IMG/VR virus record: IMGVR_UViG_3300042261_002385
Location: 62,001 to 126,000 of that record
Length of the DNA stretch: 64,000 nt
Strand: one strand, 5' to 3'
Part shown: piece by piece, positions 1 through 64,000 of the stretch
Numbering within the stretch: position 1 is the first letter of the stretch
Layout: every line of letters begins with the position of its first letter
Notes under the pieces: model-generated
Databases searched by the model: none
Told to the model about the DNA's origin: nothing
Seen by the model: the letters and a program-made list of their open reading frames with translations, nothing else
Made by a program: the position numbers and the translations under genes

Positions 1-357
1 TGGTCTAACTGTCCTCCAGGATTAATCAACAATGCGATAAGTGTTGTTTACACTTCACAAGCTGGATGTCCTTCACCAGCTGTCAATTTGAATGTTTTGA
101 TATACCAAGTCATACCAACTATAACACCTATTGGTCCTTTCTGTGTAACTGATCCTTGTGTTGCACTATCTGGATTACCAGCTGGTGGGACATGGACCGG
201 AAATGGTGTTGTAAATGGTCAGTTCTGTCCTGGACAAGCTGGTCCAGGAGCTGCTACAATCACCTATACTTATACTAACAGTGGTTGTTCATTTACAGCA
301 ACTACAAATACAGGTGTCTCTCCACAACCTACATTGACACCAATACAACACAATTAA
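1..357 (+). CDS. 5'-truncated Ig-like/PKD-like repeat surface protein
   Basis: Frame is open from base 1. PxGGTWTGNGV..FCP..AGPG...ITYTYTNSGC module is typical of Bacteroidota adhesin repeats. Confidence 0.6.
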   Translation, partial: WSNCPPGLINNAISVVYTSQAGCPSPAVNLNVLIYQVIPTITPIGPFCVTDPCVALSGLPAGGTWTGNGVVNGQFCPGQAGPGAATITYTYTNSGCSFTATTNTGVSPQPTLTPIQHN

Positions 358-364
358 AAATTAT

Positions 365-934
365 ATGAAACTATTTTTATTTTTGTTCTTACTTATTAGT
401 CTAAATGTTTTTAGTCAACACTCGTTTGAAATATGTGAAAATTCAAATACGTTTACATATTCAACCACAATTGACTTAAACGGAACAGTAGAATGGTTTT
501 TAAACGGTAGTTCAATTGGTCAGGGTCTTTCAATTGATATCACATATGATGAACCTGGAGAATTTCAATTAGTAGCAATGGGTTATAACGATTTAGGTTG
601 TCCAGGAACACCACAAGTTTTAGATATTATAGTTACTCAATGTGATCCACTTATTTATTGGGTTCCTAATTCATTCACACCTGATGGAAATGAATTTAAT
701 CAAACTTGGGGTCCTATATTGACAAGCGGTATTTCAGTTAATAATTTTTCACTAACAATTTATAATAGATGGGGAGCTATCATCTGGGAGTCCAAAGATG
801 TCAATACTAAATGGGATGGAACATATGGAGGTTTTTTAGTTCCAGATGGAACATACTCTTGGATTATGAAATTAGATATGATAGACAATGATGGTAAAAA
901 ATTAATTACCGGTCACGTTACAATCGTTAGATAA
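365..934 (+). CDS. Secreted protein with gliding-motility-associated C-terminal (T9SS type B sorting) domain
   Basis: N-terminal signal peptide; C-terminal VPNSFTPDGN..N..W...IYNRWG..IWES...WDGTY.G..VPDGTY...GHVTIVR. Confidence 0.85.
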   Translation: MKLFLFLFLLISLNVFSQHSFEICENSNTFTYSTTIDLNGTVEWFLNGSSIGQGLSIDITYDEPGEFQLVAMGYNDLGCPGTPQVLDIIVTQCDPLIYWVPNSFTPDGNEFNQTWGPILTSGISVNNFSLTIYNRWGAIIWESKDVNTKWDGTYGGFLVPDGTYSWIMKLDMIDNDGKKLITGHVTIVR

Positions 935-935
935 G

Positions 936-1005
936 TGCCGTGTATGAGGTTCGAACTCACTTAGCCCACCTTATGAGAGTAGGTTCTTTTCCACTAAGCC
1001 ACGGC
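936..1005 (-). tRNA. tRNA-Met/Ile2 (CAT), possibly degenerate
   Basis: GCCGTG/CACGGC acceptor, CTACT-CTCATAA-GGTGG anticodon arm, GTGAG-TTCGAAC-CTCAT T arm; positions 7-9 appear missing. Confidence 0.6.
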
Positions 1006-1011
1006 TTTTAT

Positions 1012-1338
1012 TTAATGACTATGTATTACATTTTCTATTTTCTCATACAGTTTTATTTTCGGTAATACACCAACTTGTCTATCAACTACTTCACCATTTT
1101 TAAAAAAGATTATTGTAGGAATTCCTCTTACCCCATATTTATCAGGACTGATTGGATTCTCATCAATGTTTACTTTATAAACCACAATTTTTTCTTCTAA
1201 ATCATTTGAAGCTTCTTCTAATGCTGGAGCTAATGCTTTACAAGGATTACACCAATCGGCCCAAAAATCGACTAAAATTAATTTATCTGAACTTTTAATT
1301 ATATCTTGAAAGTTATCATCTGTTATACTTGCTACCAT
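1012..1338 (-). CDS. trxA: Thioredoxin
   Basis: DFWADWCNPCK active site, GIPT motif. Confidence 0.92.
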   Translation of the reverse strand: MVASITDDNFQDIIKSSDKLILVDFWADWCNPCKALAPALEEASNDLEEKIVVYKVNIDENPISPDKYGVRGIPTIIFFKNGEVVDRQVGVLPKIKLYEKIENVIHSH

Positions 1339-1369
1339 ATCTAAATTTTTTCTTTTATATATTTAATTT

Positions 1370-1458
1370 TGGTACTTCTGGTCGGACTCGAACCGACACG
1401 GACACAATGTCCAAGGGATTTTAAGTCCCTCGCGTGCTACCAATTTCGCCACAGAAGC
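1370..1458 (-). tRNA. tRNA-Leu (TAA)
   Basis: AGGGA-CTTAAAA-TCCCT arm, long variable arm, encoded CCA. Confidence 0.93.
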
Positions 1459-1464
1459 TTGTTG

Positions 1465-1547
1465 TACCCTGGGAGAGACTCGAACTCTCACGCCTTTCGG
1501 CACCAGATCCTAAATCTGGCGTGTGCTACCAATTTCACCACCAAGGT
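1465..1547 (-). tRNA. tRNA-Leu (TAG)
   Basis: CCAGA-TTTAGGA-TCTGG arm, long variable arm. Confidence 0.93.
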
Positions 1548-1557
1548 AAGTAATTTG

Positions 1558-1631
1558 AGCATCCTGCCAGATTCGAACTGGCGTCTCTGGGTTACAAATC
1601 CAGAATAATTGACCAACTATACGAAGGATGC
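1558..1631 (-). tRNA. tRNA-Thr (TGT)
   Basis: GCATCCT/AGGATGC acceptor; CTGGA-TTTGTAA-CCCAG arm. Confidence 0.85.
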
Positions 1632-1638
1632 AATTTTG

Positions 1639-1712
1639 AGACACTGGTCGGATTCGAACCGACATACCACAGTTTTGCAGACTGGGACCTAAAGCCATTC
1701 AGACACAGTGTC
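1639..1712 (-). tRNA. tRNA-Cys (GCA)
   Basis: CAGT-CTGCAAA-ACTG arm, U73. Confidence 0.9.
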
Positions 1713-1718
1713 GTTTTG

Positions 1719-1793
1719 TTGGAATGATAGGACTTGAACCTACGACCTCCACGGTATCAGCGTGGCGCTCTCGACCAACTGAGCTACATTCCA
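1719..1793 (-). tRNA. tRNA-Ile (GAT)
   Basis: CCACG-CTGATAC-CGTGG arm. Confidence 0.92.
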
Positions 1794-1800
1794 ATTTTTG

Positions 1801-1865
1801 AGGTCAGTATGGGTCTCGAACCCATGACTCGCTTGCGTCCCACTATGAAGCCTTTTATAGTGACC
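1801..1865 (-). ncRNA. Short tRNA-like RNA or pseudo-tRNA without a recognisable anticodon arm
   Basis: GGTCA/TGACC acceptor and ATGGG-TTCGAGA-CCCAT T arm intact; middle part is not a cloverleaf. Confidence 0.5.
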
Positions 1866-1874
1866 AACCATTTG

Positions 1875-1945
1875 TACCCCGAAGTGGGTTCGAACCACTG
1901 CCATCTCCATGTAAAAGAGATACGCTACCATTACGCCATCGGGGC
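1875..1945 (-). tRNA. tRNA-Val (TAC)
   Basis: TCTCT-TTTACAT-GGAGA arm. Confidence 0.9.
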
Positions 1946-1953
1946 TTTTTTTG

Positions 1954-2025
1954 CGGACTGAGAGAATTACGATATCTCGACCTCAACCTTAACAGGGTTT
2001 TGCTCTGCCTCTGAGCTACCAGTCC
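1954..2025 (-). tRNA. tRNA-Asn (GTT), atypical T loop ATCGTAA
   Basis: AACC-CTGTTAA-GGTT arm, G73. Confidence 0.85.
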
Positions 2026-2030
2026 TTTTG

Positions 2031-2112
2031 TACCGAGAGAGAGACTCGAACTCTCACGCCTTTCGAACACCGGCTTCTTAGACCGGCGTGTCTACCATTC
2101 CACCACCTCGGC
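2031..2112 (-). tRNA. tRNA-Leu (AAG)
   Basis: CCGGT-CTAAGAA-GCCGG arm, long variable arm, A73. Confidence 0.9.
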
Positions 2113-2121
2113 ATTTATTCG

Positions 2122-2194
2122 TAGCTCCTACTGGATTCGAACCAGTATCTTCGCTTTAGAAGAGCGACGTCCTGTCCAATTGAACGAAGGAGCC
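2122..2194 (-). tRNA. tRNA-Arg (TCT)
   Basis: TCGCT-CTTCTAA-AGCGA arm. Confidence 0.9.
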
Positions 2195-2205
2195 ATATTA
2201 TTTTG

Positions 2206-2290
2206 TCGGTAGAGTGGGATTTGAACCCACGTCGTGATTTCTCACCTAGTGTATCAGACTAGTCCCTGAAGACCGCTCGGGTATCTACCG
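2206..2290 (-). tRNA. tRNA with Ile (GAT) anticodon and a long variable arm
   Basis: CGGTAGA/TCTACCG acceptor; CTAGT-CTGATAC-ACTAG arm; GTGA-GAAA-TCAC variable arm. Confidence 0.85.
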
Positions 2291-2824
2291 TAATCTTTCT
2301 AACCTTTTTTCTTCTTCTATATTATAATGTATTTCCCCATGGCAATTTCTACACACTAAAATACATTTATCAACTTCATTTTTTAATTTTTCAAAAGAAT
2401 GAGTTTTCCCACTTACTGAAAAATCTTTTTCTTTTGGGTTTCTATGATGAAATTCTAAAGATGATATACATTTATTATATCCACATAATTCACATTCACC
2501 ACCTTTATATTCAACTAGTCTAATCTTAACTCTTCTTCTCCATTCAATTACACTTTGAGAATTAGATTTTGATTCACTATAACTTCTATCTTTATACTTT
2601 TTGACAGTACTTATAGAAACGTTAAACTTTTCTGAAGCTTCTTTTATTGTATGTGTTTTACAATAGTTTTTTAACTCTTCTATATCAAATCTTCTTTCAG
2701 AATTTAATCCATATCTTTTACAATGATAACTAATTGTTGATTTTGATATGTTTAATTCTTTTTTTATTTCATCATAACTTTTACCTTCTTTTCTTAATTT
2801 TATTACTTTATCTTTAGTTTCCAT
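2285..2824 (-). CDS. HTH-containing HNH endonuclease (free-standing homing endonuclease-like)
   Basis: Two HTH-like segments, then CELCG...LEFHH...CILVCRNCHGEIH. Confidence 0.8.
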   Translation of the reverse strand: METKDKVIKLRKEGKSYDEIKKELNISKSTISYHCKRYGLNSERRFDIEELKNYCKTHTIKEASEKFNVSISTVKKYKDRSYSESKSNSQSVIEWRRRVKIRLVEYKGGECELCGYNKCISSLEFHHRNPKEKDFSVSGKTHSFEKLKNEVDKCILVCRNCHGEIHYNIEEEKRLERLR

Positions 2825-2888
2825 AGGTCTTAATTATTTTATGTTAAATATTAAAAATTAAAACCTTTTTAACCAAAGTGGTTAATTG

Positions 2889-2963
2889 CGGACTTGATAG
2901 GATTCGAACCTACTATCTTCTGCTTAACAGGCAGTAGCTTATGACCACTTAAGCTTCAAGTCC
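2889..2963 (-). tRNA. tRNA-Asn (GTT)
   Basis: CTGC-CTGTTAA-GCAG arm, G73. Confidence 0.9.
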
Positions 2964-2984
2964 TTTTATTAACTATATCAAAAC

Positions 2985-3015
2985 AAAAAACCCTCAGATT
3001 TTCATCTGAGGGTTC
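2985..3015 (-). terminator. Intrinsic terminator (attenuator 1) upstream of tRNA cluster 1
   Basis: GAACCCTCAGAT-GAAA-ATCTGAGGGTTT followed by a U tract. Confidence 0.9.
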
Positions 3016-3045
3016 GTGTTATATTTAGTTATTATACGTCACATT

Positions 3046-3159
3046 TTACGAGACAAATTTTCTAAATAGATAGGAACCCTCAGAAGGTCTAATATTACAT
3101 AACGTAATATTCACCACATTGAGTGTCAGGTTCATCATATTTGTCGTATTTGTTCTCAT
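3046..3159 (-). CDS. Leader peptide 1, MRTNTTNMMNLTLNVVNITLCNIRPSEGSYLFRKFVS
   Basis: 37-aa ORF; first 24 codons use only the amino acids of the cluster-1 tRNAs; contains TCTGAGGGTTC, complementary to the terminator 5' arm. Confidence 0.85.
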   Translation of the reverse strand: MRTNTTNMMNLTLNVVNITLCNIRPSEGSYLFRKFVS

Positions 3160-3216
3160 TGTTGTTATATATTATAAATTATTAGTCTCTTTTGACTTTT
3201 TTGTCATTATTTTATA

Positions 3217-3248
3217 CAAATTTAAATAAAAGTTTTAATTCTACCAAA
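3217..3248 (-). promoter_or_regulatory. Bacteroidota-type housekeeping promoter
   Basis: TTTG-N20-TAAATTTG upstream of leader 1. Confidence 0.75.
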
Positions 3249-3259
3249 TTTAATCTAAA

Positions 3260-4615
3260 TTATTTTACTGGTGTCTCAGTTTTTTCACCAGGCTTAGCAA
3301 CTTCTGGTTTTTCACCAGGTTTCACAGGTGTCTGTTCTACAGGTTTTTCACCAGGCTTAGTCTCACTTTCTTTATGACCAGGTTTCAAATGATGAATTGT
3401 GTGATAAACGTGATAAATAGCAAATCCTATAGCAGCAACTGTAAGTAAAACTTTTATTGTTTTTCCAATTGGATCAGTCTCAGCATACAAATTAAAAGCG
3501 GCTAAAAACCATTTTTTCATATCCATAGCTGCTTCCATTCCCGGAAAAGGTGTAGCTCCTACAAGTAAACAAACATCACCAACTATACCAACTAAAGCAC
3601 CTACAATAGCACCTAAAGCTACAAATTTGAATGGACCGGGTCCACCAGCCCATTTAGATATCTTAGAAACAAAAGTAAGAGAAGCGTTTGTAACAACTTC
3701 ACCTACTAGTTCTGCAACTTTAACAATCAGTCCAAAAAAAGAAGATAAAACTCTAAGAATAAGTCTTCCCCACCATATTAGTTTTTTTCCAGTAGTTACC
3801 TCAGCATCTGGACTTTTTTCAATAAAACTCTTAAACCAATCAAGTAAAGAGTCGAATGCTGAAGACTTAACAGCCTTCACAACCTCACCTTCTTTAAGTA
3901 GTTGATAATCATAAAAATGTTTGATTAAATCATCACTCTCCGTATGTTCAATATATGATGAACTTTCTTCTACCTGATTCTCTGTCTCTTGTAGTTCTTT
4001 AAGTGTGGTTGATTCTATATTTCCTTCTCCAGATTGTAATGTAGCTGAAACTTTATTACCTAAATTAGGATTTATTTGGTTAGATTGTAATGCATCTTTT
4101 TTTTCATCACCAGTTCTTAAAAAGTTAAAAACACTTTTCAAATTCGGAATTTCTTGTTCAACTGTTTTCTTATCAGTAGATTCAATTTTTTTAGCTATAG
4201 CATCTTTTTTATCAACAGATAGCTTCTTTCCAAGATTAAGAGCTCCATTTAACATCCCCAAGAAAACATTCTTACAAAAAGTCATGATACCTTTTACAAA
4301 CCAAGAAATACCATCAATAATTTTCTTAACACGCTCTTTAAATGAATTTACAAATTTCTCTCCTTTATCTTTGACATAAGCAACTGCTTTATCTAAAAAC
4401 TGCCATTCTTCTTTTAATAGGTTGAATTTGGATTCTAAAAGTTCATTTTGGATAAACTTTTTTTCAGTATTATCAAAAATTTCAGATTTTAAACATAAAT
4501 TCCAAAAATTATCTGACAGTTCTTCATAAATTTGACCTTTTATTATAGAAGCCTGTTTATTTGCATGTTTTTTTTGTTCTTTAACAAAAGATTTATAATT
4601 TCTTACATAACTCAT
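3260..4615 (-). CDS. Hypothetical membrane protein with C-terminal KPGEKP repeats
   Basis: Long ORF with hydrophobic C-terminal helices; ATG at 4615 preferred. Confidence 0.7.
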   Translation of the reverse strand: MSYVRNYKSFVKEQKKHANKQASIIKGQIYEELSDNFWNLCLKSEIFDNTEKKFIQNELLESKFNLLKEEWQFLDKAVAYVKDKGEKFVNSFKERVKKIIDGISWFVKGIMTFCKNVFLGMLNGALNLGKKLSVDKKDAIAKKIESTDKKTVEQEIPNLKSVFNFLRTGDEKKDALQSNQINPNLGNKVSATLQSGEGNIESTTLKELQETENQVEESSSYIEHTESDDLIKHFYDYQLLKEGEVVKAVKSSAFDSLLDWFKSFIEKSPDAEVTTGKKLIWWGRLILRVLSSFFGLIVKVAELVGEVVTNASLTFVSKISKWAGGPGPFKFVALGAIVGALVGIVGDVCLLVGATPFPGMEAAMDMKKWFLAAFNLYAETDPIGKTIKVLLTVAAIGFAIYHVYHTIHHLKPGHKESETKPGEKPVEQTPVKPGEKPEVAKPGEKTETPVK

Positions 4616-4653
4616 ATTTGTAAACAACTTTTTGTTATATATTAAATACCCGA

Positions 4654-4818
4654 TTTATTTTTCTGAGCCTTTAATAATTTCCAATTCTCAACATCTCTTT
4701 CCATAAACTTTCTTATCCTTTTAGAGAAATTCATTGAGTTTTCATCACAAAATTGTTTATATTCTTCTAATAATTTTTCAGGGATTCTAATTGAAATCAT
4801 TTTATCTTTGGTTGCCAT
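4654..4818 (-). CDS. Ribbon-helix-helix (CopG/Arc-like) DNA-binding protein, 54 aa (absent from the ORF track)
   Basis: MATKDKMISIRIPEKLLEEYKQFCDENSMNFSKRIRKFMERDV...: beta strand ISIRI plus two helices. Confidence 0.75.
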
Positions 4819-4866
4819 AAATTATACATTTTTATACATATATATCTTTGTATGGACATTCCCTCA

Positions 4867-5421
4867 CTAAATATCTCTCAAAAAGTTAAAATCGGTTATA
4901 TCAAGTTTTAATCCTATGTTAAATCTGTTGAAAAAATCAACTAGTTTTTGTAGACTTTTATCTTCGATAGCAAAAATCGTATGTGTTGGATCGAATTTCG
5001 AATTATAACTTGTGTCTTGTATAACATGAACGCCTTTTCTACTTATAGAAAACTCAGACGCCATCATATCTCCAAATGTTATATCAACATCTAATCTCAT
5101 ATTTGGTATGTAACTACCAGGACTTCTATCATAGTCAAAAGTTCCTGATTTTATCACAGTAGTCTGGTCAATATGTTGTTCACCAGAATCATCTTTGACT
5201 AGATAAATATCAATTTCTAAAGTATCAGGAGCTAACCATCTGTTTATATCATAAGAGATTTGTAACATATCAGAGTTCAACATTACATTTCCTTTCTTAT
5301 ATTCCAATCTATCAATTCCATATTCCTCACCTTTCAAAACAACAATTGTTTCAGGTAATAAAACTTCCCATTTAGGATCATAAATACTAATATTCTCATT
5401 GAATCTACGAAGATATTTCAT
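4867..5421 (-). CDS. Hypothetical phage protein
   Basis: ORF with MKYLRRFNE N-terminus. Confidence 0.7.
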   Translation of the reverse strand: MKYLRRFNENISIYDPKWEVLLPETIVVLKGEEYGIDRLEYKKGNVMLNSDMLQISYDINRWLAPDTLEIDIYLVKDDSGEQHIDQTTVIKSGTFDYDRSPGSYIPNMRLDVDITFGDMMASEFSISRKGVHVIQDTSYNSKFDPTHTIFAIEDKSLQKLVDFFNRFNIGLKLDITDFNFLRDI

Positions 5422-5425
5422 TGCA

Positions 5426-6163
5426 TTATTTTAATTTTATCAAAATTGGTAAATGGTCAGAAAGAGAATTTCTATTTCCTTTGTAAGGATAAACTAAAAC
5501 TTTGCTCTCGACAATTGTGTACTTTTTTTCAACAAAAAAATGATCATAATTATTTTCTGAAACAGAACCATCTCTTTTAAGAGACGTTCCTAAACCACAT
5601 AGTGGTGAATTAAAGTTTTTTAACATAGGAACATAAACTAGATGTTTACAGCTTAAATTGAAGTCTCCACAAATCAAACCATCGGTATATTGATATAATT
5701 TAGAAACTTCGTTTTGAGGAGTTTTGCTTGTTGGAACCAAATGAACTTCTCTAATCACTAAGTCTTTTTTATTAATTTTGAAAGACGCCACAAAAGGTTC
5801 TCTATCAATTGAGTCCTGTAAAGAAGCATCTAATTTAGAATAATTTAATGTTATTGATTTTCTATAAAGATAAGCATATCTTTCAGCACCTTCCCCTGTA
5901 GTTCTTGGTGAAATTACATAATTATAATCTAATATTTTTGCCATTTTCATAATACAAGAGTCACCATAAGGACCAGTGATGACCTCTTGAATAGCTACTA
6001 TGTCAGCACCTGATGATTTAATTACAGTTGTTAATCCAGTAATGACCGAATCTCTTTTAAATTTAGTTTCACCTAAATTTTGTATGTTCCAAGAAAGGAT
6101 TGTTTGTGAATAAGATATGTATGATAATAAGATAATTATAAATAAGAAAATGTTTTTCATCAA
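5426..6163 (-). CDS. Secreted endonuclease/exonuclease/phosphatase (DNase I-like)
   Basis: Signal peptide; SWNI, AIQEV, GDFN, YDH, SDHLP motifs. Confidence 0.9.
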   Translation of the reverse strand: MMKNIFLFIIILLSYISYSQTILSWNIQNLGETKFKRDSVITGLTTVIKSSGADIVAIQEVITGPYGDSCIMKMAKILDYNYVISPRTTGEGAERYAYLYRKSITLNYSKLDASLQDSIDREPFVASFKINKKDLVIREVHLVPTSKTPQNEVSKLYQYTDGLICGDFNLSCKHLVYVPMLKNFNSPLCGLGTSLKRDGSVSENNYDHFFVEKKYTIVESKVLVYPYKGNRNSLSDHLPILIKLK

Positions 6164-6176
6164 AAGTGTTTTCTTT

Positions 6177-6332
6177 CTATTTATTAATTTTCACATTTGA
6201 TTTTAATTTTCTTTTTAATCTTTTTATCATTTTAACTATTAAATCTTCTTTATCTTTTTTGTCTGATTCCAAATATCTAAAATTTCCTTTACTACTTTTA
6301 ATCTCACCTGTTATTATTACTCTTTCTTCCAT
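6177..6332 (-). CDS. Small hypothetical protein (51 aa)
   Basis: ATG-to-TAG ORF filling the gap in a minus-strand run. Confidence 0.5.
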   Translation of the reverse strand: MEERVIITGEIKSSKGNFRYLESDKKDKEDLIVKMIKRLKRKLKSNVKINK

Positions 6333-6347
6333 CTCATTAAATTTTTT

Positions 6348-6530
6348 TTATATAAAACCTTTTATTGTATTATTTTCTATTCTGAACACTACAAAATCTT
6401 CTAATTTACATTTGTTTAAAATGTCACTTTGGTCTAATACCTTACCCTGAGGAAAAGCAGTAAGTGAACCATCAACATTTTTGTAGATGATATAAAGCTT
6501 ACTATCTGATTTTCTTTTAAAGATTGTCAT
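6348..6530 (-). CDS. Small hypothetical protein
   Basis: ORF track. Confidence 0.55.
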   Translation of the reverse strand: MTIFKRKSDSKLYIIYKNVDGSLTAFPQGKVLDQSDILNKCKLEDFVVFRIENNTIKGFI

Positions 6531-6547
6531 TCATTATATTATTTTTG

Positions 6548-6620
6548 AGCGAGAGATGAGGTTCGAACTCACGACCCCCACCTTGGCAAGGTGGCGCTCT
6601 ACCAGCTGAGCTACTCTCGC
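6548..6620 (-). tRNA. tRNA-Gly (GCC)
   Basis: CCACC-TTGCCAA-GGTGG arm, U73. Confidence 0.93.
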
Positions 6621-6630
6621 TTATTTGATG

Positions 6631-6706
6631 TGGACCAGATGGGAATCGAACCCACCACACCTACCTTGCAAGGGTAAGTCGCCGAAGCCTTGGAACATGC
6701 TAGCCC
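6631..6706 (-). tRNA. tRNA-Ala (TGC)
   Basis: G3:U70 pair; TTACC-CTTGCAA-GGTAG arm; atypical D arm. Confidence 0.88.
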
Positions 6707-6710
6707 GTAG

Positions 6711-6782
6711 TGCGGGTAACCAGAATCGAACTGACATCACCGACTTGGAAGGCCGGTGTAATAACCATTATACGATACCCGC
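6711..6782 (-). tRNA. tRNA-Gly (TCC)
   Basis: CCGGC-CTTCCAA-GTCGG arm. Confidence 0.92.
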
Positions 6783-6793
6783 ATGTATTTCTG

Positions 6794-6874
6794 TCGGCAA
6801 GGTGGGATTCGAACCCACGTTTTCAACTTCCCGCTACGTGTATAGAATGTATAAGATTCCAACGGTACTTGCCG
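6794..6874 (-). tRNA. Non-canonical tRNA-like RNA with a TAT (Ile AUA) anticodon-like loop
   Basis: Perfect CGGCAAG/CTTGCCG acceptor and T arm; GGAAT-CTTATAC-ATTCT hairpin sits where the D arm should be. Confidence 0.6.
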
Positions 6875-6875
6875 A

Positions 6876-6909
6876 AATAAAAAAACCCAGTCCTTTTGAG
6901 ACTGGGTTT
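6876..6909 (-). terminator. Intrinsic terminator (attenuator 2)
   Basis: AAACCCAGTCT-CAAAA-GGACTGGGTTT plus U tract, directly upstream of cluster 2. Confidence 0.88.
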
Positions 6910-6930
6910 ATAAATATGTAAAGTCAAATA

Positions 6931-7014
6931 TTACATAACATAACTCAGTCTATAGACTTGACGCCCCGCGCCTGTCGCTATAAATCCAACTGATATGTTT
7001 GTAAAATTTTTCAT
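6931..7014 (-). CDS. Leader peptide 2, MKNFTNISVGFIATGAGRQVYRLSYVM
   Basis: ATA, GGA, ATA, GCG, GGC, GCG, GGG control codons; AGACTGAGTT antiterminator. Confidence 0.78.
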   Translation of the reverse strand: MKNFTNISVGFIATGAGRQVYRLSYVM

Positions 7015-7067
7015 TGTTTCTATTATATTTGTTATATATAAAAAGTTTTATTTCTTCTTTTATTTTG

Positions 7068-7150
7068 TTGGAAGGGAGGGATTCGAACCCCCGTACTCGT
7101 AAGAGAACAGATTTACAGTCTGTCGGTTTTAGCCACTCACCCACCTTCCA
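7068..7150 (-). tRNA. tRNA-Tyr (GTA)
   Basis: ACAGA-CTGTAAA-TCTGT arm, long variable arm. Confidence 0.93.
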
Positions 7151-7161
7151 ATAAAGCTTTG

Positions 7162-7233
7162 TAGTCCATACGGGAATCGAACCCGTCTCTCCACCGTGAA
7201 AGGGTGGTGTCCTAGCCGATAGACGAATGGACC
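7162..7233 (-). tRNA. tRNA-Glu (TTC)
   Basis: CCACC-CTTTCAC-GGTGG arm. Confidence 0.93.
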
Positions 7234-7252
7234 GTTTATCTGTTTTGTTTTA

Positions 7253-7284
7253 CAAAGATAAGGTAACTTTTCTAATCTACCAAA
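7253..7284 (-). promoter_or_regulatory. Bacteroidota-type promoter between attenuator 3 and tRNA-Glu
   Basis: TTTG-N20-TATCTTTG. Confidence 0.7.
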
Positions 7285-7293
7285 TCTTTAAAT

Positions 7294-7323
7294 AAAAAAA
7301 CCCAATCTTTTCAGACTGGGTTT
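7294..7323 (-). terminator. Intrinsic terminator (attenuator 3)
   Basis: AAACCCAGTCT-GAAA-AGATTGGGTTT plus U tract. Confidence 0.88.
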
Positions 7324-7343
7324 GTTAAAAGTAAATCAAATAT

Positions 7344-7415
7344 TTACAACACGCAAACTAGTCCGATTGGATTACTACCCTCGGCTTCATAATAATATGT
7401 TGTTATCATTTTCAT
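7344..7415 (-). CDS. Leader peptide 3, MKMITTYYYEAEGSNPIGLVCVL
   Basis: TAT-TAT-TAT-GAA-GCC-GAG run upstream of tRNA-Glu and tRNA-Tyr. Confidence 0.82.
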   Translation of the reverse strand: MKMITTYYYEAEGSNPIGLVCVL

Positions 7416-7436
7416 GCTTTGATTAATTATTTTTAG

Positions 7437-7509
7437 TAGCGGGGGTAGGACTCGAACCTACGACCTCTAGGTTATGAGCCTAGCGAGCTACCAACTACTC
7501 CACCCCACA
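7437..7509 (-). tRNA. Initiator-type tRNA-fMet (CAT)
   Basis: U1:U72 mismatch, fMet-like D arm, CTAGG-CTCATAA-CCTAG arm. Confidence 0.88.
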
Positions 7510-7593
7510 ATGTGTTATTGTATGTGTATATATAAAAAAAGTTTTCTCTATTTCTTTATTTTAAAGGATTTTTCAACTTAATATATAATTTGT

Positions 7594-8061
7594 ATGAGAT
7601 ATTTAACAGATTTTGGTCAATTTTTATATGAAGAACTACAATCTTATCAGTTTGAACTAATTTCAGACGATCGATTCATTTACAAATACTCATTTCAAGA
7701 TGTTGTAGGTAATAAATATTTAGTTGAATTTAAAAATATTCCTATAAGAAAAGTTGGTCAATTAAGTCACGTTTATGAATTAATGTATTATGTAGAAGAT
7801 GAGGGACAATATTCAGTTTATAAAATTGTAAATGTAAATCCTTATAGAGTTTTGAAAACTGTTTTTGGGGATATCTTAAATGATTTCACAAAAAGATGTC
7901 AGTGGGCTAAAATTATTTATTTTGTTGGATTAGCCAAAGAAAAAGAAAAACAATATGTCACATCAAGAACTAGAATATATAAAAGATATTTAGATATGAA
8001 TCCTGTTTCTGGCTTTAGAATTCAACAATCAGGAAATGCAATACAATTAACAAGAATATGA
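7594..8061 (+). CDS. Hypothetical phage protein
   Basis: ORF after an AATATATA motif. Confidence 0.7.
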   Translation: MRYLTDFGQFLYEELQSYQFELISDDRFIYKYSFQDVVGNKYLVEFKNIPIRKVGQLSHVYELMYYVEDEGQYSVYKIVNVNPYRVLKTVFGDILNDFTKRCQWAKIIYFVGLAKEKEKQYVTSRTRIYKRYLDMNPVSGFRIQQSGNAIQLTRI

Positions 8062-8459
8062 AACACTTAAAAAAGATATTTGAAAGTAGTGAAGATGATA
8101 AAAGATACATCGAAGAATGTTTCTTAGAGATATCAGAGAATCCAAACTTCGAAGTTGATGATTTACTTGAAGTAGAATTGACCGAAAAAGTAGATTATCC
8201 AATTTCAGTATATAAATTACACATAGAATTTGGTAAAAATATAAGTTTACCTAATCCAGTAAATTCTAATCTTTATATTGGAATGGTAAAAACTGATTTA
8301 GATTTCTTAAGAATGAAGAATGAAAAAATATCCGAGTTATTAAATGATATTGAAGTTGCTATAAATAGAGTTGGCGAAAAATTTCCTAATTCAGAATGTC
8401 AAATCTATGCGAATAGAAGAGAAGAGATTGATATAGTAATAATTGTAAAAAATAATTAA
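8058..8459 (+). CDS. Hypothetical phage protein
   Basis: ORF with MKHLKKIFES N-terminus. Confidence 0.7.
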   Translation: MKHLKKIFESSEDDKRYIEECFLEISENPNFEVDDLLEVELTEKVDYPISVYKLHIEFGKNISLPNPVNSNLYIGMVKTDLDFLRMKNEKISELLNDIEVAINRVGEKFPNSECQIYANRREEIDIVIIVKNN

Positions 8460-8464
8460 ATATT

Positions 8465-8830
8465 ATGGAAAGACCGCAAACAAGAATTATAGACCAACAA
8501 CACGTTGAATCAGAAAGAGAAGTTACTGGATGGGAAGCGGAACAAATACTAAGAAAATACGGACACGAACCTAAACACTATTCATCAATTCCAGGTAACA
8601 CACCTCAGAGTCCTAATCATAATTTAACTTTTGAAGAAATGATTGCACAAGAAGAAGCTAAACGTAAAGAGGAAATGATGAGAAATCAACAACAAATGAA
8701 TGGTCCTAAACCATTGACTTTTGATGGCGGCCGTGGTTATGATTCTGAGATTAGGTATTCGACTGATGAAGATACTGGATTTGGTTTTAAGATTGAGATA
8801 TCTACTGATATGAAAATTCCAAAATATTAA
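8465..8830 (+). CDS. Hypothetical protein
   Basis: ORF track. Confidence 0.65.
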   Translation: MERPQTRIIDQQHVESEREVTGWEAEQILRKYGHEPKHYSSIPGNTPQSPNHNLTFEEMIAQEEAKRKEEMMRNQQQMNGPKPLTFDGGRGYDSEIRYSTDEDTGFGFKIEISTDMKIPKY

Positions 8831-9435
8831 ATCTTTTGAAAAACTACAATATCATCGATTTGAATTTTCTTTACACCTTGTAATTCTGTAAGAACTCCAT
8901 GTAGGCCTAATCCAGCGTTTTTGTTTTCAATAAGAATTGAACCCGGTGCAATCTCTGAAATAATCTTATTATATAACAGTGTAAGTTTTTCAGTTGTCTT
9001 GAAAGGAGTATAGGTATAGACAATGTTATATTTGGAATAGTCTTGATTCATTATATCATCTTCAATTACAGTAAGATTACTATCCCAATATTGAAGAAGT
9101 TTTTCGTTTAGAAAATCAATATAAACTTTTTGTTTCTCAATTCCATAGAATTTAAAAGTCTTACCATCTTCAAATAATTTTGACTGTTGATACATATCAA
9201 AAAGAGCTGTTCCTAATCCTATTCCACAATCACAAATATGATTTTCTTGTAGTAGTAATCCTCTTTCTTCAAGTCTCTGAAGAAGAAATATATTTAATTC
9301 AATATTAGATAGAACATAGTGCCACTCTTCATTTTGGATAAACTCTGGTTTTGAACTATCAAAATCAGTCCAAAGAGTTTTAGAATCCTGAAAATATTTG
9401 ACTAAGTTTTCATTCGGTGTAACTTCTTGTGCCAT
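8827..9435 (-). CDS. Class I SAM-dependent methyltransferase-like protein
   Basis: ICDCGIGLG motif I, GIE, DDI; paralog at 43335. Confidence 0.7.
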   Translation of the reverse strand: MAQEVTPNENLVKYFQDSKTLWTDFDSSKPEFIQNEEWHYVLSNIELNIFLLQRLEERGLLLQENHICDCGIGLGTALFDMYQQSKLFEDGKTFKFYGIEKQKVYIDFLNEKLLQYWDSNLTVIEDDIMNQDYSKYNIVYTYTPFKTTEKLTLLYNKIISEIAPGSILIENKNAGLGLHGVLTELQGVKKIQIDDIVVFQKI

Positions 9436-9519
9436 ATAAGTTATATCTATTTTTATATTTAAGTTGTCTATAAAAGAACTCTCTAAAGATAATATATAGT
9501 GTATAAAATAATTTATCTA

Positions 9520-12423
9520 ATGAGCAGTATAGCTTTTGGTAGCACATATTCTTTTTTAACTGCAGCTACGCCATCATCTGGATGGATCATTGGTTTTGAT
9601 ACAGATGGTGTATTAAAGCAAATTGACACATCTGGAAACATTATACTAATAGGTGGTGGACCTACTGCTGGAAATTTAGCAACATATTCTATTTCACAAG
9701 TCTTAACTGTTGGTAATAATACTCAGAATCGTTCCATTATTATGGGAACAGCTACTAACATCAAAAGTGCAAACGGCGGTGGTAAAATTGAGTTAGACCG
9801 TTTAAGTGGAACAAATTCAGTTTTAATATCGACTGATGATAGTTCACAATCTGAAAGTTACTTATTGATGAGGAATGATTATGCAAGACTGTCTACTGAT
9901 TCATCTAAACAGATGATTGATTTGAATAAAACTGATAATGACCTGCGAATTTATAATAACAATGCTGGGTCAATATCAATAGGAGTAGATACAGGTTCTT
10001 TAGTTTACGGCCAGCTAGATGAAATTAAGATATCTTATAACTCTTCATCAACAGCTTCTACTGGTAATTTTGATAAAAATGCCGTTTTAATTGGTTCAAA
10101 AAACTCAAAAATACTTTCAGGAGTTGTTAACACAGTAGTTTTAGGAGGTCAAAATTTTACCGCCTCTAATTCGAATTCAATTTATGTTCCGGATATTTAT
10201 TTACAAAATCAAAAAGGAATAAAGTCGACTAATACAAATGAAGTATTCTATTTGAATGATAATAACGGATACACATTGTTGGACAGAAACTCAGGTAACT
10301 TAGATAATTCTTGGTTACTTATGGCAACTGACTATAATTCTACTTATCAAGCTTATGTTGAAATTGGTGTAAACTCAGACTCCGGATATGGAAATGATTC
10401 TCAAATCTATATCTATAACTCTAAAGGACCATCATATAGTTATCAAGCATATTCAAGTATTACTGTCGGTAAAAATCTTCTTAGATTTGCTTCTCAAGAT
10501 GTCGATGGTGGGTTAGATACAGTTAGAATAAATTTATCAGCTGGTAATTCTATAACTGTTGATGGATCGACTTCTTCTTTTAAAGGTATGGAGTATAATG
10601 ATGATTATTCTCTAAATTTTGTGACACATTCACTTGTAGATAAACAATATGTAGATAGTCAATTTACAGGATTTAATTTAGATGTTGTCCTAGCAGCTGG
10701 AAATAACTCACAGGCTAACGACATCGTTATGGGCACAGCTACAAGTATAAAATCAGCTAATGGTGGAGGTCAAATAGATTTAGACTTATCAGGAAATGCT
10801 GATGAAGTTGTAATATCAACAGATGGTGGAGCTCAAGCAGAATCATTTATTTCTTTGACTGCAACTGACTTATTAATTCAATCAGTTGGTAATATAACTT
10901 TGGATGGTCAAGGTCTAAGAGCATCATCAAACGACTCTTTAGGTATTGTATATCAAGCTGATTATTCGGCTACTTTTATAACACAATCATTAGTGAATAA
11001 AGGATATGTAGACTCAGGAACATCTTCTTTATGGTCAGCAATAAACTCAATTAATACTGATTATATCTCAGAAATAATACCTGGGACAGGTCTTACAGGC
11101 GGTGGAACTTATGGAACGATAAACATAGATATTGAGATAGGTAATGGTTTACAATTTGTAACTAACTCGATTTCATTAGGTGGAACTCTTTCACAAGATA
11201 CAATCATAATAGGAGATTCATTTAATTTCACTTTAGATGAATTAACAAACATAAGTTTAAGTGCGTCTGGAATCATTGACAATTATGCAACAGACTTGTC
11301 GGGATTCTTCGGAGAAACTTATTTAGATTCAAATGTTTTTGAGGCTAAAGTAGGAACCATACATGGTAACACATTTTCGAGAGTAGTAATTCAGAATCAC
11401 GTTTTACTTCTTGAAAACCAAAATGAAATCGGAGATTCGACTAGTTACGGTTTATACTTAAACGAACAAACTATTGGTGACGGTTCAACTGATAATAGAT
11501 TAATAATTAATGACGAAGTTTCTCAGAAAGGTTTAGTTTACTCACAAGATTATACATCTAATTTCACAACATATTCATTAGTTAGTAAAGGATATGCTGA
11601 TTCTTTATTAAGTAGAGTTGAAAATGGTTTAACACAGAGTCCAAACGGAAATATTATGTTAGGTGGAAGTCTGAACACAGCAGTTGTAATTGAAGGATTT
11701 ACTAATAATGTGTATTTCTCAGACGTTGGTAGATTTTCAGTAACTGCGTCTGGTTTTATAGACAAAATGGTTTACGCACCGTCAACAAATACTAGTCAAC
11801 AATTTAATAATGGTGACCAATACTACACAAGAGTGGATGATGCTTTAGGAACTTATTCACTAATAAATTTAGATCCGAGTAGAGTAGATGTTGAAAATTT
11901 AGGTGACGATGGATACCTTACTAAATTCACTATATATTCATCTGGTCAGAGTATAGGTGACCAATCGTCAAATAATAGATTTATAGTGACTGATGATAGT
12001 TATCAAAAAGGAATAGTTTATTCTGATGACTACACTGCAAACTTTACTACTTACTCATTAGTTACTAAACAATATGTTGATTCAAAAAAACCGTATAAAG
12101 TTTATGTAGCTCTTCTTAAACAATCCGGAACCTCAGCACCAACAGATATTGTATTAGAGAACACCTTTGGAATAACAGCTACTTTTAGCTACACTACAAC
12201 AGGTAATTACGAGTTGTATATGACAGGTCAATTTACTTATCAAAAAACATACATAGTAAATGGAATTGCTGATCAAAACCCAATAGGTGGGGATTTTGCC
12301 TTATTTGCAACTCAATACTTTAATACTGATAAAATAATACTTACTACCCAAGATATAGGTGGAACTGGACCAATGAACGGTTTACTAAACGACACATCAA
12401 TTGAAATCAGAGTGTATCCGTAA
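9520..12423 (+). CDS. Repeat-rich virion fibre/adhesin-like protein
   Basis: Four DYxxxFxTxSLVxKxY(V/A)DS repeats and duplicated MGTATxIKSANGGG modules. Confidence 0.65.
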   Translation: MSSIAFGSTYSFLTAATPSSGWIIGFDTDGVLKQIDTSGNIILIGGGPTAGNLATYSISQVLTVGNNTQNRSIIMGTATNIKSANGGGKIELDRLSGTNSVLISTDDSSQSESYLLMRNDYARLSTDSSKQMIDLNKTDNDLRIYNNNAGSISIGVDTGSLVYGQLDEIKISYNSSSTASTGNFDKNAVLIGSKNSKILSGVVNTVVLGGQNFTASNSNSIYVPDIYLQNQKGIKSTNTNEVFYLNDNNGYTLLDRNSGNLDNSWLLMATDYNSTYQAYVEIGVNSDSGYGNDSQIYIYNSKGPSYSYQAYSSITVGKNLLRFASQDVDGGLDTVRINLSAGNSITVDGSTSSFKGMEYNDDYSLNFVTHSLVDKQYVDSQFTGFNLDVVLAAGNNSQANDIVMGTATSIKSANGGGQIDLDLSGNADEVVISTDGGAQAESFISLTATDLLIQSVGNITLDGQGLRASSNDSLGIVYQADYSATFITQSLVNKGYVDSGTSSLWSAINSINTDYISEIIPGTGLTGGGTYGTINIDIEIGNGLQFVTNSISLGGTLSQDTIIIGDSFNFTLDELTNISLSASGIIDNYATDLSGFFGETYLDSNVFEAKVGTIHGNTFSRVVIQNHVLLLENQNEIGDSTSYGLYLNEQTIGDGSTDNRLIINDEVSQKGLVYSQDYTSNFTTYSLVSKGYADSLLSRVENGLTQSPNGNIMLGGSLNTAVVIEGFTNNVYFSDVGRFSVTASGFIDKMVYAPSTNTSQQFNNGDQYYTRVDDALGTYSLINLDPSRVDVENLGDDGYLTKFTIYSSGQSIGDQSSNNRFIVTDDSYQKGIVYSDDYTANFTTYSLVTKQYVDSKKPYKVYVALLKQSGTSAPTDIVLENTFGITATFSYTTTGNYELYMTGQFTYQKTYIVNGIADQNPIGGDFALFATQYFNTDKIILTTQDIGGTGPMNGLLNDTSIEIRVYP

Positions 12424-12424
12424 G

Positions 12425-12510
12425 CGGAGAGCAGAATACTCGAAACCCATGCAATTGAACGCACCCAACGCTTTCCAGGCGTGACTGATGACCTCATCAG
12501 TTTACTCTCC
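12425..12510 (-). tRNA. tRNA-Ser (GGA), 8/4 fold
   Basis: ACGC-CTGGAAA-GCGT arm; 8-bp acceptor, 7-bp D stem with 4-nt loop, 4-bp T stem. Confidence 0.82.
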
Positions 12511-12517
12511 AATTTAG

Positions 12518-12603
12518 CGGAGAACAGAGGAATTGAACCCCACACAAATGAACGTGCAACTCGCTTAGCAGGCGGTCCTAATCACCAGATTAGTTTATTC
12601 TCC
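12518..12603 (-). tRNA. tRNA-Ser (GCT), 8/4 fold
   Basis: CGC-CTGCTAA-GCG; CTAATC-TGGT-GATTAG D arm; G73. Confidence 0.82.
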
Positions 12604-12609
12604 ATTTAG

Positions 12610-12693
12610 CGGAAGAAGTAGGTGTCGATCCCAATACCTTTCAGTACCCACAGTTTTCAAGACTGGGTTGCAGGCCGCTGCAATTCATCTTCC
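12610..12693 (-). tRNA. tRNA-Ser (TGA), 8/4 fold
   Basis: CAGT-CTTGAAA-ACTG; TTGCAG-CGGC-CTGCAA D arm; G73. Confidence 0.82.
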
Positions 12694-12699
12694 AATTTG

Positions 12700-12772
12700 T
12701 GGTTCTAGAAGTATTCGAAACCTCACTTGATCGTTCGTAGCGACCTGTCCTGTCCAATTAGACGATAGAACC
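12700..12772 (-). tRNA. tRNA-Arg (ACG)
   Basis: GGTCG-CTACGAA-CGATC arm. Confidence 0.9.
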
Positions 12773-12780
12773 AAATTTAA

Positions 12781-12908
12781 CGGGGATGGTTGGACTCGAA
12801 CCAACGACCTTATAATTTCAAAATATACGAAGTAACTCTTTCAATCAACACTCTTACGAGGTAAAGTTTCAAAAGAGATAGTTTTCTCTACCACTGAGCT
12901 AAATCCCC
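12781..12908 (-). ncRNA. 128-nt tRNA-like RNA with a large structured insertion in the anticodon domain
   Basis: Near-canonical acceptor, D arm (GCTCAGTGGTAGAG) and T arm (GTTGG-TTCGAGT-CCAAC) flank about 55 extra nt. Confidence 0.7.
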
Positions 12909-12919
12909 AATAACATTTG

Positions 12920-12994
12920 TGACTCCGGTGGGACTCGAACCCACATATCCCTGATTAAGAGTCAGGTCCGGAAACCAATTACGGATACGAAGTC
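12920..12994 (-). tRNA. tRNA-Lys (CTT)
   Basis: CCTGA-CTCTTAA-TCAGG arm. Confidence 0.88.
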
Positions 12995-12999
12995 ATTTG

Positions 13000-13087
13000 T
13001 GCACCCAGAAGGACTCGAACCTTCAACGGACTTTCGTCTACCCCTCGCATTAAAAGTGCGATGCTCTACCAATTGAGCCATAGGTGC
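13000..13087 (-). tRNA. tRNA-Lys (TTT) with long variable arm
   Basis: TCGCA-CTTTTAA-TGCGA arm; 20-nt variable region containing GAC-GAAA-GTC. Confidence 0.85.
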
Positions 13088-13100
13088 TTAATTACCTTAG

Positions 13101-13173
13101 TGACCCCGGCGAGAATCGAACTCGCGACCCCCTGGTTAAAAGCCAGGTGCTCTACCTACTAAGCTACGAAGTC
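13101..13173 (-). tRNA. tRNA-Lys (TTT)
   Basis: CCTGG-CTTTTAA-CCAGG arm. Confidence 0.93.
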
Positions 13174-13216
13174 AAATTTTTTCTATGTGATGACTTATAA
13201 CTTAGTAAGCCATCAC

Positions 13217-13240
13217 TTAGCGTTTTCGTTTAGTTTCCAT
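13217..13240 (-). CDS. Candidate mini leader ORF METKRKR
   Basis: ATG GAA ACT AAA CGA AAA CGC TAA after an A-rich tract, followed by an 11-bp hairpin, upstream of the Lys/Arg tRNAs. Confidence 0.45.
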   Translation of the reverse strand: METKRKR

Positions 13241-13258
13241 TTTCTTTTTTATTTTTAG

Positions 13259-13329
13259 CACGTCGCCTAGGAATTGAACCCAGCCATCGAGGTTTTGGAG
13301 ACCTGACCGACACCTTGTCTGTGCGACGT
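13259..13329 (-). tRNA. tRNA-Trp (CCA), short D arm
   Basis: AGGT-CTCCAAA-ACCT arm, G73. Confidence 0.82.
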
Positions 13330-13336
13330 ATGTTTG

Positions 13337-13410
13337 GGTGAACGACGGGTTACGATCCCGCTACCTCTGGCTTCACAAACCAGCACTCTTCCGATTGAGC
13401 TACATTCACC
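13337..13410 (-). tRNA. tRNA-His (GTG)
   Basis: G-1:C73 pair; CTGGT-TTGTGAA-GCCAG arm; T loop ATCGTAA. Confidence 0.9.
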
Positions 13411-13415
13411 ATATA

Positions 13416-13487
13416 AACCCCACTTCACCAGGTTAACGGACTGGCTGCCATATGGGAGTGGGGGTCTCCTGTTATTCCAGGACTCCG
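13416..13487 (-). ncRNA. GC-rich structured RNA of unknown class, 3' of tRNA-Phe
   Basis: TCCTG/CAGGA, CCCCACT/AGTGGGG and CCAG/CTGG stems; possible ACGGA/TCCGT pseudoknot; strand inferred from context. Confidence 0.5.
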
Positions 13488-13560
13488 TGGAATGGGTGGG
13501 TATCGAGCCCACTCCTCTGGATTTTCAGTCCAGCGCAATTACCTAATCTGCCACCATTCC
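13488..13560 (-). tRNA. tRNA-Phe (GAA)
   Basis: CTGGA-CTGAAAA-TCCAG arm. Confidence 0.9.
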
Positions 13561-13573
13561 AATTTTTTTAAAT

Positions 13574-13607
13574 AAAAAAACCCGAACTTCTTTCGAGGTT
13601 CGGGTTT
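13574..13607 (-). terminator. Intrinsic terminator (attenuator 4)
   Basis: AAACCCGAACCTC-GAAA-GAAGTTCGGGTTT plus U tract. Confidence 0.9.
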
Positions 13608-13630
13608 AAATTATATTGTCTTTTATAAGT

Positions 13631-13732
13631 TTACACTTCTAAATTTGAGCAATACTCTTTTAGTACCGAACCAGTGGTGCTAAACCACGAAGTCGATTTA
13701 CTAAATGTGCTATGTTTGCGAATTGCTCTCAT
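13631..13732 (-). CDS. Leader peptide 4, MRAIRKHSTFSKSTSWFSTTGSVLKEYCSNLEV
   Basis: R/K/H/S/F/W-rich control region; GGTTCGG antiterminator. Confidence 0.85.
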   Translation of the reverse strand: MRAIRKHSTFSKSTSWFSTTGSVLKEYCSNLEV

Positions 13733-13789
13733 TTTTTTTATATATTGAATTGTTAAACTCTCTTTTTAAATTATTGTCATTATTCTATA

Positions 13790-13821
13790 CAAATGTAGAT
13801 AAAAGTTTTTAATCTACCAAA
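13790..13821 (-). promoter_or_regulatory. Bacteroidota-type promoter upstream of leader 4
   Basis: TTTG-N20-TACATTTG; closely similar to 3217-3248. Confidence 0.75.
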
Positions 13822-13835
13822 TTTTTTTGAAATTT

Positions 13836-14048
13836 TTATCCTCCATAAACATCAACTACTTTACCGTCTCTTACTCTGAAGTTGACTCTGTCCCCTCTAT
13901 TAGACATATCTAACATTTTTGGAACGCCATTTTCTTCTACTATTCTAGTGATAAAACCACCGTCATTAGCATACTTCGTAGCTTGTTCTAAAGTTTTTCC
14001 TACATATTCTTCTTTACTAATGATACCATTGTTTCTTAATTGTGCCAT
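13836..14048 (-). CDS. Small protein resembling the I78/potato-inhibitor-I protease inhibitor fold
   Basis: YVGKTLEQA...RIV..G...LDM...DRVNFRVRDGKVVDVYGG. Confidence 0.55.
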   Translation of the reverse strand: MAQLRNNGIISKEEYVGKTLEQATKYANDGGFITRIVEENGVPKMLDMSNRGDRVNFRVRDGKVVDVYGG

Positions 14049-14095
14049 AAGATTTAAATTATTTTTTTTAATATATAGTAAAAATTAATTTCTTT

Positions 14096-14362
14096 ATGCC
14101 ATCAAAATCGAAAACTCAGCAAAGATTAATGGGAGCAGCTTATGCTTATGCAACCGGTCAGAACAAAGATGTTCCAGAAACAGCCAAAGACGTTGCAAAA
14201 TCTTTTATTCAGAGTGAAACAAAGGGTCTAAAAAGTAAACCGGCTAAAGAAAGGGCTAAGAAGAGAGCTATAAAGAAACTCAGAGACTTTGCCAAAACTA
14301 AACACGACAAATTACCTGAAAGTGTTTCAGAACACATTATAACCAGATTTTCTGATTTCTAA
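14096..14362 (+). CDS. DUF3008-like small basic protein
   Basis: MPSKSKTQQRLMGAA...LRDFAKTKHDKLPE. Confidence 0.55.
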   Translation: MPSKSKTQQRLMGAAYAYATGQNKDVPETAKDVAKSFIQSETKGLKSKPAKERAKKRAIKKLRDFAKTKHDKLPESVSEHIITRFSDF

Positions 14363-14387
14363 CACTCATGAAACATCATGACTATAA

Positions 14388-14813
14388 TTATCCTATTTTG
14401 GTTTTGACAACTTCTGATACAATTTTCTTATCAACCGGTAGTTGCGCGAATTCTTTCATTATTTGACCTATCTGTGTTATGCCGTTTGCTATGAGTTCGT
14501 CTACTTTTGATTCAATCTCTAACTTGGTCATTTGTTTTGGTAGATAAGATTCGATTATTGCTAACTCAGCACAAGCTTGAACTATATCTTCACCTTTACC
14601 ATCAATTGGTGCTAATGATTTAATCGTTTCTTTCAAAGATTTTGATGCTTTGATTAAAATTTTTAAAACATCTTCATCGGAAAGATTTTCGACTCCAGTA
14701 TTTTTTTCGGCAGTTTGAATTTCTCCTTTGACTACAGAAAGTAAATTTTTGGTAACAGTATTCTTCATTTTGAATGCTGTCATGTAGTCTTTGTTAATTT
14801 GTTCTTTTATCAT
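14388..14813 (-). CDS. yqeY: GatB/YqeY domain protein
   Basis: IKEQINKDYMTAFK...ELAIIESYLPKQM...IGQIMK. Confidence 0.88.
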   Translation of the reverse strand: MIKEQINKDYMTAFKMKNTVTKNLLSVVKGEIQTAEKNTGVENLSDEDVLKILIKASKSLKETIKSLAPIDGKGEDIVQACAELAIIESYLPKQMTKLEIESKVDELIANGITQIGQIMKEFAQLPVDKKIVSEVVKTKIG

Positions 14814-14839
14814 TGTTTTAATTTTTCTTTATCAAATAA

Positions 14840-14993
14840 AAAGAGAGTTTTGGAACGCCTGTCAAGTATGGTCGGAACCCTAGAACCTGTAGTATCTTGA
14901 CTTTTAGTGACCTCATCACTTAGGATTACCTTTTAATGGGCTCATCACCCTTCTTTGAGCAGTGTTACCATTCTGCTCGGAAAATCTCTCTTT
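14840..14993 (-). ncRNA. Candidate multi-stem structured ncRNA
   Basis: Closing AAAGAGAG/CTCTCTTT helix enclosing five hairpins; non-coding. Confidence 0.5.
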
Positions 14994-15243
14994 GTGTTGT
15001 TTTTTTTTCTAATTATTTACAGATATTTCAATCCAACACAAATTTTAATACCTACACTCTTGAATTATATCATATATAGTATAAAATACAAGGTGGTTCA
15101 CTGATTTTTAGTAAGAGTGTAAATTTATTTGTCAGCTACTTACCACCATAATTACATTAAAACTCACACATAAGCGTATGAAGTTAAAAACTTGTTTCTG
15201 TCCGCATTTTTCGAAACTATTGTTTTAATGTCTTTTAAGAATA

Positions 15244-15274
15244 CAAATATAGATATTATTTTTTAATAAACAAA
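15244..15274 (-). promoter_or_regulatory. Bacteroidota-type promoter driving the structured region and yqeY
   Basis: TTTG-N19-TATATTTG. Confidence 0.65.
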
Positions 15275-15293
15275 TATTTAATATATAATCTGT

Positions 15294-16919
15294 ATGAGAT
15301 ATTTAAAATTTTATGAAGCTTTTAAATCTAAAGGAATTTCGAACACGATTAAATTCTTAAAATCAAAAGTTGGTCAGAGTTCAAGTCAAGAATTTATATC
15401 ATCACTTAAAGATTTTATGACCCACAATGATTTTCCAATAGATATTTTATCAGATGATGATATCAAATATATGAGTGCTAAAAAAGCATTATTATTAAAA
15501 TCAGACAAACAGTTATCTAATTCTAAAGGAATCTGGGTGTTGAAATATTGGTTTTCTTTAGATAAAGGATTTTTAGGATACACAGCAACAGGTAATCAAA
15601 CTAGTCCATTTAAAGGCATGGAATCAAGTGAAGGTCATGACGGTCTAAGAAGTGCGGAATTATTCACTGACAGAGACTTAGAACATATTAAAGAAAATAT
15701 TACAAGTATGGGAGAAATTTGGCCAGTCACAGATTATAAAAAACTTAAGACAGGAGATATAGTAATAGGTAGATTTGATAGTGAAATATCATTAGCTAAA
15801 ATATTTGTTGATGAACCAGACAACCATAGAGTGTATGCTATACAGGGTGTGGCATCTGGATCTGAACCTAGAGATGCATCTTGGACAAACTTAAGGCAGT
15901 ATGGCGACCTAAGTTGGTGGTTATATGATAACTCAGAAATGGGTCATGATCACCGTAAACTGCATTTCTATAGAAGTTCGAGTAACGAGTTAACCTATGT
16001 CAATCCTCCGGTTGATGAAGTAGAAAATACAGATGATGATGAAATTTTAGAAAACCCTTTAGAATGGAATTTACCACTTAGTAATAGATTTGCCTTTAGT
16101 ACTTGGGGTAGAAGTCAATTTTCTATCAATTCTTATAAAAAAATTGAGGAAGCTGATTTTGCTTTAGTTCTTTACTTTGATGATATGTTAGTATCTAATA
16201 ACGATGTTGCTTATTACGAAAAACCGTCTGAAACAAAACAAAGAAGAGGACAAGAAAAAATGGGAGCTAGTAAATTTATGTCTGACTCTGATATTAGAAG
16301 AATGAACATAGAAAGATATATTCAAAAATTATCAGCGTCTCTCAACATCACAGAATCTGAATTCTTTAATTTAGAAAAAATTGTGTCTAAGTTCTTATCA
16401 CAAGAATTTAGTTTTATTTCAATTTTCCTTAAAAAACCAGACTGGGAATATCTAGAAGAATTCACTTCAAAACTATATGCTGTTGTTGATTGCTCAGACG
16501 ATGAAAAATCATTCTATATAGAAAGAGTAAGAAGTTACTATCAAACAAAAGTTAAAGACTATTACACGTCGTATGTAAGATTTCAAGATTGTAAAAAATA
16601 TATTGTTGGTGATAGCCAATTGAAAAAGATTTTCGATGAGATTTACAAATTAGGATTAGTGATTCATAATAAGTTAGCAAAAACCGAAATAAACACAATT
16701 GAAGATTTATTTATTACAACTAAGAAATTTGAATCATTGTCGAGTTTCATCAGAATGAGTAGAAACCAATTAAATTATAATGTTAGAGAACTTATGAGTA
16801 ATTTTAGATATGGAGATGATACCGAAAGATGCTTTGAGATTTATAAACAAAGTTATGATAAATATGATGAAGATTTAATTAAAATTAAAAGAATAGAACA
16901 GTTTGTAAATTCTTTATAA
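15294..16919 (+). CDS. Hypothetical phage protein
   Basis: 541-aa ORF, MRYLKFYEAF N-terminus. Confidence 0.75.
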   Translation: MRYLKFYEAFKSKGISNTIKFLKSKVGQSSSQEFISSLKDFMTHNDFPIDILSDDDIKYMSAKKALLLKSDKQLSNSKGIWVLKYWFSLDKGFLGYTATGNQTSPFKGMESSEGHDGLRSAELFTDRDLEHIKENITSMGEIWPVTDYKKLKTGDIVIGRFDSEISLAKIFVDEPDNHRVYAIQGVASGSEPRDASWTNLRQYGDLSWWLYDNSEMGHDHRKLHFYRSSSNELTYVNPPVDEVENTDDDEILENPLEWNLPLSNRFAFSTWGRSQFSINSYKKIEEADFALVLYFDDMLVSNNDVAYYEKPSETKQRRGQEKMGASKFMSDSDIRRMNIERYIQKLSASLNITESEFFNLEKIVSKFLSQEFSFISIFLKKPDWEYLEEFTSKLYAVVDCSDDEKSFYIERVRSYYQTKVKDYYTSYVRFQDCKKYIVGDSQLKKIFDEIYKLGLVIHNKLAKTEINTIEDLFITTKKFESLSSFIRMSRNQLNYNVRELMSNFRYGDDTERCFEIYKQSYDKYDEDLIKIKRIEQFVNSL

Positions 16920-17288
16920 ATGTTTTAAGTCCTGAATTCTATCATCTAATTCCTTAATCAGGATTATACACTCAGTTTTTAAATCTTTAAGTTTTGAAAT
17001 AGTCTCATCATCTGAAGTTTTTCCGGTTTTATTTAGCTTGACAATTTCATCATTAATACCAGATATCTCCTCTTTTAAATTAGCTTTCAATTGATCTAAC
17101 TCTGATTTAATCAGCAATTTTACTTCCGGAATAAAAGTTTTGAAATAAGGATTTTCATACAAATCGTTTTTGTAGTAATCAGAGCTAAATCCTTTAATAA
17201 TTTTAGTGATGTTATCTAAAACCTCTTCTTCATTTTGAGAAGACTTTAATTCTGATAATAACCTCTCATAATCTTTTCGTTTATTCAT
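16914..17288 (-). CDS. Hypothetical coiled-coil protein
   Basis: ATG at 17288, just after the smpB stop. Confidence 0.6.
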   Translation of the reverse strand: MNKRKDYERLLSELKSSQNEEEVLDNITKIIKGFSSDYYKNDLYENPYFKTFIPEVKLLIKSELDQLKANLKEEISGINDEIVKLNKTGKTSDDETISKLKDLKTECIILIKELDDRIQDLKHL

Positions 17289-17289
17289 A

Positions 17290-17724
17290 CTACAATCCTC
17301 TTTGCATTTCTCTTTTGATATCTCTCTCTTTAATTGATTGTCGTTTATCATAAAGTTTTTTCCCCTTTACAACACCAATTTTAACTTTTAACTTATTGTT
17401 TTTACTAAATACTTGAAGTGGAACACAAGTTATTCCCTTATCATCCATCATTCTAGAAATTTTGACTATTTGATTTTTAGTAAGTAATAGTTTCTTTTCT
17501 CTATTTTCTTCGTGTTTTTCAGAAAGGTGTGTTTGTTTGTATCTGGCTACTTTGAAGTTTTTTATCCAAACTTCACCAGACTTTAGGTAGATAAAAGAAT
17601 CAGTCAAATTAACATTTCCCATTCTAATAGACTTAACTTCAGAACCAAGCAGAATTATTCCTGCTTCAAATTCTTCTAAAACATGGAATTCAAAATATGC
17701 TTTTCTGTTGTTTACAATACTCAT
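17290..17724 (-). CDS. smpB: SsrA-binding protein SmpB
   Basis: NRKAYFEF..EAGIILLGSEVKSIR..KLLL..KGKKLYDKRQSIKERD. Confidence 0.95.
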   Translation of the reverse strand: MSIVNNRKAYFEFHVLEEFEAGIILLGSEVKSIRMGNVNLTDSFIYLKSGEVWIKNFKVARYKQTHLSEKHEENREKKLLLTKNQIVKISRMMDDKGITCVPLQVFSKNNKLKVKIGVVKGKKLYDKRQSIKERDIKREMQRGL

Positions 17725-17790
17725 ATAACAAATATAATTATATTTCTACAATTTGTTTAGTAAAGTTAAACAACTCATTAAATTTTTTCA

Positions 17791-18135
17791 TTAAGAAAGG
17801 TGTTCGTTAATGACCTCTTTAAGTCTGTCTTTACCAACATTACCTACAAGTTTTACTGGATTTCCCTCTGAATCAGTTACCAACTGCCCTTCTTTATAAA
17901 AAAGAAGTGTAGGAATATTCCTGATTCCCAGTTTTTTTACTAAATCTGAATTTTCATCAGCATTCAGTTTACCAACAGATAATTGACCCACGTATTCTGA
18001 AGATACTTGGTCGATAATTGGAGCAATCAATTTACAAGGTCCACACCACGGGGCCCAAACATCTACAAGTGTTAGTGGATGGTTTGTAAACTCATCAAAG
18101 TTTGTATCATTTAATTCTGTAATATATGCTATCAT
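17791..18135 (-). CDS. trxA: Thioredoxin
   Basis: WAPWCGPCK. Confidence 0.92.
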   Translation of the reverse strand: MIAYITELNDTNFDEFTNHPLTLVDVWAPWCGPCKLIAPIIDQVSSEYVGQLSVGKLNADENSDLVKKLGIRNIPTLLFYKEGQLVTDSEGNPVKLVGNVGKDRLKEVINEHLS

Positions 18136-18175
18136 TTTTTCGCTTTCTTTTTTATATTTATTAAATTGATAAAGT

Positions 18176-19462
18176 TTACTCTAACCAATTAAGGTTTATT
18201 TGGGTAGTTTCTTTATCATCTTTTATTCCTAAGATTTTTCTGACCTTTCCCTTAGTGTCATTAATTATATTTTTTCTAACTGAGAGTTCTAATAGTAGTA
18301 GGTTCTCTGGAGATAACTCAACATCTTCAAGGTCATGTTTTTCAAGAATTGAAATTCCAATTATTGGATCCTCTTCAAAAATTTCTAATACATTTTTAAC
18401 TATTTTTAATTGTTCTGAAAGTTTTTTTCCCTTCAAATTTCTGATGCTATTCGGAGCGTAACGACCAACTCTTGATAGAAGTTCTAAATCTTCATCAGTT
18501 GGATCACAATCTACGTAACTATTATCTTTAAAAAAGAAATAAAGTTTGTCCCACAATTTAGCTAGCAAGTCTTTTTGCCAAATGTTTCTCATATAAAATA
18601 AAAACTCAAAAGAACTACGTATTTTTCTTAGATTATCATCTACGAATTCTTCATGACCATAAACAAAATCAGCATTATCATCTATTTTTTTATCAGTTTG
18701 AACAGGATTGAGGTGATAAATATTAGACACTTCATTAAAATTAATTTTGATATATTCCTCAATGTCTTTGTCTCTATGTATAGTAAAAAATTGATTCAAT
18801 TTTTCAGAGTATCTCTGATACATATTAAAGTATCTTTCTTTAAATCTAAATTTGAAAGTGTCATTAAATCTAACTCCAATAGTATGTTTTACAAGTTTTA
18901 ACTCAAAGTCGTCTAATTTACAATTTAGTTCATCAGCCTTTTTGACAATTCTTATTGCAGTATGAGCAGGTGTCATTAGATTACAAACTTTTAGTTCACC
19001 GGTGTTTAGAAATTCTTCAAATTCTTGAGTCCAATAAACTTTATCTTCTTCAATTGAATATCCCACCTTTGTTGAATTGATATCAAATGAACGAAGTATC
19101 AAATCAGTGTCTTTTTTATTAGATTTATACTTTACTATATTTAACATTCCATTATTTTCAGAACTAACAATAGTATAGAAGTCTCTATTAATATTTCCAT
19201 ATCTCATACCAGAATAGTCTTCCCAGAAACTTTCTTCTTTTTCTTGGTATTTGAATAAAAGACTTTTATCAGAATCGTCAATTGCTTCAATCACTCCATC
19301 AAATATAAAAATATCTACATCATTAACAACAGCTTTATTACCAGAGACTGATTGCCAAACTAAGTTGGCAATCGATCCACCAGCGATAAATCCACTACTT
19401 GGAAGAGTCCATTTAGACTTAATTACATCAACCGCGTCCCTAACAAGTTTTTCTATATTCAT
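18176..19462 (-). CDS. Pol-beta-superfamily nucleotidyltransferase (CCA-adding/poly(A) polymerase-like head)
   Basis: FIAGGSIAN...NDVDIF and RSFDIN motifs. Confidence 0.6.
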   Translation of the reverse strand: MNIEKLVRDAVDVIKSKWTLPSSGFIAGGSIANLVWQSVSGNKAVVNDVDIFIFDGVIEAIDDSDKSLLFKYQEKEESFWEDYSGMRYGNINRDFYTIVSSENNGMLNIVKYKSNKKDTDLILRSFDINSTKVGYSIEEDKVYWTQEFEEFLNTGELKVCNLMTPAHTAIRIVKKADELNCKLDDFELKLVKHTIGVRFNDTFKFRFKERYFNMYQRYSEKLNQFFTIHRDKDIEEYIKINFNEVSNIYHLNPVQTDKKIDDNADFVYGHEEFVDDNLRKIRSSFEFLFYMRNIWQKDLLAKLWDKLYFFFKDNSYVDCDPTDEDLELLSRVGRYAPNSIRNLKGKKLSEQLKIVKNVLEIFEEDPIIGISILEKHDLEDVELSPENLLLLELSVRKNIINDTKGKVRKILGIKDDKETTQINLNWLE

Positions 19463-19464
19463 AA

Positions 19465-20031
19465 TTATTTAAGTATTTCGTCAACTACACCAAGTTCTAA
19501 TGCTTCATCAGAAGTCATATACCAGTCTTTTTTATTTTCTAAAATTTCTTTCAGTTTTTTCTTACCGATTTTAGTTCTATCTTGAGTATAATCTTCAATT
19601 TGTTTTTGAAGTCTTTTTGTTTCTTCTAATTTTTCTTCCATATCTTGAACCTTTCCCCAGAATCCAGTTGATACCTGGTGATAAAGTGGAGTAGACATTT
19701 TGTGAGCAAATCTCTTATGTCCGGAAATAAGTAATAAGAATCCACAGCTCATTGCACATCCAGTTACAATAGTATGAACAGGTGTTTTACTTCGTTCAAT
19801 AACCGAAAGTAATCCAAAACACTGATAGACAGCACCGCCGTAAGAATCAATATAGATGTTAATTGGTTCTGGTTTGTAGTCAAGTCCATAAATAGAATAG
19901 ACCTTTTTTAAGTGTTCATCATCTTGGTTTATTTCAATAACTCTTTGTGTCAATTCTCCAATTGACGATTGGTCAACCTGTTTTGTGAAAAATAGGTCGC
20001 GTTTTTTAGGTAGTGGTAAATTTTCTGCCAT
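19465..20031 (-). CDS. clpP: ClpP-family protease subunit
   Basis: IYIDSYGG, GCAMSCG, HQ, DWYM..EALELGVVDEI. Confidence 0.9.
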   Translation of the reverse strand: MAENLPLPKKRDLFFTKQVDQSSIGELTQRVIEINQDDEHLKKVYSIYGLDYKPEPINIYIDSYGGAVYQCFGLLSVIERSKTPVHTIVTGCAMSCGFLLLISGHKRFAHKMSTPLYHQVSTGFWGKVQDMEEKLEETKRLQKQIEDYTQDRTKIGKKKLKEILENKKDWYMTSDEALELGVVDEILK

Positions 20032-20056
20032 ATTATTTTAGTTTTAAAAGTTTAAA

Positions 20057-20656
20057 TTACATATACATTTCATCAATATCATCAAATTCCTTTTTGGATT
20101 GAGATATTAGAATGTGTCGTCCGTTTCTAATTTGTGATTTGATAGTAGATAGGTTTTTACCTAATTTGTCGGCTATGTCTTTATAAGCCATCTTTTTAAT
20201 TTCTCTCATTTCAATTACAGTCTTATACGGTTCTTTGAGAGATTCCATATGCTTCTTCATAATGTCAGCTTTCATTGAAGAAACATCTTGAAGATGTAGG
20301 TCTGATTCTTCTTCAGTGATAAAGTCTTTCATAGTTGTTCCTTCGTCGTCAAATTCAATATCTAAAGAGATACTACGTTTTTCAACTTTCATGTCTTGAA
20401 GTGTTAAGTTTTTTGCTATTGTAAATAGCCAAGTTGAGAACTGTGATTTGTCTTTATCATACTTTTCAATTTTATCCAGTGCTATCATAAAAGAGTCTGT
20501 GGATAAATCTTCTGCCTTTTGAGAGTCATTACAAATACGTGAAGTAAAGTAGATTAATTTGGGATAATACTTTGAATAAAGTTGAGTAAATTCTTTCCCT
20601 GTTTTTTCTCTGAACAATTTTTCTTGTTCAGCAAATGATTTCATTTTTGATTCCAT
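20057..20656 (-). CDS. Sigma-70 family, ECF-type RNA polymerase sigma factor
   Basis: AEDL..F....FSTWLFTIAKN (region 2); YKDIADKLG..TIKSQIRNGR (region 4). Confidence 0.9.
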   Translation of the reverse strand: MESKMKSFAEQEKLFREKTGKEFTQLYSKYYPKLIYFTSRICNDSQKAEDLSTDSFMIALDKIEKYDKDKSQFSTWLFTIAKNLTLQDMKVEKRSISLDIEFDDEGTTMKDFITEEESDLHLQDVSSMKADIMKKHMESLKEPYKTVIEMREIKKMAYKDIADKLGKNLSTIKSQIRNGRHILISQSKKEFDDIDEMYM

Positions 20657-20761
20657 AATTGCCGTTAATTTTTATTTGACCGTGAGCCGCCATCGCCGTT
20701 TAATTTGCCGTTTATATTATATTTATATTGTATATATCCTAGAAGTTTAGTTTCCATGTTA

Positions 20762-21265
20762 TTAATTATCGAAAAAGAAACAACATCTCACATTAAGAGG
20801 ATCATCATCAATCTCTTTCATTTTTTCAATAGTTTCCATTAACTCTTCAATATAATCTGAGTCATATTGAGACCAATCAACATTTAACAATTCTTCTAAT
20901 GTAAAGTAAGAATGTGAGTGAGCATCACTATCCCACTGGTCACACTTATAAAGGTAACCTGTTGAAGCATCGTTAGGTATTCCACGAGGATAACCTAATG
21001 GTTCAACTTCACCACTATTTCTTACATCGGCTAAGATACTAAAAAGATAGTAGTTTCTATTATTATAATACTCTAAATTCCAAGGAATATGCCAATTACC
21101 ATCTTCGAGTTCCCATTTATCAGCAGATACCCAACGATATTCAGTTGGAACATCTCCTAATACTTCGTTTAACTTTTGATCTCTATCATCTGATAGGTTT
21201 CTTGGGCCACTATAATCATTTGATGAAGTCCATCTTTCTACACAAAAATGTATATCACATCCCAT
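20762..21265 (-). CDS. Hypothetical phage protein (MGCDIH...FFDN type)
   Basis: RNYYLFSILADVRN, PRGIP, HSHSYFTLEEL motifs. Confidence 0.7.
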   Translation of the reverse strand: MGCDIHFCVERWTSSNDYSGPRNLSDDRDQKLNEVLGDVPTEYRWVSADKWELEDGNWHIPWNLEYYNNRNYYLFSILADVRNSGEVEPLGYPRGIPNDASTGYLYKCDQWDSDAHSHSYFTLEELLNVDWSQYDSDYIEELMETIEKMKEIDDDPLNVRCCFFFDN

Positions 21266-21267
21266 AT

Positions 21268-21600
21268 TTATATTTTATATTTATATTCATTAAATTCACC
21301 TCGTCTATATTCATATAAAACAGTTATATTATCTTCTAAAACTACATTTTTATCTTCTAAAACATTGTCAATTTGACAATTCCTTCTTTCATCTTTTGGA
21401 TAAACATTTATCTCGACTTTATAATCTTTTATTAAATTAGAATCGACTAATCTATTTTGTATTTGTTTAGATATAAGTTCTCTAAGTTCTGCTTGTTTGT
21501 ATCCAGACTTATTAAATTTAATATGATTTGGATATTCTATACAGAAAAATTCAATAATATTTCTGACATAATCCAATTCTATTTCAGCGAGTGTTTTCAT
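21268..21600 (-). CDS. Hypothetical protein
   Basis: ORF in operon. Confidence 0.6.
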   Translation of the reverse strand: MKTLAEIELDYVRNIIEFFCIEYPNHIKFNKSGYKQAELRELISKQIQNRLVDSNLIKDYKVEINVYPKDERRNCQIDNVLEDKNVVLEDNITVLYEYRRGEFNEYKYKI

Positions 21601-23417
21601 TTAAGTAAATCTTCTAATTCCTCAACCGTTAAAATTGTAATTCCAAGTGAGATAGCCTTTGTTTCTTTTGAAGAACCAGAACCTTTAGACTTCATAACCA
21701 AGTGTGTTGTGTTTTTAGAAACAGAACCACCGATTAAACCACCTCTACTAACAATAACTTCTTCTAAATCTTTTCTACGAACACCAGTGAAAACAAATTG
21801 TTTTCCATCTAAGTCATTTCCAGTTTTTACAACCTCTACTTTTTCAGAAATAGTGATAGGTAAGTCTTTTACAAAGTTAAAGAATTCATCATAACTATCA
21901 ATATAAGATTTAGCAGAAATCTCAGCAAATCCTTCGATTGCCATAACCTGGTCAATAGTTGGTTTAGTAACAAAATCTTCTAACAATAACAATTTCTTAC
22001 TACCTAAACCTTTAAAGATACCAGTAGCGTGTTGTAGTTTAGATAAACTCACATTAGTGACTGATTTCTGAATTGAGTCATAGACAATCTTTGCTTTACG
22101 TTTTCCAAATCGCTCAATCTTCTCTAAGTCAGAAGTTGTTAGTGAAAGAATATCCTTAATAGTTTTATATCCAGCATCCCACAGTTGAGTGATAACTCCT
22201 TCAGAAACATTATCAGCTTCTAAAATTTCAAAGAAAGAGATATTCTTTTTTAATTTTTGTTCATCAGTTTCGGTCAATGTCACCAACTCAACACCATTTT
22301 CATTCCAATCGATGTTATCGACATCAGGCATTTGAAATTCAACCGGTGTAACAACATCAGCGATAATTGGAATAACCATTCCACTTCGTTTTACAACAAC
22401 TTTTGCTCCAATACCAATACCCATATCTTTTACAAAACGGGCGTTGTTACCAGTCACATTAGATACAGTAACTCCGTCTAATTTAACAGGACTAATGTGT
22501 AGGGTAGGTTTAAGATAACCTTGTTTTGAAATATTCCAAGAGATACCGATAATTTCAGTTTCTGCAGATTGTTCAAAAGAAGGATGTTTGAAGGCTCTTG
22601 CCCAAACAGGATTATTTGATGAGGTTTCACGACCTAAAGTCATTTGAGTATTAAGATCATTAATTTCAATGATTAAACCATCGATTTCATAATCAACAGA
22701 ATATTCGTGAAAAAGGTTGATAAGAAGTTCTTCTGTAATATCAGAAATTCTACAGATATGGTAAGGAACTTTAATACTTTGACTTGAATTAAGTTCGTCT
22801 ATAATTTGTTTTTTTGATTGAAATGTATTTTTTGATTGAATAGCTCCATATTTGATGTAGCTACAATCTGTTAAAGCTTGAGTTGCTTCTTTTGAATTGA
22901 GAAGACCAGCAACTAAATTACGTGGATTTGCAAAATCGTTTGAATACTTTTCTAAAAAAGTTTTCTTAGACATCATCACTTCACCATAGGTAAAAGTGAA
23001 AGTAGGTTTAGTTAAATGATTGTCAATAAGAGCATAGTGTTCATTTGACTTCTGACCAGTAGTGCCATCACCTCGAGTCCAAGCTTCTGATGTTGATTCA
23101 TTTACACATAAAGAAAGACCATCATATTTAGGTGTGATGATAACAAAATTGTGAGTTTGTATGTTTTTTAGTCGACACCAATCCTTAATGTCATCCATGG
23201 ATTTAATTTTGTTCATCGAAGCCATCTCAATTGGTAACTTTGACTTACGAGATTCATCTGTGATAGAGTGTCCTACTTTAGATAGTAGTTCATCATTAGG
23301 AGAAAGTAGTTCTAATTCTTCAATTAATTGGTCATATTCTCTATCAGAGATAATTGGGTTACCCAATCTATAAGCTTCGTTAGCTTTTACAATCTTTTCC
23401 TTTAAGTCATTAATCAT
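21597..23417 (-). CDS. ligA: NAD-dependent DNA ligase
   Basis: KYDG adenylation motif, NPRN, IDG, OB fold, HhH, C-terminal BRCT. Confidence 0.95.
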   Translation of the reverse strand: MINDLKEKIVKANEAYRLGNPIISDREYDQLIEELELLSPNDELLSKVGHSITDESRKSKLPIEMASMNKIKSMDDIKDWCRLKNIQTHNFVIITPKYDGLSLCVNESTSEAWTRGDGTTGQKSNEHYALIDNHLTKPTFTFTYGEVMMSKKTFLEKYSNDFANPRNLVAGLLNSKEATQALTDCSYIKYGAIQSKNTFQSKKQIIDELNSSQSIKVPYHICRISDITEELLINLFHEYSVDYEIDGLIIEINDLNTQMTLGRETSSNNPVWARAFKHPSFEQSAETEIIGISWNISKQGYLKPTLHISPVKLDGVTVSNVTGNNARFVKDMGIGIGAKVVVKRSGMVIPIIADVVTPVEFQMPDVDNIDWNENGVELVTLTETDEQKLKKNISFFEILEADNVSEGVITQLWDAGYKTIKDILSLTTSDLEKIERFGKRKAKIVYDSIQKSVTNVSLSKLQHATGIFKGLGSKKLLLLEDFVTKPTIDQVMAIEGFAEISAKSYIDSYDEFFNFVKDLPITISEKVEVVKTGNDLDGKQFVFTGVRRKDLEEVIVSRGGLIGGSVSKNTTHLVMKSKGSGSSKETKAISLGITILTVEELEDLLK

Positions 23418-23435
23418 AATACAAATATAGTTAAT

Positions 23436-23678
23436 TTATTCTGAAATATCAAGATTTTGTAAATTCTTTTGACGGATATATGTTTTTTCATCATAGACCT
23501 CAATAACATATCCTTCTATTTTAAATTCTACAGCCCATGCGTCGTATCCTGTCTTATACTGAGGATTCTTTTCTAAAACTTTATCAATCGCCTCTTTTGT
23601 GTCCTCAGCAACTACTCGGTATTCAGGTTTTGATGAATACCAACCACCATCATTAAATGTTACAGTCCAAATCTTCAT
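23436..23678 (-). CDS. Hypothetical protein
   Basis: ATG at 23678 (MKIWTVTF), just downstream of a TACATTTG promoter element. Confidence 0.6.
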   Translation of the reverse strand: MKIWTVTFNDGGWYSSKPEYRVVAEDTKEAIDKVLEKNPQYKTGYDAWAVEFKIEGYVIEVYDEKTYIRQKNLQNLDISE

Positions 23679-23759
23679 AATAACAAATGTAAAAAATAAA
23701 AAACAAAGACCAAAGAAATAACTAAAAATTAATATATAACAAAAAATCAAAATTTAAAA

Positions 23760-26700
23760 ATGGCTACATATTCTACAGTTCAAAGTACATTTCCTAAAGT
23801 AGCAGAACAGATAATTAACTATAATAAAAACATTGTTGATATATTAACAAATTTATCTAAAATAAGTGAGACACAAGACACAGTGATAAGTTTTACTGTA
23901 GCGGATGAAAACGGAGTTTCTCGCTCTTACACTATGCCTTCTCTTTTAGGAATACAAAAGGAACTACAAAGATTGGATAATAACATCAAATCTCTTTACT
24001 CGATTGACGCATCTGGTTCATTAGTTAGAACAGAAGGTTCGAATGCCTTTAAGAAAATAATTACTGTAGATTTAAATAGAGAACCTCAAGATATAGGTGT
24101 TCTCACATCTGTAGCAAAATTCAAACAATCACCAAACTGGTTTTTTGATTCACTATTAAATCCATTACTTTCAGTTGAATTTGACTTAACTGGAATAGAT
24201 GATAATGTTAGAAAAATTCAGAGCAGAAGGTATATAGTAGACTTCGCAAAAAATTCAGATGGAACACTAACGACATTAGGTCAATCGGCCTTAAATTCTT
24301 TTAATGATAATTTTATAGGAAAAGCTACGGGAGCCGGTGATTTATCTAGTTTTTTGAACTGGCATAGAACTACTCCTGGAGTTGTAGAACCAAATAATCC
24401 AAGATATGATGAACAGATTTTTGACTGTGAGCCAAATAGTGTTCAATTTGACGGACTGTTTGATGTTTTGAAAATGGACGAAGATAGAATCAATAGAAAA
24501 TTATTTATAGTTTTAAATAAACTAGAATATAGGGATATTTTAAGTAACAGTTCAAGAAATTTAGCTATAGGTGATGAAGTTGTTGTAAATACAATTGGTC
24601 AAAATTCAAAAGCATCTACTCGATATAAAATAATTGAGATAAATACCAACTCGTATGGTGATGGAGCAGGTGTTAGAATGGAGAGACTTGATGGATTCGA
24701 TCCTATAACTACAGGGATTGGAACTTTAAAATTATACTCACCAGTGATTTATTCTAAGAAAGTTAGAATTAGTATAGGTTATGATGAAAGAAACGTTGTT
24801 TTTCTTAAACCTGTAAATGCCGATTCAAACATCGTGGCAAAAAATTGGAGTAGAGGCACTGCCTTCTATACTAATGATTTATTATTAGAAGACTCATCTG
24901 ATGCTAATGGAACTTCTTTACAACAATTTTATATAGACTATGTTTATGATTATGGAACAGTCCTTAAAGATTTAGTTGCCAAGAAAATACCTAATACTTT
25001 AGCGGGACAACCAAATATTGTTACTCTAAATCCCGACAACTTTAAAGTAGTTCAAATTAATCAACATCTTACTGATACACCAGATGCTAATTTGATAAAA
25101 CAAAAACATAATATTCAACTAAACTTAAAATCAGAAATCGAACAACTGCAAAGTGCGATTTCTGATAGAGGAAAAAAACTCAAAGTTTCTAAATTCAAAT
25201 CTATCTCTGAGAAAAAGAAATTTGACATTGAAATAGACGACTTGCAGCTAAAAAGAGAAAGCAAAGCTAAACAATTAGCTACTATTGCACAAGAGATAAT
25301 TAACATTTCTAATAATCCTAACTCAAAAGTCGAACCAAAGTTTAGACTAAGAGGTTTTTGGTCGATTCCAGAGTCTGTAGCTACAAGAGGAACTAAACCT
25401 CAAGAAATTGTTCAGTTTAGAGTTCAATATAAGTATGTCTCTAAAGATGGAAAAGAAACTCCGGTTGAAACATTCCAAGTTGACAGTGCTAACAATAAAG
25501 CTAGTTTCTCTAACTGGGAAGAATTCAAAACAGATGCTAGAAAAAGAGTGTTTGATTCTACAACTGGTGAGTATAGTTGGCAGATGGAAGATGTCGCTGA
25601 TGCTGACACACCAAATATTAACCAAATTGATATACCAATTCAACAAAATGAAACTGTTCAGTTTAGAGTAAAAGCTATTTCTGAAGTTGGTTGGCCTGAC
25701 TCCGCTGTTGAGTCAGAGTGGTCGGAAATTCTATCTATTGAATTCCCTGATGATTTAAACAATGTTTATCAAGAAAATGACATCAATGCAATCCTTCAGT
25801 CAGCAACTAAAGAAGAACTTAAAGTAACAATGTCTAATGAGCTTACTGCTAAAGGATTAGATGAACATTTAGCTGACCAAATTACTGTAGAAGGTAAGGT
25901 TTACCTACACGATAGTGAATCAATACTATCAGGATTCAAAGATGAAAATGGACAATCATTAGATCTATACGAGTATCTACAGAGTCTTCAGAATAGAATT
26001 AAAAGTTTAGAAGATAGAATTAATAGAGTTAAAGGAGAACTCGAAGTTATTGTATTTAGAAATAATCAAGAGTTTGCTATTTCTAATGGTTCAGAAACTG
26101 TATTTAATGTAGAGTGTGAAGACTACTTAGAATCATTTACAGCACAAGGAGTTCCAACTGGTAGAGTTTATGAAAACAACATTTATGTTATTAAAGACTT
26201 TGTGGTTCGCATAAGAAATAAATCGACATCACCACTTGGTTTATTATCTAATAGAACATATTTACAAAATTCAGCTGTTTATAACACAGCGGTTCCTCAA
26301 TGTTTCTGGGTAAATGATAAAGATGAGCTTATGACTTCTGATATCTCAGGTTCTACAAAAACTCAAATTAACTATCAATTTGTTTGGTCGGTCAACTATG
26401 ATTCTGTTTCCGATACTACAGTAACTAAATTATCCGAGAATGTAGGTAATGCCTTTACAACCAATAATTCAATTACTGGAGTGTTATCTTCTAATGAATT
26501 CAATGTAGGATATAATGAAACAAACGTTCTTAACTTTATTGGAAATAATCTATCTCTATTAGAGCCTATAAAATGGATTGATAATTCAACATCTGTAGCG
26601 TCAACTACAAAGTTATTAACAACAATACATCCAGTTGTTCAAGATTTAGAAAAAATAACTGAAACTAATAGTGACAAAGTAAAAACTATAAATACTGGTG

Positions 26701-26957
26701 AACAAAATGATATTATAGTTCCAATTAATATTTACTTTAAATTAAATGCTTTAGACACTAATCAACAAGGTCTAAACTACCAATATGTAAATTTAAATAA
26801 TTCAACTAAGACTGTGAAACACATTAAGAAAATCAAATTCTTCTTAGAAAATGAATCTGAAAATAGACCGTTTACATTTAGTTTGAAATTTAATATCAAT
26901 AGAAATAAAGTAATTATGAAAAAAATTACCCCGGCATTAAATACACAAATTAAATAA
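23760..26957 (+). CDS. Large putative virion protein with coiled coils and an FN3-like segment
   Basis: 1065 aa, first gene of a cluster of large ORFs. Confidence 0.55.
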   Translation: MATYSTVQSTFPKVAEQIINYNKNIVDILTNLSKISETQDTVISFTVADENGVSRSYTMPSLLGIQKELQRLDNNIKSLYSIDASGSLVRTEGSNAFKKIITVDLNREPQDIGVLTSVAKFKQSPNWFFDSLLNPLLSVEFDLTGIDDNVRKIQSRRYIVDFAKNSDGTLTTLGQSALNSFNDNFIGKATGAGDLSSFLNWHRTTPGVVEPNNPRYDEQIFDCEPNSVQFDGLFDVLKMDEDRINRKLFIVLNKLEYRDILSNSSRNLAIGDEVVVNTIGQNSKASTRYKIIEINTNSYGDGAGVRMERLDGFDPITTGIGTLKLYSPVIYSKKVRISIGYDERNVVFLKPVNADSNIVAKNWSRGTAFYTNDLLLEDSSDANGTSLQQFYIDYVYDYGTVLKDLVAKKIPNTLAGQPNIVTLNPDNFKVVQINQHLTDTPDANLIKQKHNIQLNLKSEIEQLQSAISDRGKKLKVSKFKSISEKKKFDIEIDDLQLKRESKAKQLATIAQEIINISNNPNSKVEPKFRLRGFWSIPESVATRGTKPQEIVQFRVQYKYVSKDGKETPVETFQVDSANNKASFSNWEEFKTDARKRVFDSTTGEYSWQMEDVADADTPNINQIDIPIQQNETVQFRVKAISEVGWPDSAVESEWSEILSIEFPDDLNNVYQENDINAILQSATKEELKVTMSNELTAKGLDEHLADQITVEGKVYLHDSESILSGFKDENGQSLDLYEYLQSLQNRIKSLEDRINRVKGELEVIVFRNNQEFAISNGSETVFNVECEDYLESFTAQGVPTGRVYENNIYVIKDFVVRIRNKSTSPLGLLSNRTYLQNSAVYNTAVPQCFWVNDKDELMTSDISGSTKTQINYQFVWSVNYDSVSDTTVTKLSENVGNAFTTNNSITGVLSSNEFNVGYNETNVLNFIGNNLSLLEPIKWIDNSTSVASTTKLLTTIHPVVQDLEKITETNSDKVKTINTGEQNDIIVPINIYFKLNALDTNQQGLNYQYVNLNNSTKTVKHIKKIKFFLENESENRPFTFSLKFNINRNKVIMKKITPALNTQIK

Positions 26958-29900
26958 TGAGAAGTTTTGCAATACTTAGAACTAATGTTGGATTAACAAC
27001 CAATGTCAAAGTTATGGTTGACTCAACCTACAATTTGAGTCTATCAAGTATTGAGTCTAACTCTGAGTTGTCTTTAGATAGATATAGAAAACTATCGTTT
27101 ACCAAAAATAACTTTTACGACGAATTAGTTCCTTATTTCTTTAAAAACACACCATCTGATATAGCTTATCAAATTAAATACGATAGAGACGTTGATAATA
27201 TGTCAAATGATTTTAAAGACCAGTATGATGAAATATATCAATATGGCGCTAGAAATATAATTGCAAACAAAAGTTATACAGAAGAATTTGAGTATTTTGC
27301 ACCGCTTTATTTAGACAAAAATCACATTCCAAAAAATTTCATAATTTTCAGAGTTGATGGACCCGGTATGGATTTGTTAACAAAAGAAAACTTTACTAAC
27401 CAGATAACAAATAATTTTAAAACTGTTAAAATCTTTGACCTAAGTCTCTCTACAAATGTTGGTCAGTGGATTGATAGAAATTTCATTAGAAATGAATACT
27501 ATCCAGAAACACCTTTAGAAATGGATTTTAGAGAGCTAGAGTTCTGTAAGTGGAATGGTATCGATTACGAATCTGGAGGTTACACATCTAAATCTTATTT
27601 TATCGATGATTTTTTAGAAGAAGAAAAAGAAATATTTGAATTTGAAAAATTTATACTTGACTCTTACAAGAGCAATAAAGTAATTTTTTCTAATATAATT
27701 AATTTTTCTTTTCTATTTGATGACGAGCCATCTAATCCAGATGTTAAAAGAAAATGGTCATTAAATAGATATTATGGATTTTATTTAGATAGTATAGAAA
27801 AGAACTCAACTATTTCGCCTTACATAACACCGTTCTTAAGACAAGACGTTGAGATTTTAGAAGGTAACGTGATTTATTCACCTTCAAACACAGATCCATT
27901 TGTAGAAGGTTTTTCAGAAAAAAGGCCGTTTTATGTAGAGTATAATGGTGAATACTATAAAGTTGAGAAGTACTTAGAGACACTAACTAACCAGTTAATG
28001 CTCGTTCCGGAAAGTTCTGGTCTTGTTGTAGAACAATATGCAAATGTTAGTCAAGAAAAATTCAAAATTATATCAGACGTAAATTTATCCGGTAAACAAT
28101 CGGATTTAAATAAAAATTATGGTAGAATTGATTCACAAAACTTTCTAATAGACTATAATAATAACTATATCACAATTGACGATTTTTCAGAATGGTCAGT
28201 CTGGTTGATTGAAATAGATGGAGTATATCATAATTTAATTTTGACTGACGGTAAATTGAAAGTAAACACAGATTATTCTTTCACATTTTCGGAAAACAGT
28301 TTTAGTTATAAAGTAGCTGGTGAAATCAAAGAAGTCAGTTTTGTTGTAGATTTTGTCAATCAACCAAAAAAGTTTACAATCTACAAAACAAATTTCACGG
28401 ACATAAAAGATTTTGACACGAAAATTCTTGACACAGAATATTCAAAGTTTGAATATGAGAAACAAGACGAACTAACATTAACAGATGAAACTAAAATGTA
28501 TGTAGAAAATTTAAATACGTCTGGTGATCCAAAAGACTATGATGATTATATTTATAAAGGTGAAGTTGTAAATATCCCAGTGTCATCTGAATACACAGCT
28601 AACTACGAAACTTTTAAAATAATTGCTAGTCCAGATCAAAGATTTGGTGGTGATAAAAATGAACTTTCTAGTATATGGAGAAAAAATCCAGTATACTGCA
28701 GATGGTCTTACCAAAATTCACTATCTGCAAATGATTATCCTTACTGTCTAAATAACTCTAATCTATTCGAAGATTTTAATAGAACAACTAATGTATTTGA
28801 TCCTAATCCTTCAAGAATAGAAAGAAATTTAGATTACTTTTATTCTATAAATTCTTCAACTAGTTCCTACACACATCATAGTCTACACATTGAGGGATTC
28901 AATGATGATTATTCTTTAAATACTAATTTTAATTTTGAATTAGATAAGTATCTAAACTTAGCAACTTATTCTGTTGGAACAAATTCTTTTGCGACTTATT
29001 CTTTAGACTACTTTTCTGATTTCTTTTACATAAAACAAAGATTTCAAAACAACGATATTATTAAAAATGTTAAAAAATTCTCAGAATTTAATAAAGGAGA
29101 TGTCTCTCTACCGAATGTTTCATTATTTAGAGGTTTAAAACTATATTTATATGATGTTGAAAGTATTGACACAAACTCAAATGGAGAAATAAATACAATC
29201 AATTTATCTTCAAATAATAATTATGACAATTATAAATTTTCAATATTATTATCAGATAACGATAGTTCTGTGAATTTTGAAGGCCAAATCGAAAATTCTA
29301 CAAATTTGATGGAATGGGAAATTATAAAAGAGTGGGAGATGGATAAATTGTATGCTACTGGTTCAATAATTATTTTTAATGATATATTGTATCAAGCACA
29401 AAATCAATCAATTACGGAAAACCCAACAGATTCTACAATAGGAACCAATGTGAAGACAGCACCATACACATCATTAGATTGGTCTTTTTTAGAGGTATCA
29501 TCAAATAACCCACTTGGAACTAACTCAATATTCTGGTCTCCTGTGGCTAGTTTTACAGCTAGTGACATTGTGTATAATAATGAAGAATGGTACTATTATG
29601 ATATATCAGGAACTGATGATTTTTGGGATCCAAGTTTTGCAGTGGTCACAGGATATTCTCAAAATGATGTCGTTTTGTTCAAAGGAAAATATTACAAATC
29701 TAATGTAAATAATAACAAATGGTCACCTGATTTCAAAATACCATCGTTCTCTTTCACAGTTGGTTCACCAGTTACAGTCACAATGAAATGGCAAGCAACT
29801 ACAGCATCAACAAGTCCTAAATGGAGACCAGTTGAGCTGTGGAATCCTATATCATCTTACTCTACTAATAAAATTATAGTTCACAATGATATTGTGTGGA

Positions 29901-31003
29901 TAAGTTCACTCATTATTTCTCCAAGTGTCGGAGACGAACCTGGAATTAGTGAAAACTGGACAAAAAAATACAGTCTGATACCAGACACAGATTTTGCATA
30001 CAATAAAGACAACAATCCAATAATTCAAATGAATGATGCCTACTACTTGTGTAAATCAAATACAACAGGATCCACTTTAGATAATGGTATAGTAGTATAT
30101 GTTAATAAAAAATGGAAAAACATATTAGTAAATATCAACGTTTCAGACAATACTCTTCCGTATTTAAGAAATGCGGATAGAGATAACTTATACCAGGAAC
30201 TTTTCAAAAAACTGACAGCTTTTAATTTTTCAAATTGCATAAATGATATTTCAAATAAATATGGATTTACTGATTACATTTCATATGTTATTATTAATGC
30301 CGATGGAACGATAACTAAACACAATTATCAAAACAATATTGAAGGTTTACCTTGTTTACTAAAAGTTGAAGAACCAGAGGAGTTCAGAGTTAAAATAAAC
30401 TCTTTGACTATTAAACCTTTAGAAAATTCTAAGAAACTACAATCTAAGAGAAAATTAGTGAACGGAACAATCAGAAATTTAGACCAGATAAACTGGTATA
30501 ATGATTTACCACTTGCTGCCGATATAAGGGTTAATAAAGAAGAAAGAAAAGTAGTAAATAATAAACATGGTCAAAAAAATTATACTACAAATATATTATA
30601 CAGGCACAATGGATATTACATGCCTACTTTTTATGATATTCAGTTATTTGATAAGACACTAAATGGCATCACTGAGAACACTAAATTTGACACAAGTCTT
30701 ACAGATTTCGGATTGATGAAAGAAAGAAAAATATCAAAAATAAATAGAAAAGGATCAATTTTAAAACTAAGAAATGAAGAGGACATAAAATCAATATATC
30801 CAATGTTAGACGAATTTGGTTATACTACTAGAGACTTCTTTATTTTTTCATCTACTTGGGACTTTCAGTATCACTGGGAGACAATCAATCTGAATTTGAA
30901 ACCTAAGTTTAACATTGAATTCCCAGCTATTCAAAGTTCTATTAGAGAAAATTTTGGACAACCGTTAGATTACAAAAAAAATAACGAAAACTATAACCTA
31001 TAA
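26957..31003 (+). CDS. Large putative virion protein with Trp/Tyr carbohydrate-binding-like repeats
   Basis: 1348 aa; repeated W....Y....I(V/I).(F/Y/H)N...(Y/W) units. Confidence 0.55.
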   Translation: MRSFAILRTNVGLTTNVKVMVDSTYNLSLSSIESNSELSLDRYRKLSFTKNNFYDELVPYFFKNTPSDIAYQIKYDRDVDNMSNDFKDQYDEIYQYGARNIIANKSYTEEFEYFAPLYLDKNHIPKNFIIFRVDGPGMDLLTKENFTNQITNNFKTVKIFDLSLSTNVGQWIDRNFIRNEYYPETPLEMDFRELEFCKWNGIDYESGGYTSKSYFIDDFLEEEKEIFEFEKFILDSYKSNKVIFSNIINFSFLFDDEPSNPDVKRKWSLNRYYGFYLDSIEKNSTISPYITPFLRQDVEILEGNVIYSPSNTDPFVEGFSEKRPFYVEYNGEYYKVEKYLETLTNQLMLVPESSGLVVEQYANVSQEKFKIISDVNLSGKQSDLNKNYGRIDSQNFLIDYNNNYITIDDFSEWSVWLIEIDGVYHNLILTDGKLKVNTDYSFTFSENSFSYKVAGEIKEVSFVVDFVNQPKKFTIYKTNFTDIKDFDTKILDTEYSKFEYEKQDELTLTDETKMYVENLNTSGDPKDYDDYIYKGEVVNIPVSSEYTANYETFKIIASPDQRFGGDKNELSSIWRKNPVYCRWSYQNSLSANDYPYCLNNSNLFEDFNRTTNVFDPNPSRIERNLDYFYSINSSTSSYTHHSLHIEGFNDDYSLNTNFNFELDKYLNLATYSVGTNSFATYSLDYFSDFFYIKQRFQNNDIIKNVKKFSEFNKGDVSLPNVSLFRGLKLYLYDVESIDTNSNGEINTINLSSNNNYDNYKFSILLSDNDSSVNFEGQIENSTNLMEWEIIKEWEMDKLYATGSIIIFNDILYQAQNQSITENPTDSTIGTNVKTAPYTSLDWSFLEVSSNNPLGTNSIFWSPVASFTASDIVYNNEEWYYYDISGTDDFWDPSFAVVTGYSQNDVVLFKGKYYKSNVNNNKWSPDFKIPSFSFTVGSPVTVTMKWQATTASTSPKWRPVELWNPISSYSTNKIIVHNDIVWISSLIISPSVGDEPGISENWTKKYSLIPDTDFAYNKDNNPIIQMNDAYYLCKSNTTGSTLDNGIVVYVNKKWKNILVNINVSDNTLPYLRNADRDNLYQELFKKLTAFNFSNCINDISNKYGFTDYISYVIINADGTITKHNYQNNIEGLPCLLKVEEPEEFRVKINSLTIKPLENSKKLQSKRKLVNGTIRNLDQINWYNDLPLAADIRVNKEERKVVNNKHGQKNYTTNILYRHNGYYMPTFYDIQLFDKTLNGITENTKFDTSLTDFGLMKERKISKINRKGSILKLRNEEDIKSIYPMLDEFGYTTRDFFIFSSTWDFQYHWETINLNLKPKFNIEFPAIQSSIRENFGQPLDYKKNNENYNL

Positions 31004-31004
31004 T

Positions 31005-31694
31005 ATGAGAAGACATTACATATCGCCAGAATATAATAGTATAAGAGTATATGGAAGCTTCAACATGGTTGAGGAGAGTAATTTTTTTGGTTCAAAGATG
31101 CTCGAAATAGAAGACTCTTTTTCAATCACAAATCAAGAAATTATTTACTATCAGAATGCAAATGGAGAACAACTAGATTTCTCAATAGAATCATCTCTTC
31201 AATCTTTAAACTATTCAGCAATAACAGATAAGCAACAAAATCATACACTGGTCATTGATGAATCACAACCACTTTATCAGAAAACAGAAAATACTAGATG
31301 GATATTGACAATAGATTTAGAAAAAATAATAAAAAATTATATTTTCGCTAACTTAAAAAAATTCAGAACATTTGAAGGTGTAAAAAAAGAGCTGACTTTA
31401 TATGATGATATAAATGTAGCTATAAAAAAATACATAGATTTTAATGTTTACGATAGATATAAAGTTCAGTCTATAGATTTATATGTTAGTTATCAGTCTT
31501 TGAGAAATCAAAATATACTAAGATTGAAAAATAACTGGAATAAAAATATAACAATATCAGAAAACCTTTTAACAAAAGTTCAAACCGAATATTCAACAAA
31601 TAATTCAACAGCTAGATTGATATTCAATCAAGAAAAGCCAAGTCAAGAGTTCTCATATGATTATTTTTTTAATGTAAATCTGCTAAAACTTTAA
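31005..31694 (+). CDS. Hypothetical protein, likely structural
   Basis: Closely follows the upstream large genes. Confidence 0.6.
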   Translation: MRRHYISPEYNSIRVYGSFNMVEESNFFGSKMLEIEDSFSITNQEIIYYQNANGEQLDFSIESSLQSLNYSAITDKQQNHTLVIDESQPLYQKTENTRWILTIDLEKIIKNYIFANLKKFRTFEGVKKELTLYDDINVAIKKYIDFNVYDRYKVQSIDLYVSYQSLRNQNILRLKNNWNKNITISENLLTKVQTEYSTNNSTARLIFNQEKPSQEFSYDYFFNVNLLKL

Positions 31695-31716
31695 CAACTT
31701 TGTTTATATAAACTCT

Positions 31717-32106
31717 ATGAGTGATAGAACACAGAGAAATCTCATTACATTACTAAAACTATTTAAAAACAGACCATACCATTTATCTAAATATCTTTTA
31801 GATAACTCAGCTTTTAATAAAGAATTTTTAAAAAAAATTGATAAAAGTTTCAAACTTAACGAGTTATCAAATAAATACTCTAACTTGGACTTAGATAGCT
31901 TTAGTAGTTTGACACAGATGGATGATTTTTACAATAGCCTTTTGGAAGAAATGCATGAAATAGTAATTCGTGATAAGTCGGTAGATTTAACAAAGTCTCT
32001 AAACGAAAGGCTTGATTTTTTAATCAAAGATGAAAAATACGAAGAGGCCGCTGCAATTCGAGACTATATGGTTCAATTAGGAATAAAAAGAAGGCCTAAT
32101 TTATAA
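31717..32106 (+). CDS. UVR (UvrB/UvrC motif) domain protein
   Basis: LDFLIKDEKYEEAAAIRD. Confidence 0.7.
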   Translation: MSDRTQRNLITLLKLFKNRPYHLSKYLLDNSAFNKEFLKKIDKSFKLNELSNKYSNLDLDSFSSLTQMDDFYNSLLEEMHEIVIRDKSVDLTKSLNERLDFLIKDEKYEEAAAIRDYMVQLGIKRRPNL

Positions 32107-32156
32107 ACTTTAATATTAATTAGTAATAGAATTTTTAACTTTTAAATAAAAAAAAT

Positions 32157-33233
32157 ATGATACAAACAATCGGAAACCCAGAATTAGAGTTCTTATTTGA
32201 GGAGGACTCTTTCAGAACGAAGAAAAAATCTCAAAAAGAGGTAGAACTTTCCAAACTCTACGAATCAACATTTGTTGAAATGCCACAAGTTGGTCAAATC
32301 ATCAATGCCACCTTTGCTGGTGAAACAAAAAACAGCTTCATTTTCACAAAACCAGGATATAAAGACGATATCCGAGTTGACAATAGACTTTCTGAAGCTA
32401 AATATCTTAAAAACTCACAAGTTGGAGACACAGTTGATGTTCTTATCGTTGATATTAATCACGATAATTTTTACATCAAAGGAAGTATTTCTACACTTTA
32501 TGAAAATAGAGCACACCAGACTCTTAAATCTCTTAAAGAAGGAGAATCTGTTATTGCCCACATCAAATCATTGAATCCAGCTGGATATGATGTTGAATTG
32601 ACACACGGAGGTGTTACACTTCCAGGATTTATGCCAAACACACTAGCTGGTATCAATAAACTCTACGACCCTAACTCAATCGTTGGTAGCACTTTTGAAG
32701 TGATGATAGAGTCATATGCTGAACAAGAAGGAACTTACATCGTCAGTAGAAGAAAATATCTACAAACGTTGATTCCTAAAGCAATCAAAGAACTGAATTT
32801 TGAACTGACTTACAGAGGTCACGTTACAGGAACTACACCATTCGGAGTATTTGTTGAGTTTAATGAGTGTCTTACAGGTATGATTCATAAAGCAAATGTT
32901 CATCCTGAGTGGCAGGAAAGATTAAGTGATATCAAACCAGGTTTTGAAATCGAGTTCTATATCAAAGAGATTGTCAAAGAAAAGATTATTCTTACGCAAA
33001 TTCTTAGAGAAACTCTTTGGGATAACATCAAAAATGGTCAAACACTTAAAGGTGTCGTTAAAGATGTTAAACAATTCGGAACTCTTGTAAGTCTTGACGA
33101 TGAAACTGTAGGTCTGATTCACACTTCTGAAATGGAGAAACTCAAAATGAGATTTCAACCAGAACAAGAAGTAAAAGTGAAAGTTCTATCAGTAGACAGA
33201 GCTTCTCGAAAAATTTTCCTCACTGTAGGATAA
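32157..33233 (+). CDS. rpsA: Ribosomal protein bS1-like multi-S1-domain protein
   Basis: About four S1 repeats, e.g. GHVTGTTPFGVFVEF..GMIH and GVVKDVKQFGTLV..GLIHTSE..VKVLSVD. Confidence 0.85.
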   Translation: MIQTIGNPELEFLFEEDSFRTKKKSQKEVELSKLYESTFVEMPQVGQIINATFAGETKNSFIFTKPGYKDDIRVDNRLSEAKYLKNSQVGDTVDVLIVDINHDNFYIKGSISTLYENRAHQTLKSLKEGESVIAHIKSLNPAGYDVELTHGGVTLPGFMPNTLAGINKLYDPNSIVGSTFEVMIESYAEQEGTYIVSRRKYLQTLIPKAIKELNFELTYRGHVTGTTPFGVFVEFNECLTGMIHKANVHPEWQERLSDIKPGFEIEFYIKEIVKEKIILTQILRETLWDNIKNGQTLKGVVKDVKQFGTLVSLDDETVGLIHTSEMEKLKMRFQPEQEVKVKVLSVDRASRKIFLTVG

Positions 33234-33264
33234 AAAAAACCTCAGATTTTTCTGAGGTTTTTTT
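33234..33264 (+). terminator. Intrinsic terminator, bidirectional
   Basis: AAACCTCAGA-TTTT-TCTGAGGTTT with flanking A/T tracts. Confidence 0.8.
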
Positions 33265-33277
33265 TATATATATTAGT

Positions 33278-33769
33278 ATGATATTTACTAAATATAAATT
33301 GTTTATAGAAGCGAGATTATCCGACGTCCTTAATATTAAAGGAAATAGTGATTTAGCAAAACAAATAACAAAAATAAAAGACGCTGAGTTTGATATAAAT
33401 AAAAAATTAGTAAGGTTCATAACACTTAAAAAAAGAGTAAACAATAAAAAAATTCAATTCGAAATTGAATGGAATGACTCAGCTAAACATAATTTAATCA
33501 AAAGGATTCAAGAAAGAACGTCATTTAATAGTGTAGAGGAATTTAATCAATATTTCAAAGCTGAGTTTAATAAGATTTTTCCAGATATGGTTGGTAAAGA
33601 ATTATTGTCAACCGGTCGATATTCACTTTATTCATCTGAGTACAATTTCACAGTTATAATGCATTTTGATTTAGATGAATATTCAGATGGAATTTATGAA
33701 GTAAGAATTATTACTATTTTACCAGGAAAAAAAGGAAATGATGTTGTAAAATTCATTGATATTCTGTAA
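33278..33769 (+). CDS. Hypothetical phage protein
   Basis: ORF. Confidence 0.7.
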   Translation: MIFTKYKLFIEARLSDVLNIKGNSDLAKQITKIKDAEFDINKKLVRFITLKKRVNNKKIQFEIEWNDSAKHNLIKRIQERTSFNSVEEFNQYFKAEFNKIFPDMVGKELLSTGRYSLYSSEYNFTVIMHFDLDEYSDGIYEVRIITILPGKKGNDVVKFIDIL

Positions 33770-33788
33770 AATTATTTTATATTTGTAT

Positions 33789-34037
33789 ATGATTAATTCA
33801 AACTTAGACATCAAAGATAAATTTGTTGAAATGTGTAAACTAATATTTATCAACGGTGATGGAAAATTTGTTTTTCCAGTTGATAACTTATTACATGATG
33901 AAGATTACTCTGATTTTGTTAATCACCAGGACTGGTCTATTTTAGAGTCTAAAATGACAAATCTTATTTCTAAAATAAATAATGACCAAACTATCTTAAA
34001 TAAAGATATCGAAACAGAAATCTGGGAAATGATTTAA
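33789..34037 (+). CDS. Hypothetical protein
   Basis: ATG 3 nt after TATATTTG. Confidence 0.6.
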   Translation: MINSNLDIKDKFVEMCKLIFINGDGKFVFPVDNLLHDEDYSDFVNHQDWSILESKMTNLISKINNDQTILNKDIETEIWEMI

Positions 34038-34038
34038 T

Positions 34039-34314
34039 TCAAAAATTATTCTTCTTTCTCAATTCACAACTTTTTTTAAAACAGTGAATTGAGTTTATAT
34101 CTAAGACAACACCAAAACTTACCCATACACCTACAAAAAGATAGCTGTAGTGATTATTTTTATTATTAATATAGGTTGTATGTGCTACGTAGTAAGGTAA
34201 AATAGAAGCTGTTAGCGATATTGCACCCGCTGTAAAATATTGACGCGATAATTTTGTAGAATCTTGACAGAAAGAGTTAAAACAAATTAGTAAACTCAAT
34301 AAAAATATTTTCAT
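34039..34314 (-). CDS. Small membrane protein
   Basis: Signal peptide plus two hydrophobic segments. Confidence 0.55.
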   Translation of the reverse strand: MKIFLLSLLICFNSFCQDSTKLSRQYFTAGAISLTASILPYYVAHTTYINNKNNHYSYLFVGVWVSFGVVLDINSIHCFKKSCELRKKNNF

Positions 34315-34332
34315 AACTTATATAGCAAAAAT

Positions 34333-34358
34333 AAAACCCTCTGAATCTCAGAGGGTTT
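34333..34358 (-). terminator. Intrinsic terminator
   Basis: AAACCCTCTGA-GAT-TCAGAGGGTTT plus U tract, after the gene ending at 34362. Confidence 0.8.
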
Positions 34359-34361
34359 AAA

Positions 34362-34853
34362 TTAGTCGTGGTCACAATCTGATATATCAACACCAGTTCG
34401 TGTGACTGTTATCTCGGCGTGGTCTCCGAACTTTCTTAAATAGAAATCATTGTCAAATTGTGATAAAAATTCTATAATCTCATTATGAGCGTCAACTAAC
34501 ACTTTATCATAATTTTCATTTTCGACTTCCTCACGTCCTTCATAAACTCTTTGTGTGGAATTCCAGGTTCCCCAATTCGTTACATTTTTTTGATTAAACC
34601 AAATTGAATCTTCAGCGTAATCATCATTTACTTTAATATATTCTGTATTCGCAAAGAATACACATGTATCACCGTCATTAAAATAGGGTGTATATTGTGT
34701 CCATCCAAAAGATTCTAACGTATTATACTTCTCAAAGATGTATCTATAAAAGTCTTCAAAAATTTCAGATGAAAATTTTGTTAACTCGGTGTTTAATTTG
34801 TTAATCTCTTTTTGTCTTTGTTTAAGTTCTTTAAGTTTTTCTGTGAATTCCAT
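34362..34853 (-). CDS. Hypothetical phage protein
   Basis: WTQYTPYFNDGD and FGDH motifs. Confidence 0.7.
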   Translation of the reverse strand: MEFTEKLKELKQRQKEINKLNTELTKFSSEIFEDFYRYIFEKYNTLESFGWTQYTPYFNDGDTCVFFANTEYIKVNDDYAEDSIWFNQKNVTNWGTWNSTQRVYEGREEVENENYDKVLVDAHNEIIEFLSQFDNDFYLRKFGDHAEITVTRTGVDISDCDHD

Positions 34854-34855
34854 AT

Positions 34856-35569
34856 TTATTTTGTTTCTAATTTTTTCAATATATCTTTGAGAGGCATTTG
34901 TAGTAATTCATCATAGTCACTTACTTCAATACTCATTTTACTTCCTAAACGAGCCGCCCATTCTATAATACTTAAATGATGTCGATTTCTATCAAAGATA
35001 GATTTTGAAAGATATAGAATTAAATCTTTATCTTTATTAACTGAATGGTCAATTTTTCTCAGTTTATCTGTCTTAATTATTTCAGGTTCTTTACCATCTA
35101 AAATAGAATTAAGTGACATTTCACGAGTTTCTTCTGGATTTAAACTTCTAAATGACCAAGAACTAAAATCAAGAGTTCTCTTAACTCCTTCGAACTTAAT
35201 TTTTTGTTCTTTTCTAATTCCTTTAGTTCCATTCCAAGATTTGATTTCAACTTCATTAACAATTAATTTTTCTATCTTATACTTGGCACCCTCTATCATG
35301 GTTTTATACCTACTTGTATTGCAAACTAAAATGTCACCAACTTTGAGTTCAGAAAAATCTAATCTAGAGATTTTATCAGAAGTTCCGATGATGTCAGTTT
35401 TAGGTAATGGATTTCCATTTGTATCTGTGAAATTGTCTACTTTATATCTACCAAAACCTGAGATATAAACATAATTTCTTCTTTGTCCGGGTGAATTATA
35501 AAGAGAGTGAACTTCATATCGACACCCTTTAATAATCTTTGTTGAGTTTTTTTTGGCTATTACTATCAT
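34856..35569 (-). CDS. Hypothetical protein
   Basis: ORF in operon. Confidence 0.65.
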   Translation of the reverse strand: MIVIAKKNSTKIIKGCRYEVHSLYNSPGQRRNYVYISGFGRYKVDNFTDTNGNPLPKTDIIGTSDKISRLDFSELKVGDILVCNTSRYKTMIEGAKYKIEKLIVNEVEIKSWNGTKGIRKEQKIKFEGVKRTLDFSSWSFRSLNPEETREMSLNSILDGKEPEIIKTDKLRKIDHSVNKDKDLILYLSKSIFDRNRHHLSIIEWAARLGSKMSIEVSDYDELLQMPLKDILKKLETK

Positions 35570-35964
35570 TAGTCTAAATTTACTTTTATATTTCCTTTTT
35601 GAGATATTTTTTCAAATGAACTTGGATGGCCTTTTATACCGTTTTGCATCCAGTCTTTGAATTCCATATTCTCTAAATAATCCTGTGCGGTTGGGATGAA
35701 TTTCATTCCAAAATCTTCAAGTAAGTGAGCCTCACAGATATCTTTGACAGAAACTTCTTTTCCTATTGAATTTTTGATAACATAACCAAAAATAGGAATC
35801 ATTACTTCATGTATCCAGAAAGAGTGGTGAGTGAGCGCTCGGTGTCTATTATCAGCAATATAGGCTTTTGAACAATCCATTTTTATGTGAATGTTTAAAT
35901 AATCTTCCGGTTCTCCTCCGAATTTCCTAGCTGATGATTTTGAGTGTATCCATGCATTTGCCAT
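35569..35964 (-). CDS. DUF6915-like protein
   Basis: HSKSSARKFGGEPEDYLNIH..D.SK...RHRALTHH...HLLEDFG..IPT. Confidence 0.65.
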   Translation of the reverse strand: MANAWIHSKSSARKFGGEPEDYLNIHIKMDCSKAYIADNRHRALTHHSFWIHEVMIPIFGYVIKNSIGKEVSVKDICEAHLLEDFGMKFIPTAQDYLENMEFKDWMQNGIKGHPSSFEKISQKGNIKVNLD

Positions 35965-35967
35965 ATT

Positions 35968-36405
35968 TTATATTTTAATTTTGTTAACTATTTCAACTAA
36001 ATCCTCTTTATTCAGTTTTGAAAAGATGGATTCTAAAATCATTTTATTTTCGTCTAAGTTGTTATAACTCATAAATTCAGATATGAAATTAAGGTAATCT
36101 TCCAATTCACCAATACCTATTCCAAGCATCTTTGAGTCTCTTTCCCAAGAAAGACCACCTGTGACTTGAAAGTCACCAAAGTCTTTAATTTTAGTTGTAA
36201 ACTCTTCAAATGGATTAAATGTTTTACCTTCTTTAAGATATGGTTCTACTAATTCTATTTCTTTTACTAATCCTATTTTATTGAACATTTCATCAGCAAT
36301 ATCTTTAGATTGCTTAAGTCCTAAACCGGTGCAGTCTTTTATCAACTTCACAACTTGAAGTTTACTATCACATTTAGATAGCAACTTTATTCTTAATCTT
36401 CTCAT
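35968..36405 (-). CDS. Protein with ribosomal L7/L12 C-terminal-domain-like N-terminus
   Basis: KLQVVKLIKDCTGLGLKQSKDIAD. Confidence 0.7.
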   Translation of the reverse strand: MRRLRIKLLSKCDSKLQVVKLIKDCTGLGLKQSKDIADEMFNKIGLVKEIELVEPYLKEGKTFNPFEEFTTKIKDFGDFQVTGGLSWERDSKMLGIGIGELEDYLNFISEFMSYNNLDENKMILESIFSKLNKEDLVEIVNKIKI

Positions 36406-37025
36406 AGAGCAAATTCCTTTTTAGACATATTATCTTTTAGATAATTATCAATTATCAACTGGTCTATTTGATTTACTTGTGTCAATGCATCTCCATAGAA
36501 AGAGTTATCAACATTATAGTTATGAATTACATACTTAGACATTTTATTTTTTTCTAATTCGTCCATTTCAGTTCTAGTTAGAGTATAAATAGAAGAAACT
36601 GATTTTTTTGTCAAAAATTTACACCTCTCAACTCTATCAACATAAGGAGCGAAAACAGAAATATTCTGGTCCATTTCTTTGTATAAACCAGACTCAAATA
36701 AAATTGATGAATGGAAAATACAATAAATGGCCTTTTTGTTTTTGGCAACAAATTTGTTCCAAGCTGATAGTAATTCTGGTTTGACTATATCTAAAATTTT
36801 CTGAAACTTACCGTCTGATTTGACTTTATCTTCATTGAGAAGACCATCTTTGAAATAAACCCGACCTACTTTGTCAGATATCTCGGCTTGTAATTCGTAA
36901 TTGTGTTGTAAAATAAATTTTAAAATTACATCAGCTTCAAATACTGGAATTCCAATTTGATTGAAGAGTGTAGCCACTCTGTTTTTTCCTGAATAACGAT
37001 TACCTGATAATCCTATTTTTAACAT
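36402..37025 (-). CDS. coaE: Dephospho-CoA kinase-like protein
   Basis: KIGLSGNRYSGK, GIPVFEAD, LFESG. Confidence 0.8.
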   Translation of the reverse strand: MLKIGLSGNRYSGKNRVATLFNQIGIPVFEADVILKFILQHNYELQAEISDKVGRVYFKDGLLNEDKVKSDGKFQKILDIVKPELLSAWNKFVAKNKKAIYCIFHSSILFESGLYKEMDQNISVFAPYVDRVERCKFLTKKSVSSIYTLTRTEMDELEKNKMSKYVIHNYNVDNSFYGDALTQVNQIDQLIIDNYLKDNMSKKEFAL

Positions 37026-37092
37026 ACTGAAAGTTTATTCTACAAATATATAACCTTTTTAAAACAAAACAAAATATTTGTCTATTAATTTA

Positions 37093-38076
37093 ATGAATTG
37101 GACTTTAGAAGAACTTGGTTTTATACTTTACAATAATCGTTCAGTAAATGGAGTTGTCAAAAATTTCATACCTAAACACATCAATCCATTTAAGTTGAAA
37201 AAAATTGAGAGTGTTCTAAAAACATCAAAGTCTAAATTTCAATCAGATGATAGAATGGTTGAAGTAAATATAAATGAAATAAATCAACTATCGGAAGATG
37301 TCACAGTCACACCAGAAGAATTAAAAAGTCTATCAGAAGATTTTTATCTAAAATGTGGTAAATTCTCCTATGATGAGTTTCACTTTTTATTTGATAGAGG
37401 AGTGTATGACCAAGTAATGTGGAAATGGAGACTCTTTGGTCTATCTCAAATTGAAAATAGAAGACATCTTGAAATAATTGGAACCACAGTTCACCCAACA
37501 ATGAGTGGATTCTTAGATGACGCAATTGAAAAAGGTGGTATTGTAATTCCACTTTATGACGAAGATGATAACTTAATCAATTGTGCTGTTAGAAAAATAT
37601 CATTGGAAAATGACGGAACAAAAACTCTTAAATATACATTGGCTTGTCCAGATGTTCCAGTATGGGGATTAGACCAGATAGAAGAAGGTGATGAGTTTTG
37701 GATTACAGAGGGTATTTTTGATACAATGGCTATTTATGAATTAGGAGAAAAGTCGGTTTCTTGTTCTTCTGCTATGTGGTCCTCAATTCAACTTTATCAG
37801 GTATTGGAAAAGAAACCAAAGATGATTAAATTCTTTTCAGATAATGATGAAGTAGGCCTTAGAACATCCGCAATTTTGAAAGAATTCTTTACTCAATATG
37901 ATATACCCTCTAAAATATACATCAGTGAAAATCACAAAGACGCATCAGAACTTTACTTCTTAAAGAAATTGAATTTATCAACTTTAAAGGAGATTGAAGT
38001 GACCGATGATATGATAAACCTAAACAAAGACAATTCATTTAATTTCATAGAGCATCTCAAGAATAGAAAATTCTAA
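37093..38076 (+). CDS. TOPRIM-domain DNA primase-like protein
   Basis: IVIPLYD, ITEGIFD, DNDEVG, KDASE. Confidence 0.75.
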   Translation: MNWTLEELGFILYNNRSVNGVVKNFIPKHINPFKLKKIESVLKTSKSKFQSDDRMVEVNINEINQLSEDVTVTPEELKSLSEDFYLKCGKFSYDEFHFLFDRGVYDQVMWKWRLFGLSQIENRRHLEIIGTTVHPTMSGFLDDAIEKGGIVIPLYDEDDNLINCAVRKISLENDGTKTLKYTLACPDVPVWGLDQIEEGDEFWITEGIFDTMAIYELGEKSVSCSSAMWSSIQLYQVLEKKPKMIKFFSDNDEVGLRTSAILKEFFTQYDIPSKIYISENHKDASELYFLKKLNLSTLKEIEVTDDMINLNKDNSFNFIEHLKNRKF

Positions 38077-38091
38077 TTAAATATATACTCT

Positions 38092-39066
38092 ATGAAATTA
38101 AGAAGATATGGTCAGTTTATAAATGAATCTGTTGAGATAACTGATGACCTAATCAATATACTTATAGAAAGAGGTGAATTCTGTGAAGAACTTATGGAAT
38201 TGGATTATTCTCGTTTTGATTTTACAGCTAGTTATTCTGATATGTGTAAAAAAGAGGGTAGAAATCCAAAAGCTGATTTTTTAAAAATTCAAAAATATTT
38301 TGATGAAAAAGGATTTACTTTAGAAAAGTTAAAATATCTTTTTTCAGAAGAAAGTGATATAAATTGTGGATATAACCTTTATGAACTTTATACCGGAGAT
38401 AGGTCTGTATTAAATAGAGAACCACTCAAAACAATATTGTCTAAATTACCTTCTTCACAACAAGGTGGAATAAAACAAGTTTTTTCAATTGGTGGTAGTT
38501 TAGACTCTCAAAATGCAGCAGTTGATGTTTATCTTTATTTTCTTTTCGAAGAATTAAGAGTTTTTGGACATGGACCAGTTTGGTTAGGTGGAGACGGTTG
38601 GGGAAATGTTGATTTAGAAGATGATGACGGAGGTGGTTACTCAGAAGCATTTATCAGATATAGATATGGATATCATCAAACAGAATACGGAAAACTTTGG
38701 ATGGAACAATGTGGAGTAGATGAAGAATGGTTTCAAGAAAGAGCTATGCAGGATTTACAGAATTATTTGACAGATGAATTCTCAAGTATTGTTAGTATAG
38801 TTGATATTTCAAAAGATATGTCAGGTTTATCTTTAAGTGATTACTCTATAATAGAAGAAGATAGAATTATCATTGATTTACCAAAATTAGTAGAAGATAT
38901 TAATAGTTGTCCAGTGAATAGATATTGGGGTGGTGAAAAAAAATATGTAGTAGATGAGGAAAATATTGCTGCTCGATTCACAAAAGAATTGGAAGGTTTC
39001 CATTTAGATATCGAACTAACAGATACAGATGACTTAATTATCTGGGGAAGATTTAAGGAGGATTAA
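38092..39066 (+). CDS. Hypothetical phage protein
   Basis: MKLRRYGQFINES N-terminus. Confidence 0.7.
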   Translation: MKLRRYGQFINESVEITDDLINILIERGEFCEELMELDYSRFDFTASYSDMCKKEGRNPKADFLKIQKYFDEKGFTLEKLKYLFSEESDINCGYNLYELYTGDRSVLNREPLKTILSKLPSSQQGGIKQVFSIGGSLDSQNAAVDVYLYFLFEELRVFGHGPVWLGGDGWGNVDLEDDDGGGYSEAFIRYRYGYHQTEYGKLWMEQCGVDEEWFQERAMQDLQNYLTDEFSSIVSIVDISKDMSGLSLSDYSIIEEDRIIIDLPKLVEDINSCPVNRYWGGEKKYVVDEENIAARFTKELEGFHLDIELTDTDDLIIWGRFKED

Positions 39067-40014
39067 TAAATTCTTAGCGATATCTACTATATTAGAATAT
39101 GACTCCCTGAGATGATTATGTTTAAAATTTATAACATCATCATACTTAATTATATTATTGAGTAATTCATCTTTACTGATCCAACATTCATCTTGTTTTT
39201 TTATGTTATCTTTATAGTATATCATTTGTAGATTACAAGGATGTGTAATTATTTCTATAGGTATATTTTGTAAAAATCCTTGTTTTATTGAAAATAAGTG
39301 GTCTATATGATAGCCTTTTTTAGACCTTTTTAAATTTTCAGGATTTATTAACTTATAATTATTCCTATAAATTGAGAGTGTTCTATTCATCACAACTTTT
39401 TTGTAGTCAATAAAGTTATCAATTACTTCATCATTTATTTGAGTTCCATTTTTTATTCTAGTCTTCCTAGTTTTATCTGGATTGTTGAAATTTTCATCAT
39501 TATATTTTTCTAACAGAACATCTTTTCTTTTCTCTTTATAAAAATCTGTCTGTGTAATATATTCAACTCCATACTTTTCTAAACAGGTTTTTTTTACTCT
39601 TTTTTGTAAATGACTTTTATACTCTTCAAAACCACCATATTTTTCTAAAATAGTTTTATTACGATTAGCTATGTGCTCATTATTACTGTTGCCATTTTTC
39701 CAAGATTTCAACCATTTTTCTTTAGCAATTATACAAGAGTTTTGGCAAGTAGAAGAGCAATATTTTTGATAACCATCTATCAATCTTTTATATTTAACTT
39801 CCTTTTGACAATTTAAACAAACCGGAATTTCAATACAGTTACTAATATAGTGATAAACCTTTCTTTTAAATTCTAAATTGGTCAATTTATTTACATCACA
39901 CCAATTTATTATTTTGTTCCACAACTCAAAGTTGTTCTTTGATAACCACTTTTCTGTGCACTTTTTACCCGATATATTATCAGTTATAAAATAGTTAAAT
40001 AAATCTTCTTTCAT
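39034..40014 (-). CDS. Putative homing endonuclease (zinc ribbon, EKYG repeats, HNH-like C-terminus)
   Basis: CLNC..YCS..C; LEKYG repeats; YHIDH...NLQ...N. Confidence 0.65.
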   Translation of the reverse strand: MKEDLFNYFITDNISGKKCTEKWLSKNNFELWNKIINWCDVNKLTNLEFKRKVYHYISNCIEIPVCLNCQKEVKYKRLIDGYQKYCSSTCQNSCIIAKEKWLKSWKNGNSNNEHIANRNKTILEKYGGFEEYKSHLQKRVKKTCLEKYGVEYITQTDFYKEKRKDVLLEKYNDENFNNPDKTRKTRIKNGTQINDEVIDNFIDYKKVVMNRTLSIYRNNYKLINPENLKRSKKGYHIDHLFSIKQGFLQNIPIEIITHPCNLQMIYYKDNIKKQDECWISKDELLNNIIKYDDVINFKHNHLRESYSNIVDIAKNLLILLKSSPDN

Positions 40015-40103
40015 ACTCTTATTTATTAAAATTATGTTCTAAAAAATGACAAATACCAAACATGGATTGTTTATTTTAATATATAGATAAAATAATATTC
40101 GAA

Positions 40104-41210
40104 ATGATAATTAATTTAAAATCAGACATAGGATTATCAGGTTTCTATGTAGTATATGAAGGATCAACTAACTTAGAAAAAAAAGGATGGTATGGGTTGA
40201 GTCACCTAATGGAACACCTTTTATGCAAGTCATTTGATCACTTACAAGAAGCTTTTGACCGCGACTCTATAGAGTGGAATGCTTACACAAGTTCTAATGA
40301 AATTGTATTCTACCTAACAGGATTAGAAGATAAAGTAAATAAATGGAAAGGCGAATTTATGGACCTTTTAGGTCAATTTAATGTCACCAAAGCAGAGTTT
40401 GAAAATGAAAGAAATATTGTGTTAGAAGAATATATGGATTCTTTTAATGAACAAACACAATGTCATATTCTAAACCTATCAAGAAAACTCTTTGGTGATT
40501 TTGATCCAATTGGTCTAAAAGAAGATTTAGAAAATCTTAAGTTTATGGATTGCCTCAACTACTTTGAATTACAATATGCAAAACCAACAAAAATTATTAA
40601 CGTTTCAAAAAAAGACTACAAAAACGCGACTTTAGATTTCGCAGAAAGAAGTATCATTAAATCTTTAGAATACGGAGACCATAAAGTTCCATTAGAGCTT
40701 AATAATGATTGGAAAGATAAAACCTCTGTTGCAATACTTTCTCCAGTAATCAGTGAAGACTTTGCTTATGTTCATTTCATAAACGCGATGTTATCACTTG
40801 GTCTTAAATCTCCGTTATATCAAGAAGTAAGAGAAAAAAGAGGACTAGTTTATTATGTTCATTGTTATCAAAGTAGAATGAATCAACAAGGTCTGAATTC
40901 GATTTCAACTCAAACTTCAAATAGAAACTTTAATGCTGTAGTAGATGCTATTGAAGGTGTAATTAAGAATCCAAAAAAATATCTTACTAAAGATAGATTT
41001 AACTTGGTTAAAGACTATTATGGTGTTAGAATGAAAAAGGATGAGATTCTAAGATATAAAAGTGTAAATCAGTGGATTAATCCAGAAGGATGGTCTGTTT
41101 ATGATATTTTAGATGAAATCAATCTCAAAAAAGTATTAGAGGTTTATGAAAAATACTATCAATTTGACAACTTCTATATCTCTAATGATAAAAAAGAATT
41201 TAAAAAATAA
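40104..41210 (+). CDS. M16 family zinc metallopeptidase
   Basis: HLMEH inverted zinc motif, NAYTS, ERNIVLEE, VREKRGLVY. Confidence 0.9.
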   Translation: MIINLKSDIGLSGFYVVYEGSTNLEKKGWYGLSHLMEHLLCKSFDHLQEAFDRDSIEWNAYTSSNEIVFYLTGLEDKVNKWKGEFMDLLGQFNVTKAEFENERNIVLEEYMDSFNEQTQCHILNLSRKLFGDFDPIGLKEDLENLKFMDCLNYFELQYAKPTKIINVSKKDYKNATLDFAERSIIKSLEYGDHKVPLELNNDWKDKTSVAILSPVISEDFAYVHFINAMLSLGLKSPLYQEVREKRGLVYYVHCYQSRMNQQGLNSISTQTSNRNFNAVVDAIEGVIKNPKKYLTKDRFNLVKDYYGVRMKKDEILRYKSVNQWINPEGWSVYDILDEINLKKVLEVYEKYYQFDNFYISNDKKEFKK

Positions 41211-41936
41211 ATGTTATTTCCATATTTAGGTGAAAAGTCTAAATTTGCTTCATTTATAACTCCAAATATTCCTGAAGATATTTCTCATTATGTAGAACCG
41301 TTCGGAGGAGCTTTTGGGGTTTTTTTTTCTTTAAACTTTTCTAAGTTTAAAGATGTTAATTTTGTGTATAATGATATCAATACTTTAAACTGGAATCTTT
41401 TTAAACAATTAAAGGAAAATGATGATTTTATCAAATATATCAAAGACATAAAAATTGATAGAGAATACTATAAAAAATCCTTAGAGTCAATTTTAAGTAA
41501 TCACGATGAACTAGAGCTGGCAAAAGATTGGTTGATTATACTTTGTAGTTCTTCGCCATATGAAATCGGTCAAGATTCTTGGAGAAACGATGTTGAGTTT
41601 GAAGTTTTCAAACTAAAATGGAGAGCTTATAAATATCACATTGATAAAATATCTGAGATTGAAAAATTAGACTATAAAGAATCCATACTTAAGTGGGATT
41701 CTAAAAGTACTTTCTTTTATTTAGACCCGCCTTACTTCGGCAAAGAGAGTTATTATTTCAATAGTGAATTTGATGAAGCGTCCCACTATGAATTAGCTAG
41801 TCTACTAAGTAATATCGAAGGTAGATTTTTATTAAGTTATTGGTATTTTGATGGAATTGAGGAATTATACTCTGATTGTAGATTCGAATTTAAGAAGACT
41901 ATAATGGGAACAGAGTATATTATTATGAATTACTAA
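41211..41936 (+). CDS. DNA adenine methyltransferase (Dam/D12 class)
   Basis: YVEPFGG, YNDIN, FYLDPPY. Confidence 0.88.
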   Translation: MLFPYLGEKSKFASFITPNIPEDISHYVEPFGGAFGVFFSLNFSKFKDVNFVYNDINTLNWNLFKQLKENDDFIKYIKDIKIDREYYKKSLESILSNHDELELAKDWLIILCSSSPYEIGQDSWRNDVEFEVFKLKWRAYKYHIDKISEIEKLDYKESILKWDSKSTFFYLDPPYFGKESYYFNSEFDEASHYELASLLSNIEGRFLLSYWYFDGIEELYSDCRFEFKKTIMGTEYIIMNY

Positions 41937-41959
41937 TTTAATATATAATATAAGAAAAA

Positions 41960-42550
41960 ATGTTATCTATGAAACATATCAAATTATTTGAAAACTTCAA
42001 CTACGAACTCATTAAAGAAGATATTTTAGAATTAAAACAAATGTCTAAACAAATGTATTCTTATTTTAAAGGTAAAGGATTTCCAGTTGAAATTGAAGAA
42101 AAGATATCTAGTGAAAAGTTAAAAGAACTTGCTGATAAAGGTATGGTCAATTCTGGATTTTCTATAGGACCTAATAAAAAGAATGCTTATCAATGGAAAG
42201 GTGGCAGTAGAGAAGAATCAACAATTAGAAAAGTTGCATCTGGCAAATGGGGAGATATACCTGTAAAGTTACATATAAATGAAAAAGAAGAGTATGTAAT
42301 GGTTGCTATTCCTGGAAATGAAGTTGATAGATTATTACAAAAAGACGGTAAAGGAATAAATCTCAATGGAAAAGGTTATACAGACATTCCTGAAATAGTA
42401 GAATATGTAAACAAAATAGGAGTAGAACTTCAAAATATGATAAAAGAAAAATATCCTGAAATGGTTTATAAATTTGAAACTCAACATGGTTATTGGTTTA
42501 TCATGTATTTTGGATATCAAACAACATCAAAAGGTGGATATAAAAACTAA
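41960..42550 (+). CDS. Hypothetical phage protein
   Basis: MKHIKLFENF motif; alternative start at 41969. Confidence 0.7.
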   Translation: MLSMKHIKLFENFNYELIKEDILELKQMSKQMYSYFKGKGFPVEIEEKISSEKLKELADKGMVNSGFSIGPNKKNAYQWKGGSREESTIRKVASGKWGDIPVKLHINEKEEYVMVAIPGNEVDRLLQKDGKGINLNGKGYTDIPEIVEYVNKIGVELQNMIKEKYPEMVYKFETQHGYWFIMYFGYQTTSKGGYKN

Positions 42551-42570
42551 TTCTTATACTCCACTATAAA

Positions 42571-43131
42571 TTAATAATTGTTTTTTACCCAATCAACTAG
42601 TTTAAGTAAGTTCTCGGTATTATGTGGATATTTGTCTAATAAAGATTCTAAAAATTTAATTCTACCCTTTTTATATTGCTCTTTAGGAAAAACCGAGAAT
42701 TCTTCTGATATTCCATTTTCCCACTCTAATAGATGGGCAAAATCTCTTTCAATAATACTCATATCAAATTTATTAAAAGATTCAGAAAGATTTGTTATTG
42801 AATTATGATATTTAGTATCCAAAATCATTTGTTTAACATCTAAAATATCAGAATCTGATTTATCAACTACACATTCCATTAAGAATTTAGCAGAATCTTC
42901 TTCATTTGTCGAACTTTTAGGGTCATAAACACAATCATGAAAAAGAGCAGTCAACATTAACTTTTCATATTCTTTTTCTGTGAACTTACTTTTGTTTTCA
43001 TTTATTTGTTCAATCAATTCATTTAAGTGATTTAAGTTGTGATAGTGTCTATGAGACTCATTCCACATTGAAAGAAGTGTATTAACATCACATCTAATAT
43101 TCCATTTATTAAGTAGTTCTTGTAAATTCAT
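42571..43131 (-). CDS. HD-superfamily metal-dependent phosphohydrolase
   Basis: RHYHNLNH, LFHDCVYD, NEEDSA. Confidence 0.8.
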   Translation of the reverse strand: MNLQELLNKWNIRCDVNTLLSMWNESHRHYHNLNHLNELIEQINENKSKFTEKEYEKLMLTALFHDCVYDPKSSTNEEDSAKFLMECVVDKSDSDILDVKQMILDTKYHNSITNLSESFNKFDMSIIERDFAHLLEWENGISEEFSVFPKEQYKKGRIKFLESLLDKYPHNTENLLKLVDWVKNNY

Positions 43132-43149
43132 ACAAATATTAATTTTTGA

Positions 43150-43338
43150 TTATATATTAAATAACCTCCTTATAGTTTCTTTTCTACTTTTAGATCTTTC
43201 AAAACTTTTATGAAGAGTCTTCCAAGCTTCTAAGGAAGCAGTTGACCAACTTGCACCACTTTGTCTTGATTTACCTAATATAATTTGTTTATTACCATTA
43301 AGTAGTTTTCCAAATATTTCTAAAGTCTCTTTATTCAT
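43150..43338 (-). CDS. Small hypothetical protein
   Basis: ORF in operon. Confidence 0.55.
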   Translation of the reverse strand: MNKETLEIFGKLLNGNKQIILGKSRQSGASWSTASLEAWKTLHKSFERSKSRKETIRRLFNI

Positions 43339-43931
43339 TTCTTTTTAAATACAAAGATATTATCAAGTTTGATTTTTTCTAACTCTACGAACTCTTCTAA
43401 AAGATTAAAATGACCTAAACCTTTATTAGCATGTTCTATTAGTATTGAGTTTGATTTTATATCAGATATAATTTTCTGATACATAGACTTCAATTGTTTC
43501 TGATTATTAAATGGAGAATAAGAATAAACTATATTATAATTAGAATAGTCTAAGTTCATAATATCATCTTGAATCAAATTTAAACCATCTTTCCACAGAT
43601 GTAGAAGCTCTTTATTAATGAAATCAATGTATACTTTTTGTTTTTCGATACCAGTAAATGAAAAAATCTTATCTAACTCTGTTGATTGTAGATATATTTC
43701 AAAAAGAGTATTTCCAAGTCCTATTCCACAATCACAGATATGATTGGATTCTTTTAGTAGATTTAATTCATCTAATTTTTTTAACAAAAAAATATTCTCA
43801 TTAATATCACTAAGAATATTATAATTCTCACCAGCATTAGTGAAGATATCGACGGTCAAGTCTGATTTAAAATTATGAGTGATTGTGTAATACTCAATCA
43901 AATCTGGATGTGGATCTAATTCTTCAATCAT
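43335..43931 (-). CDS. Class I SAM-dependent methyltransferase-like protein, paralog of 8827..9435
   Basis: NHICDCGIGLG, GIEKQKVYIDF and YNIVY shared with the paralog. Confidence 0.7.
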   Translation of the reverse strand: MIEELDPHPDLIEYYTITHNFKSDLTVDIFTNAGENYNILSDINENIFLLKKLDELNLLKESNHICDCGIGLGNTLFEIYLQSTELDKIFSFTGIEKQKVYIDFINKELLHLWKDGLNLIQDDIMNLDYSNYNIVYSYSPFNNQKQLKSMYQKIISDIKSNSILIEHANKGLGHFNLLEEFVELEKIKLDNIFVFKKK

Positions 43932-43955
43932 ATGAGTATTTTACTGTATTTATTA

Positions 43956-44672
43956 TTATTTGTTAATATTCATTAAATCATTCATAACTTTTTGCATACC
44001 AGTAGAAGCGACTTCTTGGATATGTGTTAAAAATGGTCTTCTTTGTTTATCTATATAAAAATCCATATCTGACGGATCAACTACATAGATAAGAGTATTT
44101 GATTTTGTTAAGAATGGTATTTGATTTGCAGGAGCCACTTGCATAGAAGTTCCTACAATAATGCAAACATCACACTCATAAGCCGCCTCTTCAGCTCTTT
44201 CGACAAATTTAGGATTTAAGTTCTCACCAAACCAAACAATGTGAGGTCTAAGTTGTGATCCTTTCTCACATTTATCACCAATATTACAATCTTCTGTCCA
44301 ATCATAAATTAATGTAGAGTCTAAGGTAGAACGAACTTTTGTTAATTCACCGTGTAAGTGAACAACATTTGTTGAACCAGCTCTTTCGTGTAAGTTATCA
44401 ACATTTTGAGTGACAACAGTAACATCGAAGTCTTTTTCTAAATCGGCAATTATTTGATGTGCTAAATTAGGTTCAACTGTTTTTAATTGAGAACGTCTCA
44501 TATTATAAAAGTCCAGAACTTTTTCTCTATTTCTACGCCAACCATCAGGAGTTGCAACATCTTCTACCTTATGATTATACCACAATCCATCATCTCCTGT
44601 TCTAAAAGTAGCTACACCACTTTCAGCAGAAACTCCAGCTCCTGTAAAAATCAATATTTTTTTCTTTTCCAT
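43956..44672 (-). CDS. cobB: NAD-dependent protein deacylase (sirtuin)
   Basis: GAGVSAESG..TFR, TQNVDNLHERAG, HLHG, RPHIVWFGE, VGTS. Confidence 0.95.
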   Translation of the reverse strand: MEKKKILIFTGAGVSAESGVATFRTGDDGLWYNHKVEDVATPDGWRRNREKVLDFYNMRRSQLKTVEPNLAHQIIADLEKDFDVTVVTQNVDNLHERAGSTNVVHLHGELTKVRSTLDSTLIYDWTEDCNIGDKCEKGSQLRPHIVWFGENLNPKFVERAEEAAYECDVCIIVGTSMQVAPANQIPFLTKSNTLIYVVDPSDMDFYIDKQRRPFLTHIQEVASTGMQKVMNDLMNINK

Positions 44673-44762
44673 ACTATTTTACAAATCTAATAAAATTAAG
44701 TTTTATAACCTATAGAAACTCTTTATAAATTTATATATAGTCTTAAAGTTAATTGATTTATT

Positions 44763-47700
44763 ATGCCTACTATTGGAGGATTGAGTTTTAGTAAGATTGG
44801 ACTTCAGAAAAGTTTTTCAGGCACGACAGCGTCATTGAATATAAATACCAAACTTACTACAAACATTGGTAAATTACTAAAAAATAAATTAAAAAATTTA
44901 GTATCAATAAAACCAAAATTAATTGACTATAATTTTTACTCAAGCCTTGGATTCGACTCTGGTATTGTTGGTTTTGATACAACACTATCTCAAGTTGACT
45001 CTACTGATAAACCAATGAGTCCGAGATTGATGAACTGGGTTGAACCTTATTTAATTTCTGGAGTCAGAAAAACTCTTTTTTACACAGAAGTAAACTCGGG
45101 TCTTAAAATAGGAGATAGAGTTTTTATAATAAATGGTAACTACGATAGTGATGTATTGATAAAAGAAGACAAATATAAACGAGGTAGAGATGGTTATAAA
45201 GTTTTATTTGTTGACAATTGTAGAATAGTTTTAGATATTGATTATACAGGCACATTGCCCTGGACTGAAGAAGATTTGGACCGATTTATAAAAGTTCATT
45301 ATGTTGAATCAAAGAGTGATTTTGAATCAGTAAACAGACAAATCACTACAACTAATGGATATCTTGATTACAAGTTTAATTTTTACAATAAAAATTTAAT
45401 TTTCACAACAACAAATTTTACGGCTACTACAGGTCCAGATTTCGGTGTTAATGGAGGAATTACTCAGTCTGGTTTTTTTGTGAGAGATGACCAGAATGTC
45501 TTACTACAAGGCACTTATTCCTGGATTCCAATAACCTCATCAATAATAGCTGGTTCTTTCTCATACGCAGAATCAATAATTGATTTGAGTAACGACCGAA
45601 TGAAAATATTAGGTGGATCATTTACCGTATCGAGTGTCTCATGGAATTTCAAAGAAAATTTTATTTATAAGTATGAAGTAGGGCCAACTCAATCTCTGTG
45701 GGTAGTAGACGTTAAATATTCAAGACCTATACTAACAAAAACAAACTTTAGAGATGGTAACTTTGATGGTCTTTGGAACGTTGGTCTTTTTGGTAGACAA
45801 GATAAGAAAATTATCTGGCATGGAACAAGATCAACTTGGAACACAGGAACATTATTAAATACAAATTGGGTTAAAGGCACATTTAACTCAAAATTCTCAC
45901 TTGCTGAAAGTTTTTTTTGTGAATATGATCAATATGGTTTACCAAATCAAAAACAAAATGGTCCGAATAATAATGGAAGAGGTTTTAACTTTATCATAGA
46001 TTCTGAACTTAACAGTTCTACGATTGAAAATGGAACATTAATAAATACAAGAGTAGGTTACGGATCATCAACATATTCATTTGTAGAACAACATTTACTA
46101 AACAACACTAATTTGAACTTTTTGAACAAAATCAAAAAAGGATATTTTGATAACTGTGAGTTCAATAATACAAAAATTGAAAACTCCGAAATTAAAAATG
46201 GTAGGTCTACTAATAGTGACTTTAATAATATAAAGTCAATTAATTCTTATTTTAAACAGTCTGTCATAAAAAACTCTGATTATATCAGTGATGAGATAAT
46301 TAAAATTCTTAATTATGAAGAACTTAATATATCAGAATGGAAAACAACCAATCCTATATACTCTTCTTTTACTTACTCTCAAAGAAATGGTCCATCACAC
46401 AAACTTTTAAAATTTTATATTTCTAAAAAAGATTTTGAACGATTTAGAAAAGACGATTATTTTTATTTGAAGAACATTATCATAAATGACGGACAAAAAA
46501 AATTAGTCAATTTTTTTGACAAAAAATTTAAATTAGGTGCTTGGACAGAATACATAGATGATTTTTATGATCCGACAAATCCTTATTTTACATCACAGCC
46601 TACATCAGGACAATCGTCTATTGTAGGAACCTATTCATTTTTCAAAAGAGGTATATCAGCTACAGCATATTTATCGACTCCAAAGGAAAATAAATACTTA
46701 TTAACAACTGTTACAGATGGGACAAACTTTTGGACTCAGGTCGCAGGTACTAACTCAAATGGTTCACTAAGTGGACACGGATTATATTCTGTCGATGTTT
46801 TGATTTCTCTTTATGATAGAGATGACAATTACGTTTCAGGATTGAACTTCGACAGACTAGATTCTACTTTTACAATATATACAAACGAAACCATAAAATT
46901 TATTTACACAGACAGTGGCACTGAATATACCGAAATCAGACAGCCCTCTGGATACTACGACTCAAAACCGTATTACATTATAACAAGTGGAACTGGTCTA
47001 ACTCAAGGTTATATTTTTTACACAGCATCAAACTCAAGATGGGAAAACTATCAAAACTTCGATCCATTGACTGGTTCTGCGAGTGGAAATTTCTGGATGT
47101 CATTATCAGAAACAGGAACATTACCACTTAGCACTAGCTACAGTTGGGTTCAACAAACAAGTTTATCGATTAGTATTACCAGTTCATCAATCTATAACCC
47201 AGAAATATCTCCACCAAATTCTACTCAGAAAGTCTCAATTTATCCTAGACCTGGTTCTATCGGATATGTAATAGATTCAGACTTTGAGAGCGGAATAGTT
47301 GAAAGATCTAATTGGAACTCTGGCTATAATATTGGTTACAACAATGATTTGAATATTACAAAGTTTTTGAATGAAGGAGGTCAATATGACTTGACATTTT
47401 TAACACAAAGCTCGACTATAATTGCAAAAACAGGATTATACACACCACATCAAGAAGTGTCAAATGACACTATAAAAGTTGGTAATGTAGTGTTCCTTAA
47501 TTCTGTTGATTATGACAGCACCGGTAAAATACTTACAATTACTTTAAACAATCCAGGAACTGGTTATGTAAGTGCAACAAGTCTTCAATTATCAGGTGGT
47601 TCGGGAACTCAAGCAACTGTTATGATTACAGCAACTGCTATAGGTGCAGTCACTGGAATTACTGGACCTGCTAATAACTCACACACTTATACAACTTTAT

Positions 47701-50243
47701 CGAGTCCTGTATCCACCTACAACATTTCGTCATCTGGAACAGGCCTCACAGTAAATGCAGTTCTTAGTGGTTCAAATATATCATCAATTACAGTTGCTAA
47801 TCCTGGTAGTGGGTATTTAGCAGGTGATGTCATAGCAGTTCCGGGAAATACAAGTCCTAATCCAGCGACTTTTAGCATAACATCAGTGACAAATGGTGAA
47901 ATAATTTCTGTTACAATTTCAAATGGTGGTATTCAATATATTGAAAATGAGTTATTAACGATTGTTGGTGGTGGTTCTAATGGTATAATAGAAGTCACTT
48001 CAACAACTGGTTCTATAGTCACCCTACCAGATGCGTATAAAATCACGTCTGTAATCAACGATGAAATTAGATTAAAAGAAATCGCAACATCTTCTACAGT
48101 AATATCAACACTTTTGACGGGTGGTGTGAGTTACACAAAAAATTCATTTAATAGATGGGGGTATATACATCCTTTGAAAATTAATAAAAGTTTCATAAAA
48201 AGTGGTTTACTGAGAAGAACTTATATTTATAACTCTTTGATTGAGAATACTACAATCAATCTTCAGGATTTAGATTTCAATAATATTATTAATTTTAAAA
48301 ATCTAATAAATATAGAGATTTTGTTTAAAAACAATAAAAATATTCTTTCAAAAGCGTCATATGTCAATTCAAATATGGTCAGTGGAAGTGATGATTGGTA
48401 TGATGGACTTTGGAATAATTCAATTTGGAATAGCGGAACTTTCTCAAAAGGAATAGTAAAAGAATCCTCTTGGCACGATGGTAGATTTGTCAACGGTACA
48501 TTCTATCAATCAAAAAGTTTCAACGCTACTCCAGACTCAGTTTTTCAGTATTATGATTCTGACAGAATATACTCTAGTTGGAAAAAAGGACTAACTTCAG
48601 ATATTTTAGCCAATGATAGATTCTCCTGGAGAAAAGGAGTCTTTGTAAATGGTAGTTTTCTTAAAAGTGATTGGGAGTCTGGTCAATTCTTAAATGGTAA
48701 ATTCTATAATTCTAAGTGGTATGCTGGAACTTTTAGTTCAGGAATTATAGGAGACGTCACTCTTTCATCATCTGATACAAAATTTTATAACGGAGAAATA
48801 AAAACAGCCATAGTAGAAAATGCTAACATTTATGCTGAAGACACTTCATTCACAGGAGCTTCTACATCAACAATTGTCTGGAATACAGGAACTTTCAATG
48901 CTGGTATTTTTGGCTGTGACATATTAAATCAACCAACAAGCTACCATACAGCAACTTGGAATGATGGTGAATTCAATGGTGGTGAATTTCAAACGAATGG
49001 TAAATGGAAAACAGGAATTTTTAACGGTGGTAAATTTATCTCTGGTTTTGGATGGACTTCTTCTTTAACTTCACAATCAGAATTTGGTTGGGAGGACGGA
49101 GAATTTAATGGTGGTGAGTTTGGAAATGCAAATTTAGGCACAAATTCAATTTGGTATACCGGTGAGTTTAATGGTGGTAAATTTGTAGGAAGAATTTGGA
49201 ATGACGGTGTGTTTACATCCGGAGATTTCTTAGGGTCTGCAACATATGCAGCAGTCGGTGGAAATAATCCAGATGGAATGACAACGTCAAATGTCGACTA
49301 TTTTGTTGACTCATTTACAAATGAATATTACGGAAAATGGTTATCAGGTATTGTCACAAACAACAAAGATGAATTTATTAAGAATAAAAAACTATTTACC
49401 AAGCAGATAAGATCTATACAGATAAAAAGGCCATTAAGTATTGCAAACTTCAAAAAAATGCTTTGGCTTGGTGGAACCTTTAGTCATCCAGGGGGAAATT
49501 TTTATAGCAGTGCATGGTTAGACGGTAATTTCTTAAAAGGAAAGTTCGAATTAAGTTCGTTTAATCCCTATGTGAAAAGAAATGGTTCACCTAGTCAGAG
49601 TTTTAATCTAAATGATGATATCTCAACTGGAGAAGGAAGTTGTCTATGGCAAGATGGAATTTTCTCAGAAAGTGAGTTCTATATTTCACAATGGAATACA
49701 GGTAAGTTTTTATCTGGAACAGCCTACGGTATGGTATGGAAAAACGGAACAAGTAACTATATGAATGCCTACAATATATTCTGGGACAACGGAACTTGGA
49801 GAAACGGAAACTGGTTTGGTTCTTATATTGGATACAACGGAACAATTGATTCAGATTTTAATAGACAAATATTACTAAGAGGTATGTCATATAGTGGAAC
49901 GTCTTCTACTCATTTTTGGAATGTATTTGAAGAGACTCAAGCTAATATGGTTGTAGAGAATATGATCGGATCACAAACAGTAAATCCATTAAGTCTTTCT
50001 GCTGTACCAGCTAGTCATATAACTTCCGACAGAAGATTAAAGAATATTTTAAAAGTTCATGAAATAGTGAATGGTATAAACGTTTATGATTTTGAATATA
50101 TATATGAACCTGGACAAGTATACAGAGGAGTTATAGCACAGGAATTGTTAGAAACTAAATTTAAAGATGCTGTAATTTTAGTTGATGATACTTACTTGGT
50201 CGACTATAGCAAACTTGAAATAGAATTTAAAAAAATTAACTAA
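44763..50243 (+). CDS. Giant tail fibre/spike-like protein with (W/F)xxGx repeats and C-terminal S74 chaperone domain
   Basis: 1826 aa; NPGxGY repeats; SDRRLK...GVIAQEL...VDYSKL. Confidence 0.7.
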   Translation: MPTIGGLSFSKIGLQKSFSGTTASLNINTKLTTNIGKLLKNKLKNLVSIKPKLIDYNFYSSLGFDSGIVGFDTTLSQVDSTDKPMSPRLMNWVEPYLISGVRKTLFYTEVNSGLKIGDRVFIINGNYDSDVLIKEDKYKRGRDGYKVLFVDNCRIVLDIDYTGTLPWTEEDLDRFIKVHYVESKSDFESVNRQITTTNGYLDYKFNFYNKNLIFTTTNFTATTGPDFGVNGGITQSGFFVRDDQNVLLQGTYSWIPITSSIIAGSFSYAESIIDLSNDRMKILGGSFTVSSVSWNFKENFIYKYEVGPTQSLWVVDVKYSRPILTKTNFRDGNFDGLWNVGLFGRQDKKIIWHGTRSTWNTGTLLNTNWVKGTFNSKFSLAESFFCEYDQYGLPNQKQNGPNNNGRGFNFIIDSELNSSTIENGTLINTRVGYGSSTYSFVEQHLLNNTNLNFLNKIKKGYFDNCEFNNTKIENSEIKNGRSTNSDFNNIKSINSYFKQSVIKNSDYISDEIIKILNYEELNISEWKTTNPIYSSFTYSQRNGPSHKLLKFYISKKDFERFRKDDYFYLKNIIINDGQKKLVNFFDKKFKLGAWTEYIDDFYDPTNPYFTSQPTSGQSSIVGTYSFFKRGISATAYLSTPKENKYLLTTVTDGTNFWTQVAGTNSNGSLSGHGLYSVDVLISLYDRDDNYVSGLNFDRLDSTFTIYTNETIKFIYTDSGTEYTEIRQPSGYYDSKPYYIITSGTGLTQGYIFYTASNSRWENYQNFDPLTGSASGNFWMSLSETGTLPLSTSYSWVQQTSLSISITSSSIYNPEISPPNSTQKVSIYPRPGSIGYVIDSDFESGIVERSNWNSGYNIGYNNDLNITKFLNEGGQYDLTFLTQSSTIIAKTGLYTPHQEVSNDTIKVGNVVFLNSVDYDSTGKILTITLNNPGTGYVSATSLQLSGGSGTQATVMITATAIGAVTGITGPANNSHTYTTLSSPVSTYNISSSGTGLTVNAVLSGSNISSITVANPGSGYLAGDVIAVPGNTSPNPATFSITSVTNGEIISVTISNGGIQYIENELLTIVGGGSNGIIEVTSTTGSIVTLPDAYKITSVINDEIRLKEIATSSTVISTLLTGGVSYTKNSFNRWGYIHPLKINKSFIKSGLLRRTYIYNSLIENTTINLQDLDFNNIINFKNLINIEILFKNNKNILSKASYVNSNMVSGSDDWYDGLWNNSIWNSGTFSKGIVKESSWHDGRFVNGTFYQSKSFNATPDSVFQYYDSDRIYSSWKKGLTSDILANDRFSWRKGVFVNGSFLKSDWESGQFLNGKFYNSKWYAGTFSSGIIGDVTLSSSDTKFYNGEIKTAIVENANIYAEDTSFTGASTSTIVWNTGTFNAGIFGCDILNQPTSYHTATWNDGEFNGGEFQTNGKWKTGIFNGGKFISGFGWTSSLTSQSEFGWEDGEFNGGEFGNANLGTNSIWYTGEFNGGKFVGRIWNDGVFTSGDFLGSATYAAVGGNNPDGMTTSNVDYFVDSFTNEYYGKWLSGIVTNNKDEFIKNKKLFTKQIRSIQIKRPLSIANFKKMLWLGGTFSHPGGNFYSSAWLDGNFLKGKFELSSFNPYVKRNGSPSQSFNLNDDISTGEGSCLWQDGIFSESEFYISQWNTGKFLSGTAYGMVWKNGTSNYMNAYNIFWDNGTWRNGNWFGSYIGYNGTIDSDFNRQILLRGMSYSGTSSTHFWNVFEETQANMVVENMIGSQTVNPLSLSAVPASHITSDRRLKNILKVHEIVNGINVYDFEYIYEPGQVYRGVIAQELLETKFKDAVILVDDTYLVDYSKLEIEFKKIN

Positions 50244-50245
50244 AA

Positions 50246-53200
50246 ATGCCTTGGACATCGACTTCGGTAAGTTTTTCTGGAAATTTTCACTGGACTTATA
50301 ATACATCATTGACACCAGACCAATTAGTTCGTTCTAGCAATGGATCATCAACAATGGGTAGGTTGACTTTTAGAAAACCTGGAACAAGTGCAGGAACATA
50401 TCAAAATTATCAATTTAAATCAAATAAGACATACATCTGGAAAACTTATGTTAGAAATTTCAATTCAGCATCTCAAAGTGGATACGGTCTGATACCAACA
50501 TTTCCAAAAAGAGCACTAAATATAACACCGCCTTATAAATACGGATCGACTTTTTCATTTCGAGGTGCATTTTATATTGAATCATTTACCAACTACGGAG
50601 TTGCAACAAATTCAAACACTTTACCGTATTCTACTACTAATACAAGTGATAATTGTTTGATTTTTATAGATAGACCATCGAATGATACCGTTACTAAAGA
50701 TATGGTAATTTACTCAGCTACTTTTTCGAATTTCGAGACGTCAGGTATAGTAGAATCAAAACTTTTAGAAATAGACTATCTTATACAAGGATATTCATTT
50801 GCAACCGCGTCATCACCAAGCTCACCAACAACAGATGATAGAAGATATGAAGGTTGGAGATTTGATGAAAGTGATGAGTCTTTTCATTATGTTCATCAAA
50901 GTAAAAGTGGAGCAAGCCAAGTAAGACTTCCTTTATCGTTAGCTATTTCACAAACCGGGGATTTAAATTCGTTTGCACAGTCAACCGGTAATGGATTGAC
51001 TTACACAGGTGTGACACATAGTAATTTTATTAGTAGATATGTTTCGAGTGAGGTGTTTAATCTTATTGTAGAAGTCGATATTTATGGATCATCTTATATC
51101 AGAGTTTATTTGTGTGACTCAGAACCACCAATTACTACCTCACCTACAATATTTGACCAATTCTTATCGACATCACAAAAAATTGGCGAACTAACGGTTT
51201 CAGACTCTATAGTAAATTTTTATAATCTCACTGGTGAAAAGTATTTAGTATTTACAAGTGAGTATAAAAATACAATTGGATATTATCAAAACTCAATAAA
51301 TAAAATACAAATAATTGAGGGTTATTCGGATACTGATAATAATGAGCAGTTCTTACTCACAGATAGTGACCAATACTTTGAACCAATCACTTTAAGTCCA
51401 ATCGGTTCATCTACTTATTCAACATACAGCGTAATCATAACAACAAATAATACTTATCACGAAGTAGGTAATGAAATTTTTGGACCAACAGGTTCGACAG
51501 GTTCTTTTGGTGGATTCTTTACTTCACAATTTGGAACAGTTTCAAACCTTAGCTATCAAATATCAAAAATAGGTAATGGTAAATTTAATTCAGGAGTTTG
51601 GGAAAATGGTGTTTGGAATAGTGGATTAAGAATTGATGATGCTGTTTATGAATTTGACAATGTAGAATTAGCAATAAAATTATCTACTAGAAATATAGTA
51701 TGGCGAATACAAATAGTAGGTTCAACCTTTTCTACTCCATATTTTGAAGTTGGTGATAGAATATCTATAAGTAATATTGTGGCAATAGATATAAACGAAG
51801 AAAGAAAATTATTGAAGAACTACTACACGGTCATTGCTAAAACAGATACAATTCTAGTTGTTGAGACAGAAAATAACTTTCCTATAAGAAGAATTGAAAA
51901 AGACTCAGACAATCATAAAATTTTAGTCACAAAAAATGTGTGGCTAAATGGTGGTTTCTTAAACGGATACTTTGAGGGAATATGGAATGATGGTCTATTT
52001 AGAGGATATCCTTATATAACAGAGATGTATAATTCTCATTGGATTGATGGAACATTTAACGGTGGACACTTCAATTCTGAGAGGCAATCATATACATTTA
52101 TTGATACATATTATTACAATGGATACGTAGGATTGACATTTGGAGCTACAGCTCATGGTTTCATACCTGGCGATTTGATAAAAATTGACAAATTTGATAA
52201 AACTGTGAATTCAAGTTACGATGGAATTCACACTGTAACAGAAATTATTGACAATTATCTACTCATAACTGACAAAACATGGGAAACTTCAACAGCGACT
52301 GAGTCCGGAATTGTATATAAACAAGCCACAACCGGTTTAATTCAGAATTTCAAATTTTTTGACAACAATGTTGCAAATAAAACCTCACAAACATCTGTTA
52401 ATCCAAAAGAAATTTGGAAATATAATTCTTGGATGGATTTAGTTTATAAAACTCAATCTTCAACAAATATTGGTTCTAATAAAATACTTTTTAATTCACA
52501 GAGTAATAATATAGACGAAGTTATACAACAACACAAATTTGGATTTGGAGACTACACGGCGATGAATTTATATGGATACATTACTGAGGATGTTTTATCA
52601 AGTGTGTCGCAATTTAGAGATATTGAAACTTTCTTTAAAAGAAACTACTCACTTGGAACAAAATATCAAATTTACCAAGATTTTTTAGGTGACATATCAG
52701 AGTTTAATAATTCCTTCGATTCTAATCCAGAGCTTGGTAACCTAAATAATTTTTATGCTGACGGATGGACTTACAGTTTTTCAGGAATATTAGCCACATA
52801 TTCATATTTAAATAAGTATGTAAAAAGTAGAACAGGTGTTCAGAATTTTACTAGTTATGACTATAATGGCGGGTCTGCATATTTATCTCCAACTTTTAGT
52901 GCTAATAGTGGAGTTTCAATCTGGGGAACTGTTTCATTCAATTCACTTCAAGAGGATTCATTTGGACTTTTACTATCAGAAGATGTCGCAAACCAGAGCT
53001 TTGGTGTAAGTGTATCAGGTATTTATCAAATAAGTGTATCGATACCAGCTAATTTCTATACCGTAGCTTATGCACCGGGTATATCTAGTTTTTTAGATAA
53101 TGACAGACTATTTATTTCAGGAAACTATTTATTAGGAGAACTCAGACTTGTGAAAGTTGCCAATAATAATAAAGCGGTTGTTACTCTTTCGAAAAAGATT

Positions 53201-54226
53201 ATCAAAACTTCAGGTGGTGATTACAATACTGGAATTGAAAGTTATCCAGAGGGTCAGGATTACGCAGAATTTCAAAGAAACTTGACTCTTAACATAGATT
53301 GGAAAGGACAATTAGAAGAAAACGACAAAATAAAAGTTCTTTTTAGAGGAACTGAAACAGTAATTAGAAACTATAACTATGCTGGTCCGTGGAGAGGATC
53401 CGGATTTGAGCAAGGTCCTGGATTCAACGATAACATAACAGACGCCGCGGCTAGATGGAGATTTGGAACTGCTTCTACATTATCAATAAACAATCAAGGT
53501 GTTGATGAGTCTATAGGATTTAATATTAAAAGAACGACAAATAAAACACTTCAATATGAAAGTGATAAAGAGATATCATTCTTTACTTTAAATAACACAA
53601 ATATTAATATTGAAAAAAATAGATATTCGATGATTGAGTTTGATATCATTCAACAACCACACTCAATTATGAATATTTTTTCTTATGGCTCTCAGAGTTT
53701 TGATATTCAATTTCACACAATTGATTTATATAACTTTACAAATTTTATAAATGAGGATGGTTCATATGGTCTTACACACGCTTATCCAGCTGGATATGAT
53801 CCTACAGTAGAACCTTTTCAAAACTATCTTTCTGTTTATTCAAATGGTATCGACTACAAATATACAGGTGAATCTACTGTTAGAGAATTCTTTTATAATA
53901 GACCAGGTCTAGATTTAGGATTTTGGAACTTTAACACTCAGTTTACGGATAATGAAATTATAAAAGTTCATGAGGTTGATAACGTTAAGTTTTATGAAAT
54001 AGATATGATACCATTCTTTCAATACACGACGGAGGACTATATAAATAAACAAATTCAATCTCCATTAGTTGGAGTAGCACCAATTATAGACTATAGTGAC
54101 GTGAATTTTAACTTTATTGGAAATATACAAATTAGCCTTGATGGTATTTCTTTAAATCAATCAACACTACCATCTACTACAATTTTTGATTCAAGTAACA
54201 CTACAGTAGCCCCTACGACTTCCTAA
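50246..54226 (+). CDS. Large putative virion protein
   Basis: 1326 aa; shares W..G.F..G repeats with the upstream gene. Confidence 0.6.
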   Translation: MPWTSTSVSFSGNFHWTYNTSLTPDQLVRSSNGSSTMGRLTFRKPGTSAGTYQNYQFKSNKTYIWKTYVRNFNSASQSGYGLIPTFPKRALNITPPYKYGSTFSFRGAFYIESFTNYGVATNSNTLPYSTTNTSDNCLIFIDRPSNDTVTKDMVIYSATFSNFETSGIVESKLLEIDYLIQGYSFATASSPSSPTTDDRRYEGWRFDESDESFHYVHQSKSGASQVRLPLSLAISQTGDLNSFAQSTGNGLTYTGVTHSNFISRYVSSEVFNLIVEVDIYGSSYIRVYLCDSEPPITTSPTIFDQFLSTSQKIGELTVSDSIVNFYNLTGEKYLVFTSEYKNTIGYYQNSINKIQIIEGYSDTDNNEQFLLTDSDQYFEPITLSPIGSSTYSTYSVIITTNNTYHEVGNEIFGPTGSTGSFGGFFTSQFGTVSNLSYQISKIGNGKFNSGVWENGVWNSGLRIDDAVYEFDNVELAIKLSTRNIVWRIQIVGSTFSTPYFEVGDRISISNIVAIDINEERKLLKNYYTVIAKTDTILVVETENNFPIRRIEKDSDNHKILVTKNVWLNGGFLNGYFEGIWNDGLFRGYPYITEMYNSHWIDGTFNGGHFNSERQSYTFIDTYYYNGYVGLTFGATAHGFIPGDLIKIDKFDKTVNSSYDGIHTVTEIIDNYLLITDKTWETSTATESGIVYKQATTGLIQNFKFFDNNVANKTSQTSVNPKEIWKYNSWMDLVYKTQSSTNIGSNKILFNSQSNNIDEVIQQHKFGFGDYTAMNLYGYITEDVLSSVSQFRDIETFFKRNYSLGTKYQIYQDFLGDISEFNNSFDSNPELGNLNNFYADGWTYSFSGILATYSYLNKYVKSRTGVQNFTSYDYNGGSAYLSPTFSANSGVSIWGTVSFNSLQEDSFGLLLSEDVANQSFGVSVSGIYQISVSIPANFYTVAYAPGISSFLDNDRLFISGNYLLGELRLVKVANNNKAVVTLSKKIIKTSGGDYNTGIESYPEGQDYAEFQRNLTLNIDWKGQLEENDKIKVLFRGTETVIRNYNYAGPWRGSGFEQGPGFNDNITDAAARWRFGTASTLSINNQGVDESIGFNIKRTTNKTLQYESDKEISFFTLNNTNINIEKNRYSMIEFDIIQQPHSIMNIFSYGSQSFDIQFHTIDLYNFTNFINEDGSYGLTHAYPAGYDPTVEPFQNYLSVYSNGIDYKYTGESTVREFFYNRPGLDLGFWNFNTQFTDNEIIKVHEVDNVKFYEIDMIPFFQYTTEDYINKQIQSPLVGVAPIIDYSDVNFNFIGNIQISLDGISLNQSTLPSTTIFDSSNTTVAPTTS

Positions 54227-54237
54227 ATAAAGGTAAA

Positions 54238-54951
54238 TTAATTTTGGATAATTAACACATATCCAACTTTACCTGATTCAGACTTTGAGTGATGACCCAT
54301 TGATTCAATTTTTGTCTCAGATCCAGTAAGTTTTATACCAGTAATTTTTTGTTTGCCAAGTATCCTCTTTTCGCCGTCACAAACAGAACATTTGTTGATT
54401 CCAATTTTACCTTGTCCAAAACAAAAACTACAGTCAAAGTTTTCAAATTTACCAGTTCCTTCACAAAAGTCACAACCATCTTCTGCTTCAAAAGTCTTTA
54501 CTACTTCACCTTCTAAGTTTCTAACTATAATTTTAGAACTATTATCCTTTCCAGTTCCTGCACAACTTTTACATTTGACCCATCTCTCATATTCTAAAGT
54601 TCCATCAAATTCTTTATCAACCGATATTTTTATATTTAGAACTTCGTTTTTTACAAAATTTTTTAAGTCTTGTTTTTGTTTGTCATAATCATATTCAACA
54701 TTGATATCAAAAAGCTCAAAGTATTCATTATAATTATTACCAAATTTACTTTTGAGGTCATAGTCTTTTCTCTCATCACCACAGAGAACATCATACGCTT
54801 CTGTTATAGAATTAAATTTAATAGGATCAACTTCTTTGTTTCTATCAGGATGATATTCAAATGATAGTTTATAGTAGGCTTTTTTTATTTCTTTTTCATT
54901 GGCGTTATTTCCAACACCAAGTATTGAATAATAGTTAATATTTAAATTCAT
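54238..54951 (-). CDS. dnaJ: DnaJ-like co-chaperone
   Basis: J domain with HPD; four CxxCxGx(G) repeats. Confidence 0.88.
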
Positions 54952-55553
54952 ATTTTGTTATATTTTCTTAAATTGTCAATTGCCCAAAGAGCCTGAAAGT
55001 TTGTGTAGTGATTTAATTTTATAGCATCTTCGTATGTCTTAGCTTGTGATATTGGTATTATATGATCTAAGTGCCATTGACCATAATTTTCAAAAGTCAT
55101 CCCATTCGAAAAGGTTGATTGTATATAAATCATAAAATACCCCATGCTACAACCAATTATATCTGTAGTTTTGGTTTTCTTTTTGAAGTTTAAGCTTCTT
55201 ATCGAAGATCTTATTGAATTTCTAACAATCCTGGTTAGTTTATAAATTTCATTATTGGATTTTTTATTAAGTTCATGTCTTCTTTTAATCTCATTAACTT
55301 TTTCTTTATTATTAGATACCCATTCTTTATAGATATGGTATCTTTCCTTCATCCATTTTTTATTATACTCACTTACTTTTTCTTTATTGAGAGATTTATA
55401 TTCTCTATTATAATCTCTTAACTTTTGTCTATTATTCTCTCTGTATTTAGCAGATGACTTTTTTCTTCTACAATTCTTACATGATGATTCATCAACACTT
55501 TTTAAAAATAGATTATCATCCTTTTCAATATTACAATCTGGACATTTTTTCAT
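54948..55553 (-). CDS. Putative HNH-type homing endonuclease
   Basis: CPDC/CKNC N-terminus; WHLDHIIP...[13 protein letters not shown]. Confidence 0.75.
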
Positions 55554-55751
55554 ATTTTTATATATTAAAAAATCTCCTCCTTTATCCTAAAAATTACTCA
55601 AATTCATAAAAGCCAATTTCTTTTAATTTTTCTTTCATCTCATGTTCGTCTTTTGTTAAGCCAACAATATCACAAACTTGATTAGATATACCATCAAATT
55701 CCTAAATCGTAAGTTTTATTACTTTGATTAGTAAACAAACTAAATAACTTT

Positions 55752-55943
55752 TTAATCATTACTTCTGTACTTTTTTTGAATGTATGCAGCTCTTTGTAGT
55801 TCATCTCTTCTTTTTACGCATTTCTTTTTGAATTCCTTTTTTTCTTTCAGAATTTTCATTGCTTTAGATTTGTCCCATTTCTTTTTTAAGACTTTTAGAG
55901 CTCTTTCAATTGGTTGTTTCGCGTTTACTTCTACTATTAACAT
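55752..55943 (-). CDS. rpsU: Ribosomal protein bS21, Bacteroidota-like
   Basis: MLIVEV...IERALK.LKKK......LK.KKEF.K..VKRR.ELQRAAYIQ. Confidence 0.85.
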   Translation of the reverse strand: MLIVEVNAKQPIERALKVLKKKWDKSKAMKILKEKKEFKKKCVKRRDELQRAAYIQKKYRSND

Positions 55944-55962
55944 ACTACTTTTAATTTATTTT

Positions 55963-56619
55963 TTATAATTGTTTAAGTATATTTATTAAAAAATCTTTTG
56001 AATAATTTTCTATTATTTGTTTAGCAACATTTCTGTCTAATGGATAATACTTATTCTCTCTTATCCAGACAGTCAAAATCCACTTCTCACCAACTAAAGG
56101 TGGTTTACCACTATGCCAAGAGTCATCAAAAATGTTTAAATCACTGTCAACATTATTCCAGTAGATGCAATCACCAACATTTAGTCTCAAAGATATACCA
56201 GACTTATCAAATGAAGTTTCTCCACCAACTTCACATTGTCGTAAACAAATAATAAATGTTTTTAGACGCTGACCACCTAAAACAGACTCTACATAAAATT
56301 CACTTTCTTTTGAGAATGCGTCAAAATGAGGTTTAAATTCCTGTCCTGGACTATATTTAATCAGAGTTAATAATTCTTGATTCTCAATCGGTAGGTTAGA
56401 AATTTGAGAAATTTTGTCTTTTAGATCAAAAATAATATTTTTAACTGCAAAATCTTCAATGTTCAACAAATCTATATAACAATCATTAGATGTCCTCAAT
56501 TCGGAATTACCAATCACTTTTGATTCAGAAAGTTTGTCTGAGTAATACTCAATTATTTTGTCACAACTACTAACATCTAAGAAGTTACTATCTACAGTAT
56601 ATTCAAAACTCATAATCAT
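55963..56619 (-). CDS. 2OG-Fe(II) oxygenase, prolyl 4-hydroxylase-like
   Basis: RTS, Y.PGQEFKPHFD, GGETSF, HSG.P...GEKW. Confidence 0.88.
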   Translation of the reverse strand: MIMSFEYTVDSNFLDVSSCDKIIEYYSDKLSESKVIGNSELRTSNDCYIDLLNIEDFAVKNIIFDLKDKISQISNLPIENQELLTLIKYSPGQEFKPHFDAFSKESEFYVESVLGGQRLKTFIICLRQCEVGGETSFDKSGISLRLNVGDCIYWNNVDSDLNIFDDSWHSGKPPLVGEKWILTVWIRENKYYPLDRNVAKQIIENYSKDFLINILKQL

Positions 56620-58325
56620 TCAAAGTCGGTTTCATAAACTACTTCCTCAATTGAGGTAAATACTTCTTTATTAATTTTCAAAATCTTATCAAACATTTCC
56701 TCACTCAAAATGGCATGATGAACTACGAATATGTTGATATTGTAGTCATTTGCAAACGATTTAAGTAATAATAAAATAGAGTCGATACCTTCTAAGTCGA
56801 TTGAAGAAAAAACCTCATCTAAAAAAAGTATATTGATATGTTTTTTTGTTCTAATTAGTTTTAAGTAGGCAATTAAAATTGCAATATTAATCTTTTTTGT
56901 TTCTCCAGTCGAAAGCGAGTCGTGTTCAATTGCAACACCCAGGCTTTTGATTTCAGCAGTAAACGTTTCATCTAACTTTACATCAAATGGTAAAAGCATT
57001 TTCTTAACATTCTCAGATACAAAGTAGTTTATTGGCTTTATTATACCAGAAATAATAGCTTTCTTTACACCATCTTCACTTAAGATGCGATTTAATTCTT
57101 TATAGTATAACTCTTTTTCTTTACAAATCGTCTGACTTTCTTGTGAGATATTTTTTTTATCCTGTAACTCAATAATAGTATTTTGAAACTCTTGTATGTT
57201 AACAGAGTCTTCACCTGATTCTTTAGATTTTTTAAGATTTAGTTTTTCTATTTGAGTTTTATAATTCCTAAGTAGGTAATTTAAGTCGTTAAAGGTGGTT
57301 GTTGTCTTTTCAGATAAAGTCTTTAGCTTTTGTTGTTTTTCTTTAATTAACTTTATAGATTCTTCGATTGTCTTAAGTATAGATACAAATCCATCTTTTT
57401 TTTCTACTAATACCTGTCTTAGTGAGATAAAGTGGTCAGAATTAAAATCTGTTCTACAAGTGGGACATTTACCTGAATCATATAAATCAATTTCTCGTTG
57501 TACATTTTTAATATCATTCTGTGTATTGATATATTGACGTTTTTCAACTTCAAGTTCCTCAGTAAGTTCATTTTCTTTATCTTTAATTTTTTCTACTTTT
57601 TCTTTTAGTGCTTTGTAGTCTTCTTTTTTTGAAGACATCTCGTTCATCAGTTTTTCTATCTCAGATTGAATATTCTCTTTTTCTTTCTCAATCGCCTTTT
57701 CAATAGACTTTTTGATAGATTCAATAGAATCTTCTAAAGTTCTAATTTCAGAGTCCAATGAGGCCATCCTGACCTTATTATTTTTGTTTATATCTTTTAA
57801 AATACCATTCAGTATGTTGATTACTTCTAAGTTGAAAAGTTTATCAAGTAGTAATTGTTTTTCTTCATTTGTTAGTGATATAAAGTTTTTAAAATCATTT
57901 ATAGACATTGAAATAAAAGATTTGAAAGTTTCTATATCCATACCAATATATTTTTCAATCTTCTCATCTATATTAGCTTTACCTGCTCTTTCATTGACAA
58001 CTCCATTTTCAACAAGCTCTAATACATTAGGTGAAATACCTCTTTTAACTTCAACTTCAGTTGAGTTTGAAATAAATTTTATACGATTTAAAAGTTCTCC
58101 ATTTATACGGTTTGGTAGTGTAGAAAGCTTGTGCCATTTTTTCGTCTTACCTGATTTGACTTTACCATAAAGTGTATATTCAAATGACTCTAAGAGAGAT
58201 GATTTACCATTTCCATTTTTACCAACGAGTAAAACTAATTCACCACTTTCAGTGTTGAGTTTTACAATTTGTTCATTATTTCCAAAAGATTTATATCCAC
58301 GGATTCCAATTTCACTAATTAGCAT
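56616..58325 (-). CDS. SbcC/Rad50/gp46-like recombination ATPase
   Basis: GKNGNGKS Walker A, CPTC zinc hook, LSTGE signature, LFLDE Walker B. Confidence 0.92.
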   Translation of the reverse strand: MLISEIGIRGYKSFGNNEQIVKLNTESGELVLLVGKNGNGKSSLLESFEYTLYGKVKSGKTKKWHKLSTLPNRINGELLNRIKFISNSTEVEVKRGISPNVLELVENGVVNERAGKANIDEKIEKYIGMDIETFKSFISMSINDFKNFISLTNEEKQLLLDKLFNLEVINILNGILKDINKNNKVRMASLDSEIRTLEDSIESIKKSIEKAIEKEKENIQSEIEKLMNEMSSKKEDYKALKEKVEKIKDKENELTEELEVEKRQYINTQNDIKNVQREIDLYDSGKCPTCRTDFNSDHFISLRQVLVEKKDGFVSILKTIEESIKLIKEKQQKLKTLSEKTTTTFNDLNYLLRNYKTQIEKLNLKKSKESGEDSVNIQEFQNTIIELQDKKNISQESQTICKEKELYYKELNRILSEDGVKKAIISGIIKPINYFVSENVKKMLLPFDVKLDETFTAEIKSLGVAIEHDSLSTGETKKINIAILIAYLKLIRTKKHINILFLDEVFSSIDLEGIDSILLLLKSFANDYNINIFVVHHAILSEEMFDKILKINKEVFTSIEEVVYETDFE

Positions 58326-58369
58326 TAATAAGTATTATTTTTTACTTATATCAAAAAAAAAGTAAATTG

Positions 58370-58675
58370 TTATTTATTTACGACTTGTATTTTATAGATT
58401 TTAGGATCAAAGTCATTTACAATGTTAATCATTTCATCATAGGGAACAATTTTTTCGATTATTCTAAGCATCAATCTTGAATAACCTGACCAATCCTCAA
58501 TTTGACAACCAAGTTTCTTTTCAAGCTTACTATCCGGTGTAAGGGCAACTACTGCTTCTTTGTAATAAAATATTGTTTCATAAAACTGTTCTTGATAAGC
58601 AAGTGTCATAAGAACAAAAATTCCATCGTCCAGTTTGCCAATATACTCAATGATATCAAAATTTATTTCTTCCAT
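58370..58675 (-). CDS. Hypothetical protein
   Basis: ORF in operon. Confidence 0.6.
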   Translation of the reverse strand: MEEINFDIIEYIGKLDDGIFVLMTLAYQEQFYETIFYYKEAVVALTPDSKLEKKLGCQIEDWSGYSRLMLRIIEKIVPYDEMINIVNDFDPKIYKIQVVNK

Positions 58676-58893
58676 TAAGACAAAATAGTGTCAATTTTTT
58701 CTGACCTGATTTCTTTTAAGTAACCTGATTGACTTAGTGTGTTAAAAATCGATTTACCGACTGATACTCTATTACCACCATCACAAAAACAGTGCATCAT
58801 TTCCATGTAATAACGATGTATCTGCTCTTTTTCCAACTTATCTTCAATTATGTTGACTTTTTCTAAGTCTAAATAGTAATTATCAATTTTCAT
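58675..58893 (-). CDS. Hypothetical protein
   Basis: ORF in operon. Confidence 0.6.
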   Translation of the reverse strand: MKIDNYYLDLEKVNIIEDKLEKEQIHRYYMEMMHCFCDGGNRVSVGKSIFNTLSQSGYLKEIRSEKIDTILS

Positions 58894-58897
58894 ATCA

Positions 58898-59170
58898 TTA
58901 AATTATATCATCAATTATGAACTCTAACTTCTTGAATCTCTCATCTGTGTCAGTGAATATAATTTGAATTTTATCAATATCTTTAAATTCTTGAGCTTTA
59001 CCAGTGACCTCGTTAATCATAACATCTTTTTTGTAAATGATATCAATTCCAGGTTCTTCCCCTAAAAATCTTCTCATATCTTCTTTGATTTGAGATAATT
59101 TCCAATCGTCTTTTTTAAAATCAATTTTTGAGATATACTCTCTGATTGCCATTTCTTTTAATGAATTCAT
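58898..59170 (-). CDS. Hypothetical protein
   Basis: ORF in operon. Confidence 0.6.
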   Translation of the reverse strand: MNSLKEMAIREYISKIDFKKDDWKLSQIKEDMRRFLGEEPGIDIIYKKDVMINEVTGKAQEFKDIDKIQIIFTDTDERFKKLEFIIDDII

Positions 59171-59199
59171 AAAAATAAATTTATTTTTTTATTATATAT

Positions 59200-59532
59200 T
59201 CAAAAATCACCTTTGTCTAAAAAATAGGTATTTTGTTCACTAATTAATTTAAGATTATTATGAATAGAAGTGCAATGTTTTTTAAACATTTTTACATCTT
59301 CATCTGATAGGTCAAACCACTCACCATTTATTTTTTTTGGTTTATAAATACGATGTAACATTGCTTCTATTTTTGTTCCCCATCGAGATTCAAAACTATC
59401 TACTAAATAGATCTCGGAAGCATTTCCAGTCTTAAATTCTTTAATTCTTTTTTCAGGTGTTCTTCTTGTAAATCCAATTTTATGTAATTTTTGACCACTT
59501 ATTTCAGAACAAACTAAATAAATTGAAATCAT
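59200..59532 (-). CDS. GIY-YIG superfamily (T5orf172/MUG113-like) protein
   Basis: IYLV..HKIGFT..PEKRI..F.TGN...E..LH...GEWF. Confidence 0.8.
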   Translation of the reverse strand: MISIYLVCSEISGQKLHKIGFTRRTPEKRIKEFKTGNASEIYLVDSFESRWGTKIEAMLHRIYKPKKINGEWFDLSDEDVKMFKKHCTSIHNNLKLISEQNTYFLDKGDF

Positions 59533-62500
59533 TATTTATCCTTTTTTTGTTTTACATCAACTTTAATTTCAAGAGGTTCTTTTGGTTTATTACCCTGTGA
59601 TTTAACAAAACCATCAATGCTATTAGCACTTCTACTAATATTTGTCAGTAATTTTACTACTTCGTCCATTTTTTGGGACACATACAAAATCTCATTCTTT
59701 CTTTCAAGATCCGCTGACAATTTTTTCTTTTTATCATCTCTAACAGTAAATAGCTCTTTGGTTTTTACTGGAGATACACGTTTTTCAGGATCAAAATTAC
59801 CAGTAGATAATTGTTTTGTTATGGACCCTAACTCTGATAAGTTTTTCAATTTCAACATTTGAAGAGCCCTACCGAGTTTCATTAAAGCCGTTGCCATTGC
59901 ATCATAACCTCTAGCAAGTGTAATCATTTTACGGGTTGTTTGAGAAATAGGATCTCTTCCAAGTGCCGATTCAAAGGCTGAACCCATCCTACCAAAGAAT
60001 GTTGTTCCTTTTCCTTCTATTTCAGCAATTCTTTTGACTACATAAGTGAAATCAATTAAATTTTGACCTACTTTTCTCATGAAGAATGGATCTACTTTCA
60101 TTTCGAATGCTTTTCTACCACTAAGAATTATATTTGCAACTTTGACAAGTCTAAATGCATAATCAGCCACTATATCATAGCTTCCAAAGCCAAAAAATGA
60201 AAGACCTCTACTCATGCTTTTTAAGAAACCACCACCATCGAGTCTTTCAAGCATTAAAACTGTTTTTGCATATGTTATGATAGAACCCGAAGGAGCTAAC
60301 ATAGACCTACTCCATCTTAATACACTACTGGCAACTGAAGAACTAAATAATTTTCTATTTCTGTAGAAAATTGCAGCAACAGTTGCCATTTGAATTGAGA
60401 CATCTCTTGGTAGTGTCAAATCTTTCCTTTCTTTAACTTTTCTAGTAGTAGATGATGATCCAATACCGAAGAATCCGGAATTAGTGGAAGTAACTGTTTT
60501 CTCTGTAACAAGCATCTTATCTAACTGTAGTGCTAATTTTGCAAATCCAATAATATTTTTAGAAATATTTTTAATGAAATTAGGACTTAAAGTAACAGTG
60601 AATGCTTTTCTATTGTTATATAAAACTGCCGCTGTCATCGCCATCGACGCGGCACCATCAGCTACTCTACCCGCTAAATCTCTAAACATAGCAGTGCTTA
60701 AACCACTATCCCAAATCATATTGAATATTTCTAAGAATGACTGAATACCGGTTTTTATACCCTGACCCCATTGTTTGGTTGGAAAAGCGGTATATTCAAC
60801 GCCACCAATTGCACCAGCGACATCTCTTATACCATAAGCAATCTGAACCATAGCATATCTCATCTGGTCGATAACTTCTTCAGCACTGTCTGAGAACCAA
60901 CCCGAAGAATTTTTAAACATATAATCGAATACCGGAGCAAACGCTTTGATAGATTCACCGACTCCTTTACCCCATTTCTTAGAAGGAAAGTTCCCACCAA
61001 AGTCTACATCACTCTCTGCAAAAATCTTAGCAGCTGCTACAATACCTTTACTTATGGCTACTATACCATAGACCATATCATCTACAACATCCTGACCGGT
61101 AGTAAACCAGCCTGTGTTTTCGTTAAGTGCGACAAACACTGGTGCAAAAGCTCCTATTGCTTTTCCAACTCCAGTAGCCCATTTCACAGGAGGACCATTC
61201 TCAAATACTGCTTTATTTTTTGCAAAGTAACCAGCGGCCGCTACAATACCTTTCGCCACAATTCTAATCGCTCTGGCAAAGTCATCAGGTCCAACTCCAC
61301 CTGATCCAAAAGCCTCAAACACAGCATTTCTAACAAGCATTGAGTAAACAGGTGAAAACGCACCTATGGCTATAGCCACACCTTCGGCCCATTTTTTTGT
61401 GGGACCTCCGGTATATTTACCCTTACTTAAAATAAAACTTACCTCAACTATTGACCAAGCAATACTCGCTAACATACCTCTACCTGTCTCAAATGGATCA
61501 GGACCACCAAAAAAACCTGATATAGCAGCCGCAATACCAACTGCACCAAGAATTAAAATTATAGGAACAAACAACGCGTAAAGAGTGGCAACTCCCATGG
61601 CCCACTGACCAAAGTTAGCATTGTATTTACCTTGTCCTAAAATATTCGCCACCTCGACTATGGTATTAGCCACAGTTAGTATCATCGGAAGACCAACCCA
61701 GAAGAATGGATTTATCACATTAAGACCTAAAGCGATTGCACCGATTGCAAAAGCACCAAGTGCAGCTCCAACCTGAATAGTCCATTTAAGTTTTGGATAT
61801 TTTCCATACTTACCCGCGTTCAAAATCATTGATGTCGCAACAATAGTTGCTGAAACAAGTAAAATCGCTGCTAGACCAGCTAAGAATACCAAAGCTTGTG
61901 GTCCAAACACAGCCGAACCTAAAGCCAGAGCACCAATTGCAAAAGCCCCTAATGAAGCAGCGACTCCAATTGCCCACTTAAGTCCTGGATAATTTTTATA
62001 TTTACCGATATTTAATATAAGTGATGATACCGCAATGACACCTGCTAAGATTAAAATAACAAGTCCACCTTTTAGTGCATCAACTGGTTTTAGAACTTTA
62101 CCTATGATCTTAGTCGCAAAGGCGTAAGCAACAAATATAATTGCTGTTACTAATCCAAAAACTAACAACTTTAGTATCATACCAAGTGTGAGTTTGTCAA
62201 ATGATGATTTAAACTTGGCGAATATAAAAGCTGACAACGCCAGTGATAGTGCCATCAAAGTAAACAACACCGGTAGTAGAATTACTTGTTTAAGAGACAA
62301 TTTACCTAAGAATTTTGAGGCAAAAGCCACTATAAAAACTACTACACCCATAGCAAACCCTAAGAAAAGTATTCTTAATATTGTTCCATAACCTAATGCA
62401 TCAATTGACTTTTTAAACATAGGTTTAGCAAATATAAATGCTGAAAGAGCCAAAGCTAATGACATAGTCGTCAAGAAAAGAGGTAGTAGTAAAACTTCTT

Positions 62501-63875
62501 TTATACTTAATTTACCTAATTTATTAGTTGCCATAGCCATTAAAAACGCAACAACACTTATACTAGCTCCTAAAAATAATATTTTGAATATTGTGCCATA
62601 TCCAAGTTTATCAAACGAAGATTTGAATTCTGAAAATATCGCAGCAGAAAGTGCGATAGCTAATGCAATAGCAACCATCGCAATAGGTAATAGTAATATA
62701 GCAACTGGATTTGTTTTTTCTAATGAGTTTATCAGTTTCGCAATACCTAACGATACAACAGCAAACATACCGGCGATTAATATTGCGGTGATTGCTTGCA
62801 TAAATCCGATAGGTTTAATCTGGTTTAAAGCGTGAGATGACCATGTGATACCTTTAGCAATCATAAACATTATCAGTGGTAGACCTAAAATAATTGCAAA
62901 CATTTTACCCATTCCAATTGAAGTAGTCTTAAAACCAAAACCTCCACCACTCGCCTGTTGTGAGGTTGTTAAAGACGTAATCAAACCAGCGATACCTCTA
63001 GCGACTATAGCAAACATTACACCAATCAAAATTGCAGTCAATGCTTTCGGGATTGATATAGGTGTAATTTGTGCCAAAAATTTAGATGACATCATAATCC
63101 CTATTGACATAGAGACCATAAGAAGAGGAAGCATCACAGCTGCTTTTAGAACTGTTCCAAATGACATACTTTGCGTCTTCATCTTCATACCTCTGAACTC
63201 CACATCCTGAGATGTTGTCATCGCAGCAATTAATTTTGATATAGCCGGAGCTACTAAAGTGAAGAGTAGAGCTATTGAAGCAGCGGTCAAAATTTGAGGT
63301 ATAGTTATTGGTTTAATCTTTGATAATAACCAAGAAGAAACCATAATACCTAAAGATGCGATGACCATTATCGCCGAAGTAATTGCAGCTTCTCTTATAG
63401 TCATTGGTCCACCAGTTGCGCCCGTAATTTTAGCTACTCTTTCAAACGCAAAAGCTACTAACATAATACCAATTCCAAGTGCAATTACGGAAAGAATATT
63501 TACTTTACCTACAATTTTAAATGCTAAACCTATTGCTAATACGGCTATTGCGATTAATAAAATAGTTGCTACACCTTTTTTGAGTTGAGATTCTTTCTTA
63601 GGATCTCCACCTTCCATAGGTTCAGTTTTTTTATCATCATTTTTTTGTTTACAAAGACCAATTATGGTTTGTTGATTTTTAAGAATCTCTTGAGTATCAG
63701 TTTTTATAGATTTAATTTCAACACTTATTTGTTCCAAAGATTTACCAAAATCTCCAGATTGTAAGGCAGCACCCGTGTCTGACTTCTTTCCATCATCTTT
63801 CTTCTGTAAAGCCTCAACTAATGCTTCCAGTCCGAGTGATAAGTTATCTAATGCTGCTAATAATTGTTTATCCAT
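59532..63875 (-). CDS. Tape-measure-like or multi-pass membrane virion protein
   Basis: 1447 aa; Ala/Gly/Ile-rich helical repeats, PxKxWxxGV repeats. Confidence 0.65.
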   Translation of the reverse strand: MDKQLLAALDNLSLGLEALVEALQKKDDGKKSDTGAALQSGDFGKSLEQISVEIKSIKTDTQEILKNQQTIIGLCKQKNDDKKTEPMEGGDPKKESQLKKGVATILLIAIAVLAIGLAFKIVGKVNILSVIALGIGIMLVAFAFERVAKITGATGGPMTIREAAITSAIMVIASLGIMVSSWLLSKIKPITIPQILTAASIALLFTLVAPAISKLIAAMTTSQDVEFRGMKMKTQSMSFGTVLKAAVMLPLLMVSMSIGIMMSSKFLAQITPISIPKALTAILIGVMFAIVARGIAGLITSLTTSQQASGGGFGFKTTSIGMGKMFAIILGLPLIMFMIAKGITWSSHALNQIKPIGFMQAITAILIAGMFAVVSLGIAKLINSLEKTNPVAILLLPIAMVAIALAIALSAAIFSEFKSSFDKLGYGTIFKILFLGASISVVAFLMAMATNKLGKLSIKEVLLLPLFLTTMSLALALSAFIFAKPMFKKSIDALGYGTILRILFLGFAMGVVVFIVAFASKFLGKLSLKQVILLPVLFTLMALSLALSAFIFAKFKSSFDKLTLGMILKLLVFGLVTAIIFVAYAFATKIIGKVLKPVDALKGGLVILILAGVIAVSSLILNIGKYKNYPGLKWAIGVAASLGAFAIGALALGSAVFGPQALVFLAGLAAILLVSATIVATSMILNAGKYGKYPKLKWTIQVGAALGAFAIGAIALGLNVINPFFWVGLPMILTVANTIVEVANILGQGKYNANFGQWAMGVATLYALFVPIILILGAVGIAAAISGFFGGPDPFETGRGMLASIAWSIVEVSFILSKGKYTGGPTKKWAEGVAIAIGAFSPVYSMLVRNAVFEAFGSGGVGPDDFARAIRIVAKGIVAAAGYFAKNKAVFENGPPVKWATGVGKAIGAFAPVFVALNENTGWFTTGQDVVDDMVYGIVAISKGIVAAAKIFAESDVDFGGNFPSKKWGKGVGESIKAFAPVFDYMFKNSSGWFSDSAEEVIDQMRYAMVQIAYGIRDVAGAIGGVEYTAFPTKQWGQGIKTGIQSFLEIFNMIWDSGLSTAMFRDLAGRVADGAASMAMTAAVLYNNRKAFTVTLSPNFIKNISKNIIGFAKLALQLDKMLVTEKTVTSTNSGFFGIGSSSTTRKVKERKDLTLPRDVSIQMATVAAIFYRNRKLFSSSVASSVLRWSRSMLAPSGSIITYAKTVLMLERLDGGGFLKSMSRGLSFFGFGSYDIVADYAFRLVKVANIILSGRKAFEMKVDPFFMRKVGQNLIDFTYVVKRIAEIEGKGTTFFGRMGSAFESALGRDPISQTTRKMITLARGYDAMATALMKLGRALQMLKLKNLSELGSITKQLSTGNFDPEKRVSPVKTKELFTVRDDKKKKLSADLERKNEILYVSQKMDEVVKLLTNISRSANSIDGFVKSQGNKPKEPLEIKVDVKQKKDK

Positions 63876-63956
63876 AAAAAACTTTTAGTATTCACAACTA
63901 TATATTAAAATCAACATACTCTTTAGAATATATAATTAGAAGGAGAATGATTAATT

Positions 63957-64000
63957 ATGAAAATAAAACGACTTATTAAATATTATCTTTTAGGTGAATC
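63957..64000 (+). CDS. 3'-truncated ORF (MKIKRLIKYYLLGE...)
   Basis: ATG after an AATATATA motif; frame open to the window end. Confidence 0.4.
   Translation, partial: MKIKRLIKYYLLGE

What the first reader, a model, noticed from the sequence alone, without database searches (positions are those of the whole stretch)
12781..12908. 128-nt tRNA mimic with an expanded anticodon domain
Acceptor, D and T arms enclose a long imperfect helix (CTCTTTT/GAAAGAG capped by CTC-GTAA-GAG) and a weak TATAT-TTTGAAA-TTATA hairpin; the discriminator is G73. The insert is too short for a group I intron. A tRNA elbow joined to a long bulged stem resembles bacterial Y RNAs (YrlA, Ro60 partners), here with an open acceptor end; this resemblance is inference only. 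Alternatives are an insertion-bearing tRNA-Ser(TGA) or a decoy.
Basis: partly seen in the sequence, partly recalled or inferred. Interest (0 to 1): 0.7.

Follow-up and report, generated by a model that had tools for sequence, protein, structure and literature searches.

The report
Phage Y RNA built into a tRNA
This 128-nt gene in a giant freshwater phage's tRNA cluster is a complete tRNA-shaped RNA that carries the Ro60-binding stem of a bacterial Y RNA, so it is most likely the partner of the phage's own Ro60 protein and a rearranged relative of the known YrlA RNAs.

Summary
On the minus strand, 12908..12781, an acceptor stem, D arm, T arm and a 5-bp/7-nt anticodon-type hairpin (UGA) enclose a 56-nt bulged hairpin.

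- The 436-kb phage encodes a Ro60/TROVE+vWA protein, 112 kb away and outside the window.
- About 350 nt upstream of that gene lies a small Y RNA whose stem is nearly the same as the 56-nt insert. The 11-mer GAGTTACTTCG occurs only at these two places in the genome.
- Of 117 viral loci fetched only by the RNA motif GTTACTT plus a T arm, 57 hold a Ro60 gene, at a median distance of 102 nt.
- Ro60 is present in 14 of 20 contigs with this insert class, and in 0 of 12 with other insert classes.
- After circular permutation the element aligns end to end with a profile of 89 canonical YrlA-type RNAs (55 bits; best shuffle 3 bits).

Unlike YrlA, the acceptor end is open, the Ro stem is capped, and a full anticodon arm is kept.

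Splicing as an intron is the main rival. I found no spliced read and no RtcB or EndA gene, but the RNA data are thin. I rate it a new variant of a known kind.

The parts
12781..12908 (-). Whole element, 128 nt: a tRNA-shaped Y RNA-like gene. It lies 10 nt downstream of tRNA-Lys(CUU) (12919-12994) and 8 nt upstream of tRNA-Arg(ACG) (12699-12772). CCA is not encoded.
   Evidence: homologues at the same place in the cluster; structure counts
12902..12908 (-). Acceptor stem, 5' strand (GGGGAUU). It pairs with 12782-12788.
   Evidence: two of seven pairs change on both sides among relatives. The 7-66 pair is U.C only in this window.
12886..12899 (-). D arm: GCUC-AGUGGUA-GAG (A14, G18, G19, A21 present). 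G10 closes with the C at 12829, on the far side of the insert.
12830..12885 (-). 56-nt insert, the Ro60-binding Y RNA module. It comprises a variable A/U-rich 5' tail, the outer helix, an AAC loop, the inner helix with one bulged U and a constant U.U, the capped hairpin, and the invariant tail UUACUU.
12869..12877 (-). Outer helix of the module, 5' strand CUCUUUUGA. It pairs with 12836-12844 (UUGAAAGAG).
   Evidence: across 48 family members the helix changes sequence but stays paired (mean longest helix 6.85 nt vs 5.94 +/- 0.17 when partners are permuted; 0 of 200 permutations reach it)
12845..12865 (-). Inner part of the module: UUUAC, CUC-GUAA-GAG cap, bulged U, GUUGA. The GUGUUGAUUG stretch lines up with the GGUG(Y)CGUAGA motif of relatives, which resembles the published Rsr-binding motif GNCGAAN0-1G.
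   Evidence: motif from PMC4201824
12830..12836 (-). GUUACUU: the invariant junction motif of the whole family. The G closes the outer helix.
   Evidence: (invariant in 48 of 48)
12811..12827 (-). Anticodon-type arm UAUAU-UUUGAAA-UUAUA. The anticodon-position triplet UGA is at 12818-12820.
   Evidence: three of five stem pairs change on both sides, while UUGAA in the loop stays constant
12789..12810 (-). Variable loop AGGUC and T arm GUUGG-UUCGAGU-CCAAC
12781..12788 (-). Acceptor stem 3' strand CAUCCCC plus discriminator G (A in three relatives)

Best explanation
The element is a phage Y RNA of the YrlA kind in a rearranged form. It is a complete, L-shaped tRNA body with an open acceptor stem, a D arm, an anticodon-type arm and a T arm. 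A 56-nt capped, bulged hairpin projects from between the D stem and the anticodon stem.

That hairpin is the Ro60-binding stem found in the Y RNAs next to Ro60 genes.

**Shown:**
- the anatomy;
- the homology of the insert to Ro60-linked Y RNA stems;
- the presence of a phage Ro60 gene;
- purifying selection on both the tRNA stems and the module.

**Inferred mechanism:**
- The RNA is transcribed with the tRNA cluster.
- RNase P and the 3' processing enzymes cut it out like its neighbours, and it is CCA-tailed.
- It stays unspliced, and its module binds the phage Ro60.
- As in other Ro60/Y RNA particles, the RNA then gates Ro60 or tethers it to a partner. Here the partner would be something that recognises an authentic tRNA shape (a tRNA-processing, charging, repair or cleaving enzyme) or the host PNPase.
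- This would put Ro60-based RNA surveillance at the service of a phage that brings more than 30 tRNAs of its own.
For: 1. **Ro60 gene.** The genome has a 484-aa TROVE+vWA protein at G000:C1:186841-188295(-). It is closest to phage phiLo Ro60, then to Ro60 and Rsr.
2. **Paralogous stem.** About 350 nt upstream of that gene, on the same strand, a roughly 70-nt Y RNA has the stem CCAG-U-AGUGAG-UUAGAGAG-UUACUUCG / CACUCUUUGAC-AA-UUUACU-CUGG. It matches the insert part for part. GAGTTACTTCG occurs only at these two sites in 436 kb. The same upstream Y RNA is present in two relatives.
3. **Linkage to Ro60.**
   - 57 of 117 viral loci fetched by the RNA motif alone carry a Ro60 ORF, at a median of 102 nt, 56 of them on the same strand.
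   - Ro60 is present in 14 of 20 contigs with this insert class and in 0 of 12 with other classes.
   - In bacteria the same open-acceptor form lies within 1.5 kb of a Ro60 gene in 8 of 8 cases, for example in Chryseobacterium, Soonwooa and Chitinophaga.
4. **Collinear with YrlA when permuted.** The permuted element matches a profile of 89 canonical-topology RNAs over 120 of 128 nt (55.4 bits, E = 4.5e-17). In native order it matches only in two pieces, and the best shuffle scores 2.9 bits. The order of the Rfam YrlA consensus explains this.
5. **Selection.** The module is almost invariant while the tRNA stems co-vary, as expected for a protein-binding site.
6. **Redundancy.** A normal class II tRNA-Ser(UGA) sits two genes away at 12611-12693. 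Phages whose module-bearing copies carry Asn or Cys loops also have ordinary Asn and Cys tRNAs. Next to Ro60 in flavobacteria, the anticodon triplet drifts between UUU and AUU.
7. **RNA data.** One metatranscriptome contig covers 12782-12888 without a gap, and no run shows a joint that skips the insert.
8. **Precedent.** Ro60/Y RNA pairs are known in phages (PMC4201824; PMC12135203).
Against: - Binding to Ro60 has not been tested. The complex prediction was not run for RNA.
- The putative Rsr-binding motif is diverged here: GUUGAUUG against GNCGAAN0-1G.
- The Ro60 gene is 112 kb away, not adjacent.
- Removing the insert leaves a flawless cloverleaf, with an anticodon loop whose UUGAA is conserved while its stem co-varies. 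That looks like selection on a decoding or anticodon-recognised function.
- The same module sits at different tRNA positions (24/25 here; 28/29 or 29/30 in the Asn, Lys and Cys versions). Both of these points are what an intron would show.
- The RNA evidence is one low-depth contig from a relative, in a library that could hold DNA.
Confidence: 0.7

Rival explanations
1. It is an intron-bearing tRNA gene. The 56-nt module is cut out and the halves are joined, giving a 72-nt class I tRNA with anticodon UGA that works in translation. The excised hairpin might itself be a mini Y RNA.
For: - Deleting 12885-12830 restores the D-stem pair G10-C25 and a perfect cloverleaf.
- The anticodon stem co-varies and the loop is conserved.
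- The same module interrupts different tRNA bodies at 24/25, 28/29 and 29/30, each time restoring a canonical anticodon arm (Asn GUU, Lys UUU, Cys GCA, Arg CCU).
- An insert at 24/25 lies where, from general knowledge of ribosome structure, 23S helix 69 contacts the tRNA. The unspliced form could therefore hardly decode.
Against: - The genome has no RtcB, no splicing endonuclease and no T4 Rnl1. It has only a 212-aa minimal ligase-like protein.
- No group I or other ribozyme family matches the insert, and I could draw no bulge-helix-bulge motif.
- The exon-intron borders are not conserved.
- No joint skipping the insert appears in eight RNA or RNA-labelled runs, and one unspliced contig is seen.
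- The anticodon is redundant with ordinary tRNAs.
- No uninterrupted version of this tRNA exists in 2.9 million viral contigs.
- In canonical YrlA the Ro stem and the tRNA-like domain work as one molecule (PMC4201824).
Confidence: 0.15
2. It is a tRNA-shaped decoy or sensor in the conflict over tRNAs. The authentic anticodon arm attracts a host anticodon nuclease or another tRNA-targeting defence protein, and the attached Ro60 (with PNPase or a repair enzyme) blocks it, reports the attack or repairs the damage. This is a specific version of the main explanation rather than an alternative to the anatomy.
For: - The loops carried by module-bearing copies are authentic anticodon loops. Several, such as Asn GUU and Lys UUU, are types known from the literature as targets of anticodon nucleases (general knowledge; PMC3014915 for PrrC/tRNA-Lys).
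- Ro60/TROVE is placed among phage RNA-repair systems in PMC7824862.
- RlaP, an RNA-repair nucleotidyltransferase, lies beside the Chryseobacterium copy.
Against: - No nuclease specific for tRNA-Ser(UGA) is known to me.
- No host is known for this phage.
- Nothing in the window tests the idea.
Confidence: 0.1
3. It is a dead tRNA gene, a pseudogene disrupted by a stray insertion, as similar genes were labelled in T4-like phages.
For: - Standard tRNA finders skip it or score it low.
- KVP40 and Aeh1 genes with other inserts are annotated as pseudo-tRNAs (PMC1524935).
- The window copy has one acceptor mismatch.
Against: - Seven diverged copies keep every helix through compensatory changes and keep the insert almost letter for letter.
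- The position in the cluster is conserved.
- The insert family is linked to Ro60 genes far beyond chance.
Confidence: 0.05

Closest known systems
YrlA, bacterial and phage Y RNA with a tRNA-like domain (Rfam RF02553; Chen et al. 2014, PMC4201824)
   Same: - A Ro60-linked stem is joined to a D arm, a T arm and an acceptor stem that keep the conserved tRNA nucleotides.
- The junction motif and stem are shared with YrlA-type RNAs that lie beside Ro60 genes.
- It is collinear with them after circular permutation.
- It co-occurs with a Ro60 gene.
   Different: - The termini lie in the acceptor stem, not in the Ro stem.
- The Ro stem is closed by a GUAA-capped hairpin.
- A full 5-bp/7-nt anticodon arm is present; YrlA has none.
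- The gene sits in a tRNA cluster 112 kb from the Ro60 gene, not beside it.
- The Rfam model does not detect it.
Thermus phage phiLo Ro60 with Yrl1/Yrl2 (PMC12135203; PDB 9KOP, 9L5Y)
   Same: - A phage encodes its own Ro60 and its own Y RNAs upstream of the gene.
- The protein here is the closest solved relative of that one.
- This phage also has two small Y RNAs upstream of its Ro60 gene.
   Different: Yrl1 and Yrl2 are described as plain stem-bulge-stem Y RNAs. No tRNA-embedded form in a tRNA cluster is reported there.
Deinococcus radiodurans Yrn1
   Same: It is a Y RNA with partial tRNA features, including an anticodon-like arm and a T arm (PMC4201824).
   Different: - In Yrn1 the Ro stem takes the place of the acceptor stem.
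- Its D arm is incomplete and its loop has 6 nt.
- Here all four tRNA arms are intact and the Ro stem is an extra, fifth arm.
Intron-containing tRNA genes (bacterial group I; archaeal bulge-helix-bulge)
   Same: An intervening sequence whose removal restores the cloverleaf. Archaeal introns also occur at positions such as 25/26 and 29/30 (general knowledge; PMC4090602).
   Different: - At 56 nt it is too small for group I, and no Rfam intron family matches it.
- There is no bulge-helix-bulge motif and no endonuclease or RtcB gene.
- The insert is a Ro60-linked module.
Permuted (two-piece) tmRNA genes and the phage T4 stable RNAs C and D
   Same: - Permuted tmRNA genes are, from general knowledge, a precedent for a tRNA-like RNA family that exists in two circularly permuted gene orders.
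- T4 rnaC and rnaD are stable, non-tRNA RNAs encoded inside a phage tRNA cluster, with unknown function (PMC3014915).
   Different: - tmRNA has no link to Ro60.
- T4 rnaC and rnaD showed no convincing similarity to this module.

Membership tests
YrlA / bacterial Y RNA (RF02553) | Encoded in a genome that has a Ro60 (TROVE) protein | tested here: met
   484-aa TROVE+vWA protein at G000:C1:186841-188295(-); best PDB match is phage phiLo Ro60, E = 2e-24
YrlA / bacterial Y RNA (RF02553) | Gene lies next to the Ro60 gene on the same strand (search criterion of Chen et al. 2014) | tested here: not met
   The element is at G000:C1:74781-74908, 112 kb from the Ro60 gene. Both are on the minus strand. 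Two other small Y RNAs occupy the adjacent position.
YrlA / bacterial Y RNA (RF02553) | Stem carrying the Rsr-binding motif GNCGAAN0-1G | tested here: inconclusive
   The homologous stretch reads GUUGAUUG, with two positions off. Relatives read G(U/C)CGUAG or GCGAAG. The stem as a whole matches the Ro60-adjacent Y RNA of the same genome.
YrlA / bacterial Y RNA (RF02553) | tRNA-like domain with D arm, T arm, acceptor stem and the conserved tertiary nucleotides | tested here: met
   U8, A14, G15-C48, G18, G19, A21 and the T loop UUCGAGU are all present. The stems are supported by compensatory changes.
YrlA / bacterial Y RNA (RF02553) | 5' and 3' ends form the Ro stem; acceptor stem closed by a loop; no anticodon arm | tested here: not met
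   Here the acceptor stem is open, the Ro stem is capped and an anticodon arm is present. The consensus order of YrlA is seen. Only the circular permutation aligns in one piece.
YrlA / bacterial Y RNA (RF02553) | Scores at or above the Rfam gathering threshold (69 bits) | tested here: not met
   No YrlA match on 12781-12908, even at E <= 10
YrlA / bacterial Y RNA (RF02553) | Binds Ro60/Rsr | not testable with these tools
   The complex prediction was not folded for RNA. This needs EMSA or RIP.
tRNA (RF00005) | Continuous cloverleaf of about 72-95 nt that reaches the model's threshold | tested here: not met
   128 nt; only positions 10-63 of the model match, at 23.9 bits against 29; ARAGORN with default settings is silent
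tRNA (RF00005) | All four arms, a 7-nt anticodon loop with U33 and a purine at 37, and a discriminator base | tested here: met
   Met once the 56-nt insert is set aside
tRNA (RF00005) | Aminoacylated and used in decoding | not testable with these tools
   The class I body with a UGA anticodon lacks the long arm that bacterial SerRS uses (general knowledge). The discriminator varies between G and A among relatives.
Group I intron in a tRNA gene | Conserved catalytic core of roughly 200 nt or more, inserted in the anticodon loop | tested here: not met
   The insert is 56 nt and lies at 24/25. No intron family matches at E <= 10.
Archaeal-type spliced tRNA intron | Bulge-helix-bulge motif at the splice sites, with a splicing endonuclease and RtcB | tested here: not met
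   No such pairing can be drawn between the insert start and the 3' exon (sequence). PF01974 and PF01139 are absent from the genome.

The most novel reading that the evidence does not exclude
The Ro60-binding module is a true intron of a new kind. Phage (and some bacterial) tRNA precursors carry a Y RNA inside the D/anticodon junction, and Ro60 marks or chaperones the precursor. The module is then excised and the halves are ligated. One gene would thus yield both a working tRNA and a mini Y RNA, which would be the first protein-dependent tRNA splicing pathway outside archaea and eukaryotes. It would also explain the old puzzle of why Ro60, Y RNAs and the tRNA-splicing ligase RtcB travel together in bacterial operons.
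Probability: 0.1. Interest if true: 0.9.

Novelty: new variant of a known kind. Interest (0 to 1): 0.62.

Why it matters
Y RNAs with a tRNA-like domain are known, but what that domain is for is still open. In this form the domain is a whole tRNA, with a free acceptor end and a real anticodon arm, produced from a tRNA operon. Three questions become directly testable:
- whether a Y RNA can be CCA-tailed, charged or recognised by anticodon-specific proteins;
- what Ro60 is tethered to;
- whether huge phages use Ro60 to look after, or defend, their own large tRNA sets.

The family also links ordinary tRNAs to YrlA. A tRNA with an inserted Ro stem, followed by circular permutation and loss of the anticodon hairpin, would give YrlA. 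I found the same open-acceptor form beside Ro60 genes in Bacteroidota. The YrlA model gave no match at three of the four copies I scanned and only sub-threshold matches overlapping the fourth, so Y RNA partners may be missing from current catalogues for many Ro60-bearing genomes.

Tried and rejected
- **ARAGORN intron mode.** It calls the element 'tRNA-Glu(UUC), 44-nt intron'. I rejected this because the stem it needs lies in the 5' tail, which varies in length and sequence among relatives.
- **Self-cleaving or self-splicing ribozyme.** No Rfam family matches at E <= 10, and I could fit no hammerhead, hairpin or K-turn core by eye.
- **Pairing of the insert's CUUUACC or the UUACU tail with the D loop (GGUAG).** Not supported. 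Relatives with GGUUAG or GGCAG D loops keep the same tail.
- **GUAA cap pairing with UUAC.** Rejected, because the cap varies (ACAA, AUAA, GUGA, GAAA) while UUAC is fixed.
- **RNAalifold on the 48-sequence MAFFT alignment.** It gave no structure because the alignment was out of register. I replaced it with a partner-permutation test.
- **Uninterrupted counterpart of this tRNA.** Searched for in viral contigs; none found.
- **Cultured-phage relatives.** None found for this insert class.
- **Closest tRNA body in the own genome.** No close paralogue.
- **T4 rnaC and rnaD.** Compared; no convincing relation.
- **RNA runs.** X15-X18 gave no coverage of the element. X25-X27 are probably DNA, and X41 gave one unspliced contig.
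- **Ro60 + RNA complex prediction.** Not folded, so it is not evidence either way.
- **Literature.** Searches for short introns in phage tRNA genes found nothing.

Full report
**1. What is there**

The window is part of a 436-kb, 31.5% G+C virus record from fresh water. On its minus strand lie several tRNA clusters.

ARAGORN finds 22 tRNA genes in the window but leaves a 146-nt gap between tRNA-Lys(CUU) (12919-12994) and tRNA-Arg(ACG) (12699-12772). The finding fills that gap, leaving spacers of 10 and 8 nt. Read 5' to 3' from 12908 to 12781, the sequence has:
- a 7-bp acceptor stem with one U.C mismatch;
- U8 A9 and a canonical D arm;
- a 56-nt insert (12885-12830);
- C-G, then a 5-bp/7-nt hairpin with loop UUUGAAA;
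- the class I variable loop AGGUC;
- a canonical T arm and discriminator G.

The Rfam tRNA model sees only part of it (23.9 bits), and the Rfam YrlA model does not see it at all. Folding energy is not exceptional.

**2. It is conserved and its helices are under selection**

A pattern scan for a D arm and a T arm separated by an over-long spacer found six close homologues in other large viral contigs. They sit at the same place in the cluster, between Lys or Trp and Arg(ACG)-Ser(UGA).

On the seven-sequence alignment the proposed structure behaves as follows:
- 95.8% of cells are paired, against 43-54% when partners are slid.
- Seven pairs show compensatory double changes: acceptor 2, anticodon stem 3, T stem 2.
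- No shuffle out of 500 reaches the observed covariation score.
- The 56-nt insert is almost invariant in sequence, apart from its A/U-rich 5' tail and its cap loop.

This is the pattern expected for a structured tRNA body that carries a sequence-specific binding site.

**3. First reading: an intron**

Deleting the insert restores the G10-C25 pair and a perfect 72-nt cloverleaf with anticodon UGA.

The same insert family, recognised by its invariant 3' end GUUACUU, interrupts other tRNA bodies at 28/29 or 29/30. These carry Asn GUU, Lys UUU, Cys GCA and Arg CCU loops.

I found no paper describing such inserts. Related-looking genes in KVP40 and Aeh1 are simply annotated as pseudo-tRNAs. The genome lacks RtcB, a splicing endonuclease and T4 Rnl1. 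It has only a 212-aa ligase-like protein.

**4. The turn: the insert is a Y RNA stem**

A scan of cellular genomes for the same architecture found it in Chryseobacterium, Soonwooa, Chitinophaga, Zavarzinella, Streptomyces and others. In the four loci I examined, the neighbouring ORF is a TROVE/Ro60 protein. One locus also has the RNA-repair nucleotidyltransferase RlaP.

The Rfam YrlA model gives sub-threshold matches in the Chitinophaga, Zavarzinella, Streptomyces and spirochaete loci, and none in the Chryseobacterium and Soonwooa loci. Its consensus shows the order Ro-stem 5' strand, T arm, closed acceptor hairpin, D arm, Ro-stem 3' strand. GUUACUU falls just before the T arm.

The phage genome itself then proved to encode a Ro60:
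- It is 484 aa, with TROVE and vWA domains.
- Its closest solved relative is the Ro60 of Thermus phage phiLo (E = 2e-24), followed by human and Xenopus Ro60 and Deinococcus Rsr.
- About 350 nt upstream of it, on the same strand, lies a small Y RNA whose stem matches the insert segment by segment. Its far end is open where the insert has a GUAA cap.
- The 11-mer GAGTTACTTCG occurs at just these two places in the genome. A variant, GAGATACTTCG, marks a second Y RNA beside the first.
- Two relatives have the same upstream Y RNA.

**5. How strong is the link to Ro60?**

- I built a Ro60 profile from five of these proteins. With it, 57 of the 117 viral loci retrieved purely by 'GTTACTT, 17-30 nt, T-arm' contain a Ro60 ORF. 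The median distance is 102 nt, and 56 of the 57 are on the same strand.
- At whole-contig level, Ro60 is present in 14 of 20 contigs with this insert class. Most of the six without it are fragments. It is present in 0 of 12 mostly complete large phages with other insert classes.
- The outer helix of the module changes sequence across 48 members but stays paired (6.85 against 5.94 +/- 0.17 in permuted controls).
- A census gave 69 canonical-order and 22 open-acceptor copies in viral loci. In cellular loci it gave 21 canonical and 8 open-acceptor copies, and all eight open-acceptor copies lie within 1.5 kb of a Ro60 gene.

**6. Relation to YrlA**

I built a profile from 89 canonical-order RNAs. 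It aligns the circularly permuted element over 120 of its 128 nt (55.4 bits, E = 4.5e-17). The native order matches only as two separate pieces, and 500 shuffles reach at most 2.9 bits.

The element is therefore a YrlA-type RNA with three differences. Its ends lie in the acceptor stem, its Ro stem is capped, and it has an extra anticodon arm between GUUACUU-CG and the variable loop.

According to Chen et al.:
- YrlA RNAs occur near Ro60 in 254 bacteria and 22 phages.
- They carry a GNCGAAN0-1G motif thought to bind Rsr.
- They are modified by tRNA enzymes.
- In M. smegmatis, YrlA is even cut by RNase P and CCA-tailed.

Phage Ro60 with phage Y RNAs and host PNPase has been reconstituted for phiLo. 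TROVE proteins have been noted in some jumbo phages. I found no description of the open-acceptor, complete-tRNA form, although subscription journals were not searchable.

**7. Spliced or not?**

Against splicing:
- No machinery for it is encoded in the genome.
- The borders of the insert are not conserved.
- The anticodon is redundant. A class II tRNA-Ser(UGA) lies at 12611-12693, and ordinary Asn and Cys tRNAs accompany the module-bearing Asn and Cys copies.
- The anticodon triplet drifts in the Ro60-adjacent flavobacterial copies.
- No uninterrupted version of this tRNA exists in the viral collection.
- One metatranscriptome contig runs unspliced through 12782-12888, and no run shows a joint that skips the insert.

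For splicing:
- The cloverleaf is perfect after removal.
- The anticodon loop is conserved.
- The insertion point varies between tRNA bodies.

The RNA data are too thin to settle the matter. I put the unspliced Y RNA reading at about 0.7 and splicing at about 0.15.

**8. Most likely working**

- *Shown:* the anatomy, the homology, the Ro60 gene and the selection pattern.
- *Inferred:* the RNA is co-transcribed with the tRNA cluster, and its ends are made by RNase P and 3' processing. It is CCA-tailed, since CCA is not encoded.
- *Inferred:* the module binds the phage Ro60.
- *Inferred:* the tRNA body acts as the effector end. It would tether Ro60, and possibly PNPase, to something that recognises a real tRNA, or it would gate Ro60.
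- *Not determined:* the amino-acid identity. The body is class I with a UGA anticodon, and the discriminator is G or A among relatives.

**9. Verdict**

- The element fails several formal YrlA membership criteria (topology, adjacency to the Ro60 gene, model score), yet it is clearly homologous and probably works like YrlA.
- It is a new variant of a known kind.

Noticed in passing
outside the window: G000:C1:188620-188690(-) and about 188500-188591(-); Ro60 gene at G000:C1:186841-188295(-): Two small Y RNA-like elements lie upstream of the phage Ro60 gene. The first is a plain stem-loop Y RNA with the same stem as the insert. The second carries AUAGCGAUAGUUUGAGAUACUUCG. Rfam detects neither.
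   Followed up: partly
loci L048 (KVP40 'tRNA-Pseudo-3'), L010 (Aeh1), L070 (CBB), L025, L075, L031, L021, L050, L080, L009 and others: Phage tRNA genes carry other classes of 39-68-nt inserts on the 5' side of the anticodon stem or in the anticodon loop. One class is a hairpin plus a ..CAGCAA.. tail; another begins GTATTTACG. One insert lies in a TCA (opal-suppressor type) tRNA. Removing each insert gives a perfect cloverleaf. None of 12 such genomes has a Ro60 gene. What these inserts are is unexplained.
   Followed up: partly
window 12999-13087 (-): A tRNA-Lys(UUU) of 89 nt has a roughly 16-nt extra arm in the variable region. This is unusual for a Lys tRNA. A normal tRNA-Lys(UUU) lies next to it at 13100-13173.
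   Followed up: no
window 12518-12604, 12611-12693, 13258-13329 (-): ARAGORN with default settings misses three more tRNA genes: Ser(GCU), Ser(UGA) and Trp(CCA). Rfam finds them through the tRNA-Sec model, and ARAGORN finds them at a lowered threshold. With them the genome codes tRNAs for 19 amino acids. No tRNA-Ala was found.
   Followed up: partly
outside the window: G000:C1:37118-37204 (-): ARAGORN reports an 87-nt tRNA with a four-base anticodon (agta) and no assigned amino acid.
   Followed up: no
window 14388-14813 (-), 18176-19462 (-), 32157-33233 (+): Three RNA-related proteins lie near the cluster: a YqeY-like protein; a 428-aa protein with a weak nucleotidyltransferase match, possibly a CCA-adding enzyme; and a 358-aa protein with S1 RNA-binding domains. 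Any of these could work with the tRNAs or the Ro60 particle.
   Followed up: no
loci L215, L040, L117, L030 (loop CUAUGGA); L140 10180-10244 region (8-nt loop AUUAGGAA); L226/L230 (loops UUAUUAA, CUAUUAA): Several open-acceptor Y RNAs have odd anticodon-type loops, with A at position 34 or with eight nucleotides. This suggests that in some lineages the loop no longer has to decode.
   Followed up: no
outside the window: G000:C1:161397-162035 (-), locus L099 1432-2070: A 212-aa minimal ATP-dependent ligase-like protein (DNA_ligase_A_M / RNA_ligase domains) lies beside a lone tRNA-Cys gene. It is the only RNA-ligase candidate found in the genome.
   Followed up: partly
L225 4697-5446 and 6599-7975 (Chryseobacterium kwangjuense): A bacterial locus has RlaP (an RNA-repair nucleotidyltransferase), an unknown 211-aa ORF, an open-acceptor tRNA-shaped Y RNA and Ro60 in a row. 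It could serve as a culturable system for testing this RNA form.
   Followed up: partly

Follow-up and report, generated by a model that had tools for sequence, protein, structure and literature searches.

A leader-peptide attenuator proposed to control a block of tRNA genes in a huge phage

A huge phage places a 33-codon open reading frame and a transcription stop signal in front of a block of tRNA genes for Phe, His, Trp, Lys, Arg and Ser, and the control stretch of this leader is built from the codons which those tRNAs read, so that the phage probably makes more of these tRNAs only when ribosomes run short of them. The element was analysed within a stretch of 64,000 nucleotides (hereafter the window), in which all tRNA genes lie on the minus strand. 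An earlier note had proposed, from the letters alone, an attenuator in which 12 of the 14 codons at positions 5-18 match downstream anticodons and in which GGTTCGG is complementary to the terminator arm CCGAACC. This observation is correct in every detail and its interpretation is supported in silico, although the note's link to anticodon nucleases such as PrrC is a suggestion without evidence in the sequence. There are no expression data of any kind, and translation of the leader, its coupling to transcription, termination at the hairpin and the response to charged tRNA are inferred from anatomy, conservation and covariation. The features are listed in Table 1.

Table 1. Positions of the leader, its pairing regions, the downstream tRNA block and neighbouring features in the window
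Feature	Position	Strand	Description
Promoter-like site of the Bacteroidota type	13790..13821	-	TTTG (13821..13818), a 20-nt spacer, TAcaTTTG (13797..13790); inferred transcription start near 13783
Upstream box	13738..13753	-	AATATATAA, ending 5 nt before the ATG
Leader ORF	13631..13732	-	33 codons plus TAA (ATG 13732, TAA 13633..13631); encodes MRAIRKHSTFSKSTSWFSTTGSVLKEYCSNLEV
Control codons 5-18	13679..13720	-	CGC AAA CAT AGC ACA TTT AGT AAA TCG ACT TCG TGG TTT AGC (R K H S T F S K S T S W F S)
Region 1	13693..13705	-	UUUAGUAAAUCGA, the F-S-K-S codons
Region 2	13650..13672	-	GGUUCGG (13672..13666), UACUAAA, GUAUUG (13655..13650)
Region 3	13597..13618	-	CAAUAU (13618..13613) and the terminator 5' arm containing CCGAACC (13603..13597)
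Intrinsic-terminator-like hairpin and U-run	13574..13607	-	Hairpin 13607..13578, beginning 23 bases after the stop codon; seven T residues at 13580..13574; ends 14 nt before tRNA-Phe
tRNA block	12517..13560	-	Phe(gaa), unassigned 77-nt spacer, His(gtg), Trp(cca), Lys(ttt), Lys(ttt), Lys(ctt), tRNA-like gene with an insert, Arg(acg), Ser(tga), Ser(gct)
Possible Ser(gga)	12426..12507	-	
Unassigned spacer	13410..13486	-	77 nt between tRNA-Phe and tRNA-His
tRNA-like gene with an insert	12780..12909	-	About 55 extra bases in the anticodon region
Unit A1	2984..3248	-	Leader MRTNTTNMMNLTLNVVNITLCNIRPSEG...; promoter-like motif 3245..3213; terminator 3015..2988; Asn, Ile, Arg(tct), Leu x3, Val, Cys, Thr
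Unit A2	7293..7415	-	Leader MKMITTYYYEAEG...; terminator 7323..7298; Glu, Tyr
Unit A3	6878..7014	-	Leader MKNFTNISVGFIATGAG...; terminator 6909..6883; Ile(tat), Gly x2, Ala
TAATATATAA boxes before genes	4635..4650, 14071..14086, 15273..15288, 43150..43165, 55558..55573 and others		
tRNA genes missed by default annotation	933..1008, 6630..6706, 6793..6874, 12426..12693, 13258..13329	-	Met, Ala(tgc), Ile(tat), three Ser, and Trp
ORF inside tRNA cluster 1	2285..2824	-	179 aa
YqeY-like protein gene	14391..14813	-	Pfam PF09424, E = 5e-19

Within the leader, the two control codons which are not read by the downstream tRNAs are the Thr codons ACA and ACT. tRNAs of this cluster read 25% of codons in the long ORFs of the window, yet among 329 mechanical ATG-ORFs of 20-45 codons only this ORF reaches 12 of 14 in any 14-codon stretch, and only 3 cover all six amino acids. 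The same holds for the three other leader ORFs in the window against their own clusters (1, 2 and 1 of 329). The tRNA assignments differ in strength, as Phe(gaa), His(gtg), both Lys(ttt), Lys(ctt) and Arg(acg) are found by default ARAGORN and Rfam, while Trp(cca), Ser(tga), Ser(gct) and the possible Ser(gga) appear only with relaxed ARAGORN or sub-threshold Rfam scores. The Trp and Ser(tga) genes share the anticodon loop of tRNAs that default ARAGORN calls in relative L001 (fetched loci are numbered L001-L162). No further terminator-like site was found inside the block down to about 12517.

The promoter-like site lies between the leader and the immediate upstream gene, which ends at 13836. It is part of a 33-nt motif found only twice in the window, here and before leader A1, against 0 expected by chance, and it is conserved upstream of the homologous leaders in L001, L002, L005 and L010-L014. 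The motif reads TTTG, 20 nt, TAnnTTTG, which appears to correspond to the -33/-7 promoter consensus of Bacteroidota. A scan for the sigma-70 consensus was uninformative (75 sites found against 71.5 expected). The box before the ATG also lies 4-18 nt upstream of the start codons of ordinary genes of this phage (starts at 15294+, 55553-, 14048-, 4627- and 43131-) and of leader A1, with 22 matches in the window against 10.3 expected, and it is present before nearly all leaders in relatives, so the leader has a normal gene start. This box may be a generic phage promoter giving near-leaderless mRNAs, or a translation-initiation signal in a host without Shine-Dalgarno use.

The RNA has the three-way design of the trp and his attenuators. 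The free leader folds into a hairpin between region 1 and region 2 (GGUUCGGUACUAAA) together with the terminator (-43.2 kcal/mol, z = -3.96). The terminator hairpin is about -15 kcal/mol. When the 3' arm of the terminator is left out, region 2 pairs instead with the 5' arm of the terminator, GGUUCGG with CCGAACC, and this pairing is extended by GUAUUG with CAAUAU. The same pairing forms when the 5' part is also masked, as a stalled ribosome would do. The stop codon lies in the apical loop of this antiterminator, and a ribosome that reaches the stop should therefore hinder its closure.

Homologues were sought with a pattern spanning F-S-K-S-x-x-W-F-S, which found 10 stretches in viral contigs, 82 in metagenome contigs (freshwater and marine) and one in cellular genomes. 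Of 94 pattern hits, two were chance matches inside coding sequence, namely the metagenome hit L053 and the single cellular hit L099, which lies in a cyanobacterial coding sequence, and the scan thus gives no evidence for or against such leaders in cellular genomes. Of the 92 real homologous loci, 91 have an intact ORF of 29-39 codons, and one real leader lacks an in-frame ATG. This one class is common in freshwater and marine metagenomes, with 80 real loci among the 82 hits. L006 and L008, from a 436-kb IMG/VR contig, show the same sequence as the window in the stretches read. The closest GenBank record is an unannotated 634-kb uncultured phage genome, LR745206.1, and the nearest phage record has the same layout, with the leader MTTNSTHKNFSKSHKWFSNQSFGTESVLSLN followed by a terminator with the same CCGAAC/GUUCGG arms and then tRNAs His, Phe, His, Phe, Trp and Lys.

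In an alignment of the 75 distinct homologues, the terminator forms in 75/75, the 1:2 hairpin is in the minimum-energy fold of 74/75, the 2:3 antiterminator forms on masking of the 5' part in 75/75, and the stop codon lies inside the antiterminator loop in 75/75. The terminated conformation is 96.3% paired, with 93 cells changed on both sides, whereas slid controls give 18-53%. The terminator helix is 98.1% paired and 5 of its 9 pairs show changes on both sides. The 1:2 helix appears in the RNAalifold consensus and is 94.8% paired, but the absence of changes on both sides in this helix, like the conservation of the F-S-K-S and W-F-S codons, follows from how the set was built, given that the pattern fixes these positions. 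In the antiterminator core, pair 67-172 is UA in 56 and CG in 16 sequences, and pair 69-170 is CG in 59 and UA in 16, although the 16 compensatory sequences probably reflect few evolutionary events. Region 2 follows the terminator arm in five sequence classes, GUUCGG with CCGAAC, GAUUCGG with CCGAAUC, ACUUGG with CCAAGU, GGUUCUGAU with AUCUGAAUC, and GGUUCGG with CCGAGC, and in the ACUUGG/CCAAGU class it still pairs with region 1 through G-U pairs. Interestingly, sub-families read region 2 in different frames (for example ...FGTESVL... compared with ...GSVLKEY... in the window) while its nucleotides are conserved, and this part is therefore constrained as RNA and not as peptide.

The pattern fixes codons 10-13 and 16-17 and two bases of codon 18, so only codons 5-9, 14 and 15 are informative on the codon alphabet. 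At these free positions 75% of codons in the homologues are read by the tRNAs of the cluster, against the 25% background. Codon 14 is Ser through all six Ser codons, or else Phe, His, Asn or Thr, codon 15 is Lys, Ser or Phe, and changes such as AAG to TCT keep the alphabet while changing two or three bases. No excess of synonymous or third-position change was found in the free codons (29% synonymous among single-base differences), and there is thus no classical coding signature, which fits a peptide whose sequence as such does not matter; selection seems to act on codon class and RNA pairing.

Where enough downstream sequence was present, His, Phe, Trp and Lys tRNAs follow the homologous leaders in varying order, and Ser and Arg(acg) lie in the same block or behind a second terminator. 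In many relatives Arg(acg) and most Ser tRNAs sit behind this second terminator with its own S/R-rich leader, for example MKTIINTSSSSSSSRSSKMSEVRSCS, yet the first leader keeps its Ser codons and often a CGY codon, an observation which does not fit neatly. The window and L014 lack the internal terminator. We examined whether the Arg codon CGC at codon 5 appears only where tRNA-Arg(acg) is not behind its own second attenuator, and this failed, as L022, L025, L036, L040, L046, L059 and L083 have CGY and also an internal terminator. In L002, L010 and L011, the first gene after the attenuator is a tRNA-His-like sequence (anticodon loop CUGUGAA) with a long insertion in the D-arm region, which ARAGORN cannot type.

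The window holds three more units of the same build (A1, A2 and A3), all showing the same terminator/antiterminator alternative, and relatives have at least six leader classes. Relatives add a P/Q/D class before Gln, Pro and Asp, a Q-run before two tRNA-Gln, and a merged class, for example MRTIINIEAIGYAYEAG..., before a merged block of Tyr, Glu, Ile, Gly and Ala. A generic pattern (the box plus ATGANAACAA) was too loose, giving 119 or more mostly unrelated loci, and was useful only after filtering for a terminator followed by a tRNA. Codon choice is specific, as Arg is AGA before the Arg(tct) cluster but CGC before Arg(acg), and Ile is ATT before Ile(gat) but ATA before Ile(tat). The true assignment of leaders to clusters is the best of 5040 permutations. 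In 101 distinct units the own-cluster match has a median of 0.44, against 0.07 for clusters sharing no tRNA type, and own exceeds cross in 100 of 101, the exception being a wrongly chosen ATG. All leader classes nevertheless begin with M-(R/K/T)-T-(I/N)-(N/I), codons read by the tRNAs of cluster 1 (Arg-tct, Thr, Ile, Asn), which could reflect common descent by duplication, a preference for A-rich codons after the start, or a shared second input.

Given these observations, we consider ribosome-mediated transcription attenuation, controlling read-through into the tRNA cluster, to be the likely explanation. In this proposal, transcription starts at a promoter upstream of 13780 and ribosomes translate the leader while RNA polymerase moves on. 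If charged tRNA-His, -Lys, -Phe, -Ser, -Trp and -Arg(ICG) are plentiful, the ribosome runs to the stop codon, region 1 re-pairs with region 2 behind it, the terminator hairpin forms, and transcription stops before tRNA-Phe. If any of these charged tRNAs is scarce, the ribosome stalls on codons 5-18 and covers region 1, region 2 is free to pair with region 3, the terminator cannot form, and the tRNA genes are transcribed. Because the products are the very tRNAs that relieve the stall, the unit would act as a negative-feedback controller of tRNA supply during infection.

An RNA-only or factor-dependent switch, in which the alternative pairings are real but are set by a phage or host RNA-binding protein or by direct binding of uncharged tRNA, and the ORF is incidental, appears unlikely. 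It is favored by the very strong nucleotide conservation of regions 1 and 2, by the conservation of region 2 across reading frames and by the lack of a synonymous-site excess. However, no T-box or any other Rfam leader family matches at the gathering threshold or at E <= 1, the only overlapping hit being a chance-level IS128 match (24.6 bits against a cutoff of 80). Moreover, a non-translational switch does not explain the intact ORF, the constant position of the stop codon inside the antiterminator loop, the restriction of variable positions to the alphabet of the downstream tRNAs, or the match of at least six unrelated control stretches to their own clusters. Still more doubtful is an independent micro-protein or small-RNA gene, with the tRNAs expressed from elsewhere or by leaky read-through and the codon match a by-product. 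The shared N-terminal module and the upstream box of ordinary genes speak for it, but there is no room for a promoter in the 14 nt between the U-run and tRNA-Phe, the C-terminal halves differ by frame between sub-families while the RNA is conserved, the composition tracks the downstream tRNAs in every class, including merged clusters, and the overlap of region 2 with the terminator arm covaries. A processing or stabilising structure of the tRNA precursor, or the end of the upstream gene's transcript, is equally improbable. Hairpins of the form AAACCC...GGGUUU plus a U-run do recur before tRNA blocks and in unit A2 a promoter-like TTTG..TAtcTTTG lies between the terminator and tRNA-Glu, but a promoter-like site separates the upstream gene from the leader, and a competing, covarying antiterminator and a matched control ORF are not expected for a simple processing signal.

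Classical leader-peptide attenuators of amino-acid biosynthesis operons in Proteobacteria (trpL, hisL, pheL, leuL, thrL, ilvL) likewise have a short ORF with regulatory codons, a 1:2 hairpin overlapping those codons, a 2:3 antiterminator competing with a 3:4 intrinsic terminator, and a stop codon placed so that an unimpeded ribosome prevents antitermination. Here, the genes downstream are tRNA genes and not biosynthetic enzymes, so the product relieves a shortage of tRNA rather than of amino acid, the control stretch mixes five or six amino acids instead of a run of one (thrL and ilvL mix two or three), the element is phage-encoded with Bacteroidota-type promoter features, and there is no sequence similarity to the Rfam leader families. 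The closest functional analogue is the pheM-pheST attenuator of E. coli, which also stands before a component of the translation apparatus and responds to the level of a charged tRNA, but which controls a synthetase through a single amino acid (Phe), whereas several tRNAs would be read out at once here. T-box riboswitches also report on tRNA status by a terminator/antiterminator choice, but they bind uncharged tRNA directly through a specifier codon and the T-box sequence, need no translation, and regulate synthetase, biosynthesis and transport genes. Dense tRNA blocks interspersed with odd small RNAs and a homing-endonuclease-like gene are known from large phages (T4, T5, huge phages of the Al-Shayeb et al. 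type), but to our knowledge no codon-matched leader ORF with a terminator has been described for any phage or cellular tRNA cluster, although our full-text searches covered few subscription journals and an older report cannot be excluded. Naville & Gautheret 2010 (PMC2965389) does not mention tRNA genes.

Why large phages carry dozens of tRNA genes, and how they dose them, is an open question, and a leader that reads out ribosome speed on specific codons would be a direct feedback mechanism. It would extend leader-peptide attenuation to RNA genes, to phages and probably to Bacteroidota-type hosts, and would be a natural multi-input sensor, with up to six tRNAs read by one leader. The element is modular, and could possibly serve as a set of codon-specific translation-stress reporters. 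It can also be speculated, although we regard this as less likely than not, that the attenuators are a codon-resolved alarm for loss of host tRNAs. When host tRNAs are cleaved by anticodon nucleases or other tRNA-targeting defences, or decay after phage-induced host shut-off, ribosomes would stall on the matching leader and switch on exactly the replacement tRNA block, so that tRNA-rich phages would carry an inducible counter-defence and not just a constitutive codon-usage supplement.

The two unassigned stretches inside the cluster do not fold better than shuffled sequence. The 77-nt spacer has no tRNA call and its core 17-mer recurs in only two other fetched loci (L020, L090), besides L006, which is the window's own contig, and it could be a small stable RNA or a decayed tRNA. 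The tRNA-like gene with an insert has normal acceptor, D and T arms, and ARAGORN calls it either an intron-containing tRNA or a short Ser(tga). Given that several tRNA genes of the window are missed by default ARAGORN and by Rfam gathering thresholds, default annotation undercounts the tRNA set of this phage. The ORF inside tRNA cluster 1 has N-terminal helix-turn-helix domains and a weak, below-cutoff HNH match, and looks like a homing endonuclease, as found in the T4 tRNA region. Other nearby genes encode an NAD-dependent ligase, an SbcC-like ATPase and, close to the tRNA cluster, the YqeY-like protein, whose family has a presumed translation-related role.
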